Positions 1 through 64,000 of a DNA stretch of 64,000 nucleotides are shown here, piece by piece. The position numbers and the translations under genes are program-made. The DNA is from Bdellovibrionota bacterium (GTDB lineage Bacteria; Bdellovibrionota_G; JALEGL01; JAGRMV01). Within the stretch, counting starts at the first letter, position 1, and every line of letters starts with the position of its first letter. The notes beneath the pieces were generated by a model, which saw only the letters and a program-made list of their open reading frames with translations, was not told the DNA's origin and ran no database searches. The DNA lies in assembly GCA_041391365.1 (NCBI GenBank), contig JAWKOC010000001.1:514068-578067 (forward strand), in the 5' to 3' direction.

Positions 1-171
1 CAGTCTGTCAAGACCTACAAGGGTCTTGTCAACCATATGATATATCATGATGAGGATCACATCAAACAACATGCAATCGAAGGCATTTCCAAACTTAGAC
101 AATCTTCGGAGGGGCAAGAAGGACTCAAGGCATTTTTGGAAAAGCGAAAACCATCATGGATCAAATCATGA
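1..171 (+). CDS. enoyl-CoA hydratase/crotonase-family protein, 3' end only (gene starts upstream of the window); probably methylglutaconyl-CoA hydratase of a leucine-catabolic cluster
   Basis: Frame 1 is open from base 1 and ends ...EGQEGLKAFLEKRKPSWIKS-stop (TGA 169-171). The EG..AF.EKR.P.W tail is the usual crotonase C-terminus. The stop overlaps ATG 168 of the next gene (ATGA). Confidence 0.55.
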   Translation, partial: QSVKTYKGLVNHMIYHDEDHIKQHAIEGISKLRQSSEGQEGLKAFLEKRKPSWIKS

Positions 172-1466
172 ATGTTTCTATCAAAAAAGTATTGATCGCA
201 AATCAAGGCGAGGTTGTCATTCGAATTTGTCGAACGCTCAAAAAGAAGGGCATTCGGTCGGTGGGTTTGTATCTGTCTTCTCAAGTGAATGATCATTATC
301 TGCATGCCTGTGATGAATCTGCCATGCTTGAAGGTGATGATCTTCAAGCTTATTTGGGCATGGACCAAATCATTGAACTTGCCAAAAAGCATGAATGCGA
401 TGCCATTCATCCAGGTTATGGGTTTTTGTCCGAAAATGCTGAGTTTGCGAAGGCATGTGAGTATGCGGGGCTTGTTTTCATTGGTCCGTCTGCAAGATGT
501 TTGGCAATGCTTGGAGATAAATCAAGTGCAAAGGATCTTGCGAAGAATGCAAAAATACCTGTATTGCAGAATCTTGCTCATATTGATCTCAACGAAAAAC
601 ACCTGACTCAAGTTGCACAAAAAATGGGATTTCCTCTATTGCTCAAACCTGTCATGGGAGGTGGAGGAAAAGGTATGTTGGTCGTAGAAAGGCAAGAGGA
701 TCTGTTGACCCTTTTGAGACAAGCCAAAGCCACGGCAAGGAGTTCATTCGGAAATGAAACTGTTTTGATCGAGCCCTACATTCGAAATGCAAAGCATGTT
801 GAGATCCAAGTTGTGATGGACCAGTATGGCAAAGGAGTCCACATCTTTGAGCGAGATTGTTCAGCACAGAGACGTCATCAAAAAATCATTGAAGAATCAG
901 AATCTTCGATTCCAGATTCGATGATCAAAAGCATGCAGCGTGATGCTCTGACTCTGGCAAAGAAAATAAAATACGACAACATCGGTACAGTCGAATTCAT
1001 CATCGATTTGGATCGTAAGAAGTATTTTTTTATGGAAGTGAATCCGCGACTTCAAGTAGAACACTCTGTCACCGAACACTGTACACAATTAGACCTGGTA
1101 AAAATTCAGATAGAGATTTGTGAGGGGAAAAGCCTCAAAGAGATTCTTCCTTCCAAAATTATAAAAAATGGATATGCCATTGAAGTTAGAATTTATGCTG
1201 AAGATGCTGAGCAAGGGTTTTTGCCTGCCAGTGGAACGATTTTGCATTTGCATGTTCCACAAGGCAAAGAAAATATACAAATTGATTCCAACCTTCGAAA
1301 AGGACAGAAAGTTTCTTTTCTCTTTGATCCTATGATGATGAAAGTTACGCTCAGTGCTGCGACACGGGCAGAAGGAATTGAGAACTTGAAACGTTTTTTG
1401 CATGAGATTGTTCTTTTTGGAGTAAAATCAAATGTGAGTTTTTATCTGGTTGTTGGAAACCCCTGA
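168..1466 (+). CDS. methylcrotonyl-CoA (acyl-CoA) carboxylase alpha subunit, biotin-carboxylase part; N-terminal fragment, frame broken at T5 run 1439-1443
   Basis: KKVLIANQGEVVIRICRT, HPGYGFLSEN, ATP-grasp GGGGKGM, EVNPRLQVEH. The ORF track starts at 156; ATG 168 forms an ATGA overlap with the upstream stop. The product ends right after ...SNVSF, where homologs continue. Confidence 0.85.
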   Translation: MNVSIKKVLIANQGEVVIRICRTLKKKGIRSVGLYLSSQVNDHYLHACDESAMLEGDDLQAYLGMDQIIELAKKHECDAIHPGYGFLSENAEFAKACEYAGLVFIGPSARCLAMLGDKSSAKDLAKNAKIPVLQNLAHIDLNEKHLTQVAQKMGFPLLLKPVMGGGGKGMLVVERQEDLLTLLRQAKATARSSFGNETVLIEPYIRNAKHVEIQVVMDQYGKGVHIFERDCSAQRRHQKIIEESESSIPDSMIKSMQRDALTLAKKIKYDNIGTVEFIIDLDRKKYFFMEVNPRLQVEHSVTEHCTQLDLVKIQIEICEGKSLKEILPSKIIKNGYAIEVRIYAEDAEQGFLPASGTILHLHVPQGKENIQIDSNLRKGQKVSFLFDPMMMKVTLSAATRAEGIENLKRFLHEIVLFGVKSNVSFYLVVGNP

Positions 1467-2046
1467 ATTTGTAGAGGGAAGTCATACCACTTCATGGATC
1501 GAACATCACCTTGAGGACTTTGTAGTGTTTCGAAAAAATCATACTCCCTTGATCGCTTCGGTATTGGGTGAAATAGAACGTGATCAAAATCATAGGGATC
1601 AATTTCCTGGACCTTGGAATGTTTTGCAAGACCCACAAACTCAGTCGAGTTTAGATGAGTGGAATGTGTGGGGTGACAATATTTCTCCAAGGTTTGATTC
1701 TGCCCAAAAATCCTCGATTGATTTTCAATATCACAAAGATAGAAATAGCCTGTGGATTCATGTCGATGGACAAACTTTCTGGGTAAGAAAAAATGAATTG
1801 AAATACTCTTCATCTCAACATGAAAATCAACTGAGTTTTTCATCACCCATCACGGGAAAAATTTGCCAACTTTTTGTTTCCGAAGGAGACAATGTAGAGA
1901 ATGAACAAGATTTGGCTGAAATAGAAGCTATGAAGATGCGCTATACGATTCGATCCAAGGGACCGTCAAGAGTCAAAAAATTGTTTGTTCGTGTTGGAGA
2001 GGTTGTGGAAGAGGGCAGGCCTTTGGGAACGTTGGAAAGCCGATGA
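1450..2046 (+). CDS. C-terminal fragment of the same carboxylase alpha subunit (BT region plus biotinyl domain)
   Basis: LLETPEFVEGSHTTSWIEHH continues the BC C-terminal region. The biotin attachment motif EAMKM is present near the end. It lies in the +1 frame relative to 168..1466. Confidence 0.8.
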   Translation: MLETPEFVEGSHTTSWIEHHLEDFVVFRKNHTPLIASVLGEIERDQNHRDQFPGPWNVLQDPQTQSSLDEWNVWGDNISPRFDSAQKSSIDFQYHKDRNSLWIHVDGQTFWVRKNELKYSSSQHENQLSFSSPITGKICQLFVSEGDNVENEQDLAEIEAMKMRYTIRSKGPSRVKKLFVRVGEVVEEGRPLGTLESR

Positions 2047-2954
2047 AGAGTATTCGCATCAATGAAGTTGGGCCAAGAGATGGATTGCAGAATGAGTCTT
2101 CTCCCATTTCAGTCGAAGACAAGATTGTATTGATTCAAAAACTTGTGGAGGCAGGCCTAAAGTCTTTGGAATTGACTTCTATGGTGAGCCCAAAAGCGAT
2201 TCCTCAATTGGCGGACGCTCAGGATGTGTTGAACAAACTGGAAGTCCAATCATCCTTTCATGGTTCAGTCTTGGTGCCCAATGAAAAAGGTATGGAAAGG
2301 CTTTTGCCACTGACAAAAACCAAACCTTTCATTTCAACCGTGGCGGTGTTCACGGCCGCGAGTGAGTCTTTCACTCAGCAGAACATTCGCTGCAGCATCG
2401 AAGAAAGTCTACAGAGATTTGAATCGGTATGTAACCTAGCCAAAAACAATGGTTTGCGTATTCGTGGATATATCTCAACATCTTTTTATTGTCCTTTTGA
2501 AGGACGAGTTGATCCAGCAAAAGTTCTTCCTCTTGCGCGACGCTTATTGGACATGGGTTGCTATGAAGTGTCGATTGGGGATACGATTGGAAAAGCAGTT
2601 CCGAAGGAAATCGAGGAAGTCTTTTCACTCCTGACCTCAGTGATCGATCCTAACCTGTTGGCCGGTCATTTTCATGATACCTATGGAATGGCCATTGCCA
2701 ATGTGGAGCAAGCCCTCAGATTGGGAGTAACATCGTTTGACAGTTCGGTAGGCGGACTGGGTGGATGTCCTTATGCTCCGGGTGCTAGCGGAAATCTCGC
2801 TACGGAAGATCTCGTCTATTTTTTGGATCATATGGGTTTTGATCATGGCGTTGACTTACAGACCTTGATGAAGGCAACCTCGTTTATTCAGAGCAAGGTA
2901 CATCATGCAATGCCATCTAAAGTTTTTCAGGCACTGCGTGGATCCATCAAATGA
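2043..2954 (+). CDS. hydroxymethylglutaryl-CoA lyase
   Basis: IRINEVGPRDGLQNE N-terminal signature; GDTIG; HFHDTYGMAIANV; GGLGGCPYAPGASGN. ATGA overlap with the carboxylase stop. Confidence 0.9.
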   Translation: MKSIRINEVGPRDGLQNESSPISVEDKIVLIQKLVEAGLKSLELTSMVSPKAIPQLADAQDVLNKLEVQSSFHGSVLVPNEKGMERLLPLTKTKPFISTVAVFTAASESFTQQNIRCSIEESLQRFESVCNLAKNNGLRIRGYISTSFYCPFEGRVDPAKVLPLARRLLDMGCYEVSIGDTIGKAVPKEIEEVFSLLTSVIDPNLLAGHFHDTYGMAIANVEQALRLGVTSFDSSVGGLGGCPYAPGASGNLATEDLVYFLDHMGFDHGVDLQTLMKATSFIQSKVHHAMPSKVFQALRGSIK

Positions 2955-3873
2955 TCAATCTCACTCCACCTAGATCCGAGATCGGATAGGGGAATTTTGC
3001 GCTGGGTGCTCCCAAGAACATATAGTTTTTTGGGATCCCAAATTCTTTCGAAAGCTGCGTGATCAAATCAGGTGTAAACTTTCCTTGACGCAACACCAGT
3101 TCCATTTGAATTTCTGGATATAATTTGTCAATGGTTCGCATGTCGCTTTCCAGATGTTTGGGGATGTCTTCTTTCTTTTCATACAAATGAATGACCGATA
3201 CATGGTCTGTAATTTCATTCTCTTGAACATAGAGCATCGCTCGATTCAAATTCGCAGCATCATCACCCTTGGTGAAAAAGATGATTCCATGACCTTCTAG
3301 ATCTTGCAAAATGGTATCTAATTTTTGGATTACTTTTTTTGAAAACGAAAAATTTTTCAAAATATCTCCAGCCAAAATGGCGAGAAGCTTCAGGAAGTGG
3401 TGACGATAAAGCATCACGAAAATCAGGGACATGGTTGGAACAAAATACATGGCCCAATAGCGAACGTATTCACTTTTGATCAAGATGTTTCCCATGATTC
3501 CAGAAAGCGTACCCAACAATGCTATGAAAATAGAACCCCAACTCGCTTTGTACTGTCTGGGCAATCTCGATCTTCGAATTTTGAGAAGTACGTTTCCAAC
3601 CACAAAAAGAGCCATCACACCTAGGAAGGAAATGGTATACACGCCTCCCAGGGCGAGTAAATCTCCTCCTGTCAAAAGCATGATTGAGCAACAAAGAATC
3701 AAGAAAGACAAAATGATATAGTGGTGCGTTCCTCTTCGGTTGGTTTTCAAAAGAAATTGAGGAAGACAGCGATCCAAGGTCATTCGTCCCACGAGTCCAG
3801 ATGACCCTACAAAACTTGTCAATACAGCACCTGAAAGTACAAGGCTAGCATCGATAGAGATCAAAAGTTTCAA
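2947..3873 (-). CDS. C-terminal fragment of the same APC permease (last TM helices plus cytoplasmic C-terminal domain)
   Basis: Begins LKLLISIDASLVLSGAVLTSFVG, which continues the permease fold. About 130 soluble residues at the C-terminus. Its start codon overlaps the stop of 3870..4787 in another frame. Confidence 0.75.
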   Translation of the reverse strand: MKLLISIDASLVLSGAVLTSFVGSSGLVGRMTLDRCLPQFLLKTNRRGTHHYIILSFLILCCSIMLLTGGDLLALGGVYTISFLGVMALFVVGNVLLKIRRSRLPRQYKASWGSIFIALLGTLSGIMGNILIKSEYVRYWAMYFVPTMSLIFVMLYRHHFLKLLAILAGDILKNFSFSKKVIQKLDTILQDLEGHGIIFFTKGDDAANLNRAMLYVQENEITDHVSVIHLYEKKEDIPKHLESDMRTIDKLYPEIQMELVLRQGKFTPDLITQLSKEFGIPKNYMFLGAPSAKFPYPISDLGGVRLII

Positions 3874-4787
3874 CCAATGCCCACCATTTCTGAGCTGACC
3901 GTGGCAAGCAACGAATCTTTTTGAACTTCAATGACCGAAATTGGGATAACTGCCAATGCAATCAACGCAATCAACGGATTCAGAACCGTTACTGCAACCC
4001 ACATGTTGCGCAAGGTTTTGGGAAAAACACCAGGTTCTTGCTCTTCAATATAATTTGCGGAACTTTCGAATCCACTGATTCCTAGCAAGGCCGCAGAAAA
4101 ACCAAAAAACAGTGCCGAGATCAATCCATATTCACTTGGTGCATGCCAATTTTTGATCAACACGGAGGGATCATGAAACAAATAGCCCAACCCAATGACG
4201 GAAAAGATCCCCAAGGTCAGCAGGTGAAACACAAAAATACACAGAGCCACGACAGCGGATTCCCCAATTCCCCAAATGGCAAGAAGTGCGAAAATGGAAA
4301 GAAGAACGACGGTGGAAAAAACAATGGGAAGTCCTCCAGGCAATAGTGTTCCCAAATACTCTACAGCTGTTTTTGCACTGATGCATGCGGTCGCTAAATA
4401 AGAGAGAAGAGTCATGCACGCCGCAATCGAGGCTTTGAGTTTGGTTGTTGTGTTGAGCAGTGCGTTGTAGGCCCCGCCATTGAGGGGAAGTGCATCTCCA
4501 ACTTCAGAATAGATGAATCGATACAAATAAAGAAGTCCACCTACCATGAGCAACACAAGTGGGGAGTAAACTCCTGCATAAGCCGTTGCGATCGCTGCAA
4601 CATACAAACAACTTGACGTGATGTCGTTTCCGCAGATGCCTGTAGCTAACCATTGGCCAAGTTTTTGGTGTTTTTTGGGGACAATATCTTGTCCTGCTCT
4701 TGCTTTGTGAGCTGCAGCCCCTCGTTTGCTCGGGTTTTCTTTGATGGAGAAAGGTTCGGATAGTTTCTCCCAATTCCATTTGGCCAT
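3870..4787 (-). CDS. APC-superfamily amino acid/cation permease, N-terminal membrane fragment (gene split by a 1-nt frame break near 3871-3875)
   Basis: Multiple TM helices with a typical APC pattern (GAYNALL, GFESSANYIEE). Ends ...SSEMVGIG-stop exactly where the next ORF begins. Confidence 0.8.
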   Translation of the reverse strand: MAKWNWEKLSEPFSIKENPSKRGAAAHKARAGQDIVPKKHQKLGQWLATGICGNDITSSCLYVAAIATAYAGVYSPLVLLMVGGLLYLYRFIYSEVGDALPLNGGAYNALLNTTTKLKASIAACMTLLSYLATACISAKTAVEYLGTLLPGGLPIVFSTVVLLSIFALLAIWGIGESAVVALCIFVFHLLTLGIFSVIGLGYLFHDPSVLIKNWHAPSEYGLISALFFGFSAALLGISGFESSANYIEEQEPGVFPKTLRNMWVAVTVLNPLIALIALAVIPISVIEVQKDSLLATVSSEMVGIG

Positions 4788-4898
4788 AGAGATCAGCTCA
4801 TTAACACAAAATTCTCAAACATCAAACTAGACTTTTCTGGGTGGTTTTATACAAAGACTTTCGAAATTGGGAAATCCAGGTATGAATTGAGGAGAAAC

Positions 4899-6287
4899 AT
4901 GAGCGAATTCCGTATTGAAAAAGATTCCATGGGAGAAATGAAAGTTCCAAACAGTGCCTACTACGGTGCTCAAACCCAGCGAGCGGTTGAAAATTTCCCT
5001 GTTTCGAGCCTTCGTTTAACGCGGAGCATGATTCATGCGATGGCGGAAATCAAAAGAGCTTGTGCGGTGGTTTCTGGCAAACATGGATGGGTCGAGAAAA
5101 CCAAGTCGGTCGCGATTGTCAAAGCGGCTGAAGAGGTGTCCAAAGGGAATTGGGACGAACAGTTTGTGGTAGATATTTTCCAGACCGGGTCCGGGACATC
5201 CTCCAACATGAATACAAATGAGGTCATTGCCAATCGTGCCTGTGAAATTTTGGGAGAAGGGAAAGGGTCCAAAGCCGTTCACCCCAACGATCATGTCAAC
5301 TTCGGACAATCTTCGAACGATGTTTTTCCGACCGCCATGCATTTGGCGATTCTTCATGATGTGGATCGTAGTCTTATGCCTGTGCTGGTCTCCTTTGAAG
5401 AGTTGTTGAGCCAGAAAGCCAAAGATTTTGACTCCGTCGTCAAAATTGGACGAACCCATTTGCAAGATGCCACTCCCATTCGAATGGGACAAGTATTTTC
5501 AGGCTATGCCATGCAAATTCAGTGGAGCATTGAACGCATTCAATATTGCATTCCCCATTTGGAGGAGCTGGCCTTGGGGGGAACGGCCGTGGGCACGGGA
5601 ATCAATCGGCCCGAAAGAATGACGCAAGAAGTAATTTCAGAAATTTCCAGCCGTATGGGCTTTGAGCTTCGAGAAACTCGCAATCATTTTGCCTCACAAG
5701 CTACCAAAGATGCAGTATTGGACATCAGCAATGCTCTGAAAACCACAGCCGCTACATTGATGAAAATTGCCAATGACGTGAGATGGTTGGGTTCTGGACC
5801 AAGATGTGGAATTGGAGAATTGATTTTGCCTGAAACGCAACCTGGCTCTTCGATCATGCCTGGGAAAGTCAATCCCGTGATTGCGGAATCTCTGACCATG
5901 ATTTGTGCACAGGTGATGGGCAATGATCTAAGCGTGATGATTGGCGGGCAGTCTGGGAATTTTGAACTCAATGTGATGATGCCCATGATGGTTCACAACG
6001 TTCTTGAGTCTATTGCATTGTTGTCTACTGGCGTGAAAAATTTTCACCAAAAATGCATCAAAGGCATTCGAGTCAATGAGAAAAGATGTGAAGAGATGAT
6101 CGAAAAAAGCCTAGCCATGGTGACTTCATTGGCTCCAATCATTGGGTATGACAAAGCGGCTGCGATCGCCAAACAGTCACATGAAACAGGCAAAACCGTA
6201 CGTGAAATTGTTACCGAACAACAAGAATTAAGTGAAAAAGAAATAGCAAAAGTCCTTGATCCAACATCAATGACCAAACCAGATTAG
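4899..6287 (+). CDS. fumC: class II fumarate hydratase (fumarase/aspartase family)
   Basis: GAQTQRA, GSSIMPGKVNP signature, TMICAQVMGND (FumC-like rather than AspA-like). GAGGAG Shine-Dalgarno 5 nt before ATG 4899; the ORF track starts at TTG 4887. Confidence 0.8.
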   Translation: MSEFRIEKDSMGEMKVPNSAYYGAQTQRAVENFPVSSLRLTRSMIHAMAEIKRACAVVSGKHGWVEKTKSVAIVKAAEEVSKGNWDEQFVVDIFQTGSGTSSNMNTNEVIANRACEILGEGKGSKAVHPNDHVNFGQSSNDVFPTAMHLAILHDVDRSLMPVLVSFEELLSQKAKDFDSVVKIGRTHLQDATPIRMGQVFSGYAMQIQWSIERIQYCIPHLEELALGGTAVGTGINRPERMTQEVISEISSRMGFELRETRNHFASQATKDAVLDISNALKTTAATLMKIANDVRWLGSGPRCGIGELILPETQPGSSIMPGKVNPVIAESLTMICAQVMGNDLSVMIGGQSGNFELNVMMPMMVHNVLESIALLSTGVKNFHQKCIKGIRVNEKRCEEMIEKSLAMVTSLAPIIGYDKAAAIAKQSHETGKTVREIVTEQQELSEKEIAKVLDPTSMTKPD

Positions 6288-6301
6288 AAGGGAAGTTTTT
6301 C

Positions 6302-6787
6302 ATGCCATCATTTGATATCGTATGCAAAGTAAATCTAAGTGAAGTTGACAATGCGATCATGCAAGCTCAAAAAGAAGTATTGCAGCGTTATGATTTCAAA
6401 GATTCTGACACCACCATCGAGAGGAAAGAGCAGGTCATTCATCTTAACTCTACAGACGAGTTGAAGGTCAAAGCAACCATGGACGTTTTGCAATCCAAGT
6501 TGGTGAAACGAGGAATTTCTCTGAAATCTTTGAAACCCCAAACCATACAGCCAGCAGCTGGGGGAAGATCCAAACAGGAAATTCAATTGCAGAATGGAAT
6601 TGAAACTGCCCAGGCCAAAGAAATCGTCAAGTTGATCAAAGATACAAAGATGAAGGTTCAGGCATCGATTCAAGGTGAGTCTGTTCGTATCACGGGAAAA
6701 AAACGAGATGATCTTCAAATGGCCATCGGAACCATCAAAGAAAAAGATTTTCCTCTTCCCCTAGAGTTTGAAAATTTTCGGGATTAA
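6302..6787 (+). CDS. yajQ: YajQ-family (UPF0234) nucleotide-binding protein
   Basis: MPSFDIVCKVNLSEVDNAIMQAQKEVLQRYDFKDS and 161 aa length are characteristic of YajQ. Confidence 0.9.
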   Translation: MPSFDIVCKVNLSEVDNAIMQAQKEVLQRYDFKDSDTTIERKEQVIHLNSTDELKVKATMDVLQSKLVKRGISLKSLKPQTIQPAAGGRSKQEIQLQNGIETAQAKEIVKLIKDTKMKVQASIQGESVRITGKKRDDLQMAIGTIKEKDFPLPLEFENFRD

Positions 6788-6887
6788 AGTTTTTCGCTAA
6801 AACCCCGTAATTTTTCCCCTTCGGGGAGCGGACATTTCTTTACATTCGAACTTGTGCCCTCATCGTCCGATTTAAATATTCCGAAAA

Positions 6888-6906
6888 AATGGCTCGTCTG
6901 ATCTTT
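6888..6906 (+). repeat. copy 1 of a 19-nt direct repeat AATGGCTCGYCTGATCTTT (contains mini-ORF MARLIFQVL, 6889-6918)
   Basis: Direct comparison with 7127-7145: 18 of 19 positions are identical, and both copies are preceded by TATTC. Confidence 0.6.
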
Positions 6907-7027
6907 CAAGTGCTTTAAAAGCTCATGCTACTGCGCTTTAGTTTTTTCTCCATATTTGAATCTCCCTCTCACAGTTACAGGAGGTTCTCATTCACTTCAG
7001 TTGAATAAAAGAAAAATAAAATACTGT

Positions 7028-7067
7028 CGCTTGGCAAAGCCAAGCGTCCTTATTTTCTTTCTTTTTT
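7028..7067. terminator. bidirectional rho-independent terminator between convergent genes
   Basis: Perfect 8-bp stem CGCTTGGC/GCCAAGCG with an AAA loop. A-rich on the 5' side and T-rich (tccttattttctttctttttt) on the 3' side, so a U-tail exists on both strands. Confidence 0.6.
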
Positions 7068-7126
7068 AACAACTGAAAAAGCGAGCAACTGGGCATGTGA
7101 AATGGGAGACTTTTATTCTTTCAGGG

Positions 7127-7145
7127 AATGGCTCGCCTGATCTTT
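7127..7145 (+). repeat. copy 2 of the 19-nt direct repeat (contains mini-ORF MARLIF, 7128-7148)
   Basis: See 6888-6906. Confidence 0.6.
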
Positions 7146-7214
7146 TGAGCAATTCACATATCCTGTGCGAGCAAAATGAATGCCAGCTCCCCGAAGTGGG
7201 GAGAGCCGTGCGAC

Positions 7215-7721
7215 TTAAGCACCAATTTGGGTAAGAAAAAATTCCCAAAAATGGATGGAATCGTGAATAAGGAAAAACCTTTTTCCATCTTTGACTTTTT
7301 CCTTATACGCCGTTTTTGGAGTTTCGAGGTTTTTCTTTTCTTTAGAAAACTCATCTTTGAGAGCTTTTTCTTCGCAAGGTTGATAAATGCCCCAATGCCC
7401 TCGAGATCCATAAAAATCTTGCTCTTCCTGTCGATCCGGACAAATGATTTTGGCTACACATGCCACATCCATGAATATTCCTCTTGTTTCTTTTATTTCA
7501 TGAATGCATAACGCTTCGGGGTTTCGGTTGATGTCATTGGGATAATATGCAAATGTCAAAAAAATACATTCTGAATGTTCAGAAAGCTCTTTTGCATATT
7601 GAGAAAGTCTTTTGATGGTTTTTTGATTCTGAAAATCTTTTTTGAACTCTGCTTCAAAATCTCTCGAATGAACAAAAGAAGGAATCAATAACAGAAAAGT
7701 AAGAAAAAAATATGAATACAT
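7215..7721 (-). CDS. hypothetical secreted protein
   Basis: Start at MYSYFFLTFLLLIPSFVHS gives a signal-peptide-like N-terminus and lies 1 nt after the upstream stop. I recognise no family. Confidence 0.55.
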   Translation of the reverse strand: MYSYFFLTFLLLIPSFVHSRDFEAEFKKDFQNQKTIKRLSQYAKELSEHSECIFLTFAYYPNDINRNPEALCIHEIKETRGIFMDVACVAKIICPDRQEEQDFYGSRGHWGIYQPCEEKALKDEFSKEKKNLETPKTAYKEKVKDGKRFFLIHDSIHFWEFFLTQIGA

Positions 7722-7722
7722 A

Positions 7723-8535
7723 TTATAAATCCTCAAATGAAATGATACGCAATTGGGCAAGGTAGATCAAGGCCTTGAGTGTCGTGATTTTACTAAAAAT
7801 AGATACAGAAATGATCTCCTGAAGACTTTGAATTCCATCGATTTGTGCCAAAAGAAAAATAAGATTGGGACTAAGGTCGTAGTCTTTGATGTTTTTGATG
7901 TTTTGAACCACAGGAACTTTGTGTAGAGATTTTATGTGCTGAAAGTAAAAGTGAATGGCTTTGTCGGCAGGGAGAAGAACCGAGATGTGCTCATCAAGGT
8001 TGCGATTTTCAAGGTCATCTTGAGATGGAGACGATAGTTTTTTATTTTTCGAAAATATGTTTTCGCTGAGTTGAATGTATCGTGAACTTCTTGCTATTTT
8101 GTAATGTCTTTCTAAGTAAAAGCGAATGACAAGTTCAGAAGCCACTCGAGGTACAATCGATTTTTTTACGTTTCCTTCGATTCTCTGAATGATTCGTTGC
8201 TCGCTTGGATCCACCATGGCAAGGCAAAGTTCGGTTTGAGAAATTTGCAAGGGTAAAATAGAGAGTCTTCCCGCAGCGGCGGGTGGAATCGCAAGCAATG
8301 CCTGTGGAGAAACTGCTTCAAACTCTTTGATGCTGGCCATGGGAACACCATACTGTTCAGACAAGAACGCTGCGAGAGTTTCACTGTCGAGCAAACCCAT
8401 CTCCACCAAATTTGTTCCCAGCAAACCACCAAAAACTTGCTGCGACTGCAAGGCATGGTCGATGTCGAGTGCAGAAACCAAACCGGCTTCTACAATCAGC
8501 TGGCCAATTTTTTTGGAAGACTTTCTGATTTTCAT
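7723..8535 (-). CDS. MshEN / T2SS-E N-terminal domain protein (predicted c-di-GMP receptor) without an ATPase domain
   Basis: Two tandem 24-residue MshEN motifs, KIGQLIVEAGLVSALDIDHALQSQ and LLGTNLVEMGLLDSETLAAFLSEQ, followed by the GspE-N fold region. Confidence 0.75.
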   Translation of the reverse strand: MKIRKSSKKIGQLIVEAGLVSALDIDHALQSQQVFGGLLGTNLVEMGLLDSETLAAFLSEQYGVPMASIKEFEAVSPQALLAIPPAAAGRLSILPLQISQTELCLAMVDPSEQRIIQRIEGNVKKSIVPRVASELVIRFYLERHYKIARSSRYIQLSENIFSKNKKLSSPSQDDLENRNLDEHISVLLPADKAIHFYFQHIKSLHKVPVVQNIKNIKDYDLSPNLIFLLAQIDGIQSLQEIISVSIFSKITTLKALIYLAQLRIISFEDL

Positions 8536-8599
8536 GCCATACCGTGTTGATGAAATTCAACTGTATGATATTTTTGACGATCGGTCAGTTTTTTTGCTC

Positions 8600-9658
8600 T
8601 TACTTCCAAGGCATTACGGCTACTTTGAAAGGGCTGGCGTTGAGATTTTCGGAGAAAAACTCAGGAACCTTTTCAAGGTCAATCTTTTCTGTGACCAAAA
8701 TGGATGGATCGAACAAGCCTTCGCTCAAATACTCCAACGCCAATTGAAAATATTGAGGAGTGTGATGAAAGACTCCTTCTATTTTAACCTCTTGATAGTG
8801 AACACGGTGGGTATCGAGTTCGAAGGTGGAACCTTTTTTGCAGCCACCAAACAAACATACTGTGCCACCTTTTCGAGTCATGCTAAAGGCTTCTTTCCAC
8901 GCTTGTGGCTGTCCAACAGCTTCAAGTACAACATCTGCTCCTCGTTGTTCGGGGCTTTCTTGGATCACAGCATCTATGGTGTCTTCTACATTTTTCGCAT
9001 TGATGGCTTTTCTTGCACCCAATTCCAATGCTCGATCCAATTTGTCTTCATTTCTTCCGACAGCAACAATATCTACGCCATGTTTTGCGGCCACCGCTGT
9101 AAAAAGAAGACCCATGATTCCACAACCGAGAATCACAACATGATTTCCTTTTTTCAAACCCAGACGATGAAAAGCATGCACAGCACATGCCAGAGGCTCT
9201 GTCAGTGCAGCGGTTTCAAATGGCATAGAATCAGGAATGACATACATGTTTTTCTCAACGATTCTTTTGGGAATTCGTATGTACTGTGCATAGGCCCCAT
9301 TGAGAAGCTCCAGTTTTTCACAAAGATTGAACTGATCTCGCTCGCAAAAAAAACAATCACCACAGGGTGCCGAGTTGGCCGCTACGACTCTCATCCCTTG
9401 TTGAAATTGAGTGACATGTTCACCTACTTGATGAATGGTGCCTGCACATTCATGACCGAATGGACTTGGGTAGTTCTTTCCAAGAAGAACTGGATGACCC
9501 TGTCGAAAGGCTTTCATGTCGGTTCCACAGGTCAGCGCAGCTCCAACTTTGACAAGAACTTCATCGGGTCCAATGGAAGGAATTTCAATCTGTTCGAAAC
9601 GGATGTCTTCTGGCGAATAAAATCGAACAGCATCCATTTTTTTTGTGGTGGTCATCAT
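8600..9658 (-). CDS. zinc-dependent alcohol/polyol dehydrogenase (MDR family)
   Basis: GTDMKAF, GHECAGT, the structural-zinc cysteine cluster CGDCFFCERDQFNLC, and Rossmann GCGIMGL. Start taken at MMTTTKKMDAVRFY. Confidence 0.85.
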   Translation of the reverse strand: MMTTTKKMDAVRFYSPEDIRFEQIEIPSIGPDEVLVKVGAALTCGTDMKAFRQGHPVLLGKNYPSPFGHECAGTIHQVGEHVTQFQQGMRVVAANSAPCGDCFFCERDQFNLCEKLELLNGAYAQYIRIPKRIVEKNMYVIPDSMPFETAALTEPLACAVHAFHRLGLKKGNHVVILGCGIMGLLFTAVAAKHGVDIVAVGRNEDKLDRALELGARKAINAKNVEDTIDAVIQESPEQRGADVVLEAVGQPQAWKEAFSMTRKGGTVCLFGGCKKGSTFELDTHRVHYQEVKIEGVFHHTPQYFQLALEYLSEGLFDPSILVTEKIDLEKVPEFFSENLNASPFKVAVMPWK

Positions 9659-9660
9659 AT

Positions 9661-9804
9661 CTACGCTTGAAAAGATACTTTTTCTTCGTGAGAGCAGGTA
9701 AAACAAATCCATACTTCATCTCGAATCACCAGAGGAGACTCACAGTTTGGACAAGTCTTTGTGAGTTCTTCAGGGTGCTCTGGGGGTATTGGGTTTGTAT
9801 TCAT
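9661..9804 (-). CDS. small zinc-ribbon protein (47 aa)
   Basis: CPNC...16 residues...CFTC; its stop lies 2 nt before the dehydrogenase start. The longer ORF-track version overlaps the divergent gene and is hydrophobic junk. Confidence 0.4.
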   Translation of the reverse strand: MNTNPIPPEHPEELTKTCPNCESPLVIRDEVWICFTCSHEEKVSFQA

Positions 9805-9843
9805 TTCTTTACTTTCGCCCTGTGCAATATTAGTTAGAGAATT

Positions 9844-10326
9844 ATGAATGACATAGCACAGGGCGCACCCGATCGTAAAGATGATTCTGGATGGGTAGAG
9901 CGAGAAGGTTGGACAGAGGAGTGGAATCAGGTCAAGGATGCTCCCGAAGATCAGTTGGAGCGCAACAAACGATATGGGCAAGTTCGGCAATTTTTTGATG
10001 AGCCCAGCTATTATGCTCTACGTGTGTTTCTTCCCAAAAAAACACCCTCTCATCGTTTTGTGTACCAGTATGGGTTGTCCAAAACTCTTCCTCCCTACAA
10101 AGTAAAGGCCACCCTTGGCAGTCCTACCTTGGTCGCCATTTCTGGAAAATTGGAAGACCCTTCCTTGGAAAAGTTGTGTGGTCATGTCAATTCTTTCCCA
10201 GATCGATTTTCGATCGAATATCCCTTACCCTCAGAAGTAAAAGATATTGAAATCATTTATAAAAAAGATGATCCCTATGTGGTGGATGTTGTTGCGTACA
10301 AAGTGGGGTCATCGGACTCTGAATGA
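9844..10326 (+). CDS. hypothetical protein
   Basis: Clean 160-codon ORF with an ATGA overlap to the next gene. No recognisable family; only a vague beta-sandwich/ACD-like pattern. Confidence 0.5.
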   Translation: MNDIAQGAPDRKDDSGWVEREGWTEEWNQVKDAPEDQLERNKRYGQVRQFFDEPSYYALRVFLPKKTPSHRFVYQYGLSKTLPPYKVKATLGSPTLVAISGKLEDPSLEKLCGHVNSFPDRFSIEYPLPSEVKDIEIIYKKDDPYVVDVVAYKVGSSDSE

Positions 10327-10874
10327 AGATCGCGGTGAATTGGCTTCGTAAATCACTGGTTTTTGGATTTGGGCTGGTTTTTTTGGCCCTGATCATTGCG
10401 GCAGTGTTGCCCCCTAGTTTTGAAGTTGAGCGATCTGTCATGATCGAGGCCCCTGTGATGACCGTTTATGATTCTGTGGCGAATTTTGATCGTTGGGAGA
10501 AATGGGGTCCTTGGTTTTTCATCGAACCTGATGCTACATTTCGTTACGAGGGAGAAATGGGCTATGTGGGTTCGAAGCACTTTTGGGATGGAAACTTGCT
10601 GGGAAAGGGCAGTGTGACCATGTTGGATGTCAATCCTGGGGAGTCCCTTCGCATGTTGGTGCGTTTCGAAAAACCTTGGTCTTCGACCATGTTGGGAGAG
10701 TTCTTTTTTGAAAGTTTGGGCAAAGAAAAATGCAAGGTTACCTGGGTCAACGAGGGAGATTTATCCTATCCCATCATGAGAATTTTGGGCGTTTTTGCGA
10801 AAAAAAAATTTGAACATCAATTTGAACAAGGGCTACAAAACCTGAAAAAACTTCATGAACCCAGCTCCACATAG
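10323..10874 (+). CDS. SRPBCC (START/polyketide-cyclase-like) family protein with N-terminal membrane anchor
   Basis: FEVERSVMIEAPVMTVYDSVANFDRWEKWGPW is the typical SRPBCC opening. TM helix at residues 10-30. Confidence 0.7.
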   Translation: MKIAVNWLRKSLVFGFGLVFLALIIAAVLPPSFEVERSVMIEAPVMTVYDSVANFDRWEKWGPWFFIEPDATFRYEGEMGYVGSKHFWDGNLLGKGSVTMLDVNPGESLRMLVRFEKPWSSTMLGEFFFESLGKEKCKVTWVNEGDLSYPIMRILGVFAKKKFEHQFEQGLQNLKKLHEPSST

Positions 10875-10901
10875 ATCCATCAACTTGTGAGCAAGATTTT
10901 T

Positions 10902-11264
10902 TTATTTTCCAAGAATGAGTTTGATGCTCGCAACCAGCATCATAACCCCAAAAGCTACCTTTAGATTTTTTGCAGGCACATGTTGGGCAATCAAAGCCCC
11001 CACCGCAACACCCACAAAAATACCCAATGCCACCATCAGTGAACTTTTGATGGGTATGCTGTATTTGTTGTAGTATTGGAATGCACCCAACATTCCTACG
11101 GGCAGTAGCATAGCGATCAGAGAGATGCCTTGGGCTTCATGCTGGCTGTGGTGAAAAAAAATCACCAAGGCCGGAACCATAAGAATTCCACCGCCTACAC
11201 CAAATATTCCGGAAAATACTCCGGTAACTGCTCCTAACACCAAGTATGCATAAAGCGAGTTCAT
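10902..11264 (-). CDS. TauE/SafE-family (DUF81) membrane protein, short form
   Basis: GIFGVGGGILMVPALV motif and four TM helices. Start at MNSLYAYL forms an ATGA overlap with the upstream stop. Confidence 0.75.
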   Translation of the reverse strand: MNSLYAYLVLGAVTGVFSGIFGVGGGILMVPALVIFFHHSQHEAQGISLIAMLLPVGMLGAFQYYNKYSIPIKSSLMVALGIFVGVAVGALIAQHVPAKNLKVAFGVMMLVASIKLILGK

Positions 11265-11695
11265 CGCGTAGGAAGCACTTTGGGCGCAATCCACGTCGAT
11301 TTTACAGTCTTTTCAAAAGGACCGTAAAAAGATCTGCAGGAAAGCGTATAAATCAAGGTGACATTGGGTGGAACAGAATCTTTGGTGTTGGGGTTGAGAA
11401 GTCCACACTGAAACTCATTCAAAAAGTTATAGGCACGAAGACCTTTTCGGGTTTCTCCCGGGCGCAAGGATTCACTCAAAAATGAGTAAAACTGCACGAC
11501 AGGCTTTCCAAGCCATATCTCAACATTGATCCCATAAATTTGTAGTTCGCGAGGCAGTAGATTTTCGACATCCACAGCGAGTTCCACATAGGGAAGGGGG
11601 TGAGTTTTGATGGTCAAGAACCTCTCATGCTGGCTTGCACAAGAGCGAATTTGAGTTTTTTTGCCAGCTTTCTGGAAAAATCTGTTTGCGAACAA
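11261..11695 (-). CDS. hypothetical protein (5' end probably lost by a frame break in a 7-nt homopolymer at 11656-11662; likely true start ATG 11742)
   Basis: AAGGAG plus 7 nt plus ATG at 11742 opens MEVRKPITCPEHSAGDCSQTDFSRKLAKK. This joins the 144-aa ORF if the A run (minus strand) is one base longer. Confidence 0.5.
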   Translation of the reverse strand: MFANRFFQKAGKKTQIRSCASQHERFLTIKTHPLPYVELAVDVENLLPRELQIYGINVEIWLGKPVVQFYSFLSESLRPGETRKGLRAYNFLNEFQCGLLNPNTKDSVPPNVTLIYTLSCRSFYGPFEKTVKSTWIAPKVLPTR

Positions 11696-11762
11696 TCTCC
11701 GGCAGAATGTTCAGGGCAGGTGATAGGTTTTCGGACTTCCATAGTGACACTCCTTAATGTGA

Positions 11763-12806
11763 TCATAGTTGAGAAAACGTCATGATGGACGAAACCTCAG
11801 GACGAAACAAAAACTGACTGTGGTCTATATCATTCTCTGGGCCAGCTTCGCAAGCTACAATCAATCGTAGTTCAAATTGCCCAGATCCACTTCCTCGTAG
11901 AATGTAGGTTACTTTATTTATAGCCTTTTTTGAGTCTACAGAGTGGGGCAAAAGCTGATCGAAAACCAAGAAAGCATCGACAAGATCAGAAGCGAAGCGA
12001 TCACCAAAACCAACAAATTCCTCGAAGGTGCATTCAAGTTCTGTGGTCGTTTCAAAGGAGTGCTTGTCATGGGGTAAGGGACGGGTTGCAAAGTATTGCA
12101 AGTACATATGGTCAAATTGTCGCTGCGTATGCGTGCAGATCAATTGATATAAGTCTAAGAGATCAGAAACGTAATTTTCATGGGTCGCCAGAATGAGAAA
12201 TTCAGAAATGAGCGTATGTCTTCCAACTTGGGTTTCAACAGCTCGAATCAAATAGGGGAAAGTTTGTTTTTGAAACCAACGACTATGTCTCAATGAAAAG
12301 TCCTGATGTTGATGATGGCCATCTTGACAGTGAAGAGAAAAATCTTCGAACATGGAATACACCTGTGAAGACTTTAGTTGCAAATGGGTCGCGAAAGGTT
12401 TGGAAAAGCATCCTATGAAACGCAAAACATTTTCCATACGATCCGCAAAAGGCAAATGAATCTGTAGGTTCTTTCCATCAAAAATGAGCTGGATCTGATC
12501 TTTGCTTCCCGTAGATTGAGGGGCGACGACAAAGGGAATTTTTTGTTTTGTAAGATCATGAAGTTTTGTTTTTAGATCTCTTATGGATTGTTCTTGATTT
12601 GTAGAATATCGATGATGATACCCAAAAGATCTGATCCAGTGTTGATTCAATTCAGACAATGTTGATGTATTTTGGGTTGAAATTCGGGCTGAAATCATTT
12701 CTATCAAAGCCGTTGAATCAATGGCCGAAGAAATTTTTTGAAAACAAGACCAAGCTTGTTCAAAGGAAGAAAAATCCTGGTCTGCAATGTAGGTAGATTC
12801 AGGCAT
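11763..12806 (-). CDS. hypothetical protein, translationally coupled to E1 beta
   Basis: 347-codon ORF whose start lies 1 nt after the E1 beta stop. No recognisable motif; contains a His-rich patch, CQDGHHQHQD. Confidence 0.6.
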   Translation of the reverse strand: MPESTYIADQDFSSFEQAWSCFQKISSAIDSTALIEMISARISTQNTSTLSELNQHWIRSFGYHHRYSTNQEQSIRDLKTKLHDLTKQKIPFVVAPQSTGSKDQIQLIFDGKNLQIHLPFADRMENVLRFIGCFSKPFATHLQLKSSQVYSMFEDFSLHCQDGHHQHQDFSLRHSRWFQKQTFPYLIRAVETQVGRHTLISEFLILATHENYVSDLLDLYQLICTHTQRQFDHMYLQYFATRPLPHDKHSFETTTELECTFEEFVGFGDRFASDLVDAFLVFDQLLPHSVDSKKAINKVTYILRGSGSGQFELRLIVACEAGPENDIDHSQFLFRPEVSSIMTFSQL

Positions 12807-12807
12807 C

Positions 12808-13866
12808 TTATGCTTGCGTCTGACAAAGTTGTATCATTGCGTCCTGTATCGATTTTTTTTGAGGCACTTGAACACTTTCCAACGTCCATGCCAATCCAAT
12901 TCCAGGAGTGTTTGCACCGGCCAAAAGTTTGGGGGCTGCTTTGAGTGAATAGAAACAATGTTCGGAAATTTTTCGTAGAATGTGTTCTCCAAAGTTTGTC
13001 ATTTCTGTGTCTTCGTTGACCACCAACACTCGACCTGTTTTGTTCACAGAGTCATACAATGCTTGTTCATCAAGCGGAATCAAGGTTCGTACATCAATGA
13101 CTTCAATGGAATAGCCATGCTGATCCAAACATTCTTTGGCCGCACTTACACACAAGGGCAGTGTTCTTCCGTAACTGATGACGGTAAGATCACGTCCTTC
13201 CACACAGGTCTTGGATTTTCCAAGAGGAATTTCAAAATCTTCAAGTTTGGGCCAATCAGGTTTCCATGACTTTCGATCTCCAACGGGAGCATCAATCATT
13301 GCAGACAATTGCTTTGAATCTTCTGGTTCTCCAGGAATTTTTTCTTCTCCTTGTGCGCGAATCAGGGCTTTGGGATACATGAACAGTACTGGATTTGGAT
13401 CTTTGATCGCTGAAATCAAAAGTCCGTAAGTGTCTTTTGGATTTGAAGTCAACACAACTTTCATGCCTGGAATGTGTGTCGCAATGGAATCAAAGGAGTG
13501 GGAGTGATAAATAGAGCCGTGAATTCCTGTACCAACAGGGGTCATGATCACCATAGCCAATGGAAACTGTCCTGCACTTGTCCACAATGTGTTGCCTGCA
13601 ATTTTTAACAAATCAATGGTATTGAAAATATAGTCACAAAACTGAATTTCTGCGACGGGTTTTTGGTCTGCCATGGCAAGACCAATGGCCATACCGATGA
13701 TTCCTCGTTCGTCGAGAGGAGTGTTCCAGGCTTTCTCCAATCCCTGTGTGCAAGTAAATACACCTCCCAGCGGAGCTCCAACATCTTCTCCGAAAATATC
13801 CTGCACTCCAAGTTCGGTTTCTCCTTTGTGGAGTGCCATGCGTATGGCTTGGGCAATGGTTGCCAT
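12808..13866 (-). CDS. branched-chain 2-oxoacid dehydrogenase E1 component, beta subunit
   Basis: FGEDVGAPLGGVFTCTQGL, NTPLDERGIIGMAIGLA, AEIQFCDYIF. About 30 extra residues before the PLGKS motif. Confidence 0.9.
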   Translation of the reverse strand: MATIAQAIRMALHKGETELGVQDIFGEDVGAPLGGVFTCTQGLEKAWNTPLDERGIIGMAIGLAMADQKPVAEIQFCDYIFNTIDLLKIAGNTLWTSAGQFPLAMVIMTPVGTGIHGSIYHSHSFDSIATHIPGMKVVLTSNPKDTYGLLISAIKDPNPVLFMYPKALIRAQGEEKIPGEPEDSKQLSAMIDAPVGDRKSWKPDWPKLEDFEIPLGKSKTCVEGRDLTVISYGRTLPLCVSAAKECLDQHGYSIEVIDVRTLIPLDEQALYDSVNKTGRVLVVNEDTEMTNFGEHILRKISEHCFYSLKAAPKLLAGANTPGIGLAWTLESVQVPQKKSIQDAMIQLCQTQA

Positions 13867-14831
13867 CAGTGAGTCTCCTTGAAGGTGTGGTCAAAAATGG
13901 TTTCTCCTGAAGGGAAGGGTTCCTCTCGAACTTTTTTGAGATCTTCCAAAGCTTGTTCTTCGTATTCTTTTCGAATGGAATCACAATCTTCTTGTGCAAA
14001 AACTTGTTCTTTGATGAGCACCTGTTCAAAATCTGTAATGCAATCAATTTCATGGTCGACACGATTTCCACCGGAAGATGAAGAATGTCCATGCAATCGA
14101 GATACATAGGCTTCCAAGCAAAAAGGTTTGCGTTCCTTTCGAACATAATCCATGGCCTGCTCAATTTTTCGATAGGAGGCAATTGGATCATTTCCATTGA
14201 CGGTTCCCCATTTGATGCCAAATCCTTCGGCCCGTTTTGCAATCACTTTGTCGCCATGTACTTGATCAAAAGGTGTAGAAATCCCAAACTGATTGTTCGT
14301 GACAATGATCAAGATGGGTAGTTCTTGTCCAGGTCGACTGCTCCAATTCAAACAGGTAGCAAAATCTCCCTCCGCCGCCAGCATCTCCCCTGTCACAATC
14401 GTAATGCCTTGGCCTCCGTGTTTTCGCTGAGCGTGAGCTGTTCCTATGGCAATCGAATACTGCACTTCAATGGGGGAACTCACAGGCATAACATTCCACT
14501 CTTTGATTGCGTAGTGGCTCACAAAGTTTCTGCCTTGAGAAAAAGGATCTGTTTTTCGATTGGCCATTTGTCGAATGCTGTCAATCATGGGTGAGCCCAT
14601 GGCCAACAAGGATGCAGATGCACGATAATGAAAATGACAATAGTCAAAATCTAGGCCTTGTCCTTTGCGAATCAAAAGCCCTAGAGGGACATTGAAAGCT
14701 TCTTCTCCCGGACCACCAATCCAAAAATACCCATCTTCAGATTTGCTCATTTTGATGAGACGTTCTTCCAATACTCGCGCCTGTACCATCAAACGATAGA
14801 TGTTTTCCAATTCTAGTTTTGTCAAACCCAT
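13866..14831 (-). CDS. branched-chain 2-oxoacid dehydrogenase E1 component, alpha subunit (divergent)
   Basis: HYRASASLLAMG, ...EGDFATCLNW...IIVTNNQFGIST, VNGNDP. The ThDP motif reads GEM instead of GDG. Confidence 0.85.
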   Translation of the reverse strand: MGLTKLELENIYRLMVQARVLEERLIKMSKSEDGYFWIGGPGEEAFNVPLGLLIRKGQGLDFDYCHFHYRASASLLAMGSPMIDSIRQMANRKTDPFSQGRNFVSHYAIKEWNVMPVSSPIEVQYSIAIGTAHAQRKHGGQGITIVTGEMLAAEGDFATCLNWSSRPGQELPILIIVTNNQFGISTPFDQVHGDKVIAKRAEGFGIKWGTVNGNDPIASYRKIEQAMDYVRKERKPFCLEAYVSRLHGHSSSSGGNRVDHEIDCITDFEQVLIKEQVFAQEDCDSIRKEYEEQALEDLKKVREEPFPSGETIFDHTFKETH

Positions 14832-14834
14832 CTT

Positions 14835-15506
14835 TTAGGTCCGGTTGGATGGTTGGATTTGATTTTTGTTGGAAGATGACTGAGTTTTTTTTCGAGGCGC
14901 AATATGAATGGGAAGACCCAGAGTCGTTTCTGCGGTTTCCATCATGATTTCTCCAAGGGTTGGATGAGGATGTACCGTAAGAGCAATATCATCAACAACC
15001 GCCCCCATTTCAATGGCCAAACTTGCTTCACTGATCAAGTCGGAGGCATGTGCACCAATGATATGAACGCCCAATACTTTTCGTGACGATTTTTCAGCAA
15101 TCATTTTGACAAATCCTTCACTGGAATTGGTCGACAAAGCTCTTCCCAAAGCAACAAAGGGAAACTTTCCAGTGATGTAGTCAATGTTTTGTTCTTTGGC
15201 TTGCTCTTCACTGATTCCTACAGAGGCGACTTCGGGGTCTGTAAAGATCGCTCCGGGCATCGCGCGTACATCATAGAGAGTTTCATGTCCTGCGATGTTT
15301 TCTGCGGCAATGATTCCTTGTTTGGATGCGCGGTGAGCAAGAAGGGGACCTCCAGTAACGTCGCCGATTGCATAAATGTGTGAAACATTGGTTTGCATCT
15401 TGTCATTGACGGAAATCTTTCCTTTCTCTACGGTCACACCTGCTTTTTCAGCGCTGACAACATCTGCATAAGGTCTTCGCCCAACGGCGAGAAGAATCTT
15501 TCGCAA
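14835..15506 (-). CDS. lpdA: dihydrolipoyl dehydrogenase (E3), C-terminal fragment (frame break at 15499-15501)
   Basis: KILLAVGRRP, IYAIGDV, and the interface-domain HPHPTLGE motif. Joins ...TISCE of the N-fragment if the A3 run (minus strand) is A4. Confidence 0.85.
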   Translation of the reverse strand: MRKILLAVGRRPYADVVSAEKAGVTVEKGKISVNDKMQTNVSHIYAIGDVTGGPLLAHRASKQGIIAAENIAGHETLYDVRAMPGAIFTDPEVASVGISEEQAKEQNIDYITGKFPFVALGRALSTNSSEGFVKMIAEKSSRKVLGVHIIGAHASDLISEASLAIEMGAVVDDIALTVHPHPTLGEIMMETAETTLGLPIHIAPRKKTQSSSNKNQIQPSNRT

Positions 15507-16300
15507 GAAATGGTTTTTGCTCCGTCTTTGGTTTCCACACTCAACTCAATTCCATGCGAGGTTTTTTTGTAGGAAGAGGCTTTGGAAGATAAGTACAAAT
15601 CCAATCCTTTTTTCTTAGCAATTCTGCCCAGCTCTTTTGCAACTTCTTGATCCACACCTGGAAGCAACTGATCCGTCAACTCAATGATCGAGACTTTGGC
15701 CCCTAGTTTTTTGTAAAGCATGCCGATTTCTAAACCGATCACGCCACCACCAATGACCGCAAGTGCATCAGGAACTTTTGTCCAATCCAATGCTTCCCTA
15801 GAATCAAATACAGACGTTCCATCGATGGCAAACCCAGGAATCTCTATGGTTTTTGAACCGCACGCAATGACGGCTTGCTCAAATTCGATCAAATAGTTTT
15901 TTCCATTTCCCGTTTGAACTTCTACCGCATTGGAAGACACAAAATGCGCTTGGCCTTTAAAAATTTGTCCACCTGAGTTTTTTACCAATCCTGCAATGCC
16001 GCTGGTAAGTTTTTCGATCACAGATTTTTTCCATGCTTGTGTTTTGGCAAGATCGATGGAAACTTCTTTGCAAGATAGTCCCATTTCAGAGGATGATTGC
16101 ATGTTTTCATAGGTTTTGGCGGCATGGATCAAAGCCTTGGAGGGAATGCATCCCCAATTCAAACAAACACCTCCCATGTTATCTTTGTCAATCAGGGCAA
16201 CTTGTTTTCCCAATTGCCCCAAGCGAATGGCAGCCACATATCCACCGGGACCGGCTCCAATGACAACAACTTGTTTAGAAATTTTTTCTGTTTGAACCAT
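15434..16300 (-). CDS. lpdA: dihydrolipoyl dehydrogenase (E3), N-terminal fragment
   Basis: VVVIGAGPGGYVAAIR, redox centre GGVCLNWGCIPSK, second Rossmann VIGGGVIGLE. Confidence 0.85.
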   Translation of the reverse strand: MVQTEKISKQVVVIGAGPGGYVAAIRLGQLGKQVALIDKDNMGGVCLNWGCIPSKALIHAAKTYENMQSSSEMGLSCKEVSIDLAKTQAWKKSVIEKLTSGIAGLVKNSGGQIFKGQAHFVSSNAVEVQTGNGKNYLIEFEQAVIACGSKTIEIPGFAIDGTSVFDSREALDWTKVPDALAVIGGGVIGLEIGMLYKKLGAKVSIIELTDQLLPGVDQEVAKELGRIAKKKGLDLYLSSKASSYKKTSHGIELSVETKDGAKTISCERFFSPLGEDLMQMLSALKKQV

Positions 16301-16321
16301 GAGACATTCCTTTCCAAAAAA

Positions 16322-18472
16322 TTAGAGTAGAAGACTTGCTGGAGTTTCAAGATAACTGATCAAAGCTTTGGTGAATTTGGCTCCCAAAGCACCATCTACG
16401 ACACGATGATCAATCGACACTGACACATTGGCCATTTGCCGTGCTACGATTTCACCATTGCGTACAACCGGACGTTCTTTGATGGCGTAAAAGCCCAGAA
16501 TTCCAACCTGAGGATAGTTGATGATCGGTGTTGCGTAGGTGCCCGCCAATGTTCCCAAACTGGTGATGGTGAAGGTTCCACCTTGCAAATCGTTGGGAGA
16601 AAGTTTTCCTTCTTGCGCTTTTTTGGCAAGAGATGAAATGTTTTGCGCAATTTCGAGCAGCCCCATTTGATCTGCATTATGAATAACAGGAACGACCAGG
16701 TCTTCATCTTTGGTCGCAACAGCAATGCCAATGTTATAATAATGTTTAACAACAATTTCACCTTGCTCTTCGTCCAAACTTGCATTGAGCATGGGGTACT
16801 GCTTCAATGCTGCACAAAGTGATTTTACCAAAAAGGGTAGATAGCTAAGTTTGATTCCCTGATCTTGGGCCAACTCTTTCAAGGCATTTCGTGCATCCAC
16901 CAAACCTGTTGCATCCAACTCATCCATGTGGGAAAAATGCGCAGCATGATCGACGGATTTCCGCATATTTTGTGCAATTACTTTTCGAATTCCTTTGAGG
17001 GGAATTCGTTCTTCATGTTGAACCGTATTTTTTGAGGTTGATCCCGTGGATGACGATGATCCTGTGACATGTTGCTTAACATCTTCCAAGGTCACACGAC
17101 CGTGATCTCCCGTTGCACGAACTTCGTTCAAATCAATTCCCTTTTCTCTGGCCAATTTGCGTGTGTAGGGGGAGGCCAGAATAGAGGACGCATCCGCAGG
17201 GGAATGCCCGTTGACCATGGGTTGAATGGGAGAGGAAAAAACAGGTTTCACATCTTTGGGTGCAGAAGATGACGCTGGCGCAGATACGCGCTCAGTTTGA
17301 TTTTTTTCTGAAGTGGTTTGAGAAGAATCACTGGATCCTGTTTGAATCAGTGCAAGTGGTGCTCCAACTTTTACGTTTTCGCCAGAGGCACCAAACGTTT
17401 TTTCAATGACTCCTTTTTTGGGTGAAGCAATTTCTACCGTGGCCTTGTCGGTCATGACTTCTACAATGGGCTGATCTTCCTCCACGGAATCGCCTTGGCC
17501 TACCAGCCATTGTACGATTTCTCCCTCTGATACGCCTTCTCCAATGTCCGGTAATTTGAACTCATACGCCATGCAACAGTTCCCTTCTGATTGTGTGTTT
17601 CGAGATCGAATCATGGAAGAAATATAATATTCTCCAGCACGATACGAACTACGTACCAATGGCCCTGAGGCCACATACGAAAAGCCATAGCTTACTGCCA
17701 GGTCTTTCCATTCTTCAAACTTTTTTGGTGAAATAAATTCGATCACTTTGTGATGCTTTTGACTGGGTTGAAGATATTGACCGATGGTCAAAAAATCTAC
17801 CCCCGCACTTCGTAAATCCTGAAAAGCTTCTTTGAGTTCTTGTTCTGTTTCGCCTAGACCTACCATGATGGAAGATTTCGTATACTGAGTCGGATTTTTT
17901 GCTTTGCAGTACGAGAGAACATTCAGAGATTTTTTGTATCCAGATCGTTGATCTCGAATGGATCGAGTCAATCGCTCTACAACTTCTATGTTGTGAGCCA
18001 ACACTTCTGGACGGGATTCCAAGAGTCGATCGAGCGCGGATGGATCTGCATTGAAGTCTGGAATGAGTGCTTCTACCAATACTCCCGGACATTTTTCATG
18101 AATCACTTGGATGGTTTTTGCAAAATGAGATGATCCGAAATCAGGTAAGTCATCTCGATCCACGGAAGTCAGGACTACATACTCAAGACCCATCAGTGCA
18201 ACCGTTTGGGCTGACTTTTCAGGTTCATTTTCGTCGGGAGGAAGAGACGGGATCCCACTTTTTACCGCACAAAATCGACATCCACGTGTGCAGGTATCTC
18301 CCATGAGCATGAGGGTCGCTGTACCGCCTGACCAGCATTCTGCAATGTTTGGGCATTTGGCTTCTTCACATACGGTGTGAAGATTGCGGGATCGGAGCAT
18401 CGACGAAATTTCTTTGTATTTTTCCCCGGAAGGAAGTCGAACTTTGATCCAGTCTGGTTTGGCTTGTCTCAC
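16322..18472 (-). CDS. single 716-codon ORF: lipoyl synthase (residues 1-300, 17573-18472) running in frame into dihydrolipoamide acyltransferase E2 (residues 301-716, ATG 17572)
   Basis: LipA part: CEEAKCPNIAECW, radical-SAM CTRGCRFCAV, VRSSYRAGEYY. E2 part: MAYEFKLPDIGEG, lipoyl-lysine MTDKA, PSBD ASPYTRKLAREKGIDL, catalytic DHRVVDG. No stop codon between them. GAAGGGAA lies 8 nt before the E2 ATG. Confidence 0.8.
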   Translation of the reverse strand: MRQAKPDWIKVRLPSGEKYKEISSMLRSRNLHTVCEEAKCPNIAECWSGGTATLMLMGDTCTRGCRFCAVKSGIPSLPPDENEPEKSAQTVALMGLEYVVLTSVDRDDLPDFGSSHFAKTIQVIHEKCPGVLVEALIPDFNADPSALDRLLESRPEVLAHNIEVVERLTRSIRDQRSGYKKSLNVLSYCKAKNPTQYTKSSIMVGLGETEQELKEAFQDLRSAGVDFLTIGQYLQPSQKHHKVIEFISPKKFEEWKDLAVSYGFSYVASGPLVRSSYRAGEYYISSMIRSRNTQSEGNCCMAYEFKLPDIGEGVSEGEIVQWLVGQGDSVEEDQPIVEVMTDKATVEIASPKKGVIEKTFGASGENVKVGAPLALIQTGSSDSSQTTSEKNQTERVSAPASSSAPKDVKPVFSSPIQPMVNGHSPADASSILASPYTRKLAREKGIDLNEVRATGDHGRVTLEDVKQHVTGSSSSTGSTSKNTVQHEERIPLKGIRKVIAQNMRKSVDHAAHFSHMDELDATGLVDARNALKELAQDQGIKLSYLPFLVKSLCAALKQYPMLNASLDEEQGEIVVKHYYNIGIAVATKDEDLVVPVIHNADQMGLLEIAQNISSLAKKAQEGKLSPNDLQGGTFTITSLGTLAGTYATPIINYPQVGILGFYAIKERPVVRNGEIVARQMANVSVSIDHRVVDGALGAKFTKALISYLETPASLLL

Positions 18473-18531
18473 GGCAGACTATATATATACCTGAGTGAGA
18501 GTCCTCGCAAGTTGATCAAGGAGAAAGGAGG

Positions 18532-19662
18532 TTATTTGGATGGGGCCAACTGGATGGGTTGGGCTACGCAGACCTGGTTTTTGCCCAGTTCCTTGGCTTT
18601 GTACATCGCGACATCCGCAGCTTGAAGAAATAGATTTTTTCTTTTCTTGATGTCTCCCATTTGGGGAACGTGGTCATGAAGCGATGCCAAGCCAATGCTG
18701 GCTGAAAGCACCCCCTTGAAATTGATGAATGAGCCTTCTAGGTCGCTGTTTTCAATCATGAACATTTTTTGATGAATTTTTTCTCGGGTGAGGCTTGCTA
18801 CTTGAATGGCTTGTTCAAGAGGTACACCCGGCAAAATGGCGCAAAACTCGTCCCCACCATATCGAGCCAAAGTGGCCGAAGACACTCGAATGGATTCTCG
18901 TAAGATGATGCTCACTTCTCTTAGGGTTTGAGACCCCACCAAATGTCCATGATGGTCGTTGATGCTTTTGAAATGATCCAAATCCATAAAAAAAAGAATC
19001 AAGGGGGTTTGATGGGTTTCAGCTTCTTGAATGTCGACCAAAAGTCTCTCATGAAAATATCGATCATTGAAAAGTCCAGTAAGGTGATCTCGCTTGGTCA
19101 TCTCGCGATTTTTCTTGGAGTCGATTGCATTCTGCAAGGACATGCTCAAAAAGCCACTGACAATTTCTGTGAGCTTGTGGTCACGAAGCGTAAATCCAAG
19201 AGGATCTTTCTTGTTGAAAATCGCCAACACTCCCACGGCGGTTTTTCCGAGGGTGATGGGGTAGGTCAATGCACTCTGACAGCTTTTTGGAAGATGGATT
19301 TTGTCCATGATCAAGGGAGGTTCATAGGCTGACCCTTTGAGAATTTGAGACTTGTTGAGCGAATAACTCTCTCCAATCACACCTTGATTGCTGATGGTTT
19401 TCATCCCAATCAATGGCGTAACAGGAATTCCCAAACCAGCAATATAGATCAGATTGCGAGCCCCGGAAGAATCCTCCATGGGTGCGTTTGGATCATCAAT
19501 GAGCAACACAAGGCCTTCTGCAGGAATAAAACTGGCCAAGTCTGTGAGCAATTTGACAATCGTATGCTGCAATTCAACTTCTTCGTTGGAAGATGTTGTT
19601 TTTCGTAATCGATTGAAATATTGGCTGAGTTGTTCGGGTTCTACACACCGACACGATAGCAT
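18532..19662 (-). CDS. GAF-domain diguanylate cyclase (GGDEF)
   Basis: DHLTGLFNDRYF, DLDHFKSINDHHGH, active-site RYGGDEFCAIL. The N-terminal ~190 residues are GAF-like. Confidence 0.9.
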   Translation of the reverse strand: MLSCRCVEPEQLSQYFNRLRKTTSSNEEVELQHTIVKLLTDLASFIPAEGLVLLIDDPNAPMEDSSGARNLIYIAGLGIPVTPLIGMKTISNQGVIGESYSLNKSQILKGSAYEPPLIMDKIHLPKSCQSALTYPITLGKTAVGVLAIFNKKDPLGFTLRDHKLTEIVSGFLSMSLQNAIDSKKNREMTKRDHLTGLFNDRYFHERLLVDIQEAETHQTPLILFFMDLDHFKSINDHHGHLVGSQTLREVSIILRESIRVSSATLARYGGDEFCAILPGVPLEQAIQVASLTREKIHQKMFMIENSDLEGSFINFKGVLSASIGLASLHDHVPQMGDIKKRKNLFLQAADVAMYKAKELGKNQVCVAQPIQLAPSK

Positions 19663-19703
19663 ATAAACTCAATTATAATGGTTAGATACAAAGAAAGAAA
19701 GTC

Positions 19704-20186
19704 TTACTTTTGTTTTTCTTGCAGCATCGACTCTGCCGCCACCAAAAGACGGCTGTTCAAAATGGCTGGATCGTAGCGAACCAAATTTTCAAAATAAGCC
19801 GTGGCCATATCAAAATTGCCCCCTGCGGTATAGCAAAGACCCAGTAGGTATTCGGCTTTGAGATTTCCACCCGAGGCGTCGACGCATTTTTTTAGCCAGG
19901 AGATGGCTTGTTCGTATTCTTTCAGGCCATACAAAGCTTCTCCTATCAAGAGCATAAATACGGGGTGCTGTGCATCGGTTTGTTGCAAGGCGTTTGCGAG
20001 GTCCAAGGCTTTGGACCACTGTTTGGTTTCAAGAAAAATCCATGTTTTTTCTATTAAAACATTGGTATCATTCGGATTTTTTTCAAGATAACCTTCGATG
20101 GTTTGAAGAGCTCGCTCATGATTTTGTTCATGCGCAAGTCGTTGAATTTCGATCATTGTTTTTCGTTTGGTCCACCATGTAAGCAT
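19704..20186 (-). CDS. tetratricopeptide-repeat protein
   Basis: Repeated A..Y...G.Y..A 34-residue TPR pattern across the 160 aa. Confidence 0.7.
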   Translation of the reverse strand: MLTWWTKRKTMIEIQRLAHEQNHERALQTIEGYLEKNPNDTNVLIEKTWIFLETKQWSKALDLANALQQTDAQHPVFMLLIGEALYGLKEYEQAISWLKKCVDASGGNLKAEYLLGLCYTAGGNFDMATAYFENLVRYDPAILNSRLLVAAESMLQEKQK

Positions 20187-20346
20187 GGATTATCGTAACA
20201 AAATCAAGTCGACACGCATAGTTTTGTATATCAACGGTTTGCTCAGAGGGGGCTTTGTTTTTGTTTGACCTTTGGATAGGCTGCGGACATAATGCCTTGA
20301 AACTACGTAAGGAGATACCATTTCGAATCAAAATGACATTTGGGAT

Positions 20347-21033
20347 TTGGTGGATGAACAGAGCCGAAAGGCCGAATCGCATTTGGCCATCAAGGTATAT
20401 TTGCACAAGCAACTTCTGAAGGTTGTGCGACTTGATCCTACAGTCACTTATATCGGTCGTATGCCTGAGAACCACGTGGTGATCGATGATGAAAAAGCAT
20501 CTCGATCTCATGCTCGCGTGATTTTTGAAAAAGGTGTGTATTACATTGAAGATCAAAAAAGCGAAAATGGGGTCTATCTCAACGGAGAAAAAGTACAAAA
20601 AGCCAAAGTCACGGTAGGAGACCAGGTTCTGATTGGCAGTCATATCTTGGAGATCGCTGCAGCCCAAGGCCACGTGCAACCGGCGTCTCTGGACGAGCAA
20701 ATTGAACTTGCAACAGACGAAGACTGGAGATTGGAAGACACCATCAGTGTTCATACGGGAAAACGTCCCGCCATTCAGGAAGTTGAAAAAGGCGCTCCAA
20801 AATCCAAACAGCCTTCGATAGATCAATCCAAGGTGCCGACCAATCCCAAAGACAAAACACCCAGCCTGCCAGAACTTTTTATGGTGTTGAAAATTGGAAA
20901 TGAAAGCATTGAAAAAAAGGTTGTGTTCGAAAAAGGTCGAAAACTCAAACAACCCTCCAACGAAAATGCCATTGTTGTGGCCTTAAAAATTGGTCGTTGG
21001 GTGATGGAAAAGAAAATTCAGCTGGTAGAGTAA
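20347..21033 (+). CDS. FHA-domain protein
   Basis: TYIGRMPENHVVIDDEKASRSHARVIFEKGVYYIEDQKSENGVYLNGEKV. The start codon is uncertain (TTG 20347 or GTG 20350); an AAGGAG at 20309 is not well placed for either. Confidence 0.75.
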   Translation: MVDEQSRKAESHLAIKVYLHKQLLKVVRLDPTVTYIGRMPENHVVIDDEKASRSHARVIFEKGVYYIEDQKSENGVYLNGEKVQKAKVTVGDQVLIGSHILEIAAAQGHVQPASLDEQIELATDEDWRLEDTISVHTGKRPAIQEVEKGAPKSKQPSIDQSKVPTNPKDKTPSLPELFMVLKIGNESIEKKVVFEKGRKLKQPSNENAIVVALKIGRWVMEKKIQLVE

Positions 21034-21037
21034 AAAA

Positions 21038-21883
21038 ATGAGGGTTCGTAAGGAATTCCTCGCACAGGCTTTTGCCGAAGATTTAGGGGAAGAAGGGGAC
21101 ATTACGAGTTTGGCACTCATTTCCAAGCAGGAAATGGGGTTCGGTCGAATACTGGCAAAGCAAGATCTACGGCTATGTGGAATAGACATTGCCTATCAGG
21201 TGTTCTCTTTTTTGCAGCCCAAAATCCAATGGACCCAGTACTTTCATGATGGAGAAGAAGTTGAGAAGGGCAACGTCATCGCGACGGTGGAAGGACCTCT
21301 TCACCAGCTGCTCAGTTCAGAGCGTATTGCTTTGAATTTACTTCAACATCTTTCTGGGATATCTACTCTAACTGCTGAATATGTAAGTAAAACCATAGGA
21401 ACAAAAGTCAAAATTCTGGATACACGAAAAACTCTCCCACTGTACAGAGATTTGGAAAAATATGCGGTGCGAATGGGCGGAGGCATGAATCATCGTATGG
21501 GTCTGTATGATCAGATGATGATCAAAGACAATCATGTTCATCAGGTCAATATGTTGGAAACTGTTCAAACCGCCAGAGTTCAATACCCCCATACGTTTTT
21601 GATTGTAGAAATCCATCGGCATGACCAAATTGAGCCGGCCATCCAGGGTGGGGCCGATCGTCTGCTCTTGGACAATATGGACGATGAGCAACTTAAAAAA
21701 GCCATCGAGATCATCCAAGGTAGAGTTCCCATCGAAATTTCGGGAGGCATTACTTTGGAGAAAATTGCCCTGCTAAGTTTGATGAACATTGACTATATTT
21801 CGGTAGGTGCCATTACGCACTCAGTCAAATCCTGCGATATCAGTCTCAAAATCGAAAGAATTCCAGGTCATACCCACGCATAA
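21038..21883 (+). CDS. nadC: nicotinate-nucleotide diphosphorylase (carboxylating) / quinolinate phosphoribosyltransferase
   Basis: SERIALNLLQHLSGISTLT, ILDTRKTLP, YAVRMGGGMNHRMGLYD, MIKDNH. Confidence 0.9.
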   Translation: MRVRKEFLAQAFAEDLGEEGDITSLALISKQEMGFGRILAKQDLRLCGIDIAYQVFSFLQPKIQWTQYFHDGEEVEKGNVIATVEGPLHQLLSSERIALNLLQHLSGISTLTAEYVSKTIGTKVKILDTRKTLPLYRDLEKYAVRMGGGMNHRMGLYDQMMIKDNHVHQVNMLETVQTARVQYPHTFLIVEIHRHDQIEPAIQGGADRLLLDNMDDEQLKKAIEIIQGRVPIEISGGITLEKIALLSLMNIDYISVGAITHSVKSCDISLKIERIPGHTHA

Positions 21884-21967
21884 GCTCGATAATAAGTGGA
21901 CATTTTGGCCCAGCTTTTATAGAACGAGCTACTTTTACAAACACAACTGGTGATTGAGGGAGATTAC

Positions 21968-23284
21968 ATGACTCAAGGGAAAATCAATATCAAACCTGCC
22001 AAAGGCAAATTGGGAATTTTGGTTCCAGGAATGGGTGCGGTTGCATCTACGTTCATGGTAGGTGTAGAAGCCGTTCGAAAAGGCTTGGGACTTCCCATTG
22101 GATCATTGACTCAAATGGGTCGTGTACGATTGGGAAAACGAACCGACAATCGCAATCCTTTGATCAAAGAATTTGTTCCTCTTGCGGATCTTTCCGACAT
22201 CGAATTTGGTGGGTGGGATTTGTTTCCTGATTCTTGCTACGAAGTTGCCAAAAAAAATCATGTGATTTTTGGAGACTTGCTTGAAAAAGTAAAAGAAGAA
22301 ACTCATGCGATCAAACCTTGGAAAGCTGTTTTTGACCCCAAGTATGTAACTCGATTGAGTGGTGATTATGTCAAAACGGGATCATCCAAAATGGATCTGG
22401 CCAAGCAACTGATGGACGACATGGCCAAATTCAAAGCGGAAAAAAATCTCGATCGAATGGTGATGGTCTGGTGTGGATCCACCGAAGCCTATTTGAAACC
22501 TGGTGCGGTACATGAAACCATTGAAAGTTTTGAAAAAGGACTGAACGAAAATCATCCAGACATCGCTCCGAGCATGATCTATGCCTATGCAGCCATCAAA
22601 TCTGGTGTAGCTGTGGCCAACGGTGCTCCCAACCTTACAGTAGACATTCCTGCATTGATTCAGCTCTCCAAAGAACATGGTGTGGCCATTTCCGGAAAAG
22701 ATTTCAAAACGGGTCAGACCTTGATGAAAACCATTTTAGCTCCTGGACTCAAATCTCGATTGTTGGGTGCCGAAGGGTGGTTTTCCATGAACATTCTTGG
22801 AAACCGAGACGGCGAAGTGCTCGATGCTCCTGAAAATTTCAAAACCAAAGAGGAATCCAAACTTTCTGTGTTGGAACACATTCTTCAGCCAGATCTATAT
22901 CCTGAATTATACAAAGATTTGGTTCACAAAGTTCGAATCAATTATTATCCTCCACGCGGAGACAACAAAGAAAGTTGGGACAACATCGATATTTTTGGGT
23001 GGTTGAACTACAAAATGCAGATCAAAGTAAACTTTCTGTGCAAAGATTCCATTTTGGCAGCTCCCATTGTATTGGATTTGGCATTGTTCAGTGATTTTGC
23101 ACAGCGTGCAGGGTTTACGGGAATTCAAGAGTGGTTGTCTTTTTATTACAAATCACCTCAAACAGCTCCCGGACTTTATCCAGAGCATGATATTTTCATT
23201 CAGCTCATGAAATTGAAAAATACGCTTCGATACACACAAGGAGAGGATATGATCACTCACCTTGGACGAGAATATTACGATTGA
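21968..23284 (+). CDS. ino1: inositol-3-phosphate synthase (myo-inositol-1-phosphate synthase)
   Basis: LGILVPGMGAVAST, GKDFKTGQTLMKT, WFSMNILGNRDGEVL. GAGGGAG Shine-Dalgarno 6 nt before ATG 21968. Confidence 0.9.
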   Translation: MTQGKINIKPAKGKLGILVPGMGAVASTFMVGVEAVRKGLGLPIGSLTQMGRVRLGKRTDNRNPLIKEFVPLADLSDIEFGGWDLFPDSCYEVAKKNHVIFGDLLEKVKEETHAIKPWKAVFDPKYVTRLSGDYVKTGSSKMDLAKQLMDDMAKFKAEKNLDRMVMVWCGSTEAYLKPGAVHETIESFEKGLNENHPDIAPSMIYAYAAIKSGVAVANGAPNLTVDIPALIQLSKEHGVAISGKDFKTGQTLMKTILAPGLKSRLLGAEGWFSMNILGNRDGEVLDAPENFKTKEESKLSVLEHILQPDLYPELYKDLVHKVRINYYPPRGDNKESWDNIDIFGWLNYKMQIKVNFLCKDSILAAPIVLDLALFSDFAQRAGFTGIQEWLSFYYKSPQTAPGLYPEHDIFIQLMKLKNTLRYTQGEDMITHLGREYYD

Positions 23285-23291
23285 TCAAAGA

Positions 23292-23714
23292 TCAGGGCGT
23301 TTCATAACGCTCATCGTTTTTTCGTTTTTGCTCCTTGGCAACGGCTCCCAAATGGGATTCTGAGCGCACTTTTGCGTGAACAATGAGTTTGTTGGGGCAG
23401 TAGAGATTGCCCGTGACCACACAAATCAGCCATTGACCGGGATCTTTGCTTTCTTTGATGCGTAGGGAGAAAAGCTCTGGATGCGGCTCATCAAATTTCT
23501 TTTCATATAGGTGTGGCAAATCAAAGGATGATTTGGAAAACAACCCAAAGAAAAAATGATGACTCCATGTCTTTACTTTCAAATCTTGAGTCTCTACACC
23601 CTCAGGAGCAGGCGTCCAGTTCAATGAAGCGGATGGATCCGTAGATTTGATGCTAAGGCTTGCGCAGGATGTGAGCATCAACGCTGTGCTCACCAAGATC
23701 ACCCATGATTTCAT
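23292..23714 (-). CDS. hypothetical lipoprotein
   Basis: MKSWVILVSTALMLTSCAS lipobox (LTSC) at the internal start. The longer ORF-track N-terminus overlaps the divergent rmuC upstream region. Confidence 0.55.
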   Translation of the reverse strand: MKSWVILVSTALMLTSCASLSIKSTDPSASLNWTPAPEGVETQDLKVKTWSHHFFFGLFSKSSFDLPHLYEKKFDEPHPELFSLRIKESKDPGQWLICVVTGNLYCPNKLIVHAKVRSESHLGAVAKEQKRKNDERYETP

Positions 23715-23750
23715 AGAAGAAAATGTACATTCTTTTATGCATTTTTCATA

Positions 23751-25175
23751 ATGTTTTCCAGCTTGGAAGCTTTCCCTGTCTTTGATATATCGATGTGTAT
23801 GATTGGAAATGCGTTCGGGATCCTCTTTTTGGGCATTGCATGCGGAGCCTGCGTTGCAGGATTGGTCTCTTGGTTCATTTTCCGACAATGGAAATCTCAT
23901 CAGCATCAACATGAGGCCCAGCTTCTTACCCAGTTGGAATCAGAAAAACTTTGTTCAAAAAATCTTTCTGAGGAAAAAGACAAGTGGGCTACCAAAGCTG
24001 CTGAGGTGGAAAAAGAGCTGATCAAATACCAAACCACGTTGGAAAAAGATCAACAGCGCTACGAAGAAAATCTTCAAAGCATCGAAAAATTGAAAACACA
24101 GATTCAATCTGAATTCAAAGTTTTGTCCTCCCAAGCCTTAAAAGAAAACCAGGAATCATTTTTGACCTTGGCCCAACAAAATCTGGAAAAATTTCACATC
24201 CAGGCCAAGGAAAACTTGGAAAAGAAAGAGCAGTCCATTCATCATCTGGTATCTCCGATTCGGGAAAGTCTGGACAAATTTGAAAAACAGGTCAAAGACA
24301 TGGAAAACAAAAGGGAAGGGGCCTACGAAACTTTGGTCAACCAAGTTCAGTTTCTTCACCAAAGCAATCAAGCTCTGCGCGATGAAACCAACAACTTGGT
24401 TCACGCACTCAAGTCACCCCGGGTTCGAGGCCGTTGGGGAGAAATTCAACTCAAAAAAATTGTCGAAGTTGCTGGAATGCTCAATCACTGCGATTTTACA
24501 GAGCAAGCTCACAAACAAGTTGACGGTGCGGGTGCCATTCGGCCAGATATGATCATTCAGCTTCCAGGAAACAAAAATATTGTGGTGGATGCAAAAACAC
24601 CTCTGGAATCTTATATTGAGTCGTTTGAAACCGATGATGAGAATCTCAAGAGAGAAAAACTCGCCGCACATGCACGTCATGTAAAAGCTCATGTTCTATC
24701 TCTAAGTCGAAAAACATATTGGCAAAATTTTCAACCCAGCCCTGAATTTGTGCTCCTCTACTTGCCGGGAGATATGATTTATTATTCGGCTTTGCAAGAA
24801 GACCCTACCTTGATCGAGGCATCTGCAAAACTCAAAGTGATGATCGCAACTCCTACGAGTTTTTTGACGATGCTCCGAGCTGTAGCCATGAGTTGGAAAG
24901 AAGTCGAAACCAACCAAAATGCTGCCAAAATAGCTCAGTTGGGACAAGAGCTTTATGAGAGATTGCAAACGTTAAGCAAACATTTCAACGATGTTGGAGT
25001 CAAGCTAGGCCAAACGGTAGGGAGCTACAACAAAGCACTTCGATCGTTCGAGGCACGAGCCTTGGTAACCGCCAGAAAATTCCATCAACTTCAAAACGAT
25101 GAAAAAGTCGATTTGGATTCTCCCATGCCGGTGGATCAGGTCCCCCTTGCCCTTGAATCTCATTCTGGCGATTGA
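23751..25175 (+). CDS. rmuC: DNA recombination protein RmuC
   Basis: N-terminal TM helix, long coiled coil, and nuclease-like core RPDMIIQLPGNKNIVVDAKTPLESY. An alternative start is ATG 23799. Confidence 0.85.
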   Translation: MFSSLEAFPVFDISMCMIGNAFGILFLGIACGACVAGLVSWFIFRQWKSHQHQHEAQLLTQLESEKLCSKNLSEEKDKWATKAAEVEKELIKYQTTLEKDQQRYEENLQSIEKLKTQIQSEFKVLSSQALKENQESFLTLAQQNLEKFHIQAKENLEKKEQSIHHLVSPIRESLDKFEKQVKDMENKREGAYETLVNQVQFLHQSNQALRDETNNLVHALKSPRVRGRWGEIQLKKIVEVAGMLNHCDFTEQAHKQVDGAGAIRPDMIIQLPGNKNIVVDAKTPLESYIESFETDDENLKREKLAAHARHVKAHVLSLSRKTYWQNFQPSPEFVLLYLPGDMIYYSALQEDPTLIEASAKLKVMIATPTSFLTMLRAVAMSWKEVETNQNAAKIAQLGQELYERLQTLSKHFNDVGVKLGQTVGSYNKALRSFEARALVTARKFHQLQNDEKVDLDSPMPVDQVPLALESHSGD

Positions 25176-25308
25176 TTTTCCTTATTCTTTTCTTCACATT
25201 TCTGGGCGGAAAAAAACTTGATGATCAACGGTGTGCTGATACCGTGTATTCTCAATGATTGTGATGGAATGCACCCGCGTAGTCAACAACGATAGAAAGT
25301 AGGCATCT

Positions 25309-25776
25309 ATGATTGAAAAGGGACAACATTTTCCAACTTTTTCATTGCCCAATCAAGACGGTGTATGGATCACCAATCAAGACCACGCAGGAAAATGGGC
25401 TGTGTTTTTTCTTTATCCCAAAGATGATACCCCCGGTTGTACCCTAGAAAGCCAAGCTTTTTCCGCCAGAAAAAAGGATTTCGATGCTTTGAATGTTTGC
25501 GTGTATGGACTTAGTCAAGATTCGGTTTCCTCTCATCAGGCATTTTGCAAAAAATACAGCCTCGCAACGCAGATGTTGTCCGATGAAAACCAGGAACTTC
25601 TCAAAGCTCTGGATTTGGGACAAAGTCAATGGAAAGGACAATCTTTTTGGGATCGCACCACGGTTGTGGTCAATCCCCAGGGAAACATTCAAACGATTTA
25701 TAAAAATGTAGATCCACGTGGTCATGAGTTGCAGGTATTGCAAGACATCCAACGATGGATGGGAGAACGATCATGA
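25309..25776 (+). CDS. bcp: thioredoxin-dependent peroxiredoxin Bcp
   Basis: FFLYPKDDTPGCTLE peroxidatic-Cys motif; 155 aa. Confidence 0.9.
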   Translation: MIEKGQHFPTFSLPNQDGVWITNQDHAGKWAVFFLYPKDDTPGCTLESQAFSARKKDFDALNVCVYGLSQDSVSSHQAFCKKYSLATQMLSDENQELLKALDLGQSQWKGQSFWDRTTVVVNPQGNIQTIYKNVDPRGHELQVLQDIQRWMGERS

Positions 25777-27344
25777 AACAAAGTCGAAAAGAGTTTTTGC
25801 AATTTTTGGGAATGGGATCTCTAACCTTATCCACGACTTCATTGTGGGCCATGAGCAAAAAGCCTGCAGGAATTGTAGGGCTGAGCCCAGGCATGGCTTC
25901 TGACAATGTGGTCTTGGTTCCAGGTCTTTCGTATGAAAAACTGATTTCATGGGGCGATTCCATTTCCGAGGATGGAAAACTTCGTTTCGGATTCAACAAT
26001 GACTACACAGCTTTGTTGGAAAATTCTTCTACACCTTCACAAGCGTATTTGTGGGTCAACCATGAGTATCCAGATCCTGTTTTTCTGGAAACCAAAAAAC
26101 CCAACAAAACGAAAGCAGACATTGAAAAAGAAATGAAAAATGTTGGAGGAAGTTTTCTTGAACTACGCCGCGCCTCCGGAAAGTGGAGTGTTGTCACGGA
26201 TTCCTCCAAAAACTTTCGTCTTGATGGTCAATCGAAAATTCCTTTTTCCAACGGTGAAAGCATCCAAGGATCTTCGGTAGCTATTGGAACGTTTGCCAAT
26301 TGTGCCGGTGGAAAAACGCCTTGGGGTAGCGTTTTAACCTGCGAAGAAAATTATCAAGACTATTATGGAGATGTTGATGATCAAGGACAGATCATCGAAA
26401 AAGGATATTTGGGTTGGTCAACCTATCAACAACGTCCTCCTCAACATTATGGTTGGGTGGTGGAAATTTTCCTTGAGAAAAAGCAGGCTGTAAAACATGT
26501 TGGACTCGGACGCTTCTCTCATGAATGTGCAACGGTAACACGAGCCAAGGATGGTCGTGTGGTTGTATATTCGGGAGATGACAAAGCAGGAGAGTGTCTT
26601 TACAAGTTTGTTTCCGACAGTACGGATTCTTTGCATAAAGGAACCCTATATGTAGCCAATCTTGAACAGGGCAAGTGGATTGAAATCTCGTACAAAAAAT
26701 CCAAAGCCTTTCAAAAAATGTTTGCTACAGAACAAGATATGTTTTGCTACACACGAAAAGTTGCACACATTCTTGGAGGTACGCCTCTCGATCGTCCGGA
26801 AGACATCGAAATCATACCTGGAACAGCGAATGTGTTGGTAGCCTTGACCAACAACACAGGCAAAAAGAATTACTTTGGTTCACTGTTGAAAATCATCGAG
26901 AGCAATCAAGACGCAGCCTCAGAAACTTTTCAAAGTGAAACGTTTTTAACGGGAGGAGAAACCACAGGGTTTGCTTGTCCAGACAATCTTGCGTTTGATC
27001 CGAGAGGCAATCTTTGGTTCACCACGGACATCAGTGGCAACAAGATGAACAAAGATCCGTACACACCTTTTGGAAACAACGGATTGTTCGTGGTGTTAGC
27101 TCAAGGTCCTCAAAAAGGGCAGGCGATTCAAATGGCGAGTGCTCCATTTGATGCGGAATTTACCGGACCCACGTTTTCAGAAGATGGAAAAACATTGTTT
27201 TTGTCTGTGCAGCATCCAGGAGAAGAAACAAAAACCGTAAGCAAATTGACATCACATTGGCCAGATGGTGGAAGTTCTATTCCCAAACCATCTGTGATTG
27301 TGATTCAAGGACCAGCTTTGGAAGCCATCAGCGCGAAAAAATGA
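25773..27344 (+). CDS. PhoX-family (DUF839) secreted phosphatase-like protein
   Basis: Tat-like leader MKQSRKEFLQFLGMGSLTLS, then FANCAGGKTPWGSVLTCEEN, NHEY and PDNLAFD. ATGA overlap with the bcp stop. Confidence 0.8.
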   Translation: MKQSRKEFLQFLGMGSLTLSTTSLWAMSKKPAGIVGLSPGMASDNVVLVPGLSYEKLISWGDSISEDGKLRFGFNNDYTALLENSSTPSQAYLWVNHEYPDPVFLETKKPNKTKADIEKEMKNVGGSFLELRRASGKWSVVTDSSKNFRLDGQSKIPFSNGESIQGSSVAIGTFANCAGGKTPWGSVLTCEENYQDYYGDVDDQGQIIEKGYLGWSTYQQRPPQHYGWVVEIFLEKKQAVKHVGLGRFSHECATVTRAKDGRVVVYSGDDKAGECLYKFVSDSTDSLHKGTLYVANLEQGKWIEISYKKSKAFQKMFATEQDMFCYTRKVAHILGGTPLDRPEDIEIIPGTANVLVALTNNTGKKNYFGSLLKIIESNQDAASETFQSETFLTGGETTGFACPDNLAFDPRGNLWFTTDISGNKMNKDPYTPFGNNGLFVVLAQGPQKGQAIQMASAPFDAEFTGPTFSEDGKTLFLSVQHPGEETKTVSKLTSHWPDGGSSIPKPSVIVIQGPALEAISAKK

Positions 27345-27370
27345 AGCAAATTCAGTGTTGTGCGCGGCGT

Positions 27371-27399
27371 TATCAAGAAATTGACTTTCCTGCAAACCG
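27371..27399 (+). promoter_or_regulatory. candidate sigma-70 promoter of the histone-fold gene
   Basis: TTGACT (27371-27376), 17-nt spacer, TAGATA (27394-27399). Lies about 90 nt upstream of ATG 27489. Confidence 0.45.
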
Positions 27400-27488
27400 T
27401 TGATAGATAGAGCTTCACATGGGGCTGGCAGGGCGCATGCCGCTGGAACCAGAACAGAAGAATTATTTACAATAGACTGGAGATCATC

Positions 27489-27674
27489 ATGAGCAAAACT
27501 GTATTAGTAGTAGCTTCGAAAGTAAAAACCTACATCAAAGAAGAAGGTGGCATGAACACCTCTGGTTCCGTTATGGACGCTTTGACAACTGAAGTAGAAA
27601 AGCTTTGCAAGCAAGCCATCGACAACGCCAAAAATGACGGCCGAAAAACCGTTATGGATCGCGATTTTCAGTAA
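27489..27674 (+). CDS. bacterial histone-fold protein (single histone fold, HBb/Bd0055-like)
   Basis: 61 aa with helix-loop-long helix-loop-helix spacing. GRKTVMDRDF matches the archaeal histone loop 2/helix 3 region (GRKTI..ED). GGAG lies 6 nt before the ATG, and the gene has its own promoter and terminator. Confidence 0.75.
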   Translation: MSKTVLVVASKVKTYIKEEGGMNTSGSVMDALTTEVEKLCKQAIDNAKNDGRKTVMDRDFQ

Positions 27675-27700
27675 AACAGATCCAGAAATAAATCGAAAAG

Positions 27701-27735
27701 CCCCGTATCTTTGATCAAGATCGGGGTTTTTTTTT
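27701..27735 (+). terminator. rho-independent terminator of the histone-fold gene
   Basis: CCCCG(T)ATCTT-TGATC-AAGATCGGGG stem-loop followed by a run of nine T. Confidence 0.85.
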
Positions 27736-27809
27736 GCGCGCCAATCGGTACAAAGCCCTTGACTCAAAGCGAAAAAATGATAGGTAACCTTCCATATTTG
27801 GGGGGAACG

Positions 27810-28388
27810 ATGGGGAAAGCAACGATCATTTTGGGAATCTATCTAGCCATTGGCGGAATCAGCCAAATCGCTCCAGCGTCAACAGAATCCGAGTTTAAAT
27901 CGATTTTTGCTGAGTCAGAATCCTGCCAACGTGCTTTTGGCAATCCGTACCGTGTAGACCATTGTATGATGAGAGCCAATCTTGGGGATTGGACCTACGA
28001 AATCGATCCTGATCATGCATTGCTTAGTTTGAAAGAGCGCACCGGCCTGGCGATTTTGATTTCTTTTCATGATCGAACCATAAGCACCCACTGCCCAATG
28101 GATAACGACCATTGCATAGGCATAGACTCAAAACTTTCATTTGACGAAATCAAAAATGAAACCGAAGATCTAAAAGCCATCTATGATGGAAGCTATGACC
28201 CTTGGGTCCCTATGCTTAACAAGCTCTGGATTTTTGGCCAAGCCGTTCGCCACGTGAGAGATGTCCAAGTGAATTTCAAAAACAGATATGAACCCAAGAT
28301 ATCCACCACCATCGAAAGCGCTTATGTACAAAACGTCAGTGCTTGCACATCAAATCTGCTAAACCTCCTCAATCCAGAACAGGACTAA
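27810..28388 (+). CDS. hypothetical secreted protein
   Basis: GGGGGGA Shine-Dalgarno before ATG 27810. MGKATIILGIYLAIGGISQIAPAS signal-like N-terminus. No family recognised. Confidence 0.5.
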   Translation: MGKATIILGIYLAIGGISQIAPASTESEFKSIFAESESCQRAFGNPYRVDHCMMRANLGDWTYEIDPDHALLSLKERTGLAILISFHDRTISTHCPMDNDHCIGIDSKLSFDEIKNETEDLKAIYDGSYDPWVPMLNKLWIFGQAVRHVRDVQVNFKNRYEPKISTTIESAYVQNVSACTSNLLNLLNPEQD

Positions 28389-28494
28389 AGCAATTCAACA
28401 TGGCCTCGAATTCGATCGGAGCTCATTTGACTTTTCATGTCATATGACGTAACTTGACATCGTCTGTAACAAAATTATTGGGGAGAAATTCATC

Positions 28495-29103
28495 GTGAAA
28501 AATAAATCATGCACCACCCGTTTCGTGAAATCAAACGTTTACGTAGTACTTTTACTATTCATTTTATCATTTGCTACAAATGCCATAGCCCAAGAATCAG
28601 GAGTACTGCATTTAGAAATCCCTGAGGAAAAAAGAAACTCAACGATTACCTGCAATTATGAGGTTCGCTGGACCATTGAATACAGCTGGGTCACAAATGC
28701 TAAAACCCAGATCCCGACATGGATTGCAGACCAATCAGAATTCAGTGAAATAGAGGGTGATATCAGGAAGGCAAATTTGAAACTTGAAATTGTGAAAAAG
28801 GGTTATTTTCAAAAAATGATCGATATCAAAGCACCTTCGTCAAAAGATACAGAATCGTATACCCCAGCCGATATCACCTTAGCTTCTTCTCAAGCAGAGA
28901 TCGAATGTGAAAATATTGATCCAACATTTTCGGTCATTGGAAACTACAAAAACCCCGAAAGACTATTAGACGACGGTAAACCAAAAGAAACAAAATTTAC
29001 TCTCTATCCCGACCAAAATAACAATGTCCGTCGTGTCAATCTAGGAGAAGGGACGTCAACGCAGAACAAAGAACTTGTTATTTATCTAAGAGCTCTACAG
29101 TAG
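28495..29103 (+). CDS. hypothetical secreted protein
   Basis: GTG start with GGGGAG Shine-Dalgarno. Signal peptide ...VVLLLFILSFATNAIAQE. No family recognised. Confidence 0.5.
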   Translation: MKNKSCTTRFVKSNVYVVLLLFILSFATNAIAQESGVLHLEIPEEKRNSTITCNYEVRWTIEYSWVTNAKTQIPTWIADQSEFSEIEGDIRKANLKLEIVKKGYFQKMIDIKAPSSKDTESYTPADITLASSQAEIECENIDPTFSVIGNYKNPERLLDDGKPKETKFTLYPDQNNNVRRVNLGEGTSTQNKELVIYLRALQ

Positions 29104-29800
29104 AGCAACCGTTTCGATCAGAATTGAATTCATATTTTCCACTTAGTAGACCCTTTTGACGTGGGCCTATGGCAAATACTTGAATATCATTTTGATGGGC
29201 CATTTGAATGACTTTCTGATCTTCAGTGCTCATCATCAAATTTACTGTTTGTTGTAAACATGTAGGTCTACGCAAGTGATTTTTCTCCCAACATTCTACA
29301 ATTTGCTCAAGATAATCAGTCGTCGTCGCATTGCAAATCCCATGTGAATCGATAAGACCGTCATCACACAAGCGAGAAAACCCTTCGAGTGTTCCTGCAA
29401 GTAGAAATTCTGGGTCTGGATCGTGGAGCCAAAAGGTATCTAATTTTTGCAACCCCAATTTCTGGATAGATTTTTTTCCCCCTTCGTAGATCACATCTGA
29501 TGTTAAAGTTCTTTGCTTTTTTGTCTCAGGATCTACGCGATAGATTTTTGATCCGATCGCAATACCTTTCAATTCTTGATCTGATTTGGTTGCAACCCAT
29601 TTTTGCAAATACGTTTCACTCAGACCATAGTTTTGTGCAGAGTCCAGATACCAACACTCATCGAGATCAATCATGAGGTCTAACATTTCAAACAATTCAT
29701 CTGGACTGGGGGAGGGCTTTTGTTTTTCTTCGGTGACTTTGACTCCGTAAGCGATTTTTTTCATTTTTTTATATTCACGACCTTTCATAGAACGTTGCAT
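29078..29800 (-). CDS. aldo/keto reductase-family protein, apparently truncated at the C-terminus
   Basis: DSAQNYGLSETYL, WLHDPD, GLIDSHGICN, GLLSGKY. It stops ~20 residues after the GLLSGKY motif, whereas AKRs normally continue ~80-100 residues. Its 3' end overlaps the convergent gene by 26 nt. Confidence 0.6.
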   Translation of the reverse strand: MQRSMKGREYKKMKKIAYGVKVTEEKQKPSPSPDELFEMLDLMIDLDECWYLDSAQNYGLSETYLQKWVATKSDQELKGIAIGSKIYRVDPETKKQRTLTSDVIYEGGKKSIQKLGLQKLDTFWLHDPDPEFLLAGTLEGFSRLCDDGLIDSHGICNATTTDYLEQIVECWEKNHLRRPTCLQQTVNLMMSTEDQKVIQMAHQNDIQVFAIGPRQKGLLSGKYEFNSDRNGCSTVELLDK

Positions 29801-30099
29801 TTTTTCTTGATAAAATTCATCGAGTCATACAATGAAAGGAAAGTATGAGATTAGGTATTGGTGGCTTCGTAAAAAATTCAGAAAACCAGTCATGGATTCA
29901 ATCCAATGATTTTTACAAGATCTTGAACGCCTGTTTTGATCGTCCGCTTTGTGACCGGCATCAATACGATTTATAAAGCAGCATAAGGGAAAACAACATT
30001 TGCTAATGAGGTCCATAGGTTTGCCCATATCTAAAACTTAACATAATATATATTATAAGAAGTTCTAAATGGTGGAATTGGCCTGGGTCTGTTGTGGTT

Positions 30100-31452
30100 T
30101 TATCGAATCACCCTGTATTTCGCATAGTGAAAAGCGCCCATTCCGGAGATCAGGTTTGCGATCGAACAAGCAATAAAAATACCGATGGCATTCATATGCA
30201 GTCCTCGACTGAGCAAATATGCCAACGGAATATATAGGATGAACATTCTCAAGCTTGTAAACTTCAGGGATATGACAGGCTTCCCAAGTGCATTGAAAGA
30301 AATGTTACAGAAAATGAGGACACCTTCCATGGCGTAGCTCCACGGTACCCATTGAAGATATGCGGTTCCGAGTCTGACCAGCTCAGGCGTTCGATCAAAA
30401 AACTGCACGGTCACTTCCCCCCAAAAATAAAATAGGATTCCAATGATGGCTCCGTAGACCATGCAAAAACGAAACATCCATTGAAATGCTTCCCAAACCC
30501 TTTGTTTTTGGCCGGATCCCCATGACTGTCCTACCAAAGGTGCCATGCCAAAGGCTCCAGCAGACATTGGGATCAATACAAAGTTCTCGATCTTAGAAAC
30601 TACACCATAGGCTGCAACAGCATATTCGCCATAATGAGCGAGCATTTTTGTCACGATCGCCATGGACAATGGCAGGATCAAATTGTTTGCACTGCTGGCT
30701 GCAGTGATTTGTACAATGACCTTCCACGATGCCAGAATTCCACCGGAAAACAATCGGCTCCAGTCGATCATTCTTTCCCGAAAATGAAGGATCAAGAGGC
30801 TTGCGATCAGAGTAAAAAAGCGGGCCAGGACCGACGCAACCGCTGCTCCTTGAATTCCCATCTCTGGAGCTCCCCATCTTCCGAAAATCAACATGTAGTC
30901 AAATAAACCATTTGCCAGTGCTGCAAACACCATAATGAGGGCTGGAAATACCGTATCCCCCGTGGCTCGGATGGCATGATTGCCTACGATAGGTACGGAA
31001 ACAAAAATCATCCCGGCATACCAAACCACCATGTATTTTTTGACCAAAAGTAAAATCTCGTCTTTGGCTCCCATCCATCCGAAAACAAAATCCATTGTCG
31101 CCAATCCGAGGGCAACAAAAACAGCCGCAAGCAATAAGCTGAAGCTAATGCTGTGAGTTGTGAAGGTCCGCGCTTCTTCGTCATTCGATGCTCCGATGGA
31201 TCTGGAAACCAGAGAATTGGTGGCGAGTCCAAGTCCGAAAACAACCGCAAAGACCATCGAAGAAATGGGAAACGTATAACTCACTGCCGCCAATTCTTTT
31301 GTCCCAAGCAGGCTGATGAAATACGCATCGGTCAAATTGAACCCCAAGACAGAAATCATTCCAACCACCATGGGGCCACCCAACGTAAACAATTTCTGTG
31401 GAACAGATCCTTGGGTCAAATCGATTTTGTTTTTGCGTTGCGGTTTCATCAT
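30100..31452 (-). CDS. MATE-family multidrug/toxin efflux transporter
   Basis: 450 aa with 12 predicted TM helices and the typical MATE N-terminus (LTQGSVPQKLFTLGGPMVVGM). Confidence 0.9.
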   Translation of the reverse strand: MMKPQRKNKIDLTQGSVPQKLFTLGGPMVVGMISVLGFNLTDAYFISLLGTKELAAVSYTFPISSMVFAVVFGLGLATNSLVSRSIGASNDEEARTFTTHSISFSLLLAAVFVALGLATMDFVFGWMGAKDEILLLVKKYMVVWYAGMIFVSVPIVGNHAIRATGDTVFPALIMVFAALANGLFDYMLIFGRWGAPEMGIQGAAVASVLARFFTLIASLLILHFRERMIDWSRLFSGGILASWKVIVQITAASSANNLILPLSMAIVTKMLAHYGEYAVAAYGVVSKIENFVLIPMSAGAFGMAPLVGQSWGSGQKQRVWEAFQWMFRFCMVYGAIIGILFYFWGEVTVQFFDRTPELVRLGTAYLQWVPWSYAMEGVLIFCNISFNALGKPVISLKFTSLRMFILYIPLAYLLSRGLHMNAIGIFIACSIANLISGMGAFHYAKYRVIR

Positions 31453-31589
31453 GATGGTTTGGTTTCGAAATGCTCTCTTACCCCCAATAGAGACTTATTT
31501 GTACACACAAAGTGTCAAATGAGAAACATATCATAAGTCTTTGATATTCATTGTTTTTTTATCTCGACACAGTTGTGTTACCGCGCAGT

Positions 31590-31613
31590 TGTGAATAACC
31601 CACCTTATCCACA
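31590..31613. promoter_or_regulatory. pair of DnaA-box-like 9-mers in opposite orientation
   Basis: TGTGAATAA (31590-31598; complement TTATTCACA, 1 mismatch) and a perfect TTATCCACA (31605-31613). The latter sits inside the palindrome CCACCT-N7-AGGTGG. Confidence 0.4.
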
Positions 31614-31820
31614 GGTGGCGCATTCATTTAGATTGTATATTTATTCGTTTTCAAAATGCATATTCATTGAAAATGCATAAATGATGGCTGGCCAAACCAC
31701 CCTCTTCTCTTTGGTGTGGATGCTGCACAGTGTGATGAAAAACAATCGAATTTCGCAAATAGAAGTAGCTCCGCTATAAAAATGCCGTTACAATTAAGTA
31801 CTTAGGAACAATACGTCACA

Positions 31821-33518
31821 GTGATTAAGCTTCCATTTGCCATCGGCCCCTATACGTTGATTTATCCTCTTGGCGAGGGTGGATTGGCTTCTGTCTATCT
31901 TGGGGTAAAAGACAAAAAAACCTATGCCATCAAAGTTCTTAAATTTGATCGTTTGATGGAGCACAGTGCTGTTCTGAATTTTGTACGAGAAGCAAAGATT
32001 GGCCAGAAAATGCAACACCCTTCTTTTACGAGAGTGATTGATCATGGCAAAGCGCAAATGGCAGGAATGGACGATGTCTACTTCATTGTCATGGATTTGA
32101 TTCTTGGAATCAACGTCCAAGAAATGTTGAACTATTTTGAAAATAGTCAGCAAACCATGCCACTGCCCATGAAGTTATACATTCTCAAGCAGGCATGTCA
32201 GTCCTTACGATATCTTCATGCATCAACCGTATTTGAATTTTCAGACTCCTATTTGTTCCATGGAGACATCTCACCCTCAAACTTGATGATTTCGGAGCAA
32301 GGATTTTTCAAGTTGATGGACTTGGGAAGTGCAAATCAAGAAAGTACAGTAGAGATGGCCAAACATCATTTTGGCAAATTGCAATACTTGCCTCCAGAGT
32401 TTTACGAGGACCATGCCGTTGCTCAAAAAATTGATTTGTACTCTTTGGCTGTGGTGGCCTATCAAATCTTTTTTCATGACATGCCCTTCAAAGGAAAGAA
32501 CAAAGAAGAACTGATCAAAAACATTCAAGAATCCAAATTACCGGCATTCAATTCAACTCCCTTGGTTTCAACCGAAAAAGGACAAAGAGCGTTGAAAGTT
32601 TTTTTTCAAACGGCTCTCAACAAAGATCCTCAGCAAAGATATAAAAATGTGAAAGAGTTTGAGAAAAGTTTGTTTTTGATTGAATTCAATGAACCCATCA
32701 TCACCTCATTTACGGAAGCAAATATTTTTTTGAAGAAGCATTTTGCCAATAAATTGAAGAAAATTGATCAAATTTGGTGTGATCAGCTGAATTTCTTTCA
32801 TTCGGTGGAAGGCAAAAAGAAAATTTATGGGAGTCGCGATGCAGTCATCACTCCCTTGGTCTTGCCAACGGACAAACGAAGACATCCACGTGTTTCCCTA
32901 GATCAGCGATATCCTGTTTCTGCACAGATGCAATTGCCTGACAAAAAATTCCCTTCATCTGTAAAAGTTCTTCAGTTGAGTCAAGGGGGCTTTTTGGCCG
33001 AATGGAAATTGCCCAAAATTGAGAGAGATACGAAACTCACCGCAGAATTGTTTTTTGATGGAAAAAAAGTCTCTTTATTGTGCAATGCTCTGTATTACTA
33101 CAAGAGCAAAGGCAAGATGTTCTATGGATTTCGTTTTGAAAACATTGATGAGGCTACCACCAAAGATTTGCGAAGATATGTGGACCGTATCATCAATGAA
33201 AATGCAGAAGAAGAAGACAAGGTTCTTACTCAAGAACATCGGCGACATCTTCATATCTACTATTCCAGTGAAGATATGCTCAAAAAAGAAATCGAAACCA
33301 ACATTCTCAAAGGACGAACCTTGATCATCAGTCCTTATGAGTTTCCACAAAACTCAAATGTCATTCTACATGTCAATTTGGACAAAACATTCAGAAAACT
33401 GATCATTCCTGCCAAAGTCGTGGCTTGTTACAAAGAGTCCGAGGACAAAGGTTATCGTATTGGTTTGCAAATCGAGCAAAATGAACACTTGAGCGAAGTA
33501 GTAAAAGTGTTTTTTTAG
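31821..33518 (+). CDS. Ser/Thr protein kinase-like domain fused to a PilZ domain (plus a second degenerate PilZ-like domain)
   Basis: Kinase part: GEGGLASVY, AIKVLK, HGDISPSNL, DLG, PPE, DLYSLAVV. PilZ part: RRHPR ... LSQGG. GTG start. Confidence 0.8.
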   Translation: MIKLPFAIGPYTLIYPLGEGGLASVYLGVKDKKTYAIKVLKFDRLMEHSAVLNFVREAKIGQKMQHPSFTRVIDHGKAQMAGMDDVYFIVMDLILGINVQEMLNYFENSQQTMPLPMKLYILKQACQSLRYLHASTVFEFSDSYLFHGDISPSNLMISEQGFFKLMDLGSANQESTVEMAKHHFGKLQYLPPEFYEDHAVAQKIDLYSLAVVAYQIFFHDMPFKGKNKEELIKNIQESKLPAFNSTPLVSTEKGQRALKVFFQTALNKDPQQRYKNVKEFEKSLFLIEFNEPIITSFTEANIFLKKHFANKLKKIDQIWCDQLNFFHSVEGKKKIYGSRDAVITPLVLPTDKRRHPRVSLDQRYPVSAQMQLPDKKFPSSVKVLQLSQGGFLAEWKLPKIERDTKLTAELFFDGKKVSLLCNALYYYKSKGKMFYGFRFENIDEATTKDLRRYVDRIINENAEEEDKVLTQEHRRHLHIYYSSEDMLKKEIETNILKGRTLIISPYEFPQNSNVILHVNLDKTFRKLIIPAKVVACYKESEDKGYRIGLQIEQNEHLSEVVKVFF

Positions 33519-33542
33519 ATCAAGCGCCCTAGCCTTCAATTT

Positions 33543-34700
33543 CTAAAAATCCAGTTCTTCCAATTGATGAGATTCAAAGTCAGGTGTGGGGTCCTGAAAA
33601 ATCATAGATGGAATCAACGTGTTCAAAATCGCATAAAGAACAAGACCACCAAAAATAAAAGATTCCAAATGAAACTGGTCTCGCAAAATTTGGGCGATGA
33701 CCAAGGTGAACACGAGCGTGGGTGACATGGAAAGGCCTATGCGGGCACTTCGTCTCAGAGGCTCCTTGAGGGCCAATCTTCTATGGATCATTACTTTGGC
33801 GACTTGCATGGGGATGAAAACAACAATCAAAATCAGAGCCAATGCCAAAGCTTTCAAGCTAAAATCCCCCTGCTGTGTACTCAATCCAGCATAGAAGAAA
33901 TAAAATGGAATGAAAAAACTCGAAAACAACTCCATGGCATGGAGCAGTTTTCCGGATGCTATCGATGGGAGTCTTTTTCGAAATCTCTGAGCTGCCAATC
34001 CGACCACAAAAGCCCCAACCAAATAGTACACTCCGAGCTTTTTGGTGAAATACGCACAAATCACGGCCATCATCAGCAGGAAGGTGAATTCGGATCTTGG
34101 AGCATAGGGCATGACCCATTTTGCATAAGCTCGAAACAAAAGAGGAAGCAAAAGCACCATCAAGATCAATGCAGAACTTGAAATTCCAAACGATCGCACC
34201 GTGGTCGACTGCAAGACCACAAAAAGTGTACCCAAAGCAAGAAACTCCGTAGCAATCGCCTTGGTTTTGACCCAAAACTTTTCTCGATCATCCATTTGAT
34301 AGGCCCCAAGAGAATCCAAAATGAATCCAGTTGAAGGCGTCAATATGGCGAGCGAGATCAATGAAGAAATTCTCAAGTCAAATCCCGTCAAATATTCGAT
34401 CCCGAAAGCAACAAGCATCAAAAGAACCAGCGAAATGACAAGATGCTGAACAATGATGTGAGTTTCATATCGCAAAGCTTGAAGATCTGCTTCCAATCCT
34501 GCCAGCAAAAAAAGAGATACGATTCCAAACATGGACAAAAGAACCACGGTAGAATCGGAATGAAACAATCCCAGACCCTGCCCACACGCAACTCCCAAGG
34601 CAAAACTTGTGATGGCTGACGGAATTCGATAACGCTGAAAAATCTTTGGTAGAACAAAGAGTGAGAACAAAAGAATGACATAACTCAATTGAATCGACAT
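33543..34700 (-). CDS. cation:proton antiporter (CPA2/Na+-H+ exchanger family)
   Basis: 385 aa, ~11 TM helices, N-terminus LPKIFQRYRIPSAITSFALGV typical of KefB/NapA-type exchangers. Confidence 0.85.
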   Translation of the reverse strand: MSIQLSYVILLFSLFVLPKIFQRYRIPSAITSFALGVACGQGLGLFHSDSTVVLLSMFGIVSLFLLAGLEADLQALRYETHIIVQHLVISLVLLMLVAFGIEYLTGFDLRISSLISLAILTPSTGFILDSLGAYQMDDREKFWVKTKAIATEFLALGTLFVVLQSTTVRSFGISSSALILMVLLLPLLFRAYAKWVMPYAPRSEFTFLLMMAVICAYFTKKLGVYYLVGAFVVGLAAQRFRKRLPSIASGKLLHAMELFSSFFIPFYFFYAGLSTQQGDFSLKALALALILIVVFIPMQVAKVMIHRRLALKEPLRRSARIGLSMSPTLVFTLVIAQILRDQFHLESFIFGGLVLYAILNTLIPSMIFQDPTPDFESHQLEELDF

Positions 34701-34858
34701 GTTTGTACGTCAAAGACTCAAGGTCAATGCCTCTGGAAAATTCTCCTCACCACTGACTCAATTTCATATCATAAAAAATTTTAATTGAAATCATTATATA
34801 ATTTAATTATGTTAGGGGTGTTGTTTGGTGAATCTTTTTATAACCTATTAAAATTACA

Positions 34859-35812
34859 ATGGAATTTCACGATTTAGAAGTGTTTTTGTCTGTAGCCAAA
34901 GAGAAAAGTTTTTCTCGTGCGGCCAAGGCTGTTCTTCGTACCCAACCTTCTGTGAGTCTTTCCATTCGTCGACTTGAAGAAGAGCTTGGAGAACTCTTGT
35001 TTGATCGTTCCAACAAGGAGCCTATTCTGACCTACGAAGGAGAGCTTCTGTTGGACTATGCAGAGCGTTTGCTCAATTTGCGTTCTGAAATCAAACCAGC
35101 TTTCACCGAGATGAGAAACTTGCATCGTGGAAAAGTAAAAATAGGATCGAACGAAATTGGGATTCTTTTTCTTCTTCCTTATCTTTCCAAGTATCACAGC
35201 CAATTTCCTCATGTAAAACTTGAAATCATGAGAGTTCTCTCCAAAGATGTTCCGAAAGAACTTTCCAAAAGGAACATTGATCTGGGCGTAATGTCTTATT
35301 CTCCTGAGGAGCAAGGGTTAGAATCTCAAGTGATCCAGAAGGATTCTGTCAGTTTTGTGGTTTATCCGGACCATCCCATGGCCAATTTAAAGCAAATTTC
35401 TGTGAGAAAATTGGGGGCTGAAGCTTTTACTGCGCACAATGTTCACTCATTCTACCGTACGGAAATTGAAAGACTCTTCAAAAAATACAATGTACCTTTG
35501 AACATCACGGTCGAGCTTCCTTCCATCGAGTCCATCAAACGTTTTGTAGAAATGGGACAAGGTGTAGCGATCATTCCAAGAATTTGCATCATGCATGAAT
35601 TGGAGCGTGGTACATTGAAAGAAGTTCGAATTGAAGAATTGACGGTCGAGCGAAATCTTCAACTCGTATATCGTCAGGGTGATCCTCTCTCCCATGTTCC
35701 CAAAGCTTTTTTGCGATTGATCACACAAAACAAAAAAGAATCTGGGGTGGATGGATCAGGAAAAAAAACACCCAAGAAAGCCACACAAAAAGTCAAAAAA
35801 ACCGGAAAGTAA
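34859..35812 (+). CDS. LysR-family transcriptional regulator with a Lys-rich C-terminal tail
   Basis: HTH region FSRAAKAVLRTQPSVSLSIRRLEEELG plus a LysR substrate-binding domain. The tail is GSGKKTPKKATQKVKKTGK. Confidence 0.9.
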   Translation: MEFHDLEVFLSVAKEKSFSRAAKAVLRTQPSVSLSIRRLEEELGELLFDRSNKEPILTYEGELLLDYAERLLNLRSEIKPAFTEMRNLHRGKVKIGSNEIGILFLLPYLSKYHSQFPHVKLEIMRVLSKDVPKELSKRNIDLGVMSYSPEEQGLESQVIQKDSVSFVVYPDHPMANLKQISVRKLGAEAFTAHNVHSFYRTEIERLFKKYNVPLNITVELPSIESIKRFVEMGQGVAIIPRICIMHELERGTLKEVRIEELTVERNLQLVYRQGDPLSHVPKAFLRLITQNKKESGVDGSGKKTPKKATQKVKKTGK

Positions 35813-35862
35813 GTGGGCAAAGCCATTGATTTTTCCATGGAGGAGCCTATATTCCCTCCATC

Positions 35863-36201
35863 ATGAAATCTGACTTCAACGATCGTTTTCGAAGCACTTA
35901 TGGAGACACCAGGAGTGATCAACCGATCTCTTCTTTTTGGGCCAAGGTGCGGGAAACATGCACACGTCAATTCCAACAGATTCAAACCCGATGGAACTCA
36001 AACAAGACTCAGTGGAGCACTCGCCTTTACCTTTTGGGTATAGGTCTTTTTATGACTCTTTTGGTGTCGTTTGTAATATTTATCGGTGGGCTAGTTACGC
36101 TGGTTCTCTTGGGGCTGTGGCTCATTCATCAGGTCTTTCGACTTTTTTGGGGAGATCGCAACCCAAGAGGCATGTCTGTTACCAGGTATTACAAGTATTA
36201 A
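35863..36201 (+). CDS. hypothetical membrane protein
   Basis: 112 aa with one long hydrophobic hairpin (LYLLGIGLFMTLLVSFVIFIGGLVTLVLLGLWLI). Confidence 0.45.
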   Translation: MKSDFNDRFRSTYGDTRSDQPISSFWAKVRETCTRQFQQIQTRWNSNKTQWSTRLYLLGIGLFMTLLVSFVIFIGGLVTLVLLGLWLIHQVFRLFWGDRNPRGMSVTRYYKY

Positions 36202-37172
36202 GGCTGCAGCTCTTTTCTCTGCGTTTCATAAAGACTGGTTTCTAAACCTACATACCCCACTTCTGTAGCAAGTTCACCTGCATGATCTAGATAGTAGTTC
36301 ACAAATCTTTTCACTTCTGGTTTGCCCCATGATTTTTGATTCAAATAGATGAAAATAGGTCTCGAAAGTGGTTTGTAAGTTCCATCCGCAATGCTCTCGT
36401 GAGATGGAATGATCGCAGGTGCTTTTTCATCGGAACGGATGGGAACAAGTTTCAATGAGTCTGCATTTTCTTGGTAGTATGCAAATCCAAAATACCCCAA
36501 TGCATATTTGTCACCTGCAATGCCGTGAACCAATACATTGTCATCTTCGCTAGCTGTAAAATCAGATCGAACGGCTTTTTCTTCTCCCGTGATGGTTTCT
36601 GTAAAATAATCGAATGTACCTGAGTCAGGTCCAGGTCCATAAAGTTTGATGGGCTCTTTTGGCCAAGCAGGATTGAGGTCAGCCCAAGTCTGAATTTTGC
36701 TGTTGGGTTCCCAAATGGCTTTGAGTTGGCTCGTTGTCAGTTCATTGACGAAAGAGTTGTCTTTGTTGACCATGATGGCGATGCCATCGTAGGCGATTTT
36801 GATTTCTTTGTAATCGATTCCATTGGCTTTGGCTTGGGCAATTTCAGATTCTTTGATCGGACGAGAAGCTCCGGACAGATCAATTTCATTGGCGATGAGC
36901 TTTTTCATTCCTCCCCCTGTCCCCGAAAAGCCAACTGTAACTCGTATGTCTCGATTTTCTTTTTGGAATTCTTCGGCTACAGCTTCAGTCAGAGGAAATA
37001 CTGTGCTGGAACCGTCAATTTTAACCAACCCATTTGCATTTGCTGTACTCGCTGTTTTTGTGTTTGTAGGAGCTGCAGATTCAGCCGACTTCTTTTTTTC
37101 ACAGGCCCAACCCAGTCCAATCAACATGACTGCCATCGCCAATGAAATTTTTGAATTCAAAAAAGTTTTCAT
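36198..37172 (-). CDS. pstS: phosphate ABC transporter substrate-binding protein PstS family (no pstCAB adjacent)
   Basis: [35 protein letters not shown]. Lipoprotein-like leader MKTF...LIGLGWAC. Confidence 0.85.
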
Positions 37173-37418
37173 AAATGTCTCCCACATTTTTTGACTGTAT
37201 CTACTACAATCTCAATAGGAATCGTTATAGTTCAAGTATGAGAAAACTCCAATTAAGGATTGATGAATTTTTTGGGTTGAGAATACAGAATTTCCCATTC
37301 ATTTCTTTGCTTTTGCCACATCCTCAGTTAGACAAAGTAAAGATTCATTGAGGCAATATGCATTTATCAACGATTCATATTTTTTCCGTAACCTTTTGAC
37401 GGCCCTCCCCATTCATTC

Positions 37419-39623
37419 ATGAGTACGACACATTCAGCAGAAAAATTTGGAATGATACGAGGGGTATTTATTCCCAGTATCCTCACCATTTTTGGTGTGA
37501 TCATGTATCTGCGCCTGGGGTGGATGCTCTTCCATGTAGGTATTTTGGGAAGCATCATTGTGATTACCCTTTCAAGTTTGATCACATTTTTAACCTCTCT
37601 ATCGATTGCGGCCACAGCCACAAACATGAGAGTGGGTGCGGGAGGCGCATACTATATGATTTCAAGATCCTTCGGCATCGAGGCGGGCGCAGCCATTGGT
37701 ATTCCTTTGTTTCTTGCCCAGGCTTTGGGAGTTGCGTTCTACATTACAGGTTTTGCAGAATCCCTGACCTTGATTTTTCCCCATTTGCCCATGACGTGGA
37801 TCAGCGTGGGGACTCTTATCGTGTTGACCGTGGTTACATTGATTTCGGCCGATCTAACATTGAAATTGCAGACTTTTATCTTTACCGTCATTGCGGCTTC
37901 TATGGTTTCATTTTATTTTGGTCATCCCCTTTCTCCTGACGAAATTTCTGCTTCTACCGGTCCCATTGCGCCCGTGTCATTTTGGTCCGTCTTCGCCGTC
38001 ATTTTTCCAGCGGTTACAGGAATCGAAGCCGGTCTCTCTATGTCTGGTGAGCTCAAAGATCCCGGAAAAGCCCTACCCTATGGAACGATTGCAGCCGTAT
38101 TGGTTGGGTATGTGATTTACATCAGCATTCCGTTTTGTTTGCATTTTTGGGTCCCAAAAGCCATTCTTGCAGAGCGATTTTTCGTCATGAAGGATGTCGC
38201 AATGATTGGAATTCTGATTATTTTTGGAATCTGGGGTTCTACCTTGTCCAGTGCGGTGGGTGCTTTGATGGGGGCACCTCGGACGCTGCAGGCTTTGGCC
38301 AAAGATCGAATTGTTTTTGGATTTTTTGGAACCTCAAGTGGTCCCAAACAGTTGCCCATACGAGCCACAATTTTTGCGGCCCTTGTGGCCATGGGTACAT
38401 TGTTTTTGGGAAGTCTGAACAGTATTGCAACCGTACTCACCATGTTCTTTCTTACTTCCTATGGATTTTTAAACATTGCAGCTTGTATTGAATCCTTGAT
38501 GGGCAATCCATCGTGGAGGCCAAGTTTCAAAACCCATTGGCTCGTATCATTTGTGGGTGCACTGGCTTGTTTGTTCACCATGTTGATGATTGACTCGGGT
38601 GCAACCATCATTGCCACGATCTTTGTGCTCTGCATTTATGTGATCACGAAAAAACGACAACTCGGACAGAGTTGGTCAGATACACGAAGAGGCATCTTGC
38701 AGTCAGTAGCTCGTTACTCCATTTATCATTTGTCTCAATACAAACCTGATGCACGAACCTGGAGTCCAAATGTACTTGTGTTTAGCGGGTCACCTCAAAA
38801 ACGTTGGAAATTGGTGCAACTTGGACATTCTCTCACCAGAAAAAGAGACTTTTTGACTGTGGGGAGCATCATCGATCAGGAAAATGTCGATCAATCTCGC
38901 AAATTCGCCATGGAGAAATCCATTCGTGAGTTTTTGGATAAAAATGGTGTATCTGGACTTGCCGAAGTGCATTTTTCTAAGGAAATGTCTCAAGGTGCAC
39001 GAGCTATGGTATCCAACTATGGTCTAGGAACGCTCAAACCCAATGTTGTTTTGATTGGAATCAACAAGAATCGAGATGAACGCGCACGGTACGTAGAGCT
39101 TTTGATGGATATTCACCGGATGAACAAAAATTTGGTGATCTATCGTGATCAGGGGGACGAAACCATCAATTATTCTTACCCCTGGTCAGACTATGTAGGG
39201 AGCATCGATGTATGGTGGGGTCGACGTCATCAAAACGCAAATCTGATGCTGGCCTTGTCCTATATTCTTTTTCAGCAATCGCGAAGCAAATCGCCTCTCA
39301 TCACTCTCAAGTCGGCCATTTTGTCGGATGATGAAGAGGAATCTGCGGTGCAAAGTTTAGATAGTCTCATTGAAAAAGGTCGACTGAAAATTTCGAGAAA
39401 AATTTATAAATTGGCCAGCGATCAAAACTATTTTGACGTCATGTCTCATCACTCTGAAAAGACGGAGTTGGTCTTTATTGGATTGAGACCTCCAGAAGGC
39501 GATGAATCCGTGGAACATTACAGCGAATATTTTGGACGGCTTCTCAAACTTACTCAATCTTTGCCCAAGGTTTGCATGGTGTTGGCTTCCGAAGAAATCC
39601 AATTCAAGGAGATTTTTCAGTGA
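37419..39623 (+). CDS. SLC12-like cation-chloride cotransporter / APC-superfamily permease with large C-terminal domain
   Basis: GMIRGVFIPSILTIFGVIMYLRLGWMLFHVG opening typical of the CCC family. 12 TM helices plus a ~290-residue cytoplasmic domain. Confidence 0.8.
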   Translation: MSTTHSAEKFGMIRGVFIPSILTIFGVIMYLRLGWMLFHVGILGSIIVITLSSLITFLTSLSIAATATNMRVGAGGAYYMISRSFGIEAGAAIGIPLFLAQALGVAFYITGFAESLTLIFPHLPMTWISVGTLIVLTVVTLISADLTLKLQTFIFTVIAASMVSFYFGHPLSPDEISASTGPIAPVSFWSVFAVIFPAVTGIEAGLSMSGELKDPGKALPYGTIAAVLVGYVIYISIPFCLHFWVPKAILAERFFVMKDVAMIGILIIFGIWGSTLSSAVGALMGAPRTLQALAKDRIVFGFFGTSSGPKQLPIRATIFAALVAMGTLFLGSLNSIATVLTMFFLTSYGFLNIAACIESLMGNPSWRPSFKTHWLVSFVGALACLFTMLMIDSGATIIATIFVLCIYVITKKRQLGQSWSDTRRGILQSVARYSIYHLSQYKPDARTWSPNVLVFSGSPQKRWKLVQLGHSLTRKRDFLTVGSIIDQENVDQSRKFAMEKSIREFLDKNGVSGLAEVHFSKEMSQGARAMVSNYGLGTLKPNVVLIGINKNRDERARYVELLMDIHRMNKNLVIYRDQGDETINYSYPWSDYVGSIDVWWGRRHQNANLMLALSYILFQQSRSKSPLITLKSAILSDDEEESAVQSLDSLIEKGRLKISRKIYKLASDQNYFDVMSHHSEKTELVFIGLRPPEGDESVEHYSEYFGRLLKLTQSLPKVCMVLASEEIQFKEIFQ

Positions 39624-40609
39624 CCTTTTTATGGATTCAATTTTTATTGGCTGTCCTTGTGATTGGTTGTTCTGGATACCTGTTGTCCATTTTTGGAGAC
39701 AAAATCGCCCAACGTACACGATTCGGTCACAGTTTGTTGGGAACCACAGTCATTGCAGCGGTTACATCTTTTCCTGAGTTGGGATCTGGAATCAGCTCTG
39801 TGGCCATTGCCAGATCTGTTGATTTGGCACTTGGTGGAATTTATGGAAGCTGCATGTTCAACTTGGTGATTCTTTGTATCTTGGATGTTCTTCATCAAAA
39901 ACAGTCGGTGTACCGTTATGCCAATTCATCTCTGATGTCCATGGGGGCGCTCAGCATCATTATGATTACCTACAGTGGGTTTTTGATGGGCTTGGTTCAC
40001 TCTCCTTCTCATGCATTTTTGAGTTGGGGTGCTTGGCTGACATTGCCACTCTTTTTGTCCTATCTTGTGTTTCTCAAATGGCAGGCGAACCAGGATGAAT
40101 CTGAAGACCAGAATAAAGAAATTGAAAAAGATACAAGAAAAGACATCTCTGTAAGGAATGCGTGGATAGGATTTGCGGTGTGTTGCCTTTTGGTGGTGGG
40201 ATCTGGACTTTATCTTCCCGTGGTTGGTGAGAAGTTGGTCATTCAAATGGGGTGGTCGGAAAGCTTTTTTGGGACCTTACTTCTCGCGATTTCGACCTCC
40301 TTGCCCGAGCTTTCGGTGACCCTTTCTTCGTTTTCGATTGGCGCCATCAATATGGCTCTAGGAAACATCTGGGGAAGTAACATTTTCAATGTGGCCATTC
40401 TATGGATTTTTGACCTTCTGCAACCTGGATCCATTTATGTTGAGGCTTCCTTGGGGCACATTTTGAGCATCATGGCTGGAACCATGATGACCGCCGTTGC
40501 CATGCTGGGAATTTACAATAAACCTTCCCAAAACAAGCTTTTGTTCATGACCTGGCCCAGCCTGGTGATGACCATCATGTATCTGCTCTCTATCTTTTGC
40601 ATCTTTTAG
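39620..40609 (+). CDS. Ca2+/cation antiporter (CaCA, YrbG-like)
   Basis: Two alpha-repeats, AAVTSFPELGSGISS and LAISTSLPELSVTLSS. GTG 39620 overlaps the upstream TGA; the ORF track starts at ATG 39572. Confidence 0.8.
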   Translation: MTFLWIQFLLAVLVIGCSGYLLSIFGDKIAQRTRFGHSLLGTTVIAAVTSFPELGSGISSVAIARSVDLALGGIYGSCMFNLVILCILDVLHQKQSVYRYANSSLMSMGALSIIMITYSGFLMGLVHSPSHAFLSWGAWLTLPLFLSYLVFLKWQANQDESEDQNKEIEKDTRKDISVRNAWIGFAVCCLLVVGSGLYLPVVGEKLVIQMGWSESFFGTLLLAISTSLPELSVTLSSFSIGAINMALGNIWGSNIFNVAILWIFDLLQPGSIYVEASLGHILSIMAGTMMTAVAMLGIYNKPSQNKLLFMTWPSLVMTIMYLLSIFCIF

Positions 40610-40709
40610 AAAAAATGGACGATCACAAGGCTTTGAATTTTAGGATTCACTCAAATGGTGATATATGGTTCGCCGTTATAAATCTTTTCCCATCTCAAAG
40701 GATACAAAG

Positions 40710-42170
40710 ATGTTTTTGATCAAAAAAAAGACGGGGTTTTTTGTCCATCAACTCTTTTTTGTCTTGCCTATATTTTTTTGCTTTTCGTTTGTGCAAGCAC
40801 AGGAGTGTGAACTAACTCGAGAAAAAACACTTCATTTGATGGAACAAAACAATCTTCAAACTCAGATTACCCATTATCAAATGGAAAAATCCGAATATGA
40901 TGCAGAGTATGCAAAAGCCATCTATGATCAGCAGCTGGCATTTGGCGCCAATCATACCTTGGACAAAAGTGATCGAATTGTTTCTTTTATGGGAACCAAA
41001 GATGAAATCACATCTTTTTCTGCCAGATATCAAAAGGCATTTCCCACGGGAACGTTGTTTTCTACAGGCCTTCGAACCACAAGACAGTTCAACAATGGAC
41101 CTTTTACCACCGTAAATCCTGCATTCAATACCATCGCAAATTTTTCCATTCAACAACCCCTTCTCAACAACGCTTTTGGACAAGGATATCGTCAAGATGT
41201 TGCGATGGCTCAGATGTTATCTGATTCCCAAACCATGCAACTGCAACGAACTCAGCAACAAATATCTTTGGAAGCATTGTTTCAATACTGGGACTGGATT
41301 GCAAAAAAGATGGATTTGGTTTTGATTCAAGAAGCCACCCAAAGAGCCCAAGATTTTGTAAAAATTACGGGGAAACAGTTTCAATATGGAACTTCGGAAA
41401 ACACGGATGTCTATGCGGCGAAATCCAATCATCTGAGTCAAGTAGAAGATCAAACAAGAGCAGAAAATGATGTCGCCATTTCTTTCAACACCCTCGTCAA
41501 CACCCTTCGATTGCAAGATCTACCTACAAAGTCTTGTCAATCATTGGATCTTCAGCGTCTTTATACAAAAGTGGACTACACCCTGTTGTCCAATGTTGAA
41601 AAAGCTCAGGCATCCCGAACCGACCGGAAAGCACTCGAAAAATCTCTAGAAGCATTTGAGTTGAAAATAAAGAGATCAAAAAATCAAAACCAACCTGATT
41701 TGAATTTGTTGGCTTCCTTGGACCTCAATGCGGTCAATACCGATTGGGACAGTTCTGTGGGTGAAACATTTTCTTCTTATCATCCAAAATGGTTTGTGGG
41801 AGCTGAACTTGTAGTTCCACTTGAAAAAAGGAGACAAAAAGCAGAATGGGCTCAAGCCCAGCTCGATGAAAAGATCGCAAAAACTCAGTTGCAACAACTT
41901 GATCTAGATCTTTATCAATCGATTTCCAATAAAGTTATTGCGCTTCAATCCCTAGAAAAAAGAATCGAAGCCATTGCCGAAGTGGTTGAGTTTGAACAAA
42001 AGAAACTTGTATCCGCCAAAAGAAACTATGAACTCGGAAGACAAACAGCTTTGACAGTCATTCTCTATCAGCAGGATCTTATTCGAGTTCATCGAAAAAA
42101 ACTTGCCCTTGAATTAGAGTACAGACTGACTCTGGAAGAGTTGAATTTTATTCGGGGAGAATTACAATAA
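40710..42170 (+). CDS. TolC-family outer membrane efflux protein
   Basis: Signal peptide MFLIKKKTGFF...FSFVQAQE. Two-fold repeat of long helical segments with the OEP pattern. Confidence 0.75.
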   Translation: MFLIKKKTGFFVHQLFFVLPIFFCFSFVQAQECELTREKTLHLMEQNNLQTQITHYQMEKSEYDAEYAKAIYDQQLAFGANHTLDKSDRIVSFMGTKDEITSFSARYQKAFPTGTLFSTGLRTTRQFNNGPFTTVNPAFNTIANFSIQQPLLNNAFGQGYRQDVAMAQMLSDSQTMQLQRTQQQISLEALFQYWDWIAKKMDLVLIQEATQRAQDFVKITGKQFQYGTSENTDVYAAKSNHLSQVEDQTRAENDVAISFNTLVNTLRLQDLPTKSCQSLDLQRLYTKVDYTLLSNVEKAQASRTDRKALEKSLEAFELKIKRSKNQNQPDLNLLASLDLNAVNTDWDSSVGETFSSYHPKWFVGAELVVPLEKRRQKAEWAQAQLDEKIAKTQLQQLDLDLYQSISNKVIALQSLEKRIEAIAEVVEFEQKKLVSAKRNYELGRQTALTVILYQQDLIRVHRKKLALELEYRLTLEELNFIRGELQ

Positions 42171-45100
42171 TGCTTTTGAATAAACTCCCTGAGTTCGGTG
42201 TAAAAAACAAACTCGTTGTAAATTTGTTTTCTATATTTATCATCATTGCTGCACTGTTCTCCATCAAAACACTGAAACGAGAGGCTTTTCCGAATTTTTC
42301 TTTTGATATCGTGACCATCTCCACAGTCTATCCGGGTGCAACCTCTGAGGAAGTAGAGCGATTGATCACCCAACCTATTGAAGATGAAATCAAAGCCGTA
42401 AGTGACTTGAAAGAAACGTTGTCGGTTTCTATGGAAGGCTATTCGCTTTTGTACATTACGCTTGACCCTGACGCCAAAGATAAAGCCAAGGTTATCAATG
42501 ACATTCAGCAAGCGGTAAACAAGGTGGATGACTTTCCATCCAATTTAGAAAAACTTCCTATTGTGAATGAACTTCGCACTCAGGATTCCCCCATCATTGA
42601 AATTGCATTGTCTGGGGATTTTTCTCGGGCAGAGTTGCAGGATTTAGCCATCAAACTTGAGACCGAGTTAGAGGAATTGGATGAAGTTTCTGGAATCATT
42701 CGAAACGGATGGAAAGAAAAGCAAATTTGGGTAGAACTCGACTCTCAAAAACTTCGACAGTATCGAATTTCTACCGATACCGTTGCGCGTGCTGTACAAC
42801 TTCGCAATGTCAACATTCCTGCAGGAAAAATTATTGGCCATGAATCGGAGCTTTTGATTCGAACCAATGCAGAGTTTGAAACTCCAGAAGAAATTGATGA
42901 AATTGTCGTGCGTTCAAACACCACGGGACAAATTGTACGAGTCAAAGATGTTGGGAAATCTTCTTATCAATTCCAGGACGAAGCAACCTCATTGAGAGCA
43001 GATGGATCCGATGCTGTTAGCCTGGTGGTGGTAAAAAAAGGTCGATTTGATGTGATTGATCTCGTTGACAAAGTAACGGAGACTGTGGATCAATTCAAAC
43101 AAAGAGCCCCTGGACTTCATGTCTCTTACATCAATGACATTTCTTTTTTCGTAAAACGAAGATTGGGGATCTTGACCAACAATGGAACCGTTGGATTGTT
43201 GTTTGTGCTCCTTTCTTTATTTATCTTTTTGAGCCCTCCCATCGCTTTTTGGACGGTTGTCGGATTGCCGGTTGCGGCAGGAACCGGTTTTTGGATCATG
43301 AAATATTTCGATATCAGCATCAACTTGATTTCGATGTTTGGATTGATCATGGTTTTGGGGATGCTCGTAGATGATGCGATTATTGTAGCAGAAAATATTT
43401 TTCGAAAAATGGAGGAAGGAGTACCTGCTGAGGAAGCCGCCATTGTTGGTGCACAAGAAGTGATCAAGCCAGTTTCAACCGCCATTCTTACAAGCGTATT
43501 GGTGTTTTTACCTTTGTCGATGATGACGGGAATTTTTGGGAAATTTGTTTTTGCGATTCCTGTCGTGGTCATCATCATGCTACTTGCCAGCTGGATTGAA
43601 TCGATGTGGATTCTCCCTTCTCACCTTACGGAATTTCCTGAGATCACAAAAAAATTTCTTCAAAAAATGGCCAACAACAAAAAATTTCAGGTCATTTATC
43701 CGTTGAAAAGATGGTACGAAGGTTTCTTGCGCAAAGTCCTACCCCACCACACAAAAGTGGCATTTTTTACCTTTTTTTTCATCGTGGTGGGCATCTATGT
43801 GGGGATCAAAACAACACCTGTGAATTTATTTCCCGGTGAAGGGATAGAAATTTTCTTCATTCGTGGCGAGTCTAAAGTGGGAACCACGTTAGAAGTTACC
43901 GAAGAAAAATTCAAAGCTTTGGAGGAAATCGTTTCTCAGCTCCCCTCTTCAGAGGTGAAAAATTTCGTGACGGTGTCAGGAAAAATTGAAAATGATCCCA
44001 ATGATCCTTTCAACACTCGAGGCTCTCATGTCGGTCAGATGGTGGTTTATTTGACCCCAGATCAAGAACGAGATCGATCAGCCAAAGAAATCACGGAGGA
44101 GCTCCGACCAAAACTAGATGCTGTCAGTGAATTTGACCGTTTGACCATCGAAGAAGTTAAACCAGGTCCACCTCAAGGCAGACCTGTTGCGGTAAGAGTT
44201 CGGGGGGATCGTTATGAGATTCTCGAAGAGATTGCGGAAAAGGTGAAACAAGAGTTGGCCAAAATTCCAGGTGTTTTGGATGTTCGTGATGACTTTGAGG
44301 AAGGGAAGCAAGAAATCAACCTCAAACTTGATGAAAAAGTTCTTGGGCAAACAGGATTGAACCCTACCTCGGTTGCAAATTCGGTGCGAACGGCATTTGA
44401 AGGATTTCTTGCTGGAATCATTCAGGAAGGTGAAGAAGAAACGGATGTATTGGTACGTCTAAACAAGAATGACAGATCCAAGCAAGAGACCTTATCTGAA
44501 CTTTATATAGAGAATCCAGCAGGATTCCAGATTCCTTTGTCAAAGGTAGCCCAACTGGAGCATGGAGTTGGCATCAATTCGATCAAACATTTTGATGGTA
44601 GACGTACCATTACAGTAACATCAGAAATCAATGAAGAGCAAACAACCTCGATAGAAGTCAATCAACAACTTCAAAACAAGCTCACCGACATTGAAAAACA
44701 GTACCTGGGCTATACGGTGAGTTTTGGTGGAGAGTATGAAGAAACCAACGAATCGTTGGGAAGTTTGATGAGAGCTTTTATTTTGGCGCTTTTTTTGATT
44801 TTCGTGATCTTAGCTTCCACATTCAATACTCTAAGCCAACCATTTCTGATCATGTTGGCCATACCCTTTTCTTTGTTTTCCGCGATTTATGCGCTTAAAT
44901 TTCATGGTGAGCCTTTTAGTTTTTTGGCGATGATTGGGATGATTGGACTGTCAGGAGTGTCTGTAAATGATTCCATTGTTTTGATTGATTTCATCAACCA
45001 AAACAGAGAAAAATTTTCAGATGCAATGGAAGGAGTAATCGATGCCTGCAAAACTCGACTTCGCCCAGTTATTCTGACCAGCATTACGACGGTGGTTGGA

Positions 45101-45448
45101 TTGATTCCTGTGGCTTATGGAATCGGAGGAGGAGATCCCTTTTTGATGCCCATGGCTTTGGCCATGGCATGGGGATTGGCCTTTGGAACCATTTTGATTC
45201 TTGTCTTAATACCTACTGCATATCTGACAATGGCCAAATATCCACTGGGTTCTGTCTCTGCCCTGTGTGCGCCCTGGGTCGGGTTGGGTGTCATTTTCTC
45301 TCCTTTGTCGAAAATGATAGGCACTCATTTGACCCATGTCATTGGTTTGATTCTTATGATAGTGGTACCTTTTTTGGTGTATATTCTGAAAACATTGTGT
45401 TTGAAGGGTTTGCACAAACTCAAAACGTTTGTTGTGGGTATGGGATGA
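42170..45448 (+). CDS. RND-family efflux permease (AcrB/CzcA-type)
   Basis: 1092 aa, 12 TM helices with two large periplasmic loops, MLVDDAIIVAENI and SGVSVNDSIVLIDF motifs. Its start overlaps the TolC-like stop. Confidence 0.9.
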   Translation: MLLNKLPEFGVKNKLVVNLFSIFIIIAALFSIKTLKREAFPNFSFDIVTISTVYPGATSEEVERLITQPIEDEIKAVSDLKETLSVSMEGYSLLYITLDPDAKDKAKVINDIQQAVNKVDDFPSNLEKLPIVNELRTQDSPIIEIALSGDFSRAELQDLAIKLETELEELDEVSGIIRNGWKEKQIWVELDSQKLRQYRISTDTVARAVQLRNVNIPAGKIIGHESELLIRTNAEFETPEEIDEIVVRSNTTGQIVRVKDVGKSSYQFQDEATSLRADGSDAVSLVVVKKGRFDVIDLVDKVTETVDQFKQRAPGLHVSYINDISFFVKRRLGILTNNGTVGLLFVLLSLFIFLSPPIAFWTVVGLPVAAGTGFWIMKYFDISINLISMFGLIMVLGMLVDDAIIVAENIFRKMEEGVPAEEAAIVGAQEVIKPVSTAILTSVLVFLPLSMMTGIFGKFVFAIPVVVIIMLLASWIESMWILPSHLTEFPEITKKFLQKMANNKKFQVIYPLKRWYEGFLRKVLPHHTKVAFFTFFFIVVGIYVGIKTTPVNLFPGEGIEIFFIRGESKVGTTLEVTEEKFKALEEIVSQLPSSEVKNFVTVSGKIENDPNDPFNTRGSHVGQMVVYLTPDQERDRSAKEITEELRPKLDAVSEFDRLTIEEVKPGPPQGRPVAVRVRGDRYEILEEIAEKVKQELAKIPGVLDVRDDFEEGKQEINLKLDEKVLGQTGLNPTSVANSVRTAFEGFLAGIIQEGEEETDVLVRLNKNDRSKQETLSELYIENPAGFQIPLSKVAQLEHGVGINSIKHFDGRRTITVTSEINEEQTTSIEVNQQLQNKLTDIEKQYLGYTVSFGGEYEETNESLGSLMRAFILALFLIFVILASTFNTLSQPFLIMLAIPFSLFSAIYALKFHGEPFSFLAMIGMIGLSGVSVNDSIVLIDFINQNREKFSDAMEGVIDACKTRLRPVILTSITTVVGLIPVAYGIGGGDPFLMPMALAMAWGLAFGTILILVLIPTAYLTMAKYPLGSVSALCAPWVGLGVIFSPLSKMIGTHLTHVIGLILMIVVPFLVYILKTLCLKGLHKLKTFVVGMG

Positions 45449-46047
45449 TAAAAGAGCTATTGAATTCCTTTTTGATTGTTTTTATTCCAACGTTTATCGC
45501 CATGGATTCGCTGGGGGTCTTGCCCTATTTCATTGGAGTTGTACAACCGTTGCCGGATCATAAAAAGAAAGAAGTTTTATTTCAAGCAGTGTTGACTGCG
45601 GCAATTGTAGGTATTGGTTTTGTGTTTTTGGGGAATGCCATTTTGCGCTTTTTGGGCATTACCATTTCCGACTTTCGAGTTGCCGGAGGTTTGATTCTGT
45701 TGATTTTGTCCATTCACGATTTGATTTCTTCAGACAAGTCACGAAGAAAGCCGTCCGATACAGTAGGTGTGGTTCCCTTGGGGATGCCTTTGATCATGGG
45801 GCCTGCAGTGCTTACCACCATTATCGTATCGATTGAAGATGTGGGTCTTTGGATTACCTTGATCGCGTTGATTGCCAACCTGATGATCACATTCATCATC
45901 TTCTTGATGGCCAAACCCATGATTCGTATATTGGGAAAAGGCGGAGCTCAGGCCATGAGTAAACTGGCCAACATTCTGCTTGCGGCTTTTGCGATGATGA
46001 TTATTCGCGTTGGATTGGTAGATATGATAAAAACTTTCTTCTCATGA
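45445..46047 (+). CDS. MarC-family (UPF0056) integral membrane protein
   Basis: FIVFIPTFIAMDSLGVLPYF and six TM helices. ATGA overlap with the RND stop. Confidence 0.8.
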   Translation: MIKELLNSFLIVFIPTFIAMDSLGVLPYFIGVVQPLPDHKKKEVLFQAVLTAAIVGIGFVFLGNAILRFLGITISDFRVAGGLILLILSIHDLISSDKSRRKPSDTVGVVPLGMPLIMGPAVLTTIIVSIEDVGLWITLIALIANLMITFIIFLMAKPMIRILGKGGAQAMSKLANILLAAFAMMIIRVGLVDMIKTFFS

Positions 46048-47462
46048 GAAGATTTTTCTTTTCCCTATTTGGATCAACTTTTTTTCTTAGTTTGCTTCTT
46101 TCGTATTTTCATTACCCATTTTTGTGGGTTGCATTGGGTGCGGGCATCCTCTTGATATGGGGAATTTATGATGTGCTTCAAACCAAACATACAATTTTAA
46201 GAAATTTTCCGATCATTGGACATTTTCGATATTTGTTTGAAATGATTCGACCTGAAATCAATCAATATTTCATTGAATCCAATACAGATGGAAAGCCATT
46301 CAGCCGTGAAATGAGATCTGTTGTTTATCAACGAGCGAAGAAAGAGTTGGATACCCTCCCCTTTGGAACGCAAAAAGACGTATACCGAGAAGGTCACGAA
46401 TGGATCTGTCATTCAATGTTTCCCATTGAAGTAGACAATAAAGATTTGAGATTGGTGATTGGGGGGAATGAGTGTCAGCAAAAATACCATTCGAGTCTAC
46501 TCAATATTTCCGCAATGAGTTATGGATCTTTGAGTAAAAATGCAGTCGAAGCCCTCAACCAAGGAGCAAAGCTAGGAAATTTTGCACACAATACAGGTGA
46601 AGGAGGCTTGTCAGAATATCACTTGAAACATGGTGGAGACCTAATCTGGCAAATTGGAACAGGATACTTTGGGGCGCGAACCTTGGATGGAAAATTCAAT
46701 CCAGAGCTGTTTCAAACCAATTCTCATCAACCCAGTGTAAAAATGATTGAACTAAAGCTTTCTCAAGGAGCCAAGCCCGGTCATGGTGGTATTTTGCCTG
46801 GAGTCAAGGTCAATCAAGAAATTGCACAAATTCGAAATGTAGAAATTGGAAAGGATGTTATCTCTCCCCCACATCATTCGGCTTTTCACGGATACGAAGA
46901 AATGTTGGACTTCATTGCTCACCTGCGTGAACTCTCTGGAGGGAAACCCATAGGAATCAAGTTTTGCTTGGGTCTTCGACGTGAATTTGATCGACTGTGC
47001 GATACGATGCACAGAAAAAACAGTTTTCCTGATTTTATTACCCTGGATGGTAGCGAAGGAGGAACAGGTGCTGCGCCTGTAGAGTTTTCCAATTCGATGG
47101 GGTACCCCTTGGACGATGCTTTAATTTTTGTCGATCAGTGTTTGAAAAACTATCATATTCGAGACAAAATGCGTGTTTTGTCATCCGGAAAGGTCGTAAC
47201 TGGATTCGACGTCATCAAACATTTGGCTTTGGGCGCAGATGCATGCAACAGTGCAAGAGCGATGATGTTTGCGTTAGGGTGCATTCAGGCATTGCGATGC
47301 AATACCAATCAATGCCCTACGGGAGTGGCTACGCAAGATCCAGAATTGGTCAAGGGATTGGACATTCACAATAAGGCAACCCGAGTCTACATGTTTCACA
47401 AAGAAACGATTCGAAGTGTTGCTGAGCTCATGGAGCGCTATGGGACTGAGACAAACTCATGA
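46044..47462 (+). CDS. FMN-binding glutamate synthase-family protein (GltB domain-2-like, membrane anchored); last ~36 codons displaced to another frame (to 47550)
   Basis: NISAMSYGSLS, GEGGLSEYH, KLSQGAKPGHGGILPG, TLDGSEGGTGAAP, CNTNQCPTGVATQDP. ATGA overlap with the marC-like stop. Confidence 0.85.
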   Translation: MRRFFFSLFGSTFFLSLLLSYFHYPFLWVALGAGILLIWGIYDVLQTKHTILRNFPIIGHFRYLFEMIRPEINQYFIESNTDGKPFSREMRSVVYQRAKKELDTLPFGTQKDVYREGHEWICHSMFPIEVDNKDLRLVIGGNECQQKYHSSLLNISAMSYGSLSKNAVEALNQGAKLGNFAHNTGEGGLSEYHLKHGGDLIWQIGTGYFGARTLDGKFNPELFQTNSHQPSVKMIELKLSQGAKPGHGGILPGVKVNQEIAQIRNVEIGKDVISPPHHSAFHGYEEMLDFIAHLRELSGGKPIGIKFCLGLRREFDRLCDTMHRKNSFPDFITLDGSEGGTGAAPVEFSNSMGYPLDDALIFVDQCLKNYHIRDKMRVLSSGKVVTGFDVIKHLALGADACNSARAMMFALGCIQALRCNTNQCPTGVATQDPELVKGLDIHNKATRVYMFHKETIRSVAELMERYGTETNS

Positions 47463-47662
47463 GATCAAAGCTCACCACGTGATGAGAAGGATTTCAAATT
47501 CATCGGTAATGAATGTAGACGAGATTTCGAAGAAATTTCATTCCATCTAAAATCGAATATTATCAAACGTTGGAACAGACTGAACTTCTTGATCATCTCG
47601 TTCGTCGGTTGGTTTATTGTCAATATCCTCATGAAGACTATCGACCAATTGAGAGATCTGAT

Positions 47663-48319
47663 TCATAACTTTAAATGAAGTCTCAAACACATTTTTGAGC
47701 AAATTTTTTCGCTGCAAAAGTTTTCTTCTTGCTGCATCCGCCAGACGTTGATTCCCGACACCAAATGATCGATGACTTCTGTGATTAGGTTGAGCTCCTT
47801 TCCAAGTTTATCGAATACCAAGCTCTGCTGTTGAAGTTCATTTTCTCGATAGTATCCAAACTTTCCTTCATAGGTTGAATCACCATACGTCAGAAGTTTT
47901 CGTCTCAAAAATGAATTTTGTACATTTGTATGTACTCGGGCTTTCAACACATCCACATGAAAAGGTTTTGGAATGTAATCCGCTGCCCCTAAGTACAAAT
48001 GACTTACAACCTCCTCAATATCATGCTTGATGGTAAGAATGAGAAAAGGAATTTCTCTGTATTTTTTGTATTTTTGTACACACTTCAAAAACGTTTTTCC
48101 TCCCATTTTGGGCATGAGCAAATCGCAAACGATGCAATCAATGTGATGTTGCTTCAATATTTTCAGGGCATCAATGCCGTTGGACGCAAAAAATACGTTG
48201 TAGTCTTCTTCAAGAGTAGACACTATCAAATGGGCTTCTAGCGAATTGTCCTCTACAGCCAACACACTAGGTTTGGTAAGATCTATGTTCGAAGGTATTG
48301 ATGGTGGATAAAGTTCCAT
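47663..48319 (-). CDS. response regulator (CheY-like receiver) with an uncharacterised C-terminal region; C-terminus probably continues in another frame to 47547
   Basis: VLAVEDNS, DCIVCDLLMPKMGG, LILT, ADYIPKPF. GGAGG Shine-Dalgarno 5 nt before ATG 48319. Confidence 0.8.
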   Translation of the reverse strand: MELYPPSIPSNIDLTKPSVLAVEDNSLEAHLIVSTLEEDYNVFFASNGIDALKILKQHHIDCIVCDLLMPKMGGKTFLKCVQKYKKYREIPFLILTIKHDIEEVVSHLYLGAADYIPKPFHVDVLKARVHTNVQNSFLRRKLLTYGDSTYEGKFGYYRENELQQQSLVFDKLGKELNLITEVIDHLVSGINVWRMQQEENFCSEKICSKMCLRLHLKL

Positions 48320-48559
48320 GGTGTCCTCCATGATGCACAAAGAAATTGGGGCTATGCCCAGCGTACCCTCTTGTCGAAGGCACTTCATGCTGAACTTCTA
48401 TTATATGACAACTTAAGAATAAATTAAATCCAATTATTATATAATAATTTAAGTAATATACGTTTTTTATAAGAATATTAGGAACATTTATTAGGATTTT
48501 AACCCCATCTTTGACTCTCAAATTTGCCAATTTGGGCTTGTGTTGATACATCTCCACCC

Positions 48560-49561
48560 ATGAATCATATTCGATCTTTGTTCTTTTTGTCTTTGGCGTG
48601 CTTGTTTTTGGTCACTTCATATGGATGCAACAAGTCAAAAAATGGCCCTACTCCGGAAGCAAAAACTTCGTACATGACCATTGGCACCGGGGGTCTTACA
48701 GGGGTTTACTACCCTACGGGTGCATCTTTGTGTTCGACTCTTCGAAAATACAAAGACGACAATCACATTCAGTGCAATGTTCAATCCACAGCTGGATCAG
48801 AATACAATCTCAATGCACTACACAAAAAGGAAATCGAATTTGGCATTGCTCAGTCGGACGTGGTCTATCGAGCGTGGGAAGGAATAGAACCTTTTCGTGA
48901 AAAATATGACAACGTAAGAAGTGTTTTTTCCATTTATTCGGAACCACTCAACTTGGTCGCTCGAAAAGATGCAGGAATCCATGAGCTTGAAGACATCAAA
49001 GGAAAGAGAATAAACATTGGTAGCCCTGGATCTGGACAAAAGAGAACGGCTTCAGATTTGTTGCAAAGTTGCAATATATCTATGGAGGATCTCGCCTTGG
49101 CCGGAGGACTCAAGCCTGCAGAAATGCCAGACGGTCTTCGAGACAAAAAGTTAGACGCCTACTTTTATACAGTGGCTCATCCAACCGCAAATATCAAAGA
49201 TATCGCCAATTCCATTCCCATTTCCATCGTGCCTTTGCGTGGTCCCTGTGTTGATCATTTTATCGCATCGAACCCCTATTATGTGAAAGCCAGAGTCCCT
49301 GGGGGAATCTATGATGGTGTCGATCAAGATGTGGATACTTTTGCGGTCAAAGCCACCCTTCTTACCCACAAAGATACTCCGGATGCAGTCGTTTATGAGC
49401 TGGTCAAAAGACTGGCTGAAAATTTACAAGATTTCAAAAACCTTCATCCTGCCTATCAAAACATCACGGTCGCTTCGATGCAGGATGGTTTGATCACTCC
49501 CATGCATCCGGGTGCCAAAAAATATTTTGAGGAAATTCGCACCAAACCCGAACAAAAGTAA
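48560..49561 (+). CDS. TAXI-family TRAP transporter solute-binding protein
   Basis: Lipoprotein leader ...LVTSYGC. TIGTGGLTGVYYPTGASLC and GIAQSDV motifs. Confidence 0.85.
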   Translation: MNHIRSLFFLSLACLFLVTSYGCNKSKNGPTPEAKTSYMTIGTGGLTGVYYPTGASLCSTLRKYKDDNHIQCNVQSTAGSEYNLNALHKKEIEFGIAQSDVVYRAWEGIEPFREKYDNVRSVFSIYSEPLNLVARKDAGIHELEDIKGKRINIGSPGSGQKRTASDLLQSCNISMEDLALAGGLKPAEMPDGLRDKKLDAYFYTVAHPTANIKDIANSIPISIVPLRGPCVDHFIASNPYYVKARVPGGIYDGVDQDVDTFAVKATLLTHKDTPDAVVYELVKRLAENLQDFKNLHPAYQNITVASMQDGLITPMHPGAKKYFEEIRTKPEQK

Positions 49562-49570
49562 GAACTTTTG

Positions 49571-51559
49571 ATGAACAAAAATCCGTCAAATGCTTTGAGG
49601 GCGATCGCTGGCATTGTAGCTTTCTCCTGGGCATTGTTTCAACTGATCATTCCTCTCTATCCCATCAACGATACACTTGTGCGAAGTCTGCACTTGTCTT
49701 TCGCAATGTTTTTGGTCTTTTTTCAATTCCCTTTGGGCAACAAAAAACCCCTCCAATGGTTACATTTGCTTTTTTCAATTCTAGGATGTTTTTCCGCACT
49801 TTACCTTTTTTTGGATTATGAAGGACTCTCCAGTAGACCAGGCATGCCTCTCTGGAGAGATTTACTTGTATCTGTAGTTGGAATTGCACTGTTGCTGGAG
49901 GCATCTCGAAGAAGCTTAGGAATTGCACTTCCCATCCTTGTCGTGGGATTCATCATGTATTGTTTTTTTGGTCCCTATATGCCAGAGATCATCAGCCATC
50001 GAGGAGCATCTTTTTCCAAGACCATGGACCATTTGTATCTAACCACAGAAGGTGTTTTTGGAGTTCCACTGCGCGTAAGTGCAAGTTTTGTCTTCTTATT
50101 TGTTCTCTTGGGGTCATTGTTGGAAAAAGCAGGGGCATCCAAATACTTCATCGATCTATCTTTTTCTTTATTGGGTAAATTTCGAGCCGGGCCTGCAAAA
50201 GCTGCAGTCGTAGCATCTGGTTTGACGGGAATGATCTCAGGATCATCCATTGCCAATACTGTCACAACGGGTACGTTCACGATACCCTTGATGAAAAAAA
50301 TTGGCTTTACGCCGGAAAAAGCTGCTGCAATCGAAGTGGCTGCATCTACAAATGGTCAACTGATGCCACCTCTCATGGGAGCTGCCGCATTCATCATCGC
50401 CGAATTTTTAGGAATCTCATATATCGATGTTGTCAAAGCTTCGGTGATCCCCGCGTTTGTATCGTACATTGGTTTGTTTTTTTTGGTTCATTTTGAATCA
50501 TTCAAAATAAACCTAAAGCCATACGACGGATACATCGAGGCCTTTGCCAGTATTTTTATCAAAGGAATTCATTTTCTCTTGCCCATTGCAGCTCTAGTGA
50601 TTTCTCTGGCATGGCTGAAACTTTCGGCCACGCTTGCTGCTTTTTATGCATGTCTATGTGTATTGGGTCTTATGCTGATAAAAAATTCAATTAACATCAT
50701 TCAGAAGAAAACCACGCTCTATCAAGGAGCAAAAATCTTCGCTTGTCAGGTCTATGATTCCATGACTAGCGGGAGCAAAAATATGGTTCCCATATCTATT
50801 GCAACAGCAACGGCCGGAATGATTGTAGGTACCATTACCTTGACCGGGTTAGGTCAAAGCATGATCAACGTCATTGAAATGTTGTCATTTGGAAATATCT
50901 ACCTTGTCTTGATTATGGTAGCGCTGACCTGCTTGATTCTCGGGATGGGACTCCCTACCACGGCGAATTATATCGTAGTTTCCTCCGTCTCTGCTCCCAT
51001 CATTCTCCAATTGGGAATCAAACAAGGTTTTATCATACCGGCAATTGCCGCCCACCTCTTTGTTTTCTATTTTGGAATCCTGGCCGATGATACACCTCCT
51101 GTTGGATTGGCTGCCTATGCGGCGGCAGGAATTGCCAAGTCAAATCCAGTACAAACAGGAATTCAGGGTTTTTTGTACGACATTCGAACTGCTATCCTTC
51201 CTTTTGCTTTTGTTTTCAATCCAAACTTGCTTTTGCTGGTGGGGGTCAAGGAGCAGGAAACTGGTTTTTATGCATCCCATTGGATTTGGATTGAGTCACC
51301 TTTGCAAATGATAGGAATCTTCATGATGGCCACCGTGGGAATGATCGCGTTTGTAAGCTCGATCTCAGGTTATATGAGAACAAAATTGTCTGCAACAGAC
51401 CGTATTCTTCTTCTGATTGTCAGCTACTATTTTTTTCGATTTGATCAAATGATGCATCAAAAAATGTTCATGACAATCCTACACTGCTTAGGTATGGTTT
51501 TTATGCTTTTCATTGTCCTGTATAGACAATGGCCATTTTTAAAAAGGAAGGCAATATGA
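49571..51559 (+). CDS. TRAP transporter fused permease (TAXI-type)
   Basis: About 660 aa and highly hydrophobic, with the ANTVTTGTFTIPLMKK motif. Directly follows the TAXI receptor gene. Confidence 0.85.
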   Translation: MNKNPSNALRAIAGIVAFSWALFQLIIPLYPINDTLVRSLHLSFAMFLVFFQFPLGNKKPLQWLHLLFSILGCFSALYLFLDYEGLSSRPGMPLWRDLLVSVVGIALLLEASRRSLGIALPILVVGFIMYCFFGPYMPEIISHRGASFSKTMDHLYLTTEGVFGVPLRVSASFVFLFVLLGSLLEKAGASKYFIDLSFSLLGKFRAGPAKAAVVASGLTGMISGSSIANTVTTGTFTIPLMKKIGFTPEKAAAIEVAASTNGQLMPPLMGAAAFIIAEFLGISYIDVVKASVIPAFVSYIGLFFLVHFESFKINLKPYDGYIEAFASIFIKGIHFLLPIAALVISLAWLKLSATLAAFYACLCVLGLMLIKNSINIIQKKTTLYQGAKIFACQVYDSMTSGSKNMVPISIATATAGMIVGTITLTGLGQSMINVIEMLSFGNIYLVLIMVALTCLILGMGLPTTANYIVVSSVSAPIILQLGIKQGFIIPAIAAHLFVFYFGILADDTPPVGLAAYAAAGIAKSNPVQTGIQGFLYDIRTAILPFAFVFNPNLLLLVGVKEQETGFYASHWIWIESPLQMIGIFMMATVGMIAFVSSISGYMRTKLSATDRILLLIVSYYFFRFDQMMHQKMFMTILHCLGMVFMLFIVLYRQWPFLKRKAI

Positions 51560-52026
51560 AAGACTTTGTAGCTTCTATGGATAAAGTTGCCCATGCATTT
51601 GAGGAAAAGTTTTTTAGCCAAAGTGATCATGAAAAACTCAAAGCCCTTCAGGAAAAAATTGCAAAGGAAAATGAGATTGCATCTCTTCGCAAACAATTGG
51701 GAGATGTCGACAATCAAGTACTAGAAACGTTTCTCAAGAAAAACCTCACGTCAAAAAACATTGCTGGACTTCTTTTTTTTCCATTGATTGTGGTTGCATG
51801 GGCAGATGAAACCTTGGATCAAAAAGAAAAAAAAGCCATCCTTGAAAGTTTAAAAAGCTGCAGCATCGACAATCAGTCAATGACTTTTGCATTGATTCAA
51901 TCTTGGCTGGAAAATAGGCCTACTCAAGATCTTGAAAAATTGTGGGAAAGCTACATTGATGGAATATTTGCTTCCATGAGTGTAGACGAAAAAAAGGTGT
52001 TTATCTGGCCACCATGGCGAGAGTGA
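51556..52026 (+). CDS. TerB-like hypothetical protein (C-terminus possibly frame-broken)
   Basis: VVAWADETLDQKEKKAILESL resembles the TerB-type AWADG..ER pattern. ATGA overlap with the permease stop. Confidence 0.45.
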   Translation: MKDFVASMDKVAHAFEEKFFSQSDHEKLKALQEKIAKENEIASLRKQLGDVDNQVLETFLKKNLTSKNIAGLLFFPLIVVAWADETLDQKEKKAILESLKSCSIDNQSMTFALIQSWLENRPTQDLEKLWESYIDGIFASMSVDEKKVFIWPPWRE

Positions 52027-52145
52027 AAAAATTTCTCAGGCCAGTAGAAGTTTCTTTGGATTGGGTCCAAAAACTTCATCCAAAGAGCACAGAAAATTGC
52101 TTATTTTGATGATTTTTTTCGATCTAAACTTTAATAAAAAGATTT

Positions 52146-52703
52146 ATGCAGCAGTTGTCCATTCATTTTTTGTTCGAAAGACTTTTCTCTTTTGCATACA
52201 ACAAATCTTACTTTCCATCTGAAATTCACTTGCCCGCAATCTCCAAAACATATTTTGTAGAATATCAAAAAAAAGCTGATGTTTTTCGATGGGAAAAAAA
52301 AGGCTCTCATCTCATCATCTATGGTAGCCATCGAAGGCGTACACTGATTCGCAAACAAATTTTTCAAGCCCTGAAAACAGATTGTCAAATGGCATTTACG
52401 CCAAGACTTCGTGAGATGTCTCAACAATACAATCTTTCGTTTCGAAATGTACGTTACAAGACTCAAAAAACACTCTGGGGAAGTTGCTCAGAATTGAAAA
52501 ATTTAAATTTTAACATTCGGCTACTTTTTCTTCCAACCCCGTTGGTTGAATATGTATTTCTTCATGAACTTTGCCATACACGCCATCTCGATCATTCCAA
52601 ACGATTTTGGTCACTTGTGCAGCAACACGATCCACATTACAAAATACAGGAAAAAAAATTGGAAAGTGCCTCGGAGTATCTACCTCAATGGGCAAAACTA
52701 TAG
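52146..52703 (+). CDS. YgjP/DUF45-family metal-dependent hydrolase (M48-like)
   Basis: Zincin motif HELCHTRHLDHSKRFWSLV near the C-terminus. Confidence 0.8.
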   Translation: MQQLSIHFLFERLFSFAYNKSYFPSEIHLPAISKTYFVEYQKKADVFRWEKKGSHLIIYGSHRRRTLIRKQIFQALKTDCQMAFTPRLREMSQQYNLSFRNVRYKTQKTLWGSCSELKNLNFNIRLLFLPTPLVEYVFLHELCHTRHLDHSKRFWSLVQQHDPHYKIQEKKLESASEYLPQWAKL

Positions 52704-52733
52704 GTTTTTATCATTTTCTATAATCAAGGTTTT

Positions 52734-53864
52734 CTAATAGTTTTTTAGCTGGTTGAAGGTGTAAATTCCCGTGTTGTGACGATCTGACCAAGAAACTTGC
52801 AAACCATACCTTCCCACCGGCCGGAATCCAACAGGATGAACATCATCAGACACTTGCTCGCGAGTGATGATTCTTTTTCCGGTGTCTTCACTGACACATT
52901 GAGCACAAGGACACTGATAGCGAAGTTCTTTGGACAATATTTTTGATACGCTTCCGTCTGGCCAGGTCAAAATAACATGACGCTCATCCGAAGAGATTTC
53001 CTTGGGACTGACTTCGTTTTTGGACGTATTTTCTTCAACTTCATGCAGCGATTTTTCCAGACCCGACACAATGCTTTTGATGGCTTTCGCTGCCGCACTG
53101 TCTTCTTTTAACATAAAAGGGTCTCCGGTATCGCCTGCAATGGCCAACATAGGATCCAATGGAATGCTTCCCAAAAATGGAATTCCATATTGTTTGGCGT
53201 GAGCTTGCCCTCCTCCCTTTCGAAATGGAGTGCTTTCTTCATCGCAATGAGGGCACACAAATCCGCTCATGTTTTCAATCAATCCCAAAATAGGTACGCG
53301 GACTTCGTCGAACATTCGAATTCCTCGCATGGTAATACCAACAGCTACTTCCGAGGGAGAAGTCACAATGACCGCTCCACGCAAACTCGCCAACTGCGTC
53401 AAGGTAAGTTGGACATCTCCTGTCCCAGGAGGAAGATCAATCAAGAGATAGTCCAATGGCCCCCAATCCACATTGGCCAAAAATTGTTGAATCAATTTTG
53501 TAGCCATGGGACCTCTCCAAATGACTGGAGTATTGTCATCGGTTAGCAAGCCCATCGACATAAAAGAAATGCCATGTCGATCGATGGGAACAATTTTTCC
53601 ATTTCTTTGCTCTGGTTCATCAAATCCATGAAGCATTTTGGGAATGGACGGTCCGTATACATCCGCATCCATCAAACCAACTTTTTTCCCCAGTCGGGCT
53701 AGGCCAGCAGCCAATTGTGTCGCAACGGTCGACTTACCGACTCCTCCTTTGCCACTGGAAACTGCAATAACATGCTTTATTCCGACCAAATTTTGGTCCA
53801 GCGGAGACATGGCCGGTTGAGATGGGGTTGGTTTGGGTTGAAAATTGGGCAATTCTTTCGACAT
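52734..53864 (-). CDS. apbC: Mrp/NBP35-family Fe-S cluster carrier ATPase ApbC fused to a C-terminal DUF971 domain
   Basis: Deviant Walker A SGKGGVGKST, CPHC cluster-ligand motif, and the C-terminal ~90 residues with the CPCAQC and GLQVSWSD pattern of DUF971. Confidence 0.9.
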   Translation of the reverse strand: MSKELPNFQPKPTPSQPAMSPLDQNLVGIKHVIAVSSGKGGVGKSTVATQLAAGLARLGKKVGLMDADVYGPSIPKMLHGFDEPEQRNGKIVPIDRHGISFMSMGLLTDDNTPVIWRGPMATKLIQQFLANVDWGPLDYLLIDLPPGTGDVQLTLTQLASLRGAVIVTSPSEVAVGITMRGIRMFDEVRVPILGLIENMSGFVCPHCDEESTPFRKGGGQAHAKQYGIPFLGSIPLDPMLAIAGDTGDPFMLKEDSAAAKAIKSIVSGLEKSLHEVEENTSKNEVSPKEISSDERHVILTWPDGSVSKILSKELRYQCPCAQCVSEDTGKRIITREQVSDDVHPVGFRPVGRYGLQVSWSDRHNTGIYTFNQLKNY

Positions 53865-53969
53865 ATGGAGCTCATGTAGCCTATTTTCTATGACAATTCA
53901 ACACCTTATCTATAGGAGCACCTCTTTTCATTGAGTACATTCGGCCAAAATATGATATAAGGCCTTCTC

Positions 53970-55127
53970 ATGAATACAGTCTCCTTGGCCATTTCAAAAT
54001 ATATGGAAGAACCAAGGTACAGTGTTGCCAACAGTTCCACAAAACTGCTTCAAGATGGACCTGAAGTTTTTCACAAAATGATCGAATTGATCGATGAAGC
54101 TCAGAGTTCCATCGACCTTGAAATCTATGCTTTCATGGACGATCGATCCGGCTTCGCCATCCAAAAAGCACTTCTCAAAGCACTGCATCGAGGGTGCAAT
54201 GTCAGAATCATTTATGATTCATTCGGAAGTTTCAATACCAAATCTTCTTTTTTCGAAAAACTCAAACAATCGGGTGCAAAAATCATGGAATTTCACCCTC
54301 TATGGTCCCCAGGAAAAAAAATGTTTGGTTTTCACCTGCGCTCGCGAAATCATAGAAAAGTATTGATCGTCGATGACCTTCGTTGCATCATCGGTGGACT
54401 TAACATCGGAGATGAATATTTCAAGCCTGTTTCGGCTGGAGGAATTCATGATTTGGCGATCTATCTCAAAGGTCAAATAGCGTTGCAAGCTCTTACCATT
54501 TTTGAAAGCACATGGAAAAACACGATTCGGATTCCTATTCTGATCAACAAAGCAAAATCGACTCCCCTACTGACAGAAAATAGCAATCAATTGCAAATTC
54601 TCGGATCCAAACCCATACGATATCGATGGAAAATTCGTAAAACCATTCATCATGCAATCAAAAATGCAACTAAGAGTATTGATATTATCAATCCCTATTT
54701 TGTTCCTCCGTCAGGATTGGCCAGGGCTTTGAAAAATGCTGCAGCTCGTGGTGTAAAAGTTCGCATTTTGGTTCCAAAAAAATCAGATTTACCCTTGGTT
54801 CATTTGGCTTCTTATGTTGCTCGCAATAGATTGTTGCACCATGGTGTAGAGTTTTATTCATGGCCGGGTTTTGTTCACGCCAAAGCCATGTTGATCGATG
54901 ATCAGTGGTTCTCTGTGGGAAGTTATAACCTTGACTATCAAAGCTTGAAATGGAATCTTGAAGTGATTGTCAATGGCTATTGCCCAAACATCCTCTCTTC
55001 GTTGAAAAAAGTAATGGATGAGGATTTTGGAAAAGCTGAAAAATATACCTCATCGACATGGAAAAAGTTTCATTTTTCCAAAAGGTTTTTTGCGGATTTT
55101 TTGTACAGCATCCGGACTTTCCTTTAA
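53970..55127 (+). CDS. phospholipase D-family cardiolipin synthase-like protein (ClsB-type, no TM)
   Basis: Two HKD motifs: NHRKVLIVDD...GGLNIGDEY and VHAKAMLIDD...GSYNLD. Confidence 0.85.
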   Translation: MNTVSLAISKYMEEPRYSVANSSTKLLQDGPEVFHKMIELIDEAQSSIDLEIYAFMDDRSGFAIQKALLKALHRGCNVRIIYDSFGSFNTKSSFFEKLKQSGAKIMEFHPLWSPGKKMFGFHLRSRNHRKVLIVDDLRCIIGGLNIGDEYFKPVSAGGIHDLAIYLKGQIALQALTIFESTWKNTIRIPILINKAKSTPLLTENSNQLQILGSKPIRYRWKIRKTIHHAIKNATKSIDIINPYFVPPSGLARALKNAAARGVKVRILVPKKSDLPLVHLASYVARNRLLHHGVEFYSWPGFVHAKAMLIDDQWFSVGSYNLDYQSLKWNLEVIVNGYCPNILSSLKKVMDEDFGKAEKYTSSTWKKFHFSKRFFADFLYSIRTFL

Positions 55128-55140
55128 AATTCTTTCCTGA

Positions 55141-56286
55141 TTGTATATGACGACTTGGACCCCCAACATAGAAGCGCTCATTCTCGATCGCTTAGAGTGT
55201 ATGCTTGTGAAATATGTTGGACCTAATGAATACCATTTGTGCAACGAAAAGCCAAAATGGATTGCCTGGATCGATTATGATCGACAAAAAATTGAAATCG
55301 AAAAACCACGCAAGTTTGATCTCATCGAACTTTTTCCCGAGCTCAAAAGCTTTCTTCCCTATGCCAAAGAATCCTGGAAACAATCTCCCTTTTCTGTGAT
55401 TCATTCAGATCCTTGGAAGCAAAAAGTAGATCATATTAAAGAACACATTTGGCTTCAGGCTACTTCCTTTTCCATTGAGAGTGAGTTTTTTCTTGTTCTT
55501 CAAGATATTTCCCACAGCATTCCTTTGATGCAGGACCATGAAAAAATTTCCAAGGGACATTCTGAGGATCTGCGAAAAATTGCAGAGAAAGCTCACGAAG
55601 CTAATGAAACCAAGAGTGCTTTTTTGGCGAACATGAGTCACGAACTGAGAACTCCTCTCAACTCGATCATCGGGTTTTCAAACTTGCTGTTGAAAAACAA
55701 AAGTATTTTACCTGACTCACAAGAATTTGTTTTCTTGGAAAAAATCAAATCCAATGGCATTCATCTGTTATCATTGATCAACGATATTTTGGATTTGTCC
55801 AAAATTGAAGCAAAAAAAATGGATCTTCATTTGAGAGATACCAATCTCTCGGATTTGATTCAAGAAACAGTCCAAGAAATGGAGGGACTTCGATCTACCA
55901 AAAATGTCAAAGTCGAAATGGACATCCCCTTTCAACTACTTCCCATCAAGACAGATCGAAAAAAATTGAAACAAGTCCTATTGAACCTGATTTCGAATGC
56001 ATATAAGTTTGCGGAAAATAAATCTGTCACTGTCCGAGTAGATGCAAAAGATCACATTCCCTCTCGTATTTTGATGATTGATACAGGAATTGGCATTCCT
56101 AAAGAAAAATTGGATGAAATCTTTGAAAGTTTTCAGCAGGCAGATACAACTTCTGCGAGAAAGTTTGAAGGTACAGGTTTGGGATTGACGATCTCAAAAT
56201 CTCTTTGTGCTCTTCTTGGATACAAGATCACGGTAGCCAGTACCGTAAAAAAAGGATCTACCTTTATCATTCATTTGAATGCGTAG
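55141..56286 (+). CDS. cytoplasmic sensor histidine kinase
   Basis: H-box FLANMSHELRTPLNSI, N-box LISNAYKF, and G-boxes DTGIGIP and GTGLGL. No TM segment. First ATG at 55147. Confidence 0.9.
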   Translation: MYMTTWTPNIEALILDRLECMLVKYVGPNEYHLCNEKPKWIAWIDYDRQKIEIEKPRKFDLIELFPELKSFLPYAKESWKQSPFSVIHSDPWKQKVDHIKEHIWLQATSFSIESEFFLVLQDISHSIPLMQDHEKISKGHSEDLRKIAEKAHEANETKSAFLANMSHELRTPLNSIIGFSNLLLKNKSILPDSQEFVFLEKIKSNGIHLLSLINDILDLSKIEAKKMDLHLRDTNLSDLIQETVQEMEGLRSTKNVKVEMDIPFQLLPIKTDRKKLKQVLLNLISNAYKFAENKSVTVRVDAKDHIPSRILMIDTGIGIPKEKLDEIFESFQQADTTSARKFEGTGLGLTISKSLCALLGYKITVASTVKKGSTFIIHLNA

Positions 56287-56980
56287 CTTTCGCTGCTCTA
56301 ACTCTTCGATTGATTTCATCAGCAGCATCTACAGCTTGATCCCACACGGTGTAAATTTGCATTTTTTTTCCAGAAACCAAATCTCCGACCACGAAAAAGT
56401 TTTCAATATTGCTTTGATATTTTTGATCTACGATGGCCCGTCCTTCTGAATCGACTTTTCCTCCGAGATCAACCAAAAGTTGATTGTAGGGAATGATTCC
56501 CAAAGCTACAATGGACATTTGAGTTGGAACACGGGTTCCATCTTCCAAAAGAAATCCTTCCAAAGAAACTTTTGGATCTCCTAGAATAGATTCAATGGGA
56601 CTTTCATAAATCTCAATGTGATATTTTTGAACCAAATCCAATGCTTTTTGAGAAAACTGTGTAGGCAAACCTGTCGTCAAGATCGCGATCTGATCATGAT
56701 GATATCGTTCCGCCATCAATTTGCCGATGTAGATAGCAGAATCTTTGTTTCCCAAAATACTTAGAGATTTTCCGAATGTTTTATGACCGTCACATCGAAC
56801 ACAGTAGATGAGATCCCCACGGTTTGCAAAAGGAAAAAAAGCCTCAATCTTTTCTCCAATTTTAGGTTGTACATCCATAATCCCCGTTGCCAACACAACA
56901 TGTTTTGCAAAATCCAAAGAGTAAATTATATCACCTTCTTTTTTTGGAGTGAATCCAAAACAATCCATCTTTTTTTTCAA
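56267..56980 (-). CDS. thioredoxin-reductase-like FAD oxidoreductase, C-terminal fragment (frame break at 56981-56991)
   Basis: Redox-active CVRCDG (compare CATCDG of TrxB) and VVGDLVSG. Joins the N-fragment if the T4 run (minus strand) is T5. Confidence 0.75.
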   Translation of the reverse strand: MKKKMDCFGFTPKKEGDIIYSLDFAKHVVLATGIMDVQPKIGEKIEAFFPFANRGDLIYCVRCDGHKTFGKSLSILGNKDSAIYIGKLMAERYHHDQIAILTTGLPTQFSQKALDLVQKYHIEIYESPIESILGDPKVSLEGFLLEDGTRVPTQMSIVALGIIPYNQLLVDLGGKVDSEGRAIVDQKYQSNIENFFVVGDLVSGKKMQIYTVWDQAVDAADEINRRVRAAKATHSNE

Positions 56981-57291
56981 TCGAAAACTCCAGTTTTCCT
57001 CACGTCAGAGTACGAATGAAGCGTGCGATGCTTCTCAATCCATGCCAAGGTTTTCTTAGTCCCATCCGAAATGGGGTTGGCGAGATCATGCATTCCCGGT
57101 ATGTTTTCAACTTCAAAAACCCATGTTGCACGAGCTTGCTTTTTGTTCAGAGAGTTCCCCAAAAAAAGAAGACTATGATCCATATTGAGTACAGCTCTCA
57201 AATGCGCCATGGTCCCTGCAGCACCTCCTCCTATGATGGCCACATCGTGAACAAAGTGCATTTGTTTTGAAGGATTTTCAGTAGAAGTCAT
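56977..57291 (-). CDS. thioredoxin-reductase-like FAD oxidoreductase, N-terminal fragment
   Basis: Dinucleotide fold HDVAIIGGGAAGTMA. Ends ...KTGVFD-stop immediately before the next fragment. Confidence 0.75.
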   Translation of the reverse strand: MTSTENPSKQMHFVHDVAIIGGGAAGTMAHLRAVLNMDHSLLFLGNSLNKKQARATWVFEVENIPGMHDLANPISDGTKKTLAWIEKHRTLHSYSDVRKTGVFD

Positions 57292-58570
57292 CAACATGAT
57301 CCTCTATACCGAGAGTTTCCCGAAAATCAAAGGGGCACCCTTCTTCATAAAAAGTTTTCACCAGTGAATCGCAAAAAATCGACTTTTCTGACCAACGTCG
57401 GATCCACAGCTGATCTAGACTCCGTACTCTACTCATTGCCACATAAGCTTGACCAGGCTCCCATAAACCTTCCAACGAAACAGCCATCTCATCCATGGTC
57501 ATCCCTTGAGATTTGTGAATTGTCGTAGCCCACGCAAGCTGCAAGGGGAAATTGGTGGCTGTTGCTTTGGGTTCTCCTTGACCATCAAGATACGAAAAGG
57601 CCATTTTCTCAAAGGTAAAAGGGCGATTGCGGATGGCCACGGTTACTTCATCTTCTTTGACGTCCAGGACGGTGCCTGTACTTCCATTCACATAACGAAG
57701 CAAGGGATCGTTGATACGTATCATTACCTTTGCCCCAATTTTGAGGGCCAAATGCTCGGAAATGGGAGCATTTCTGCGAAGAGCTTCGATGTATTGTTCT
57801 TGCCCTGCGTAACGCGTTGGAATCGTATAGACTTCACCCGCGATTTTGGACAACTCCATATCGTTGAACTGTGCGGCTTCCATTCTTTTGGAAAAAAGCT
57901 GTGTGCCTGAAAAAGAGTACGGAGGTCCATATCGAGAGTCTAGGATTTCTTTGATCTGATCATCCATTTGACCATTTCTGATATGATGAAGAACAAACGA
58001 TAAGTTTTCATCGTCGGATCGTAGATTCTCTTCCAGTAAAATCGGCATAAATTTTCCACGATCCCAAGAGGAGCTCAAAAACGCCCACGGGGGAATTTTT
58101 TGGCCACGAGCCACAGGAGGAAGCTGAGCAAAGTCACCTACAGATACAATTCGCAATCCACCCCAAGGGGTTGAATCATCTAAAATTTGCTTACAAATTT
58201 TTTCAGCGATATCAAGCACAGGACCAGGAATCATGGAGATCTCATCAATCACCAAAGTCTTGGCTTTCCTCAATCGATATCTTACATGGCGGTTTTTTGC
58301 ACTCTTATCGATGATCTCAGAGGGATGCCCTTGCATCAATCCGAGACCAAAAAAACTGTGAAAGGTTCTTCCACCCACCAGTACAGCTGCCGCCCCTGTA
58401 CTGGCCAATACAGGAAATTCAAACCGAGTGTCTTTGTCTCTCAAAAATTGAGAAATCAAAAAACTTTTACCAGACCCAGCCCCACCGGTAAGAAATACAT
58501 TTTCCTTCGTTCCAGAGAGAACAGAAAATGCTTCCTTTTGAGAAGGAGATAATTCGGGTACAACGGTCAA
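57278..58570 (-). CDS. PIF1/RecD-like superfamily 1 DNA helicase
   Basis: Walker A TGGAGSGKSF, STGAAAV, Walker B LVIDEISMI, and the C-terminal SH3-like and 2B regions. TTG start 9 nt after the upstream stop. Confidence 0.85.
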   Translation of the reverse strand: MTVVPELSPSQKEAFSVLSGTKENVFLTGGAGSGKSFLISQFLRDKDTRFEFPVLASTGAAAVLVGGRTFHSFFGLGLMQGHPSEIIDKSAKNRHVRYRLRKAKTLVIDEISMIPGPVLDIAEKICKQILDDSTPWGGLRIVSVGDFAQLPPVARGQKIPPWAFLSSSWDRGKFMPILLEENLRSDDENLSFVLHHIRNGQMDDQIKEILDSRYGPPYSFSGTQLFSKRMEAAQFNDMELSKIAGEVYTIPTRYAGQEQYIEALRRNAPISEHLALKIGAKVMIRINDPLLRYVNGSTGTVLDVKEDEVTVAIRNRPFTFEKMAFSYLDGQGEPKATATNFPLQLAWATTIHKSQGMTMDEMAVSLEGLWEPGQAYVAMSRVRSLDQLWIRRWSEKSIFCDSLVKTFYEEGCPFDFRETLGIEDHVDDFY

Positions 58571-58579
58571 TTGTTAAAA

Positions 58580-59308
58580 TCAAACGAAGGTATAAAGCGT
58601 GAAATCTCTCGCTTCTTGCCGAAGATCAGCCACTACCTGAGCATCGATCCCCGTTAAACTGGAAAGCTCTTCAATAGAGGTTTTACGAATCATTGACAAA
58701 GAAGAAATCCCAATCGAAAACAGCTTTTTCAAATCAACGGGTGTGTAACGCTTGGTTTTGACCTTGATGGTTTTGTAAAACGCAACAATGTTCAATACGG
58801 CAATGGCATGCCCTCGGTATTTCAATTTGAATTGAGCTCGCAATGGTTCAAAGGCCGTAACCAATTTTTGTTGTTGCTCTGGGGTGATTTCCTTGGTTTG
58901 GCTTCGATTGATGCTTTTTATAACTTTTTGCAATTCAATCAACGTTTTGGTTTCTTCTACAAGTCCAATGTTTCTGCACTTGGAGATCAATGGACTCACA
59001 ATGTATTCGGTGATGGTCGTGATGTCTTTGTTGACCACACCCTGCTCTACCGCTTTAACATATCGAACAACTGGACTGAGGTACTCCTGAGCGAGAGACA
59101 CAAACGTTTTTCGCATTTGAGCATACTCTGCTTTGGTCGTCGATCGAGAGGTTCCTTTTCGAGTTTGACGACCTGAATTTTTGGATGGTTTATCAATTTG
59201 GATTTGCGTAAAGGCTTGGTCCAAATCTCCCAAAAACCCATCGTCCAAAAAATCATCAAAAACTGGGTTGGCTAGATTGGGATTCTGAACGACTGTAGCT
59301 CTGGGCAT
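58580..59308 (-). CDS. hypothetical protein with C-terminal helix-hairpin-helix-like motif
   Basis: AAGGAG Shine-Dalgarno 5 nt before ATG 59308. Acidic N-terminus, then the basic stretch SKNSGRQTRKGTSRSTTK; the C-terminus reads IEELSSLTGIDAQVVADL. Confidence 0.55.
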   Translation of the reverse strand: MPRATVVQNPNLANPVFDDFLDDGFLGDLDQAFTQIQIDKPSKNSGRQTRKGTSRSTTKAEYAQMRKTFVSLAQEYLSPVVRYVKAVEQGVVNKDITTITEYIVSPLISKCRNIGLVEETKTLIELQKVIKSINRSQTKEITPEQQQKLVTAFEPLRAQFKLKYRGHAIAVLNIVAFYKTIKVKTKRYTPVDLKKLFSIGISSLSMIRKTSIEELSSLTGIDAQVVADLRQEARDFTLYTFV

Positions 59309-59426
59309 ATCGACTCCTTTTTCTTCAATATATAATAGATGGTCTGTATATTCTATCCGATTAGACAATGCGAGATAATGTATTGTATGGCAGTTTTCAG
59401 GTCAAGTTTTTTTCAAGACTTTGAAA

Positions 59427-61364
59427 TTAAAAATCTTCTTCCAAATTTGCAGAAAGTTCGAGCCACTGCGTCTCAAGATTCTCGATCCGGGATTCCAAAT
59501 ACTGTCGACGCTGTACCTTTTGGCCGAAGTCTTTTTCTTTCATGGACTGAGGGTCGATCAAATACTGGTCCAGCTCTTTGGCTTCATGTTTTTTTTCTTC
59601 GAGCTCTTGTTCTACATTTTTGAGCTTTTTCCTAATTTGACTACGATTTTCGTATCTTTCTTTTCTTTCTTCAGCTTCCACTCTCTTTTGATTTTTTCGT
59701 TCTGTCCGCGGCACATCACTTTTGTATTCTGCGGTTGATGTCAGACCTTTTTCTCCGGAAATTTGGGATTGATAGTAACTATAATTTCCGTGATAGATGT
59801 TGCACTGATTGTCTTTGATTTCGTAGATTTGATCGACGGTTCCATCGAGAAAATCACGATTGTGAGAAACCACAACCACCGTGCCCTCATACTCATTGAG
59901 TCCATTGGCAAGAGCATCACAACTTTCTAAATCGAGATGGTTGGTGGGCTCATCAAGCAAAAGCAATCCAGGCTTTCGCAAAAGTATTTTTGATAAACTC
60001 AATCGCGCCTTTTCTCCACCCGAAAGAACTTCAATATCTTTTTCCAAATCATTTTTGTTCAATCCCAGATTTCCTGCTACACGAAAGACTTCTTCTACGT
60101 TGCTCACAAGAATATCCGAAAAAAGATAGTCTTTTCCTTTCATCTGCAACGGTAGATCTTCCATACGATGTTGAGCATAAAATCCAAGGCGAACATTTTC
60201 TGCAACCTTGATCTCCCCTTCCAAAGTCTTCAATTCCCCCGCACATGTTTTGAGAAACGTAGATTTGCCAACTCCATTTACACCAATCAAACCTATTTTC
60301 TTTCCCTTTTCGACCATGCAACGCTGCAGAGAAAACAAAGGAGCCTTGGAATCATACCCAAAACAAGCATGCTCAATCTGCAAAACAACTTTGGGCAAAC
60401 GATCAATCAATTTCAACGAGAACCTTGCCATTCGAGTGGAATCTGGCGGAATGTCTTCCATCAACTCTTCGATTTGTTTTTGGATATGTTGAGAACTTTT
60501 TAACTTGCTTTGAGCTTGCCGAGCTTTGCTTGCTTTTGCCTTAAACTTCCGAGCAAAATCTTCCATTTGAGCAACTTTTTTTTGCCTACTTTTTATTTCA
60601 GATTCCAATTGAACAAATTTTTGTTGTTTTGCCTCTTCATACTTATCAAGCTTACCCGGCCAGTAATACATTTTGGGAGGAAGTAATTCTATGATTTGTT
60701 CTGAAACACGTTTGAGTAAGAGTCGATCGTGCGTGATCAATAAAAAAGCTCCTGGATACGTTTTAATATAATTCTCAAACCACAATACTGAGTCCATATC
60801 CAAGTGGTTGGTAGGTTCATCCAAGAGCAAAAGATCTGCTTCTTGCAACAAGACGCCTGCAAGATGGGCTCGGATCAACCATCCACCGCTGAACTCTCCA
60901 CTTTTTTTGTCTACACCATCCGATGAAAATCCAAGACCCATTAAAATTTCTTTGGCTTTGGAGATCACTCGATCGGATCCCAGAGCCATAAACTTTTCCT
61001 CTTCTACTTCGTAACTGCGCAGCCACTCCGGTGTATGATTTTTCTCCAACCCCTGTCTCATGTCTTGCAGATTTTGCCGGGTTTCATACCATCGATGATG
61101 AACCTTCAATGTAGATTCCAAAATGGTGTCCTCAGGATTGGCCATCCAATCTTGTCTCATCCAGGCCATGGTCATGCTTTTGGGATGTTGAATTTGCCCT
61201 TGATCCAAAGGTTCGGTTTGCGCCAAAATTTTGAAAAAAGTCGATTTTCCTGCCCCGTTTCTTCCCAAAACCCCGATCTTGGCCTTTTCAGGAATGGTGA
61301 TGGAGACATTTTTGAAAAGCGTCTGAGCACCATACTGCTTGGCAATGTTTACCAGTGAAATCAT
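59427..61364 (-). CDS. ABC-F family ATPase (translation-factor type, two ABC domains, C-terminal coiled coil)
   Basis: Walker A GRNGAGKST and GVNGVGKST; signatures FSGGW and LSGGEK. No TM domain. Confidence 0.9.
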   Translation of the reverse strand: MISLVNIAKQYGAQTLFKNVSITIPEKAKIGVLGRNGAGKSTFFKILAQTEPLDQGQIQHPKSMTMAWMRQDWMANPEDTILESTLKVHHRWYETRQNLQDMRQGLEKNHTPEWLRSYEVEEEKFMALGSDRVISKAKEILMGLGFSSDGVDKKSGEFSGGWLIRAHLAGVLLQEADLLLLDEPTNHLDMDSVLWFENYIKTYPGAFLLITHDRLLLKRVSEQIIELLPPKMYYWPGKLDKYEEAKQQKFVQLESEIKSRQKKVAQMEDFARKFKAKASKARQAQSKLKSSQHIQKQIEELMEDIPPDSTRMARFSLKLIDRLPKVVLQIEHACFGYDSKAPLFSLQRCMVEKGKKIGLIGVNGVGKSTFLKTCAGELKTLEGEIKVAENVRLGFYAQHRMEDLPLQMKGKDYLFSDILVSNVEEVFRVAGNLGLNKNDLEKDIEVLSGGEKARLSLSKILLRKPGLLLLDEPTNHLDLESCDALANGLNEYEGTVVVVSHNRDFLDGTVDQIYEIKDNQCNIYHGNYSYYQSQISGEKGLTSTAEYKSDVPRTERKNQKRVEAEERKERYENRSQIRKKLKNVEQELEEKKHEAKELDQYLIDPQSMKEKDFGQKVQRRQYLESRIENLETQWLELSANLEEDF

Positions 61365-61471
61365 TTTTGCCCCTGGGCTCATATCAAACCTCAACAAAAG
61401 GGGAATTTTTTTTGACAGAGGGCCAAAAAAATCAGAGTATCCAGGCAGTTTTTTGGGAAAATCATGAAAAA

Positions 61472-63007
61472 ATGAGCCAATCGTTACGATCTTTGATGCT
61501 GGCCCTTCGTTCTTGGAGAACAGCCAGTGTGTCTATTTTGTCCTTTAGTTCAGGCCTACCTTTGGGAATGGTTTGATCGCCATTCCGGATTGGATGAGAT
61601 CCATTGGAGTCGACATTCGAATTGTCGGCTTATTTGCTCTTACGCAACTTCCATGGACATTCAAAATTCTGTGGGCCCCCTTATGGACCGCTATGTGCCA
61701 CCTTTTTGGGGTCGACGACGAGGATGGGCAGTCCTTGCTCAAGTTGCGCTGCTGTTTTTCACCATGGCCTTGGCAGGAGTCGAATCTCATCCTGACAGTG
61801 CCTGGATCATTGCAGCTTTGGCCTTGTCAATCGCCATGGCATCGGCCACACAAGACATCGCCTTGGACGCATACACTGTAGATGTTTTGCATGAAAATGA
61901 ACAAGGGGTCGTGGTCGGTGCAAGAATCGCGCTCTATCGCGCGGCAGTTGATGGCCGGTGCATTGAGCATCACCTTGGCAGGGCAAATTTCCTGGAAGTG
62001 GGTATGTCTTGGTCTTGGACTGCTCTATCTCCCGATGATTTTTGTGACATGGAAAGCTCCAGAGCCGGAGGAGGAATTGATTTCTCCAAAATCTCTCAAA
62101 GAAGCCATTTGGGGACCCTTTCTCGGGTTTCTTTCCAAACATCGATCCATTGAAATCTTGATTTTTGTTGTTCTTTACAAATTTGGAGACAACCTGGGTC
62201 AAGGTCTTTTGCGTCCGTTTTTGATCGACATGGGATACTCAGCGACCCAAAGGGGGGTAGCTTTGGGAACCATCGGTTTGATTGCGACGCTTTTTGGAAC
62301 GTTCGTTGGAGGGATCAGCACGACTCTGTTGGGCCTTGGTCACTGCTTGTGGATTTTCGGATTTTTGCAAATCTTCTCAAACATTGGATACATTTTTTTG
62401 GCACAATCCGATGTCAATTTACCTTTGTTTTATGGTGCAATGGCTTTTGAAACATTTACACAAGGCTTGGGAACCGGAGCCTTTTCTGTTCTGTTGATTC
62501 GCATGACACAGAAAAGATTCTCAGCCACTCAGTACGCCTTGTTTTCTAGCCTTTTTGGAGTTGCAAGAGTCTTAGCTGGTCCTTTGAGTGGATTCATGGT
62601 GGACGCCATGGGATGGCTAAACTTTTTTTGGGCCACCGTTGTGGTAGGCGTACCGGGTCTGCTTTTGCTTCATCGTTTTTCACCCTTGGGCGTAAAAGAT
62701 CCATGCATTGATCTACAAACCAAAGAATCTCGCTCGTCCTGCAACAACATCGGAAATTGTTACCAGAGGAGTGGTTGGATTTTTGGTGGGTACTGTTTTG
62801 ATCTCTTTGTGCATGGGATTGCTCAACTACATGAAAGCTCTACGCACACCCGATATTGAAGCAGATTTCTTCACATCAGTTGTATCTATCTTTTTGCCGT
62901 CCAGTGGCGTTGAATGGATACAAACCAGTGGTGTCTGGATATGTGCAATGGCTGTTGCGTTGATTGCAGCTGCATACAAAGCCGCTCGGGGCAAAAGTCA
63001 CGGATAA
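61472..63007 (+). pseudogene. ampG: AmpG-family muropeptide permease (MFS), broken into five frame segments as sequenced
   Basis: The pieces read in order: SFSSGLPLG / GVDIRIVGLFALTQLPWTFKILWAPL / MDRYVPPFWGRRRGW...ASATQDIALDAY / VLYKFGDNL...FSATQYALFSS / C-terminal TM tail. The frame order is 2,1,0,1,2. Confidence 0.8.
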
Positions 63008-63021
63008 ATAGAAAGAAAAAT

Positions 63022-64000
63022 ATGAAACAGCTTTATCAATTTTCCCAAAATGAAGAAGGAAAAATTTCGATCAAAACCAAGCTCAAAGGCTTAGAGTTGA
63101 TCAACCAAGCCTTGCTCAATAAGGGTACTGCTTTTTCTCCAAAAGAGAGACAATTGTTCAATTTGAAGGTCTTCTCCCCTATCATCACAGCAACATTGAT
63201 GAGCAATGTGCTCGGATGTACGAGAACATTTCGAAGAAAAGTACTTCTTTGGAAAAAATACATCGGATTGATTTCTTTAAAAAGTAGAAATGAAACCCTG
63301 TTTTACAAACTATTGATTGAACATTTGGAGGAGTTTATGCCCATCATTTACACTCCTACGGTTGGACAAGCATGTGAAGAGTTCAGTCATATTTTTCGGC
63401 AAAGTCAAAGGGCTTTGGATCACACCGACGACAAAGGAAGAATCAAGAAGCTTTTGAAAAACATTGCGCAAGACGATATCCGCTTGATTGTTGCTACTGA
63501 CAATGAAAGTATTTTGGGAATTGGAGATCAAGGTGCTGGCGGAATTGCCATTTCAGTTGGAAAACTGGCACTATACTGTGTTGCCGCAGGAATTCATCCT
63601 CACTACGTTTTACCTATTTCATTGGATGTTGGAACCAACAATGAAAAACTGTTGTCTGATCCGCTATATGTCGGATACAAAAAGAAAAGAATTTCAGGTA
63701 AAGAATATGATGAATTGACTGCCGAGTTTGTCAGTGCAGTCAATGAGGTTTTCCCTGGTGTCTTGGTTCAGTGGGAAGATTTCAAAAGCAAAATGCATTT
63801 GATGTCCTCGATCGCCACAGAAATGATATTCTTTCTTTCAACGATGATATTGAAGGTACGGCTGCAGTTGCTGTAGCTGGGCTGATCAATGCATGTAGAT
63901 ATAAGAAAACAAAAATCAAAGATGAACGCATTCTCATCATTGGTGCGGGAGCCGCGGGAGCAGGAATCGCAAGACTCATTCACTATCGAATGATGAAACA
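63022..64000 (+). pseudogene. NAD(P)-dependent malic enzyme, 3' partial, with at least five frame breaks as sequenced
   Basis: LLNKGTAFSPKER, NETLFY, IYTPTVGQAC, ILGIGDQGAGG, LDVGTNN. After a shift at 63790-63793 it reads FNDDIEGTAAVAVAGL and IGAGAAGAGIA to the window end. Confidence 0.85.

Follow-up and report, generated by a model that had tools for sequence, protein, structure and literature searches.

An apparent lipoyl synthase–E2 fusion in a Bdellovibrionota genome probably reflects one base missing from the assembly

Lipoyl synthase (LipA) is recognized by a radical-SAM CX3CX2C motif, an N-terminal auxiliary-cluster CX4CX5C motif, and a C-terminal RSSY motif. Fused forms of LipA have been described, including the lipoate-protein ligase/lipoyl synthase of NCBIfam NF053790 (LplA_LipA_fuse) and LipA proteins with PF21948, and they indicate that LipA tolerates partners from the lipoylation pathway. 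In these proteins the partner is an enzyme, carrying a ligase or octanoyltransferase domain, and not the acceptor protein, and the fusions recur across many genomes. A literature search for a natural fusion of LipA with a lipoyl domain returned no report among the titles and abstract openings covered, and the passages of PMC10332631 found with fusion terms mention only LplA/LplB-type fusions. A different kind of fused ORF arises in error-prone assemblies, where spurious joining or splitting of reading frames is marked by a bias toward −1 shifts, a location in short homopolymers, hits in essential genes, and conservation that stays intact after the break.

The window analyzed here is a stretch of 64,000 nucleotides from a Bdellovibrionota bacterium (assembly GCA_041391365.1, contig JAWKOC010000001.1; genome G000), in which lipA reads in frame into the gene for the E2 lipoyl-domain protein. 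With a probability of about 0.9, the lipA–E2 fusion is an assembly artefact caused by one missing base, and the real locus consists of two ordinary overlapping genes. The features of the junction are as follows:

16322–18472, minus strand: merged lipA–E2 ORF as assembled, 716 aa, GTG start, from the ORF listing
17573–18472, minus strand: lipA (lipoyl synthase) in its assembled form, GTG start at 18472, with matches to TIGR00510, LIAS_N, and Radical_SAM
16322–17572, minus strand: E2 (dihydrolipoyllysine-residue acyltransferase), 416 aa from its own ATG, with lipoyl domain, peripheral subunit-binding domain (PSBD), and catalytic domain
17581–17587, minus strand: Shine-Dalgarno-like GAAGGGA, 8 nt ahead of the E2 ATG, encoded by the conserved Glu-Gly of the lipA tail
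17573–17610, minus strand: zone short of one base relative to the ancestral lipA frame, with the −1 frame open, from the alignment with the same-genus genome G001
17562–17564, minus strand: latent lipA stop TGA within E2 codons 3–4 (CAT GGC GTA TGA, −1 frame)

The ORF listing confirmed the 716-codon minus-strand frame that the earlier note had described, and Pfam and NCBIfam domains together with the catalytic motifs bore out its reading of a complete LipA followed by a complete E2 in a single frame. Pfam places LIAS_N and Radical_SAM at residues 4–220, Biotin_lipoyl at 304–376, E3_binding at 431–466, and 2-oxoacid_dh at 485–716, so that a whole LipA (residues 1 to about 290) runs without a stop into a whole E2 beginning at Met301 (ATG 17572). 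The LipA half scores 380.5 bits against the curated TIGR00510 cut-off of 310.25, with profile positions 16–300 of 302 covered by residues 4–289, which is essentially the full-length profile. Its translation includes CTRGCRFC (radical-SAM), CEEAKCPNIAEC (N-terminal auxiliary cluster), and VRSSYRAG (C-terminal RSSY). The closest LipA among 5.8 billion proteins is the 304-aa P0121 of G001, which shares 77% identity and is named at NCBI 'MAG: lipoyl synthase [Bdellovibrionales bacterium]'. In the E2 half, the lipoyl motif MTDKA, the peripheral subunit-binding domain, and DHRVVDG are all present (PF00364, 75 bits; PF02817, 57 bits; PF00198, 290.6 bits), and with regard to substrate class every NCBIfam equivalog model scores below its cut-off. 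The E2 orthologs share the start MA(F/Y)EF(K/N)LPDIGEG. In a separate observation, G004, a member of the same family, has an E2 with two tandem lipoyl domains in a 580-aa stop-to-stop frame (locus L004, 1156 and 1537), and the window E2 has one.

To place the junction among its relatives, 30 related genomes were searched with the 716-aa protein, and for 11 loci the region around the E2 start was translated in three frames. In relatives from the same taxonomic order and family, lipA lies immediately ahead of E2. The earlier note had raised the possibility that orthologous loci carry a stop between the two genes, and 11 of 11 do, with lipA and E2 as separate genes. A short spacer separates them in G003, G004, G005, G006, G008, and G010, and the layout of G013 differs in having a separate ORF between the two. 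In G001, G002, G007, and G009, lipA extends in the −1 frame into the beginning of E2; the lipA stop of the first three is the TGA of E2 codons 3–4 (ATG GCN TTT GA), and that of G009 is a TAA two codons further on. A fusion ancestral to the clade was considered in view of open-frame lengths of 846 aa (G003) and 938 aa (G004) that cover both halves. Those lengths read through stops, however, and the presence of several stops between lipA and E2 in both genomes, with stops or separate frames in the others, refutes an ancestral fusion, the probability of which is negligible.

Comparison with G001 shows how little separates the window from the overlapping arrangement. The two loci share the gene order (GGDEF gene, lipA, E2, E3, E1 alpha, E1 beta), the GTG start of lipA with a promoter-like block before it, a lipA tail of the form EG...HG(I/V), a TGA in E2 codons 3–4, and GAAGG as the E2 Shine-Dalgarno. 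The G001 LipA has the C-terminus ...QQMEGIDHGI, its gene ending as ...MEGIDHGI-TGA over ATGGCATTTGA, and the tails of three related LipA proteins are MEGIDHGI (P0121), KEGVDHGV (P0135), and KEGVDHVV (P0132). In contrast to G001, the window tail has one codon more between EG and HG and is one base short (modulo 3), which leaves its stop out of frame. The junction reads ...TCAGAAGGGAACTGTTGCATGGCGTATGAG..., free of stops, with codons ...TCAGAAGGGAACTGTTGC ATG GCG TAT GAG... in which the E2 ATG occupies 17572–17570, and the merged frame gives the peptide ...TQSEGNCCMAYEFK. From ATGATTCGA to the E2 ATG (ATGGC), the window is 1 nt shorter (modulo 3) than G001. The alignment with the G001 LipA stays in the lipA frame as far as 17582, including the conserved Glu-Gly, and the −1 frame is open across 17573–17610 and ends ...LLHGV-TGA. 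In G001, G002, and G007, the lipA stop has the position that this latent TGA (17564–17562) occupies in the window. Because the ...HGV-TGA ending is kept but lies one frame away, the sequence is that of a lipA tail with one base missing; and since the latent TGA is combined with a 1-nt (modulo 3) deficit against G001, the ancestral arrangement is intact but for one base.

The alternative that the earlier note itself offered, in which an absent base hides a lipA ending in ...HGV-TGA that overlaps the E2 start, therefore matches the architecture of G001. Its position for the AA run, 17581–17582, was off by one base: the AA is at 17581–17580 and the GGG at 17584–17582. Its observation that the E2 ATG at 17572 keeps a purine-rich Shine-Dalgarno was correct, with GAAGGGA at 17587–17581 and GAAGGA at the equivalent site of G001. 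A Shine-Dalgarno inside the tail of the upstream gene is the usual mark of coupled but separate cistrons. The locus thus has a stop within the downstream start and a ribosome-binding site within the upstream gene, both kept in relatives, with the window stop one frame off. Most likely, the missing base falls within 17573–17584, in the GGG, AA, or TT run downstream of the conserved GAAGG, and the true lipA, once this base is counted, most likely has the TGA of 17564–17562 as its stop and a length of about 303 aa, against 304 in G001. These candidate runs are short (2–3 nt), below the length of many other error sites in the genome, and the exact missing base is not placeable.

The junction is not the only broken frame in this operon. 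The next gene downstream, together with the two that follow it, is listed below:

14835–16300, minus strand: lpd (E3, dihydrolipoyl dehydrogenase) in two frames, an A missing at AAA 15499–15501
13866–14831, minus strand: E1 alpha, Pfam E1_dh; NCBIfam PDH E1 alpha below cut-off
12808–13866, minus strand: E1 beta, Pfam Transket_pyr and Transketolase_C; NCBIfam PDH E1 beta below cut-off

The lpd break lies 1.3 kb downstream of the lipA/E2 junction. The gene is divided between the ORFs 15434–16300 and 14835–15506, over which Pfam Pyr_redox_2 is split as 1–230 and 230–291, and in a tblastn search with the G003 E3 the HSPs of frames −1 and −3 meet at ISCE|KILLAVGRRP. The assembly has CGAAAG at this site, where CGAAAAG is needed for ISCEKILLAVGRRP.

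Similar breaks occur throughout the genome. A total of 252 kb of G001 was fetched, and its ORFs were compared with the whole window genome. Twelve of 137 orthologs are frameshifted in G000, with 16 shifts in about 149 kb, mostly at homopolymers among the sites inspected. Fourteen of the 16 shifts are −1; of the remaining two, both +1, one is ambiguous. The runs at the inspected sites are mostly A, T, or G runs of 3–8 nt, such as T6 for T7, A5 for A6, and GGG for GGGG. Conversely, when the ORFs of G000 were compared with G001 DNA, about 146 kb yielded two cases: one is the lipA/E2 boundary, and the other is ambiguous and located in a region already broken in G000. Within the window, the reading frame of a 616-aa permease-like gene (APC), which is unbroken in G001, changes at GGTGGGCAT (3879–3885, minus strand), where a G appears to have been lost from a G run; identity to G001 is 79% ahead of this break and 86% beyond it. 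A frame change also occurs beside an A8 run (GAAAAAAAAG; 56968–56989, minus strand) in a 346-aa gene resembling those of FAD/NAD-binding oxidoreductases. Homopolymer-length spectra of G000 and G001 differ by no clear deficit except in runs of at least 9, a comparison that is powerless at about one error per 9 kb.

The identity of the affected genes is informative. NCBIfam confirmed rplL (L7/L12), rplJ (L10), ftsH, and scpA among the broken genes, and RecG-like and Mfd-like ORFs, named from their sequence alone, are also interrupted. Two −1 shifts interrupt rplJ, and a single +1 shift interrupts rplL (G000 contig C1, 728556–729117, outside the window); of all the evidence, these breaks point most strongly to errors rather than biology. 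A cell without functional rplL, rplJ, and ftsH is not viable. Since loss of these genes is lethal and transcriptional slippage could not rescue them at such short runs, the shifts are consensus errors. An excess over a close relative across the genome, a −1 bias, a location in homopolymers, and damage to essential genes are all found together, as in other error-prone assemblies. The rate of about one per 9 kb corresponds to roughly 200 errors in the 2.08-Mb, six-contig assembly.

The proximity of the broken lpd could instead suggest decay of the whole operon, in which the deletion would be real but confined to a minority or strain-level variant or to a decaying locus, and the fusion would be functionally meaningless. 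The same breaks affect ribosomal proteins and FtsH genome-wide, however, and make operon decay unneeded as an explanation; protein identity to relatives after each break is the same as or higher than before it; and lipA, E2, and lpd are without nonsense mutations or larger deletions. A real but functionally meaningless deletion of this kind, as a variant or through decay, is highly improbable.

The remaining alternative is a real and recent 1-nt deletion that fuses LipA to E2 in a polypeptide of about 78 kDa. The sulfur-inserting enzyme would then be tethered to its octanoyl-lipoyl-domain substrate, and the internal Shine-Dalgarno and ATG, which are retained, might allow free E2 to be produced as well. 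The uninterrupted ORF, with both halves complete and all catalytic motifs in place, is compatible with such a protein, as is the existence of LipA fusions with lipoylation enzymes (NF053790 and the PF21948 proteins); with about 10 residues between the end of the LipA domain and the lipoyl domain, a fusion may be sterically conceivable. A real deletion would also yield an identical assembled sequence.

The search for comparable proteins argues against a genuine fusion. With LipA as query and lengths restricted to 394–1253 aa, the best 120 matches from a library of 5.8 billion proteins included no E2 domains; the long LipA proteins found were eukaryotic forms with transit peptides and LipA joined to the ligase-type domain PF21948. 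The full 716-aa sequence was also run by HMMER against 1.84 billion representatives, and none of the best 150 matches spans both halves. The top match, at 459 bits, is a 428-aa E2 alone, and a true fusion would score above all of the HMMER matches even at 40% identity in both halves. In contrast to the known LipA fusions, the LipA–E2 arrangement was found neither in the 11 related loci nor among these best matches from the searched libraries. A search for another assembly of the same species gave none: the junction pattern with a variable gap had no match in metagenome_contigs or genome_contigs, exact-protein look-ups with the GGDEF neighbor, the 716-aa ORF, and E2 alone gave no match either, and by protein similarity the nearest LipA is the one at 77% identity.

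The claim of a genuine enzyme–substrate fusion is not upheld, given the absence of such a fusion from the related loci and from the best matches in two large protein libraries, in a genome rich in single-base homopolymer deletions. The cell would have to tolerate a LipA–E2 protein that is unique among billions of proteins, and the latent stop and the Shine-Dalgarno are untouched, as expected if the organism is unchanged. The rates point in the same direction. With −1 artefacts at about one per 9 kb here, against zero to one per 146 kb in G001, an artefact is favored by more than 10 to 1, and the probability that any one stretch of 40 nt contains a −1 shift is about 0.4% at the assembly error rate and less than 0.03% at the real-mutation rate of G001. 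A real deletion is accordingly a quite improbable origin of the merged frame, and the junction base is very probably absent from the assembly rather than from the organism, judging from the comparison of sequences.

Under the preferred reading of an assembly artefact, lipA and E2 would be separate, translationally coupled genes in an ordinary minus-strand operon. The true lipA would end ...EG-x3-HGV-TGA, its stop lying in E2 codons 3–4 and the two genes overlapping by 11 nt including the stop, and translation of E2 would begin at its own ATG, preceded by a GAAGG Shine-Dalgarno that forms part of the lipA tail. One base would have been dropped in the last 12–40 nt or so of lipA, most likely in a short run (GGG, AA, or TT), as one of some 200 homopolymer bases that went uncalled in this way, and its loss would place lipA in the E2 frame and create a spurious 716-codon ORF. 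An indel artefact normally splits one gene. Here it merges two, because the next gene overlaps in the neighboring frame and the shift removes the stop.

The operon is conserved and lies on the minus strand, where lipA is followed by E2, E3 (lpd), E1 alpha, and E1 beta; a GGDEF gene lies upstream. Directly downstream of E1 beta is a 347-aa ORF (11763–12806, minus strand) without a Pfam or NCBIfam match, and the two ORFs that follow it, at 11261–11695 and 10902–11294, overlap in different frames and may represent another frame break. One further feature lies ahead of lipA:

18482–18510, minus strand: candidate promoter TTGCGA–17 nt–TATATA, 9 nt upstream of the lipA GTG

The hexamers at 18510–18505 and 18487–18482, the 17-nt spacer, and the 9-nt distance to the GTG are as the earlier note gave them, whereas the consensus scan left the site unscored, below its threshold. 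A block CTTGCGA-N17-TATATATA, 9–10 nt before the lipA GTG, is kept in G001 (locus L003, 1460–1500) with an otherwise diverged spacer; the conserved block is also given as CTTGCGA...GGTATATATA. No Shine-Dalgarno is visible upstream of the lipA GTG. The conservation suggests a lipA promoter with a very short leader, for which a nearly leaderless mRNA is plausible on sequence grounds.

If the fusion were true, a covalent link between lipoyl synthase and the lipoyl-domain protein that it modifies would be known for the first time, as an unprecedented enzyme–substrate tether in cofactor assembly that would be worth expressing. As it stands, the locus is a cautionary case. About one gene in ten of this assembly carries a −1 homopolymer error, and between neighbors that overlap in different frames an error of this kind yields a plausible-looking fusion. 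Unusual architectures and split genes from this genome should therefore be discounted until the assembly has been polished.

Follow-up and report, generated by a model that had tools for sequence, protein, structure and literature searches.

Histone-fold nucleoid proteins have been characterized in only a few bacteria, as was correctly stated in an earlier note on the locus described here, though the family as such has already been surveyed (Hocher et al., 2023; PMC10627809). The reference protein is Bd0055, also named HBb, from Bdellovibrio bacteriovorus HD100 (PDB 8fvx, 8fw7, 8cmp, 9ezz, and 9f0e), which Schwab et al. (2024; PMC11390915) place among the "bacterial dimer" histones. Bd0055 is localized to the nucleoid, has abundance rank 12th of 2125 proteins, and is probably essential (PMC10627809; PMC11317129). 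The ten top DNA-contact residues of HBb are N22, R57, S9, T53, T8, S24, K10, K12, K52, and K16 (Hu et al., 2024; PMC11317129).

Several other described systems are available for comparison. HLp from Leptospira perolatii (PDB 9qt0-9qt2) and the archaeal protein HTkC from Thermococcus (PDB 9f2c) share the alpha3-truncated fold class and the short alpha2 with the protein described here. The archaeal histones HMfB and HTkA (PDB 1A7W and 5T5K) are more distant; HMfB forms tetramers or hypernucleosomes around which DNA is wrapped. HU and IHF are functional analogues, being small and abundant dimers which bind DNA nonspecifically and bend it, as Hu et al. (2024) propose for HBb. They have no relationship in sequence or fold to the histone described here.

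The DNA analyzed is a 64 kb stretch (hereafter: the window) with a G+C content of 42.3%. On its forward strand, an ORF begins with ATG at position 27489 and terminates with TAA at 27672-27674 (CDS 27489..27674 including the stop codon). It codes for a protein of 61 residues, MSKTVLVVASKVKTYIKEEGGMNTSGSVMDALTTEVEKLCKQAIDNAKNDGRKTVMDRDFQ, and the product quoted in the earlier note is an exact match to this translation. Based on the ORF, on homology, on a structure model, and on the substitution pattern, we annotate it as an HBb/Bd0055-type bacterial histone. The identical protein is present in GenBank under accession MEZ4704098.1 (locus tag R3A11_02695) from a metagenome-assembled genome (MAG) of the Bdellovibrionota, on a contig of 736,629 bp, and is annotated there as "hypothetical protein."

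The closest relative for which DNA could be compared is the orthologous locus from genome GCA_020434365.1, here referred to as L081. The histone encoded there shows 92-93% identity to the window protein. At the codon level, the two genes differ by 25 synonymous and 5 non-synonymous changes, and the nucleotide differences at codon positions 1/2/3 amount to 5/2/29, with 29 of 36 thus being in the third position. This codon-position pattern rules out that the ORF is spurious and indicates that it is real and under purifying selection. An ORF of 87 residues which overlaps on the minus strand (27504..27767) was also considered; according to the same 5/2/29 pattern, it is not the coding frame and is ruled out as a real gene.

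The window and L081 have the gene order RmuC-PhoX-histone in common, and the neighborhood consists of housekeeping genes. The histone gene of the window does not share an operon with a partner gene. An additional gene for an AhpC/TSA peroxiredoxin lies between RmuC and PhoX in the window and is absent at the otherwise syntenic L081. The PhoX alkaline phosphatase ORF (25755..27344, forward strand) has a 22-nt overlap with the end of the preceding peroxiredoxin gene (region 25309..27344). The N-terminus of PhoX, SRKEFLQFLGMGSLTLS, resembles a Tat-type signal which has RK instead of RR.

When the single sequence was compared to the PDB using phmmer, Bd0055/HBb from Bdellovibrio bacteriovorus was the best match (8fvx/8cmp, E-value 3.5e-15). 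It was followed by HLp (9qt0, 7e-7) and HTkC (9f2c, 2.4e-5), with archaeal histones reaching an E-value of about 0.03. By BLASTP, the protein shows 57% sequence identity to Bd0055 over 56 residues, without a gap. A family profile, built from 54 members (alignment A1), found seven sequences in the PDB, all of which are histones, the E-values being 5.5e-25 for HBb (8cmp), 2.6e-12 for HLp, 7.7e-10 for HTkC, 4.6e-6 for HmvA, and about 5e-4 for archaeal histone A. The earlier suggestion of a likely new family member close to Bd0055/HBb is thus borne out by the 57% identity and by the profile match.

The curated models remain below their thresholds for this protein. Pfam PF00808 scores 17.9 bits, which is below its cut-off of 21.4, and the NCBIfam model archaea_histone (NF043032) scores 23.6 bits, the cut-off being 50. 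Only families of the histone clan were encountered in Pfam and NCBIfam, and an additional domain was not detected there. The profile search against the histone clan of Pfam, which the earlier note had proposed as a check, thus stays below the PF00808 threshold; the family profile, run against the PDB, finds only histones. That the curated models remain below threshold may be why MEZ4704098.1 is labeled as "hypothetical" in GenBank.

A single-chain AlphaFold2 model based on alignment A1 has a mean pLDDT of 83.7 and predicts helices at residues 3-20 and 28-49, followed by a one-turn helix at 55-57. A single histone fold had been proposed from the sequence, with a short helix, a loop, a long central helix, a GRKTV loop, and a further short helix, and the model agrees with this assignment (helix 3-20, loop, helix 28-49, GRKTV loop, helix 55-57). 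A comparison of the predicted structure with Bd0055 had also been proposed. In the Foldseek search against the PDB, the top ranks were taken by entries of HBb (probability 1.00, 56% identity), followed by HLp and HTkC, with the histone folds of MHF/CENP proteins at lower ranks. HBb is thus at the top by phmmer, by the family profile, and by Foldseek. With E-values of 0.06, the Foldseek matches are weak; the monomer model has an rmsd of 6.5 Å to HBb and of 2.2 Å to HLp. An rmsd of 6.5 Å to HBb is expected because the chain of 61 residues was modeled without its dimer partner. We consider the Foldseek result as corroboration of the predicted fold, not as strong evidence by itself.

Sequences of Bd0055 and HMfB served for the residue comparison. 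Residues 3-59 of this Bd0055 sequence agree with the PDB alignment, and residue numbers cited in the published papers fit for both proteins (S9, K10, S45, A48, and I61 for Bd0055; R19, H49, and T54 for HMfB). Invariant among 54 homologues are S10, K11, K13, T24, the R52-K53-T54-V55 stretch which represents the RKTV motif of loop L2, and D57-R58-D59. The S-K motif which opens alpha1 corresponds to S10-K11, and the lysines K11, K13, and K17 are all present. R52 and D59 form the RD clamp, and D50, the Asp two residues before the clamp Arg, is equivalent to D49 of HBb. Alpha2 has a predicted length of 22 residues and shows a gap of four alignment columns when compared to HMfB, as does that of Bd0055. 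Alpha3 is truncated to the predicted helix at 55-57, and the chain ends at Q61, with nothing beyond DRDFQ. In the column of the sprocket arginine (HMfB R19), the window protein has N23, and in that of the tetramerization histidine (HMfB H49), it has N49. The features of bacterial dimer and singlet histones were taken from Hocher et al. (2023; PMC10627809) and Schwab et al. (2024; PMC11390915). As judged from the sequence, all hallmarks of the "bacterial dimer" (alpha3-truncated) histones are present.

The similarity to Bd0055 extends to the equal length of alpha2, to the motifs S-K, MNTS, D-G-RKTVM, and RD, to the single-domain architecture, and to the absence of both the tetramer-position His and the sprocket Arg from either protein. 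The source organisms belong to the same phylum. Of the ten DNA-contact residues listed above for HBb, nine recur unchanged in the window protein. The remaining one, T8, is replaced by A9, and alanine is the family consensus at this position in the 54-member alignment. The proteins also differ in length (61 residues in the window, 64 in Bd0055), with the N-terminus of the window protein being one residue longer. Further differences are N46 and N49 in the window protein versus S45 and A48 in Bd0055. The C-terminal tail VIDHL of Bd0055, which packs on alpha2 of the partner subunit, is absent from the window protein, which ends one residue after DRDF. Many family members likewise end just after DRDF. 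Because the VIDHL tail is absent and Ala replaces T8, details of the assembly may differ from those of Bd0055.

The earlier note described the gene as preceded by a near-consensus promoter, TTGACT-17-TAGATA. The elements and their spacing are indeed present, but "near-consensus" is an overstatement. The putative -35 hexamer TTGACT (27381..27386, forward strand) has five of six consensus matches. It is followed, after a spacer of 17 nt, by the candidate -10 hexamer TAGATA (27404-27409), which has only three of six matches to TATAAT and lacks the final T. A TG at 27401-27402 extends the latter to TGnTAGATA, a candidate extended -10 element (TGaTAGATA, 27401..27409, forward strand). A consensus promoter scan did not call this promoter, the reason being that the -10 hexamer matches at only three positions and is devoid of the last T.

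Conservation provides better support than the consensus score. The block around the -35 hexamer, AAATTGACTTTCC (27378-27390), is identical at 13 of 13 positions between the window and L081. In both genomes, TGnTAG is found exactly 17 nt past the -35 element (TGATAGATA in the window, TGGTAGCTT in L081), and the L081 counterpart of the extended -10 element is TGgTAGCTT. We thus read the promoter best as the combination of a good -35 element and an extended -10 element (TGn) with a weak hexamer. The Shine-Dalgarno sequence GGAG is confirmed at 27479-27482 (forward strand), 6 nt upstream of the ATG. It is part of the block AGACTGGAGATCATCATG, which covers the ribosome binding site and the start codon and is identical at 18 of 18 positions in L081. 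The remaining upstream spacer shows only 37% sequence identity. This includes the 5′ leader of about 70-80 nt (27410..27478, forward strand), which is unconserved and predicted to be unstructured. Though this leader is G+C-rich, a structured RNA element is rejected, given a folding z-score of +0.12 versus shuffled sequences, the absence of an Rfam match, and the divergence in L081.

Beyond this pair of genomes, a pattern of the type TTGACN-16..18-TAnnn[TA] was encountered upstream of 4 of 70 family members, compared to 0.9% of random control segments; in this set, the start codons are uncertain and the phyla are mixed, which weakens the comparison. The description of the gene as "strongly signalled" therefore does not apply family-wide. 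Within the 64 kb window, the pattern TTGAC-N17..19-TAGNT has two matches, one upstream of the histone gene and one upstream of the next gene, with 1.0 expected by chance, so that this count is not significant alone. The next gene (27810..28388, forward strand) has no Pfam family and codes for a protein with a hydrophobic N-terminus. It is preceded by TTGACT-16-TAGGTA (27759..27787, forward strand) with a TGA just ahead of the -10 element, and thus has the same -35 hexamer and the same "TGATAG"-type -10 element as the histone promoter.

Downstream of the histone gene, RNA folding predicts an intrinsic terminator with a G+C-rich stem and a run of nine T (27701..27735, forward strand). The core of the hairpin (27701-27726) pairs CCCCG with CGGGG and ATCTT with AAGAT, resulting in 10 bp with one bulged U and a loop of 5 nt, and the nine T follow directly (27727-27735). 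The fold has -19 kcal/mol and a z-score of -2.9 versus dinucleotide shuffles. The "very strong terminator" with a 10-bp stem and T9 is thus supported by folding, except that the stem is interrupted by the one-base bulge. A simple terminator scan did not list this terminator, most likely because of the bulge. L081 likewise shows a hairpin and a subsequent T-run at this place, though the hairpin differs in sequence, as would be expected from a conserved terminator. A hairpin with a T-run is found downstream of 31 of 73 homologues. The term "monocistronic" used in the earlier note is an inference from the promoter and the terminator. Between the end of phoX at 27344 and the histone gene, a terminator was not seen, and read-through from upstream is therefore possible.

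Considering all this, we are confident that the gene codes for an orthologue of HBb/Bd0055, a "bacterial dimer" type member of the alpha3-truncated superfamily which would function as an abundant nucleoid protein. By homology to HBb, two chains would associate to a histone-fold homodimer, and this dimer would bind DNA irrespective of its sequence, gripping the backbone across the minor groove. The DNA contacts would be made by the L1-L2 loop pair, with N23 and T24/S25 from one loop and K53 and T54 from the other, the latter being held in place by the R52-D59 clamp and D50. R58 and the start of helix 1 (S10, K11, K13, and K17) may provide further contacts. The histone gene is probably driven by its own sigma-70-type promoter, in which a good -35 element is combined with an extended -10 element. 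Translation would start from a strong and conserved ribosome binding site, and the strong intrinsic terminator would end transcription. A high expression level would be in keeping with these signals. The histone would be an abundant protein of the nucleoid and would either bend DNA as a dimer (Hu et al., 2024) or coat straight DNA, with the dimers forming a sheath (Hocher et al., 2023). The binding mode of the reference protein is disputed between these two papers, and the window sequence favors neither bending nor coating.

The similarity of the loop 2/helix 3 region to archaeal HMf-type histones, which had been pointed out in the earlier note, raises the alternative of a nucleosomal histone, with tetramers around which DNA would be wrapped to give nucleosome-like or hypernucleosome particles. 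The GRKT(V/I) motif in L2 and the RD clamp are indeed common to both, as are the histone-fold topology and a Lys/Arg on helix 1 (K17 in the window protein versus the K13 region). There are also weak matches to archaeal histone A and HmvA (E-values of 0.03 for the single sequence and about 5e-4 to 5e-6 for the profile). HMf-type histones are distant, however, as seen from the E-value of about 0.03 and from the NCBIfam archaea_histone score of 23.6, with 50 as the cut-off. Sequence identity to HMfB is 25%. HMfB has an alpha2 which is four residues longer, a full three-turn alpha3, H49, and R19, and the window protein has a single turn of alpha3 before the chain ends, N49 instead of H49, and N23 instead of the sprocket R19, so that it is devoid of the parts needed for wrapping. 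With a short alpha2, a one-turn alpha3, no tetramer His, and no sprocket Arg, it should therefore not form nucleosome-like or hypernucleosome particles. For Bd0055, which is a much closer relative, FRET gave no indication of an approach of the DNA ends, and a modeled hypernucleosome falls apart (PMC10627809). We consider a nucleosomal histone as highly improbable. A face-to-face (FtF) alpha3-truncated histone like HLp, which would bridge or wrap DNA as a tetramer in the shape of a torus, is a further alternative. HLp is the second-best relative with a solved structure (9qt0; E-values of 7e-7 for the single sequence and 2.6e-12 for the profile), the Foldseek rmsd is 2.2 Å, and FtF histones occur in the class Bacteriovoracia of the Bdellovibrionota (PMC11390915). 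HLp and HTkC also resemble the window protein in that helix 1 starts with VASKVK, and in the clamp region (R-T-V ... D). Nevertheless, HBb is far closer (57% sequence identity versus about 44% for HLp, with values for HLp and HTkC being about 42-44%). In addition, the residues which make the FtF dimer-dimer contact are missing: R48/N52 of the FtF profile (PMC11390915), represented by R51/N55 in HLp, align to N46/D50 in the window protein. An FtF histone is thus very unlikely here.

The protein might also have a histone fold but serve another role, for example as a specific regulator or a protein-protein adaptor that is expressed at an ordinary level. The authors of the survey caution that histone-fold proteins need not all be global organizers (PMC11390915), and the weakness of the -10 element would fit with ordinary expression. 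On the other hand, the residues by which HBb contacts the DNA backbone are almost fully conserved, and there is neither an extra domain nor a partner gene in an operon. In DAP-seq, HBb itself shows binding throughout the genome that is not sequence-specific (PMC11317129). We therefore assign little probability to such a role. A variant of the orthologue reading is that the tail-less, A9-bearing form of 61 residues represents a sub-type with a different higher-order DNA assembly, for example one that forms no dimer-sheath filament, or one that has taken over the role of HU after the loss of HU. HU, IHF, Fis, Dps, and a second histone were not found by tblastn in the 64 kb window. We consider a distinct sub-type as unlikely. 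If it existed, a comparison with HBb could help to settle the dispute about bending versus coating.

A few other features of the window deserve mention. On the reverse strand, an uninterrupted ORF of 716 codons (16322..18472) covers lipoyl synthase and a complete E2 dihydrolipoamide acyltransferase. Its lipoyl synthase part has LIAS_N and Radical_SAM domains at residues 4-219 and is LipA-like up to about residue 300. The E2 part consists of a lipoyl domain (303-375), an E3-binding domain, and a catalytic domain (484-715). At the junction, the sequence is ...SEGNCC-MAYEFKLPDIGEG, and a stop codon does not occur ahead of the start of E2. Either the enzyme could truly be fused to the protein which is its substrate, or a stop codon could have been lost. 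The gene for the E3 dihydrolipoamide dehydrogenase (14835..16300, reverse strand) is split into two overlapping ORFs, the first of which (15434..16300) corresponds to positions 1-230 of the Pyr_redox_2 profile and the other (14835..15506) to positions 231-291 and the dimerization domain. This may be due to a frameshift, to an assembly error in the MAG, or to the gene being a pseudogene. A Ser/Thr protein kinase (31821..33518, forward strand) carries a PilZ (c-di-GMP-binding) domain C-terminal to its kinase domain (residues 351-455), and a GGDEF diguanylate cyclase gene (18532..19662, reverse strand) is present in the same window. A transporter of 734 residues (37419..39623, forward strand) has an amino-acid-permease domain and, at its C-terminus, a domain of the SLC12 (cation-chloride cotransporter) type. 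The whole 64 kb window contains no tRNA genes and no Rfam families at the gathering threshold.

Relatives of the histone are widespread. A word-indexed protein search revealed 1568 homologous clusters with E-values of at most 1e-3, and a scan of one genome per species showed relatives in at least 564 species genomes. Names of the Bdellovibrionota type, such as Bdellovibrionales, Bacteriovoracaceae, or Oligoflexia, are attached to 43 of the best 80 related loci. The other loci among these 80 are labeled as Myxococcota, Planctomycetota, Chlamydiota, Nitrospirota, "Deltaproteobacteria", or as unclassified. This spread over phyla agrees with the published distribution (PMC11390915; PMC11317129). 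The earlier note had taken the histone as a hint to the taxonomy of the source organism. The identical protein from a Bdellovibrionota MAG is in line with this, but by itself the gene is a hint and not a diagnostic marker, given that Bdellovibrionota-type labels are restricted to 43 of the best 80 loci.

As a homologue of Bd0055 is reported to occur in 67% of the Bdellovibrionota genomes (Hocher et al., 2023; PMC10627809), the presence of such a gene in the window is expected and not surprising. Published work already covers this family with respect to structure, abundance, and distribution in the Bdellovibrionota; the gene described here is an unannotated member of this family and does not raise a new question. 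The practical value is modest. The gene adds a naturally tail-less variant together with a footprinted set of promoter, ribosome binding site, and terminator, which is usable in comparative work or in work on the heterologous expression of histones. MEZ4704098.1 and many similar "hypothetical" proteins, which the curated Pfam and NCBIfam models miss at their cut-offs, deserve to be annotated as HBb-type histones.
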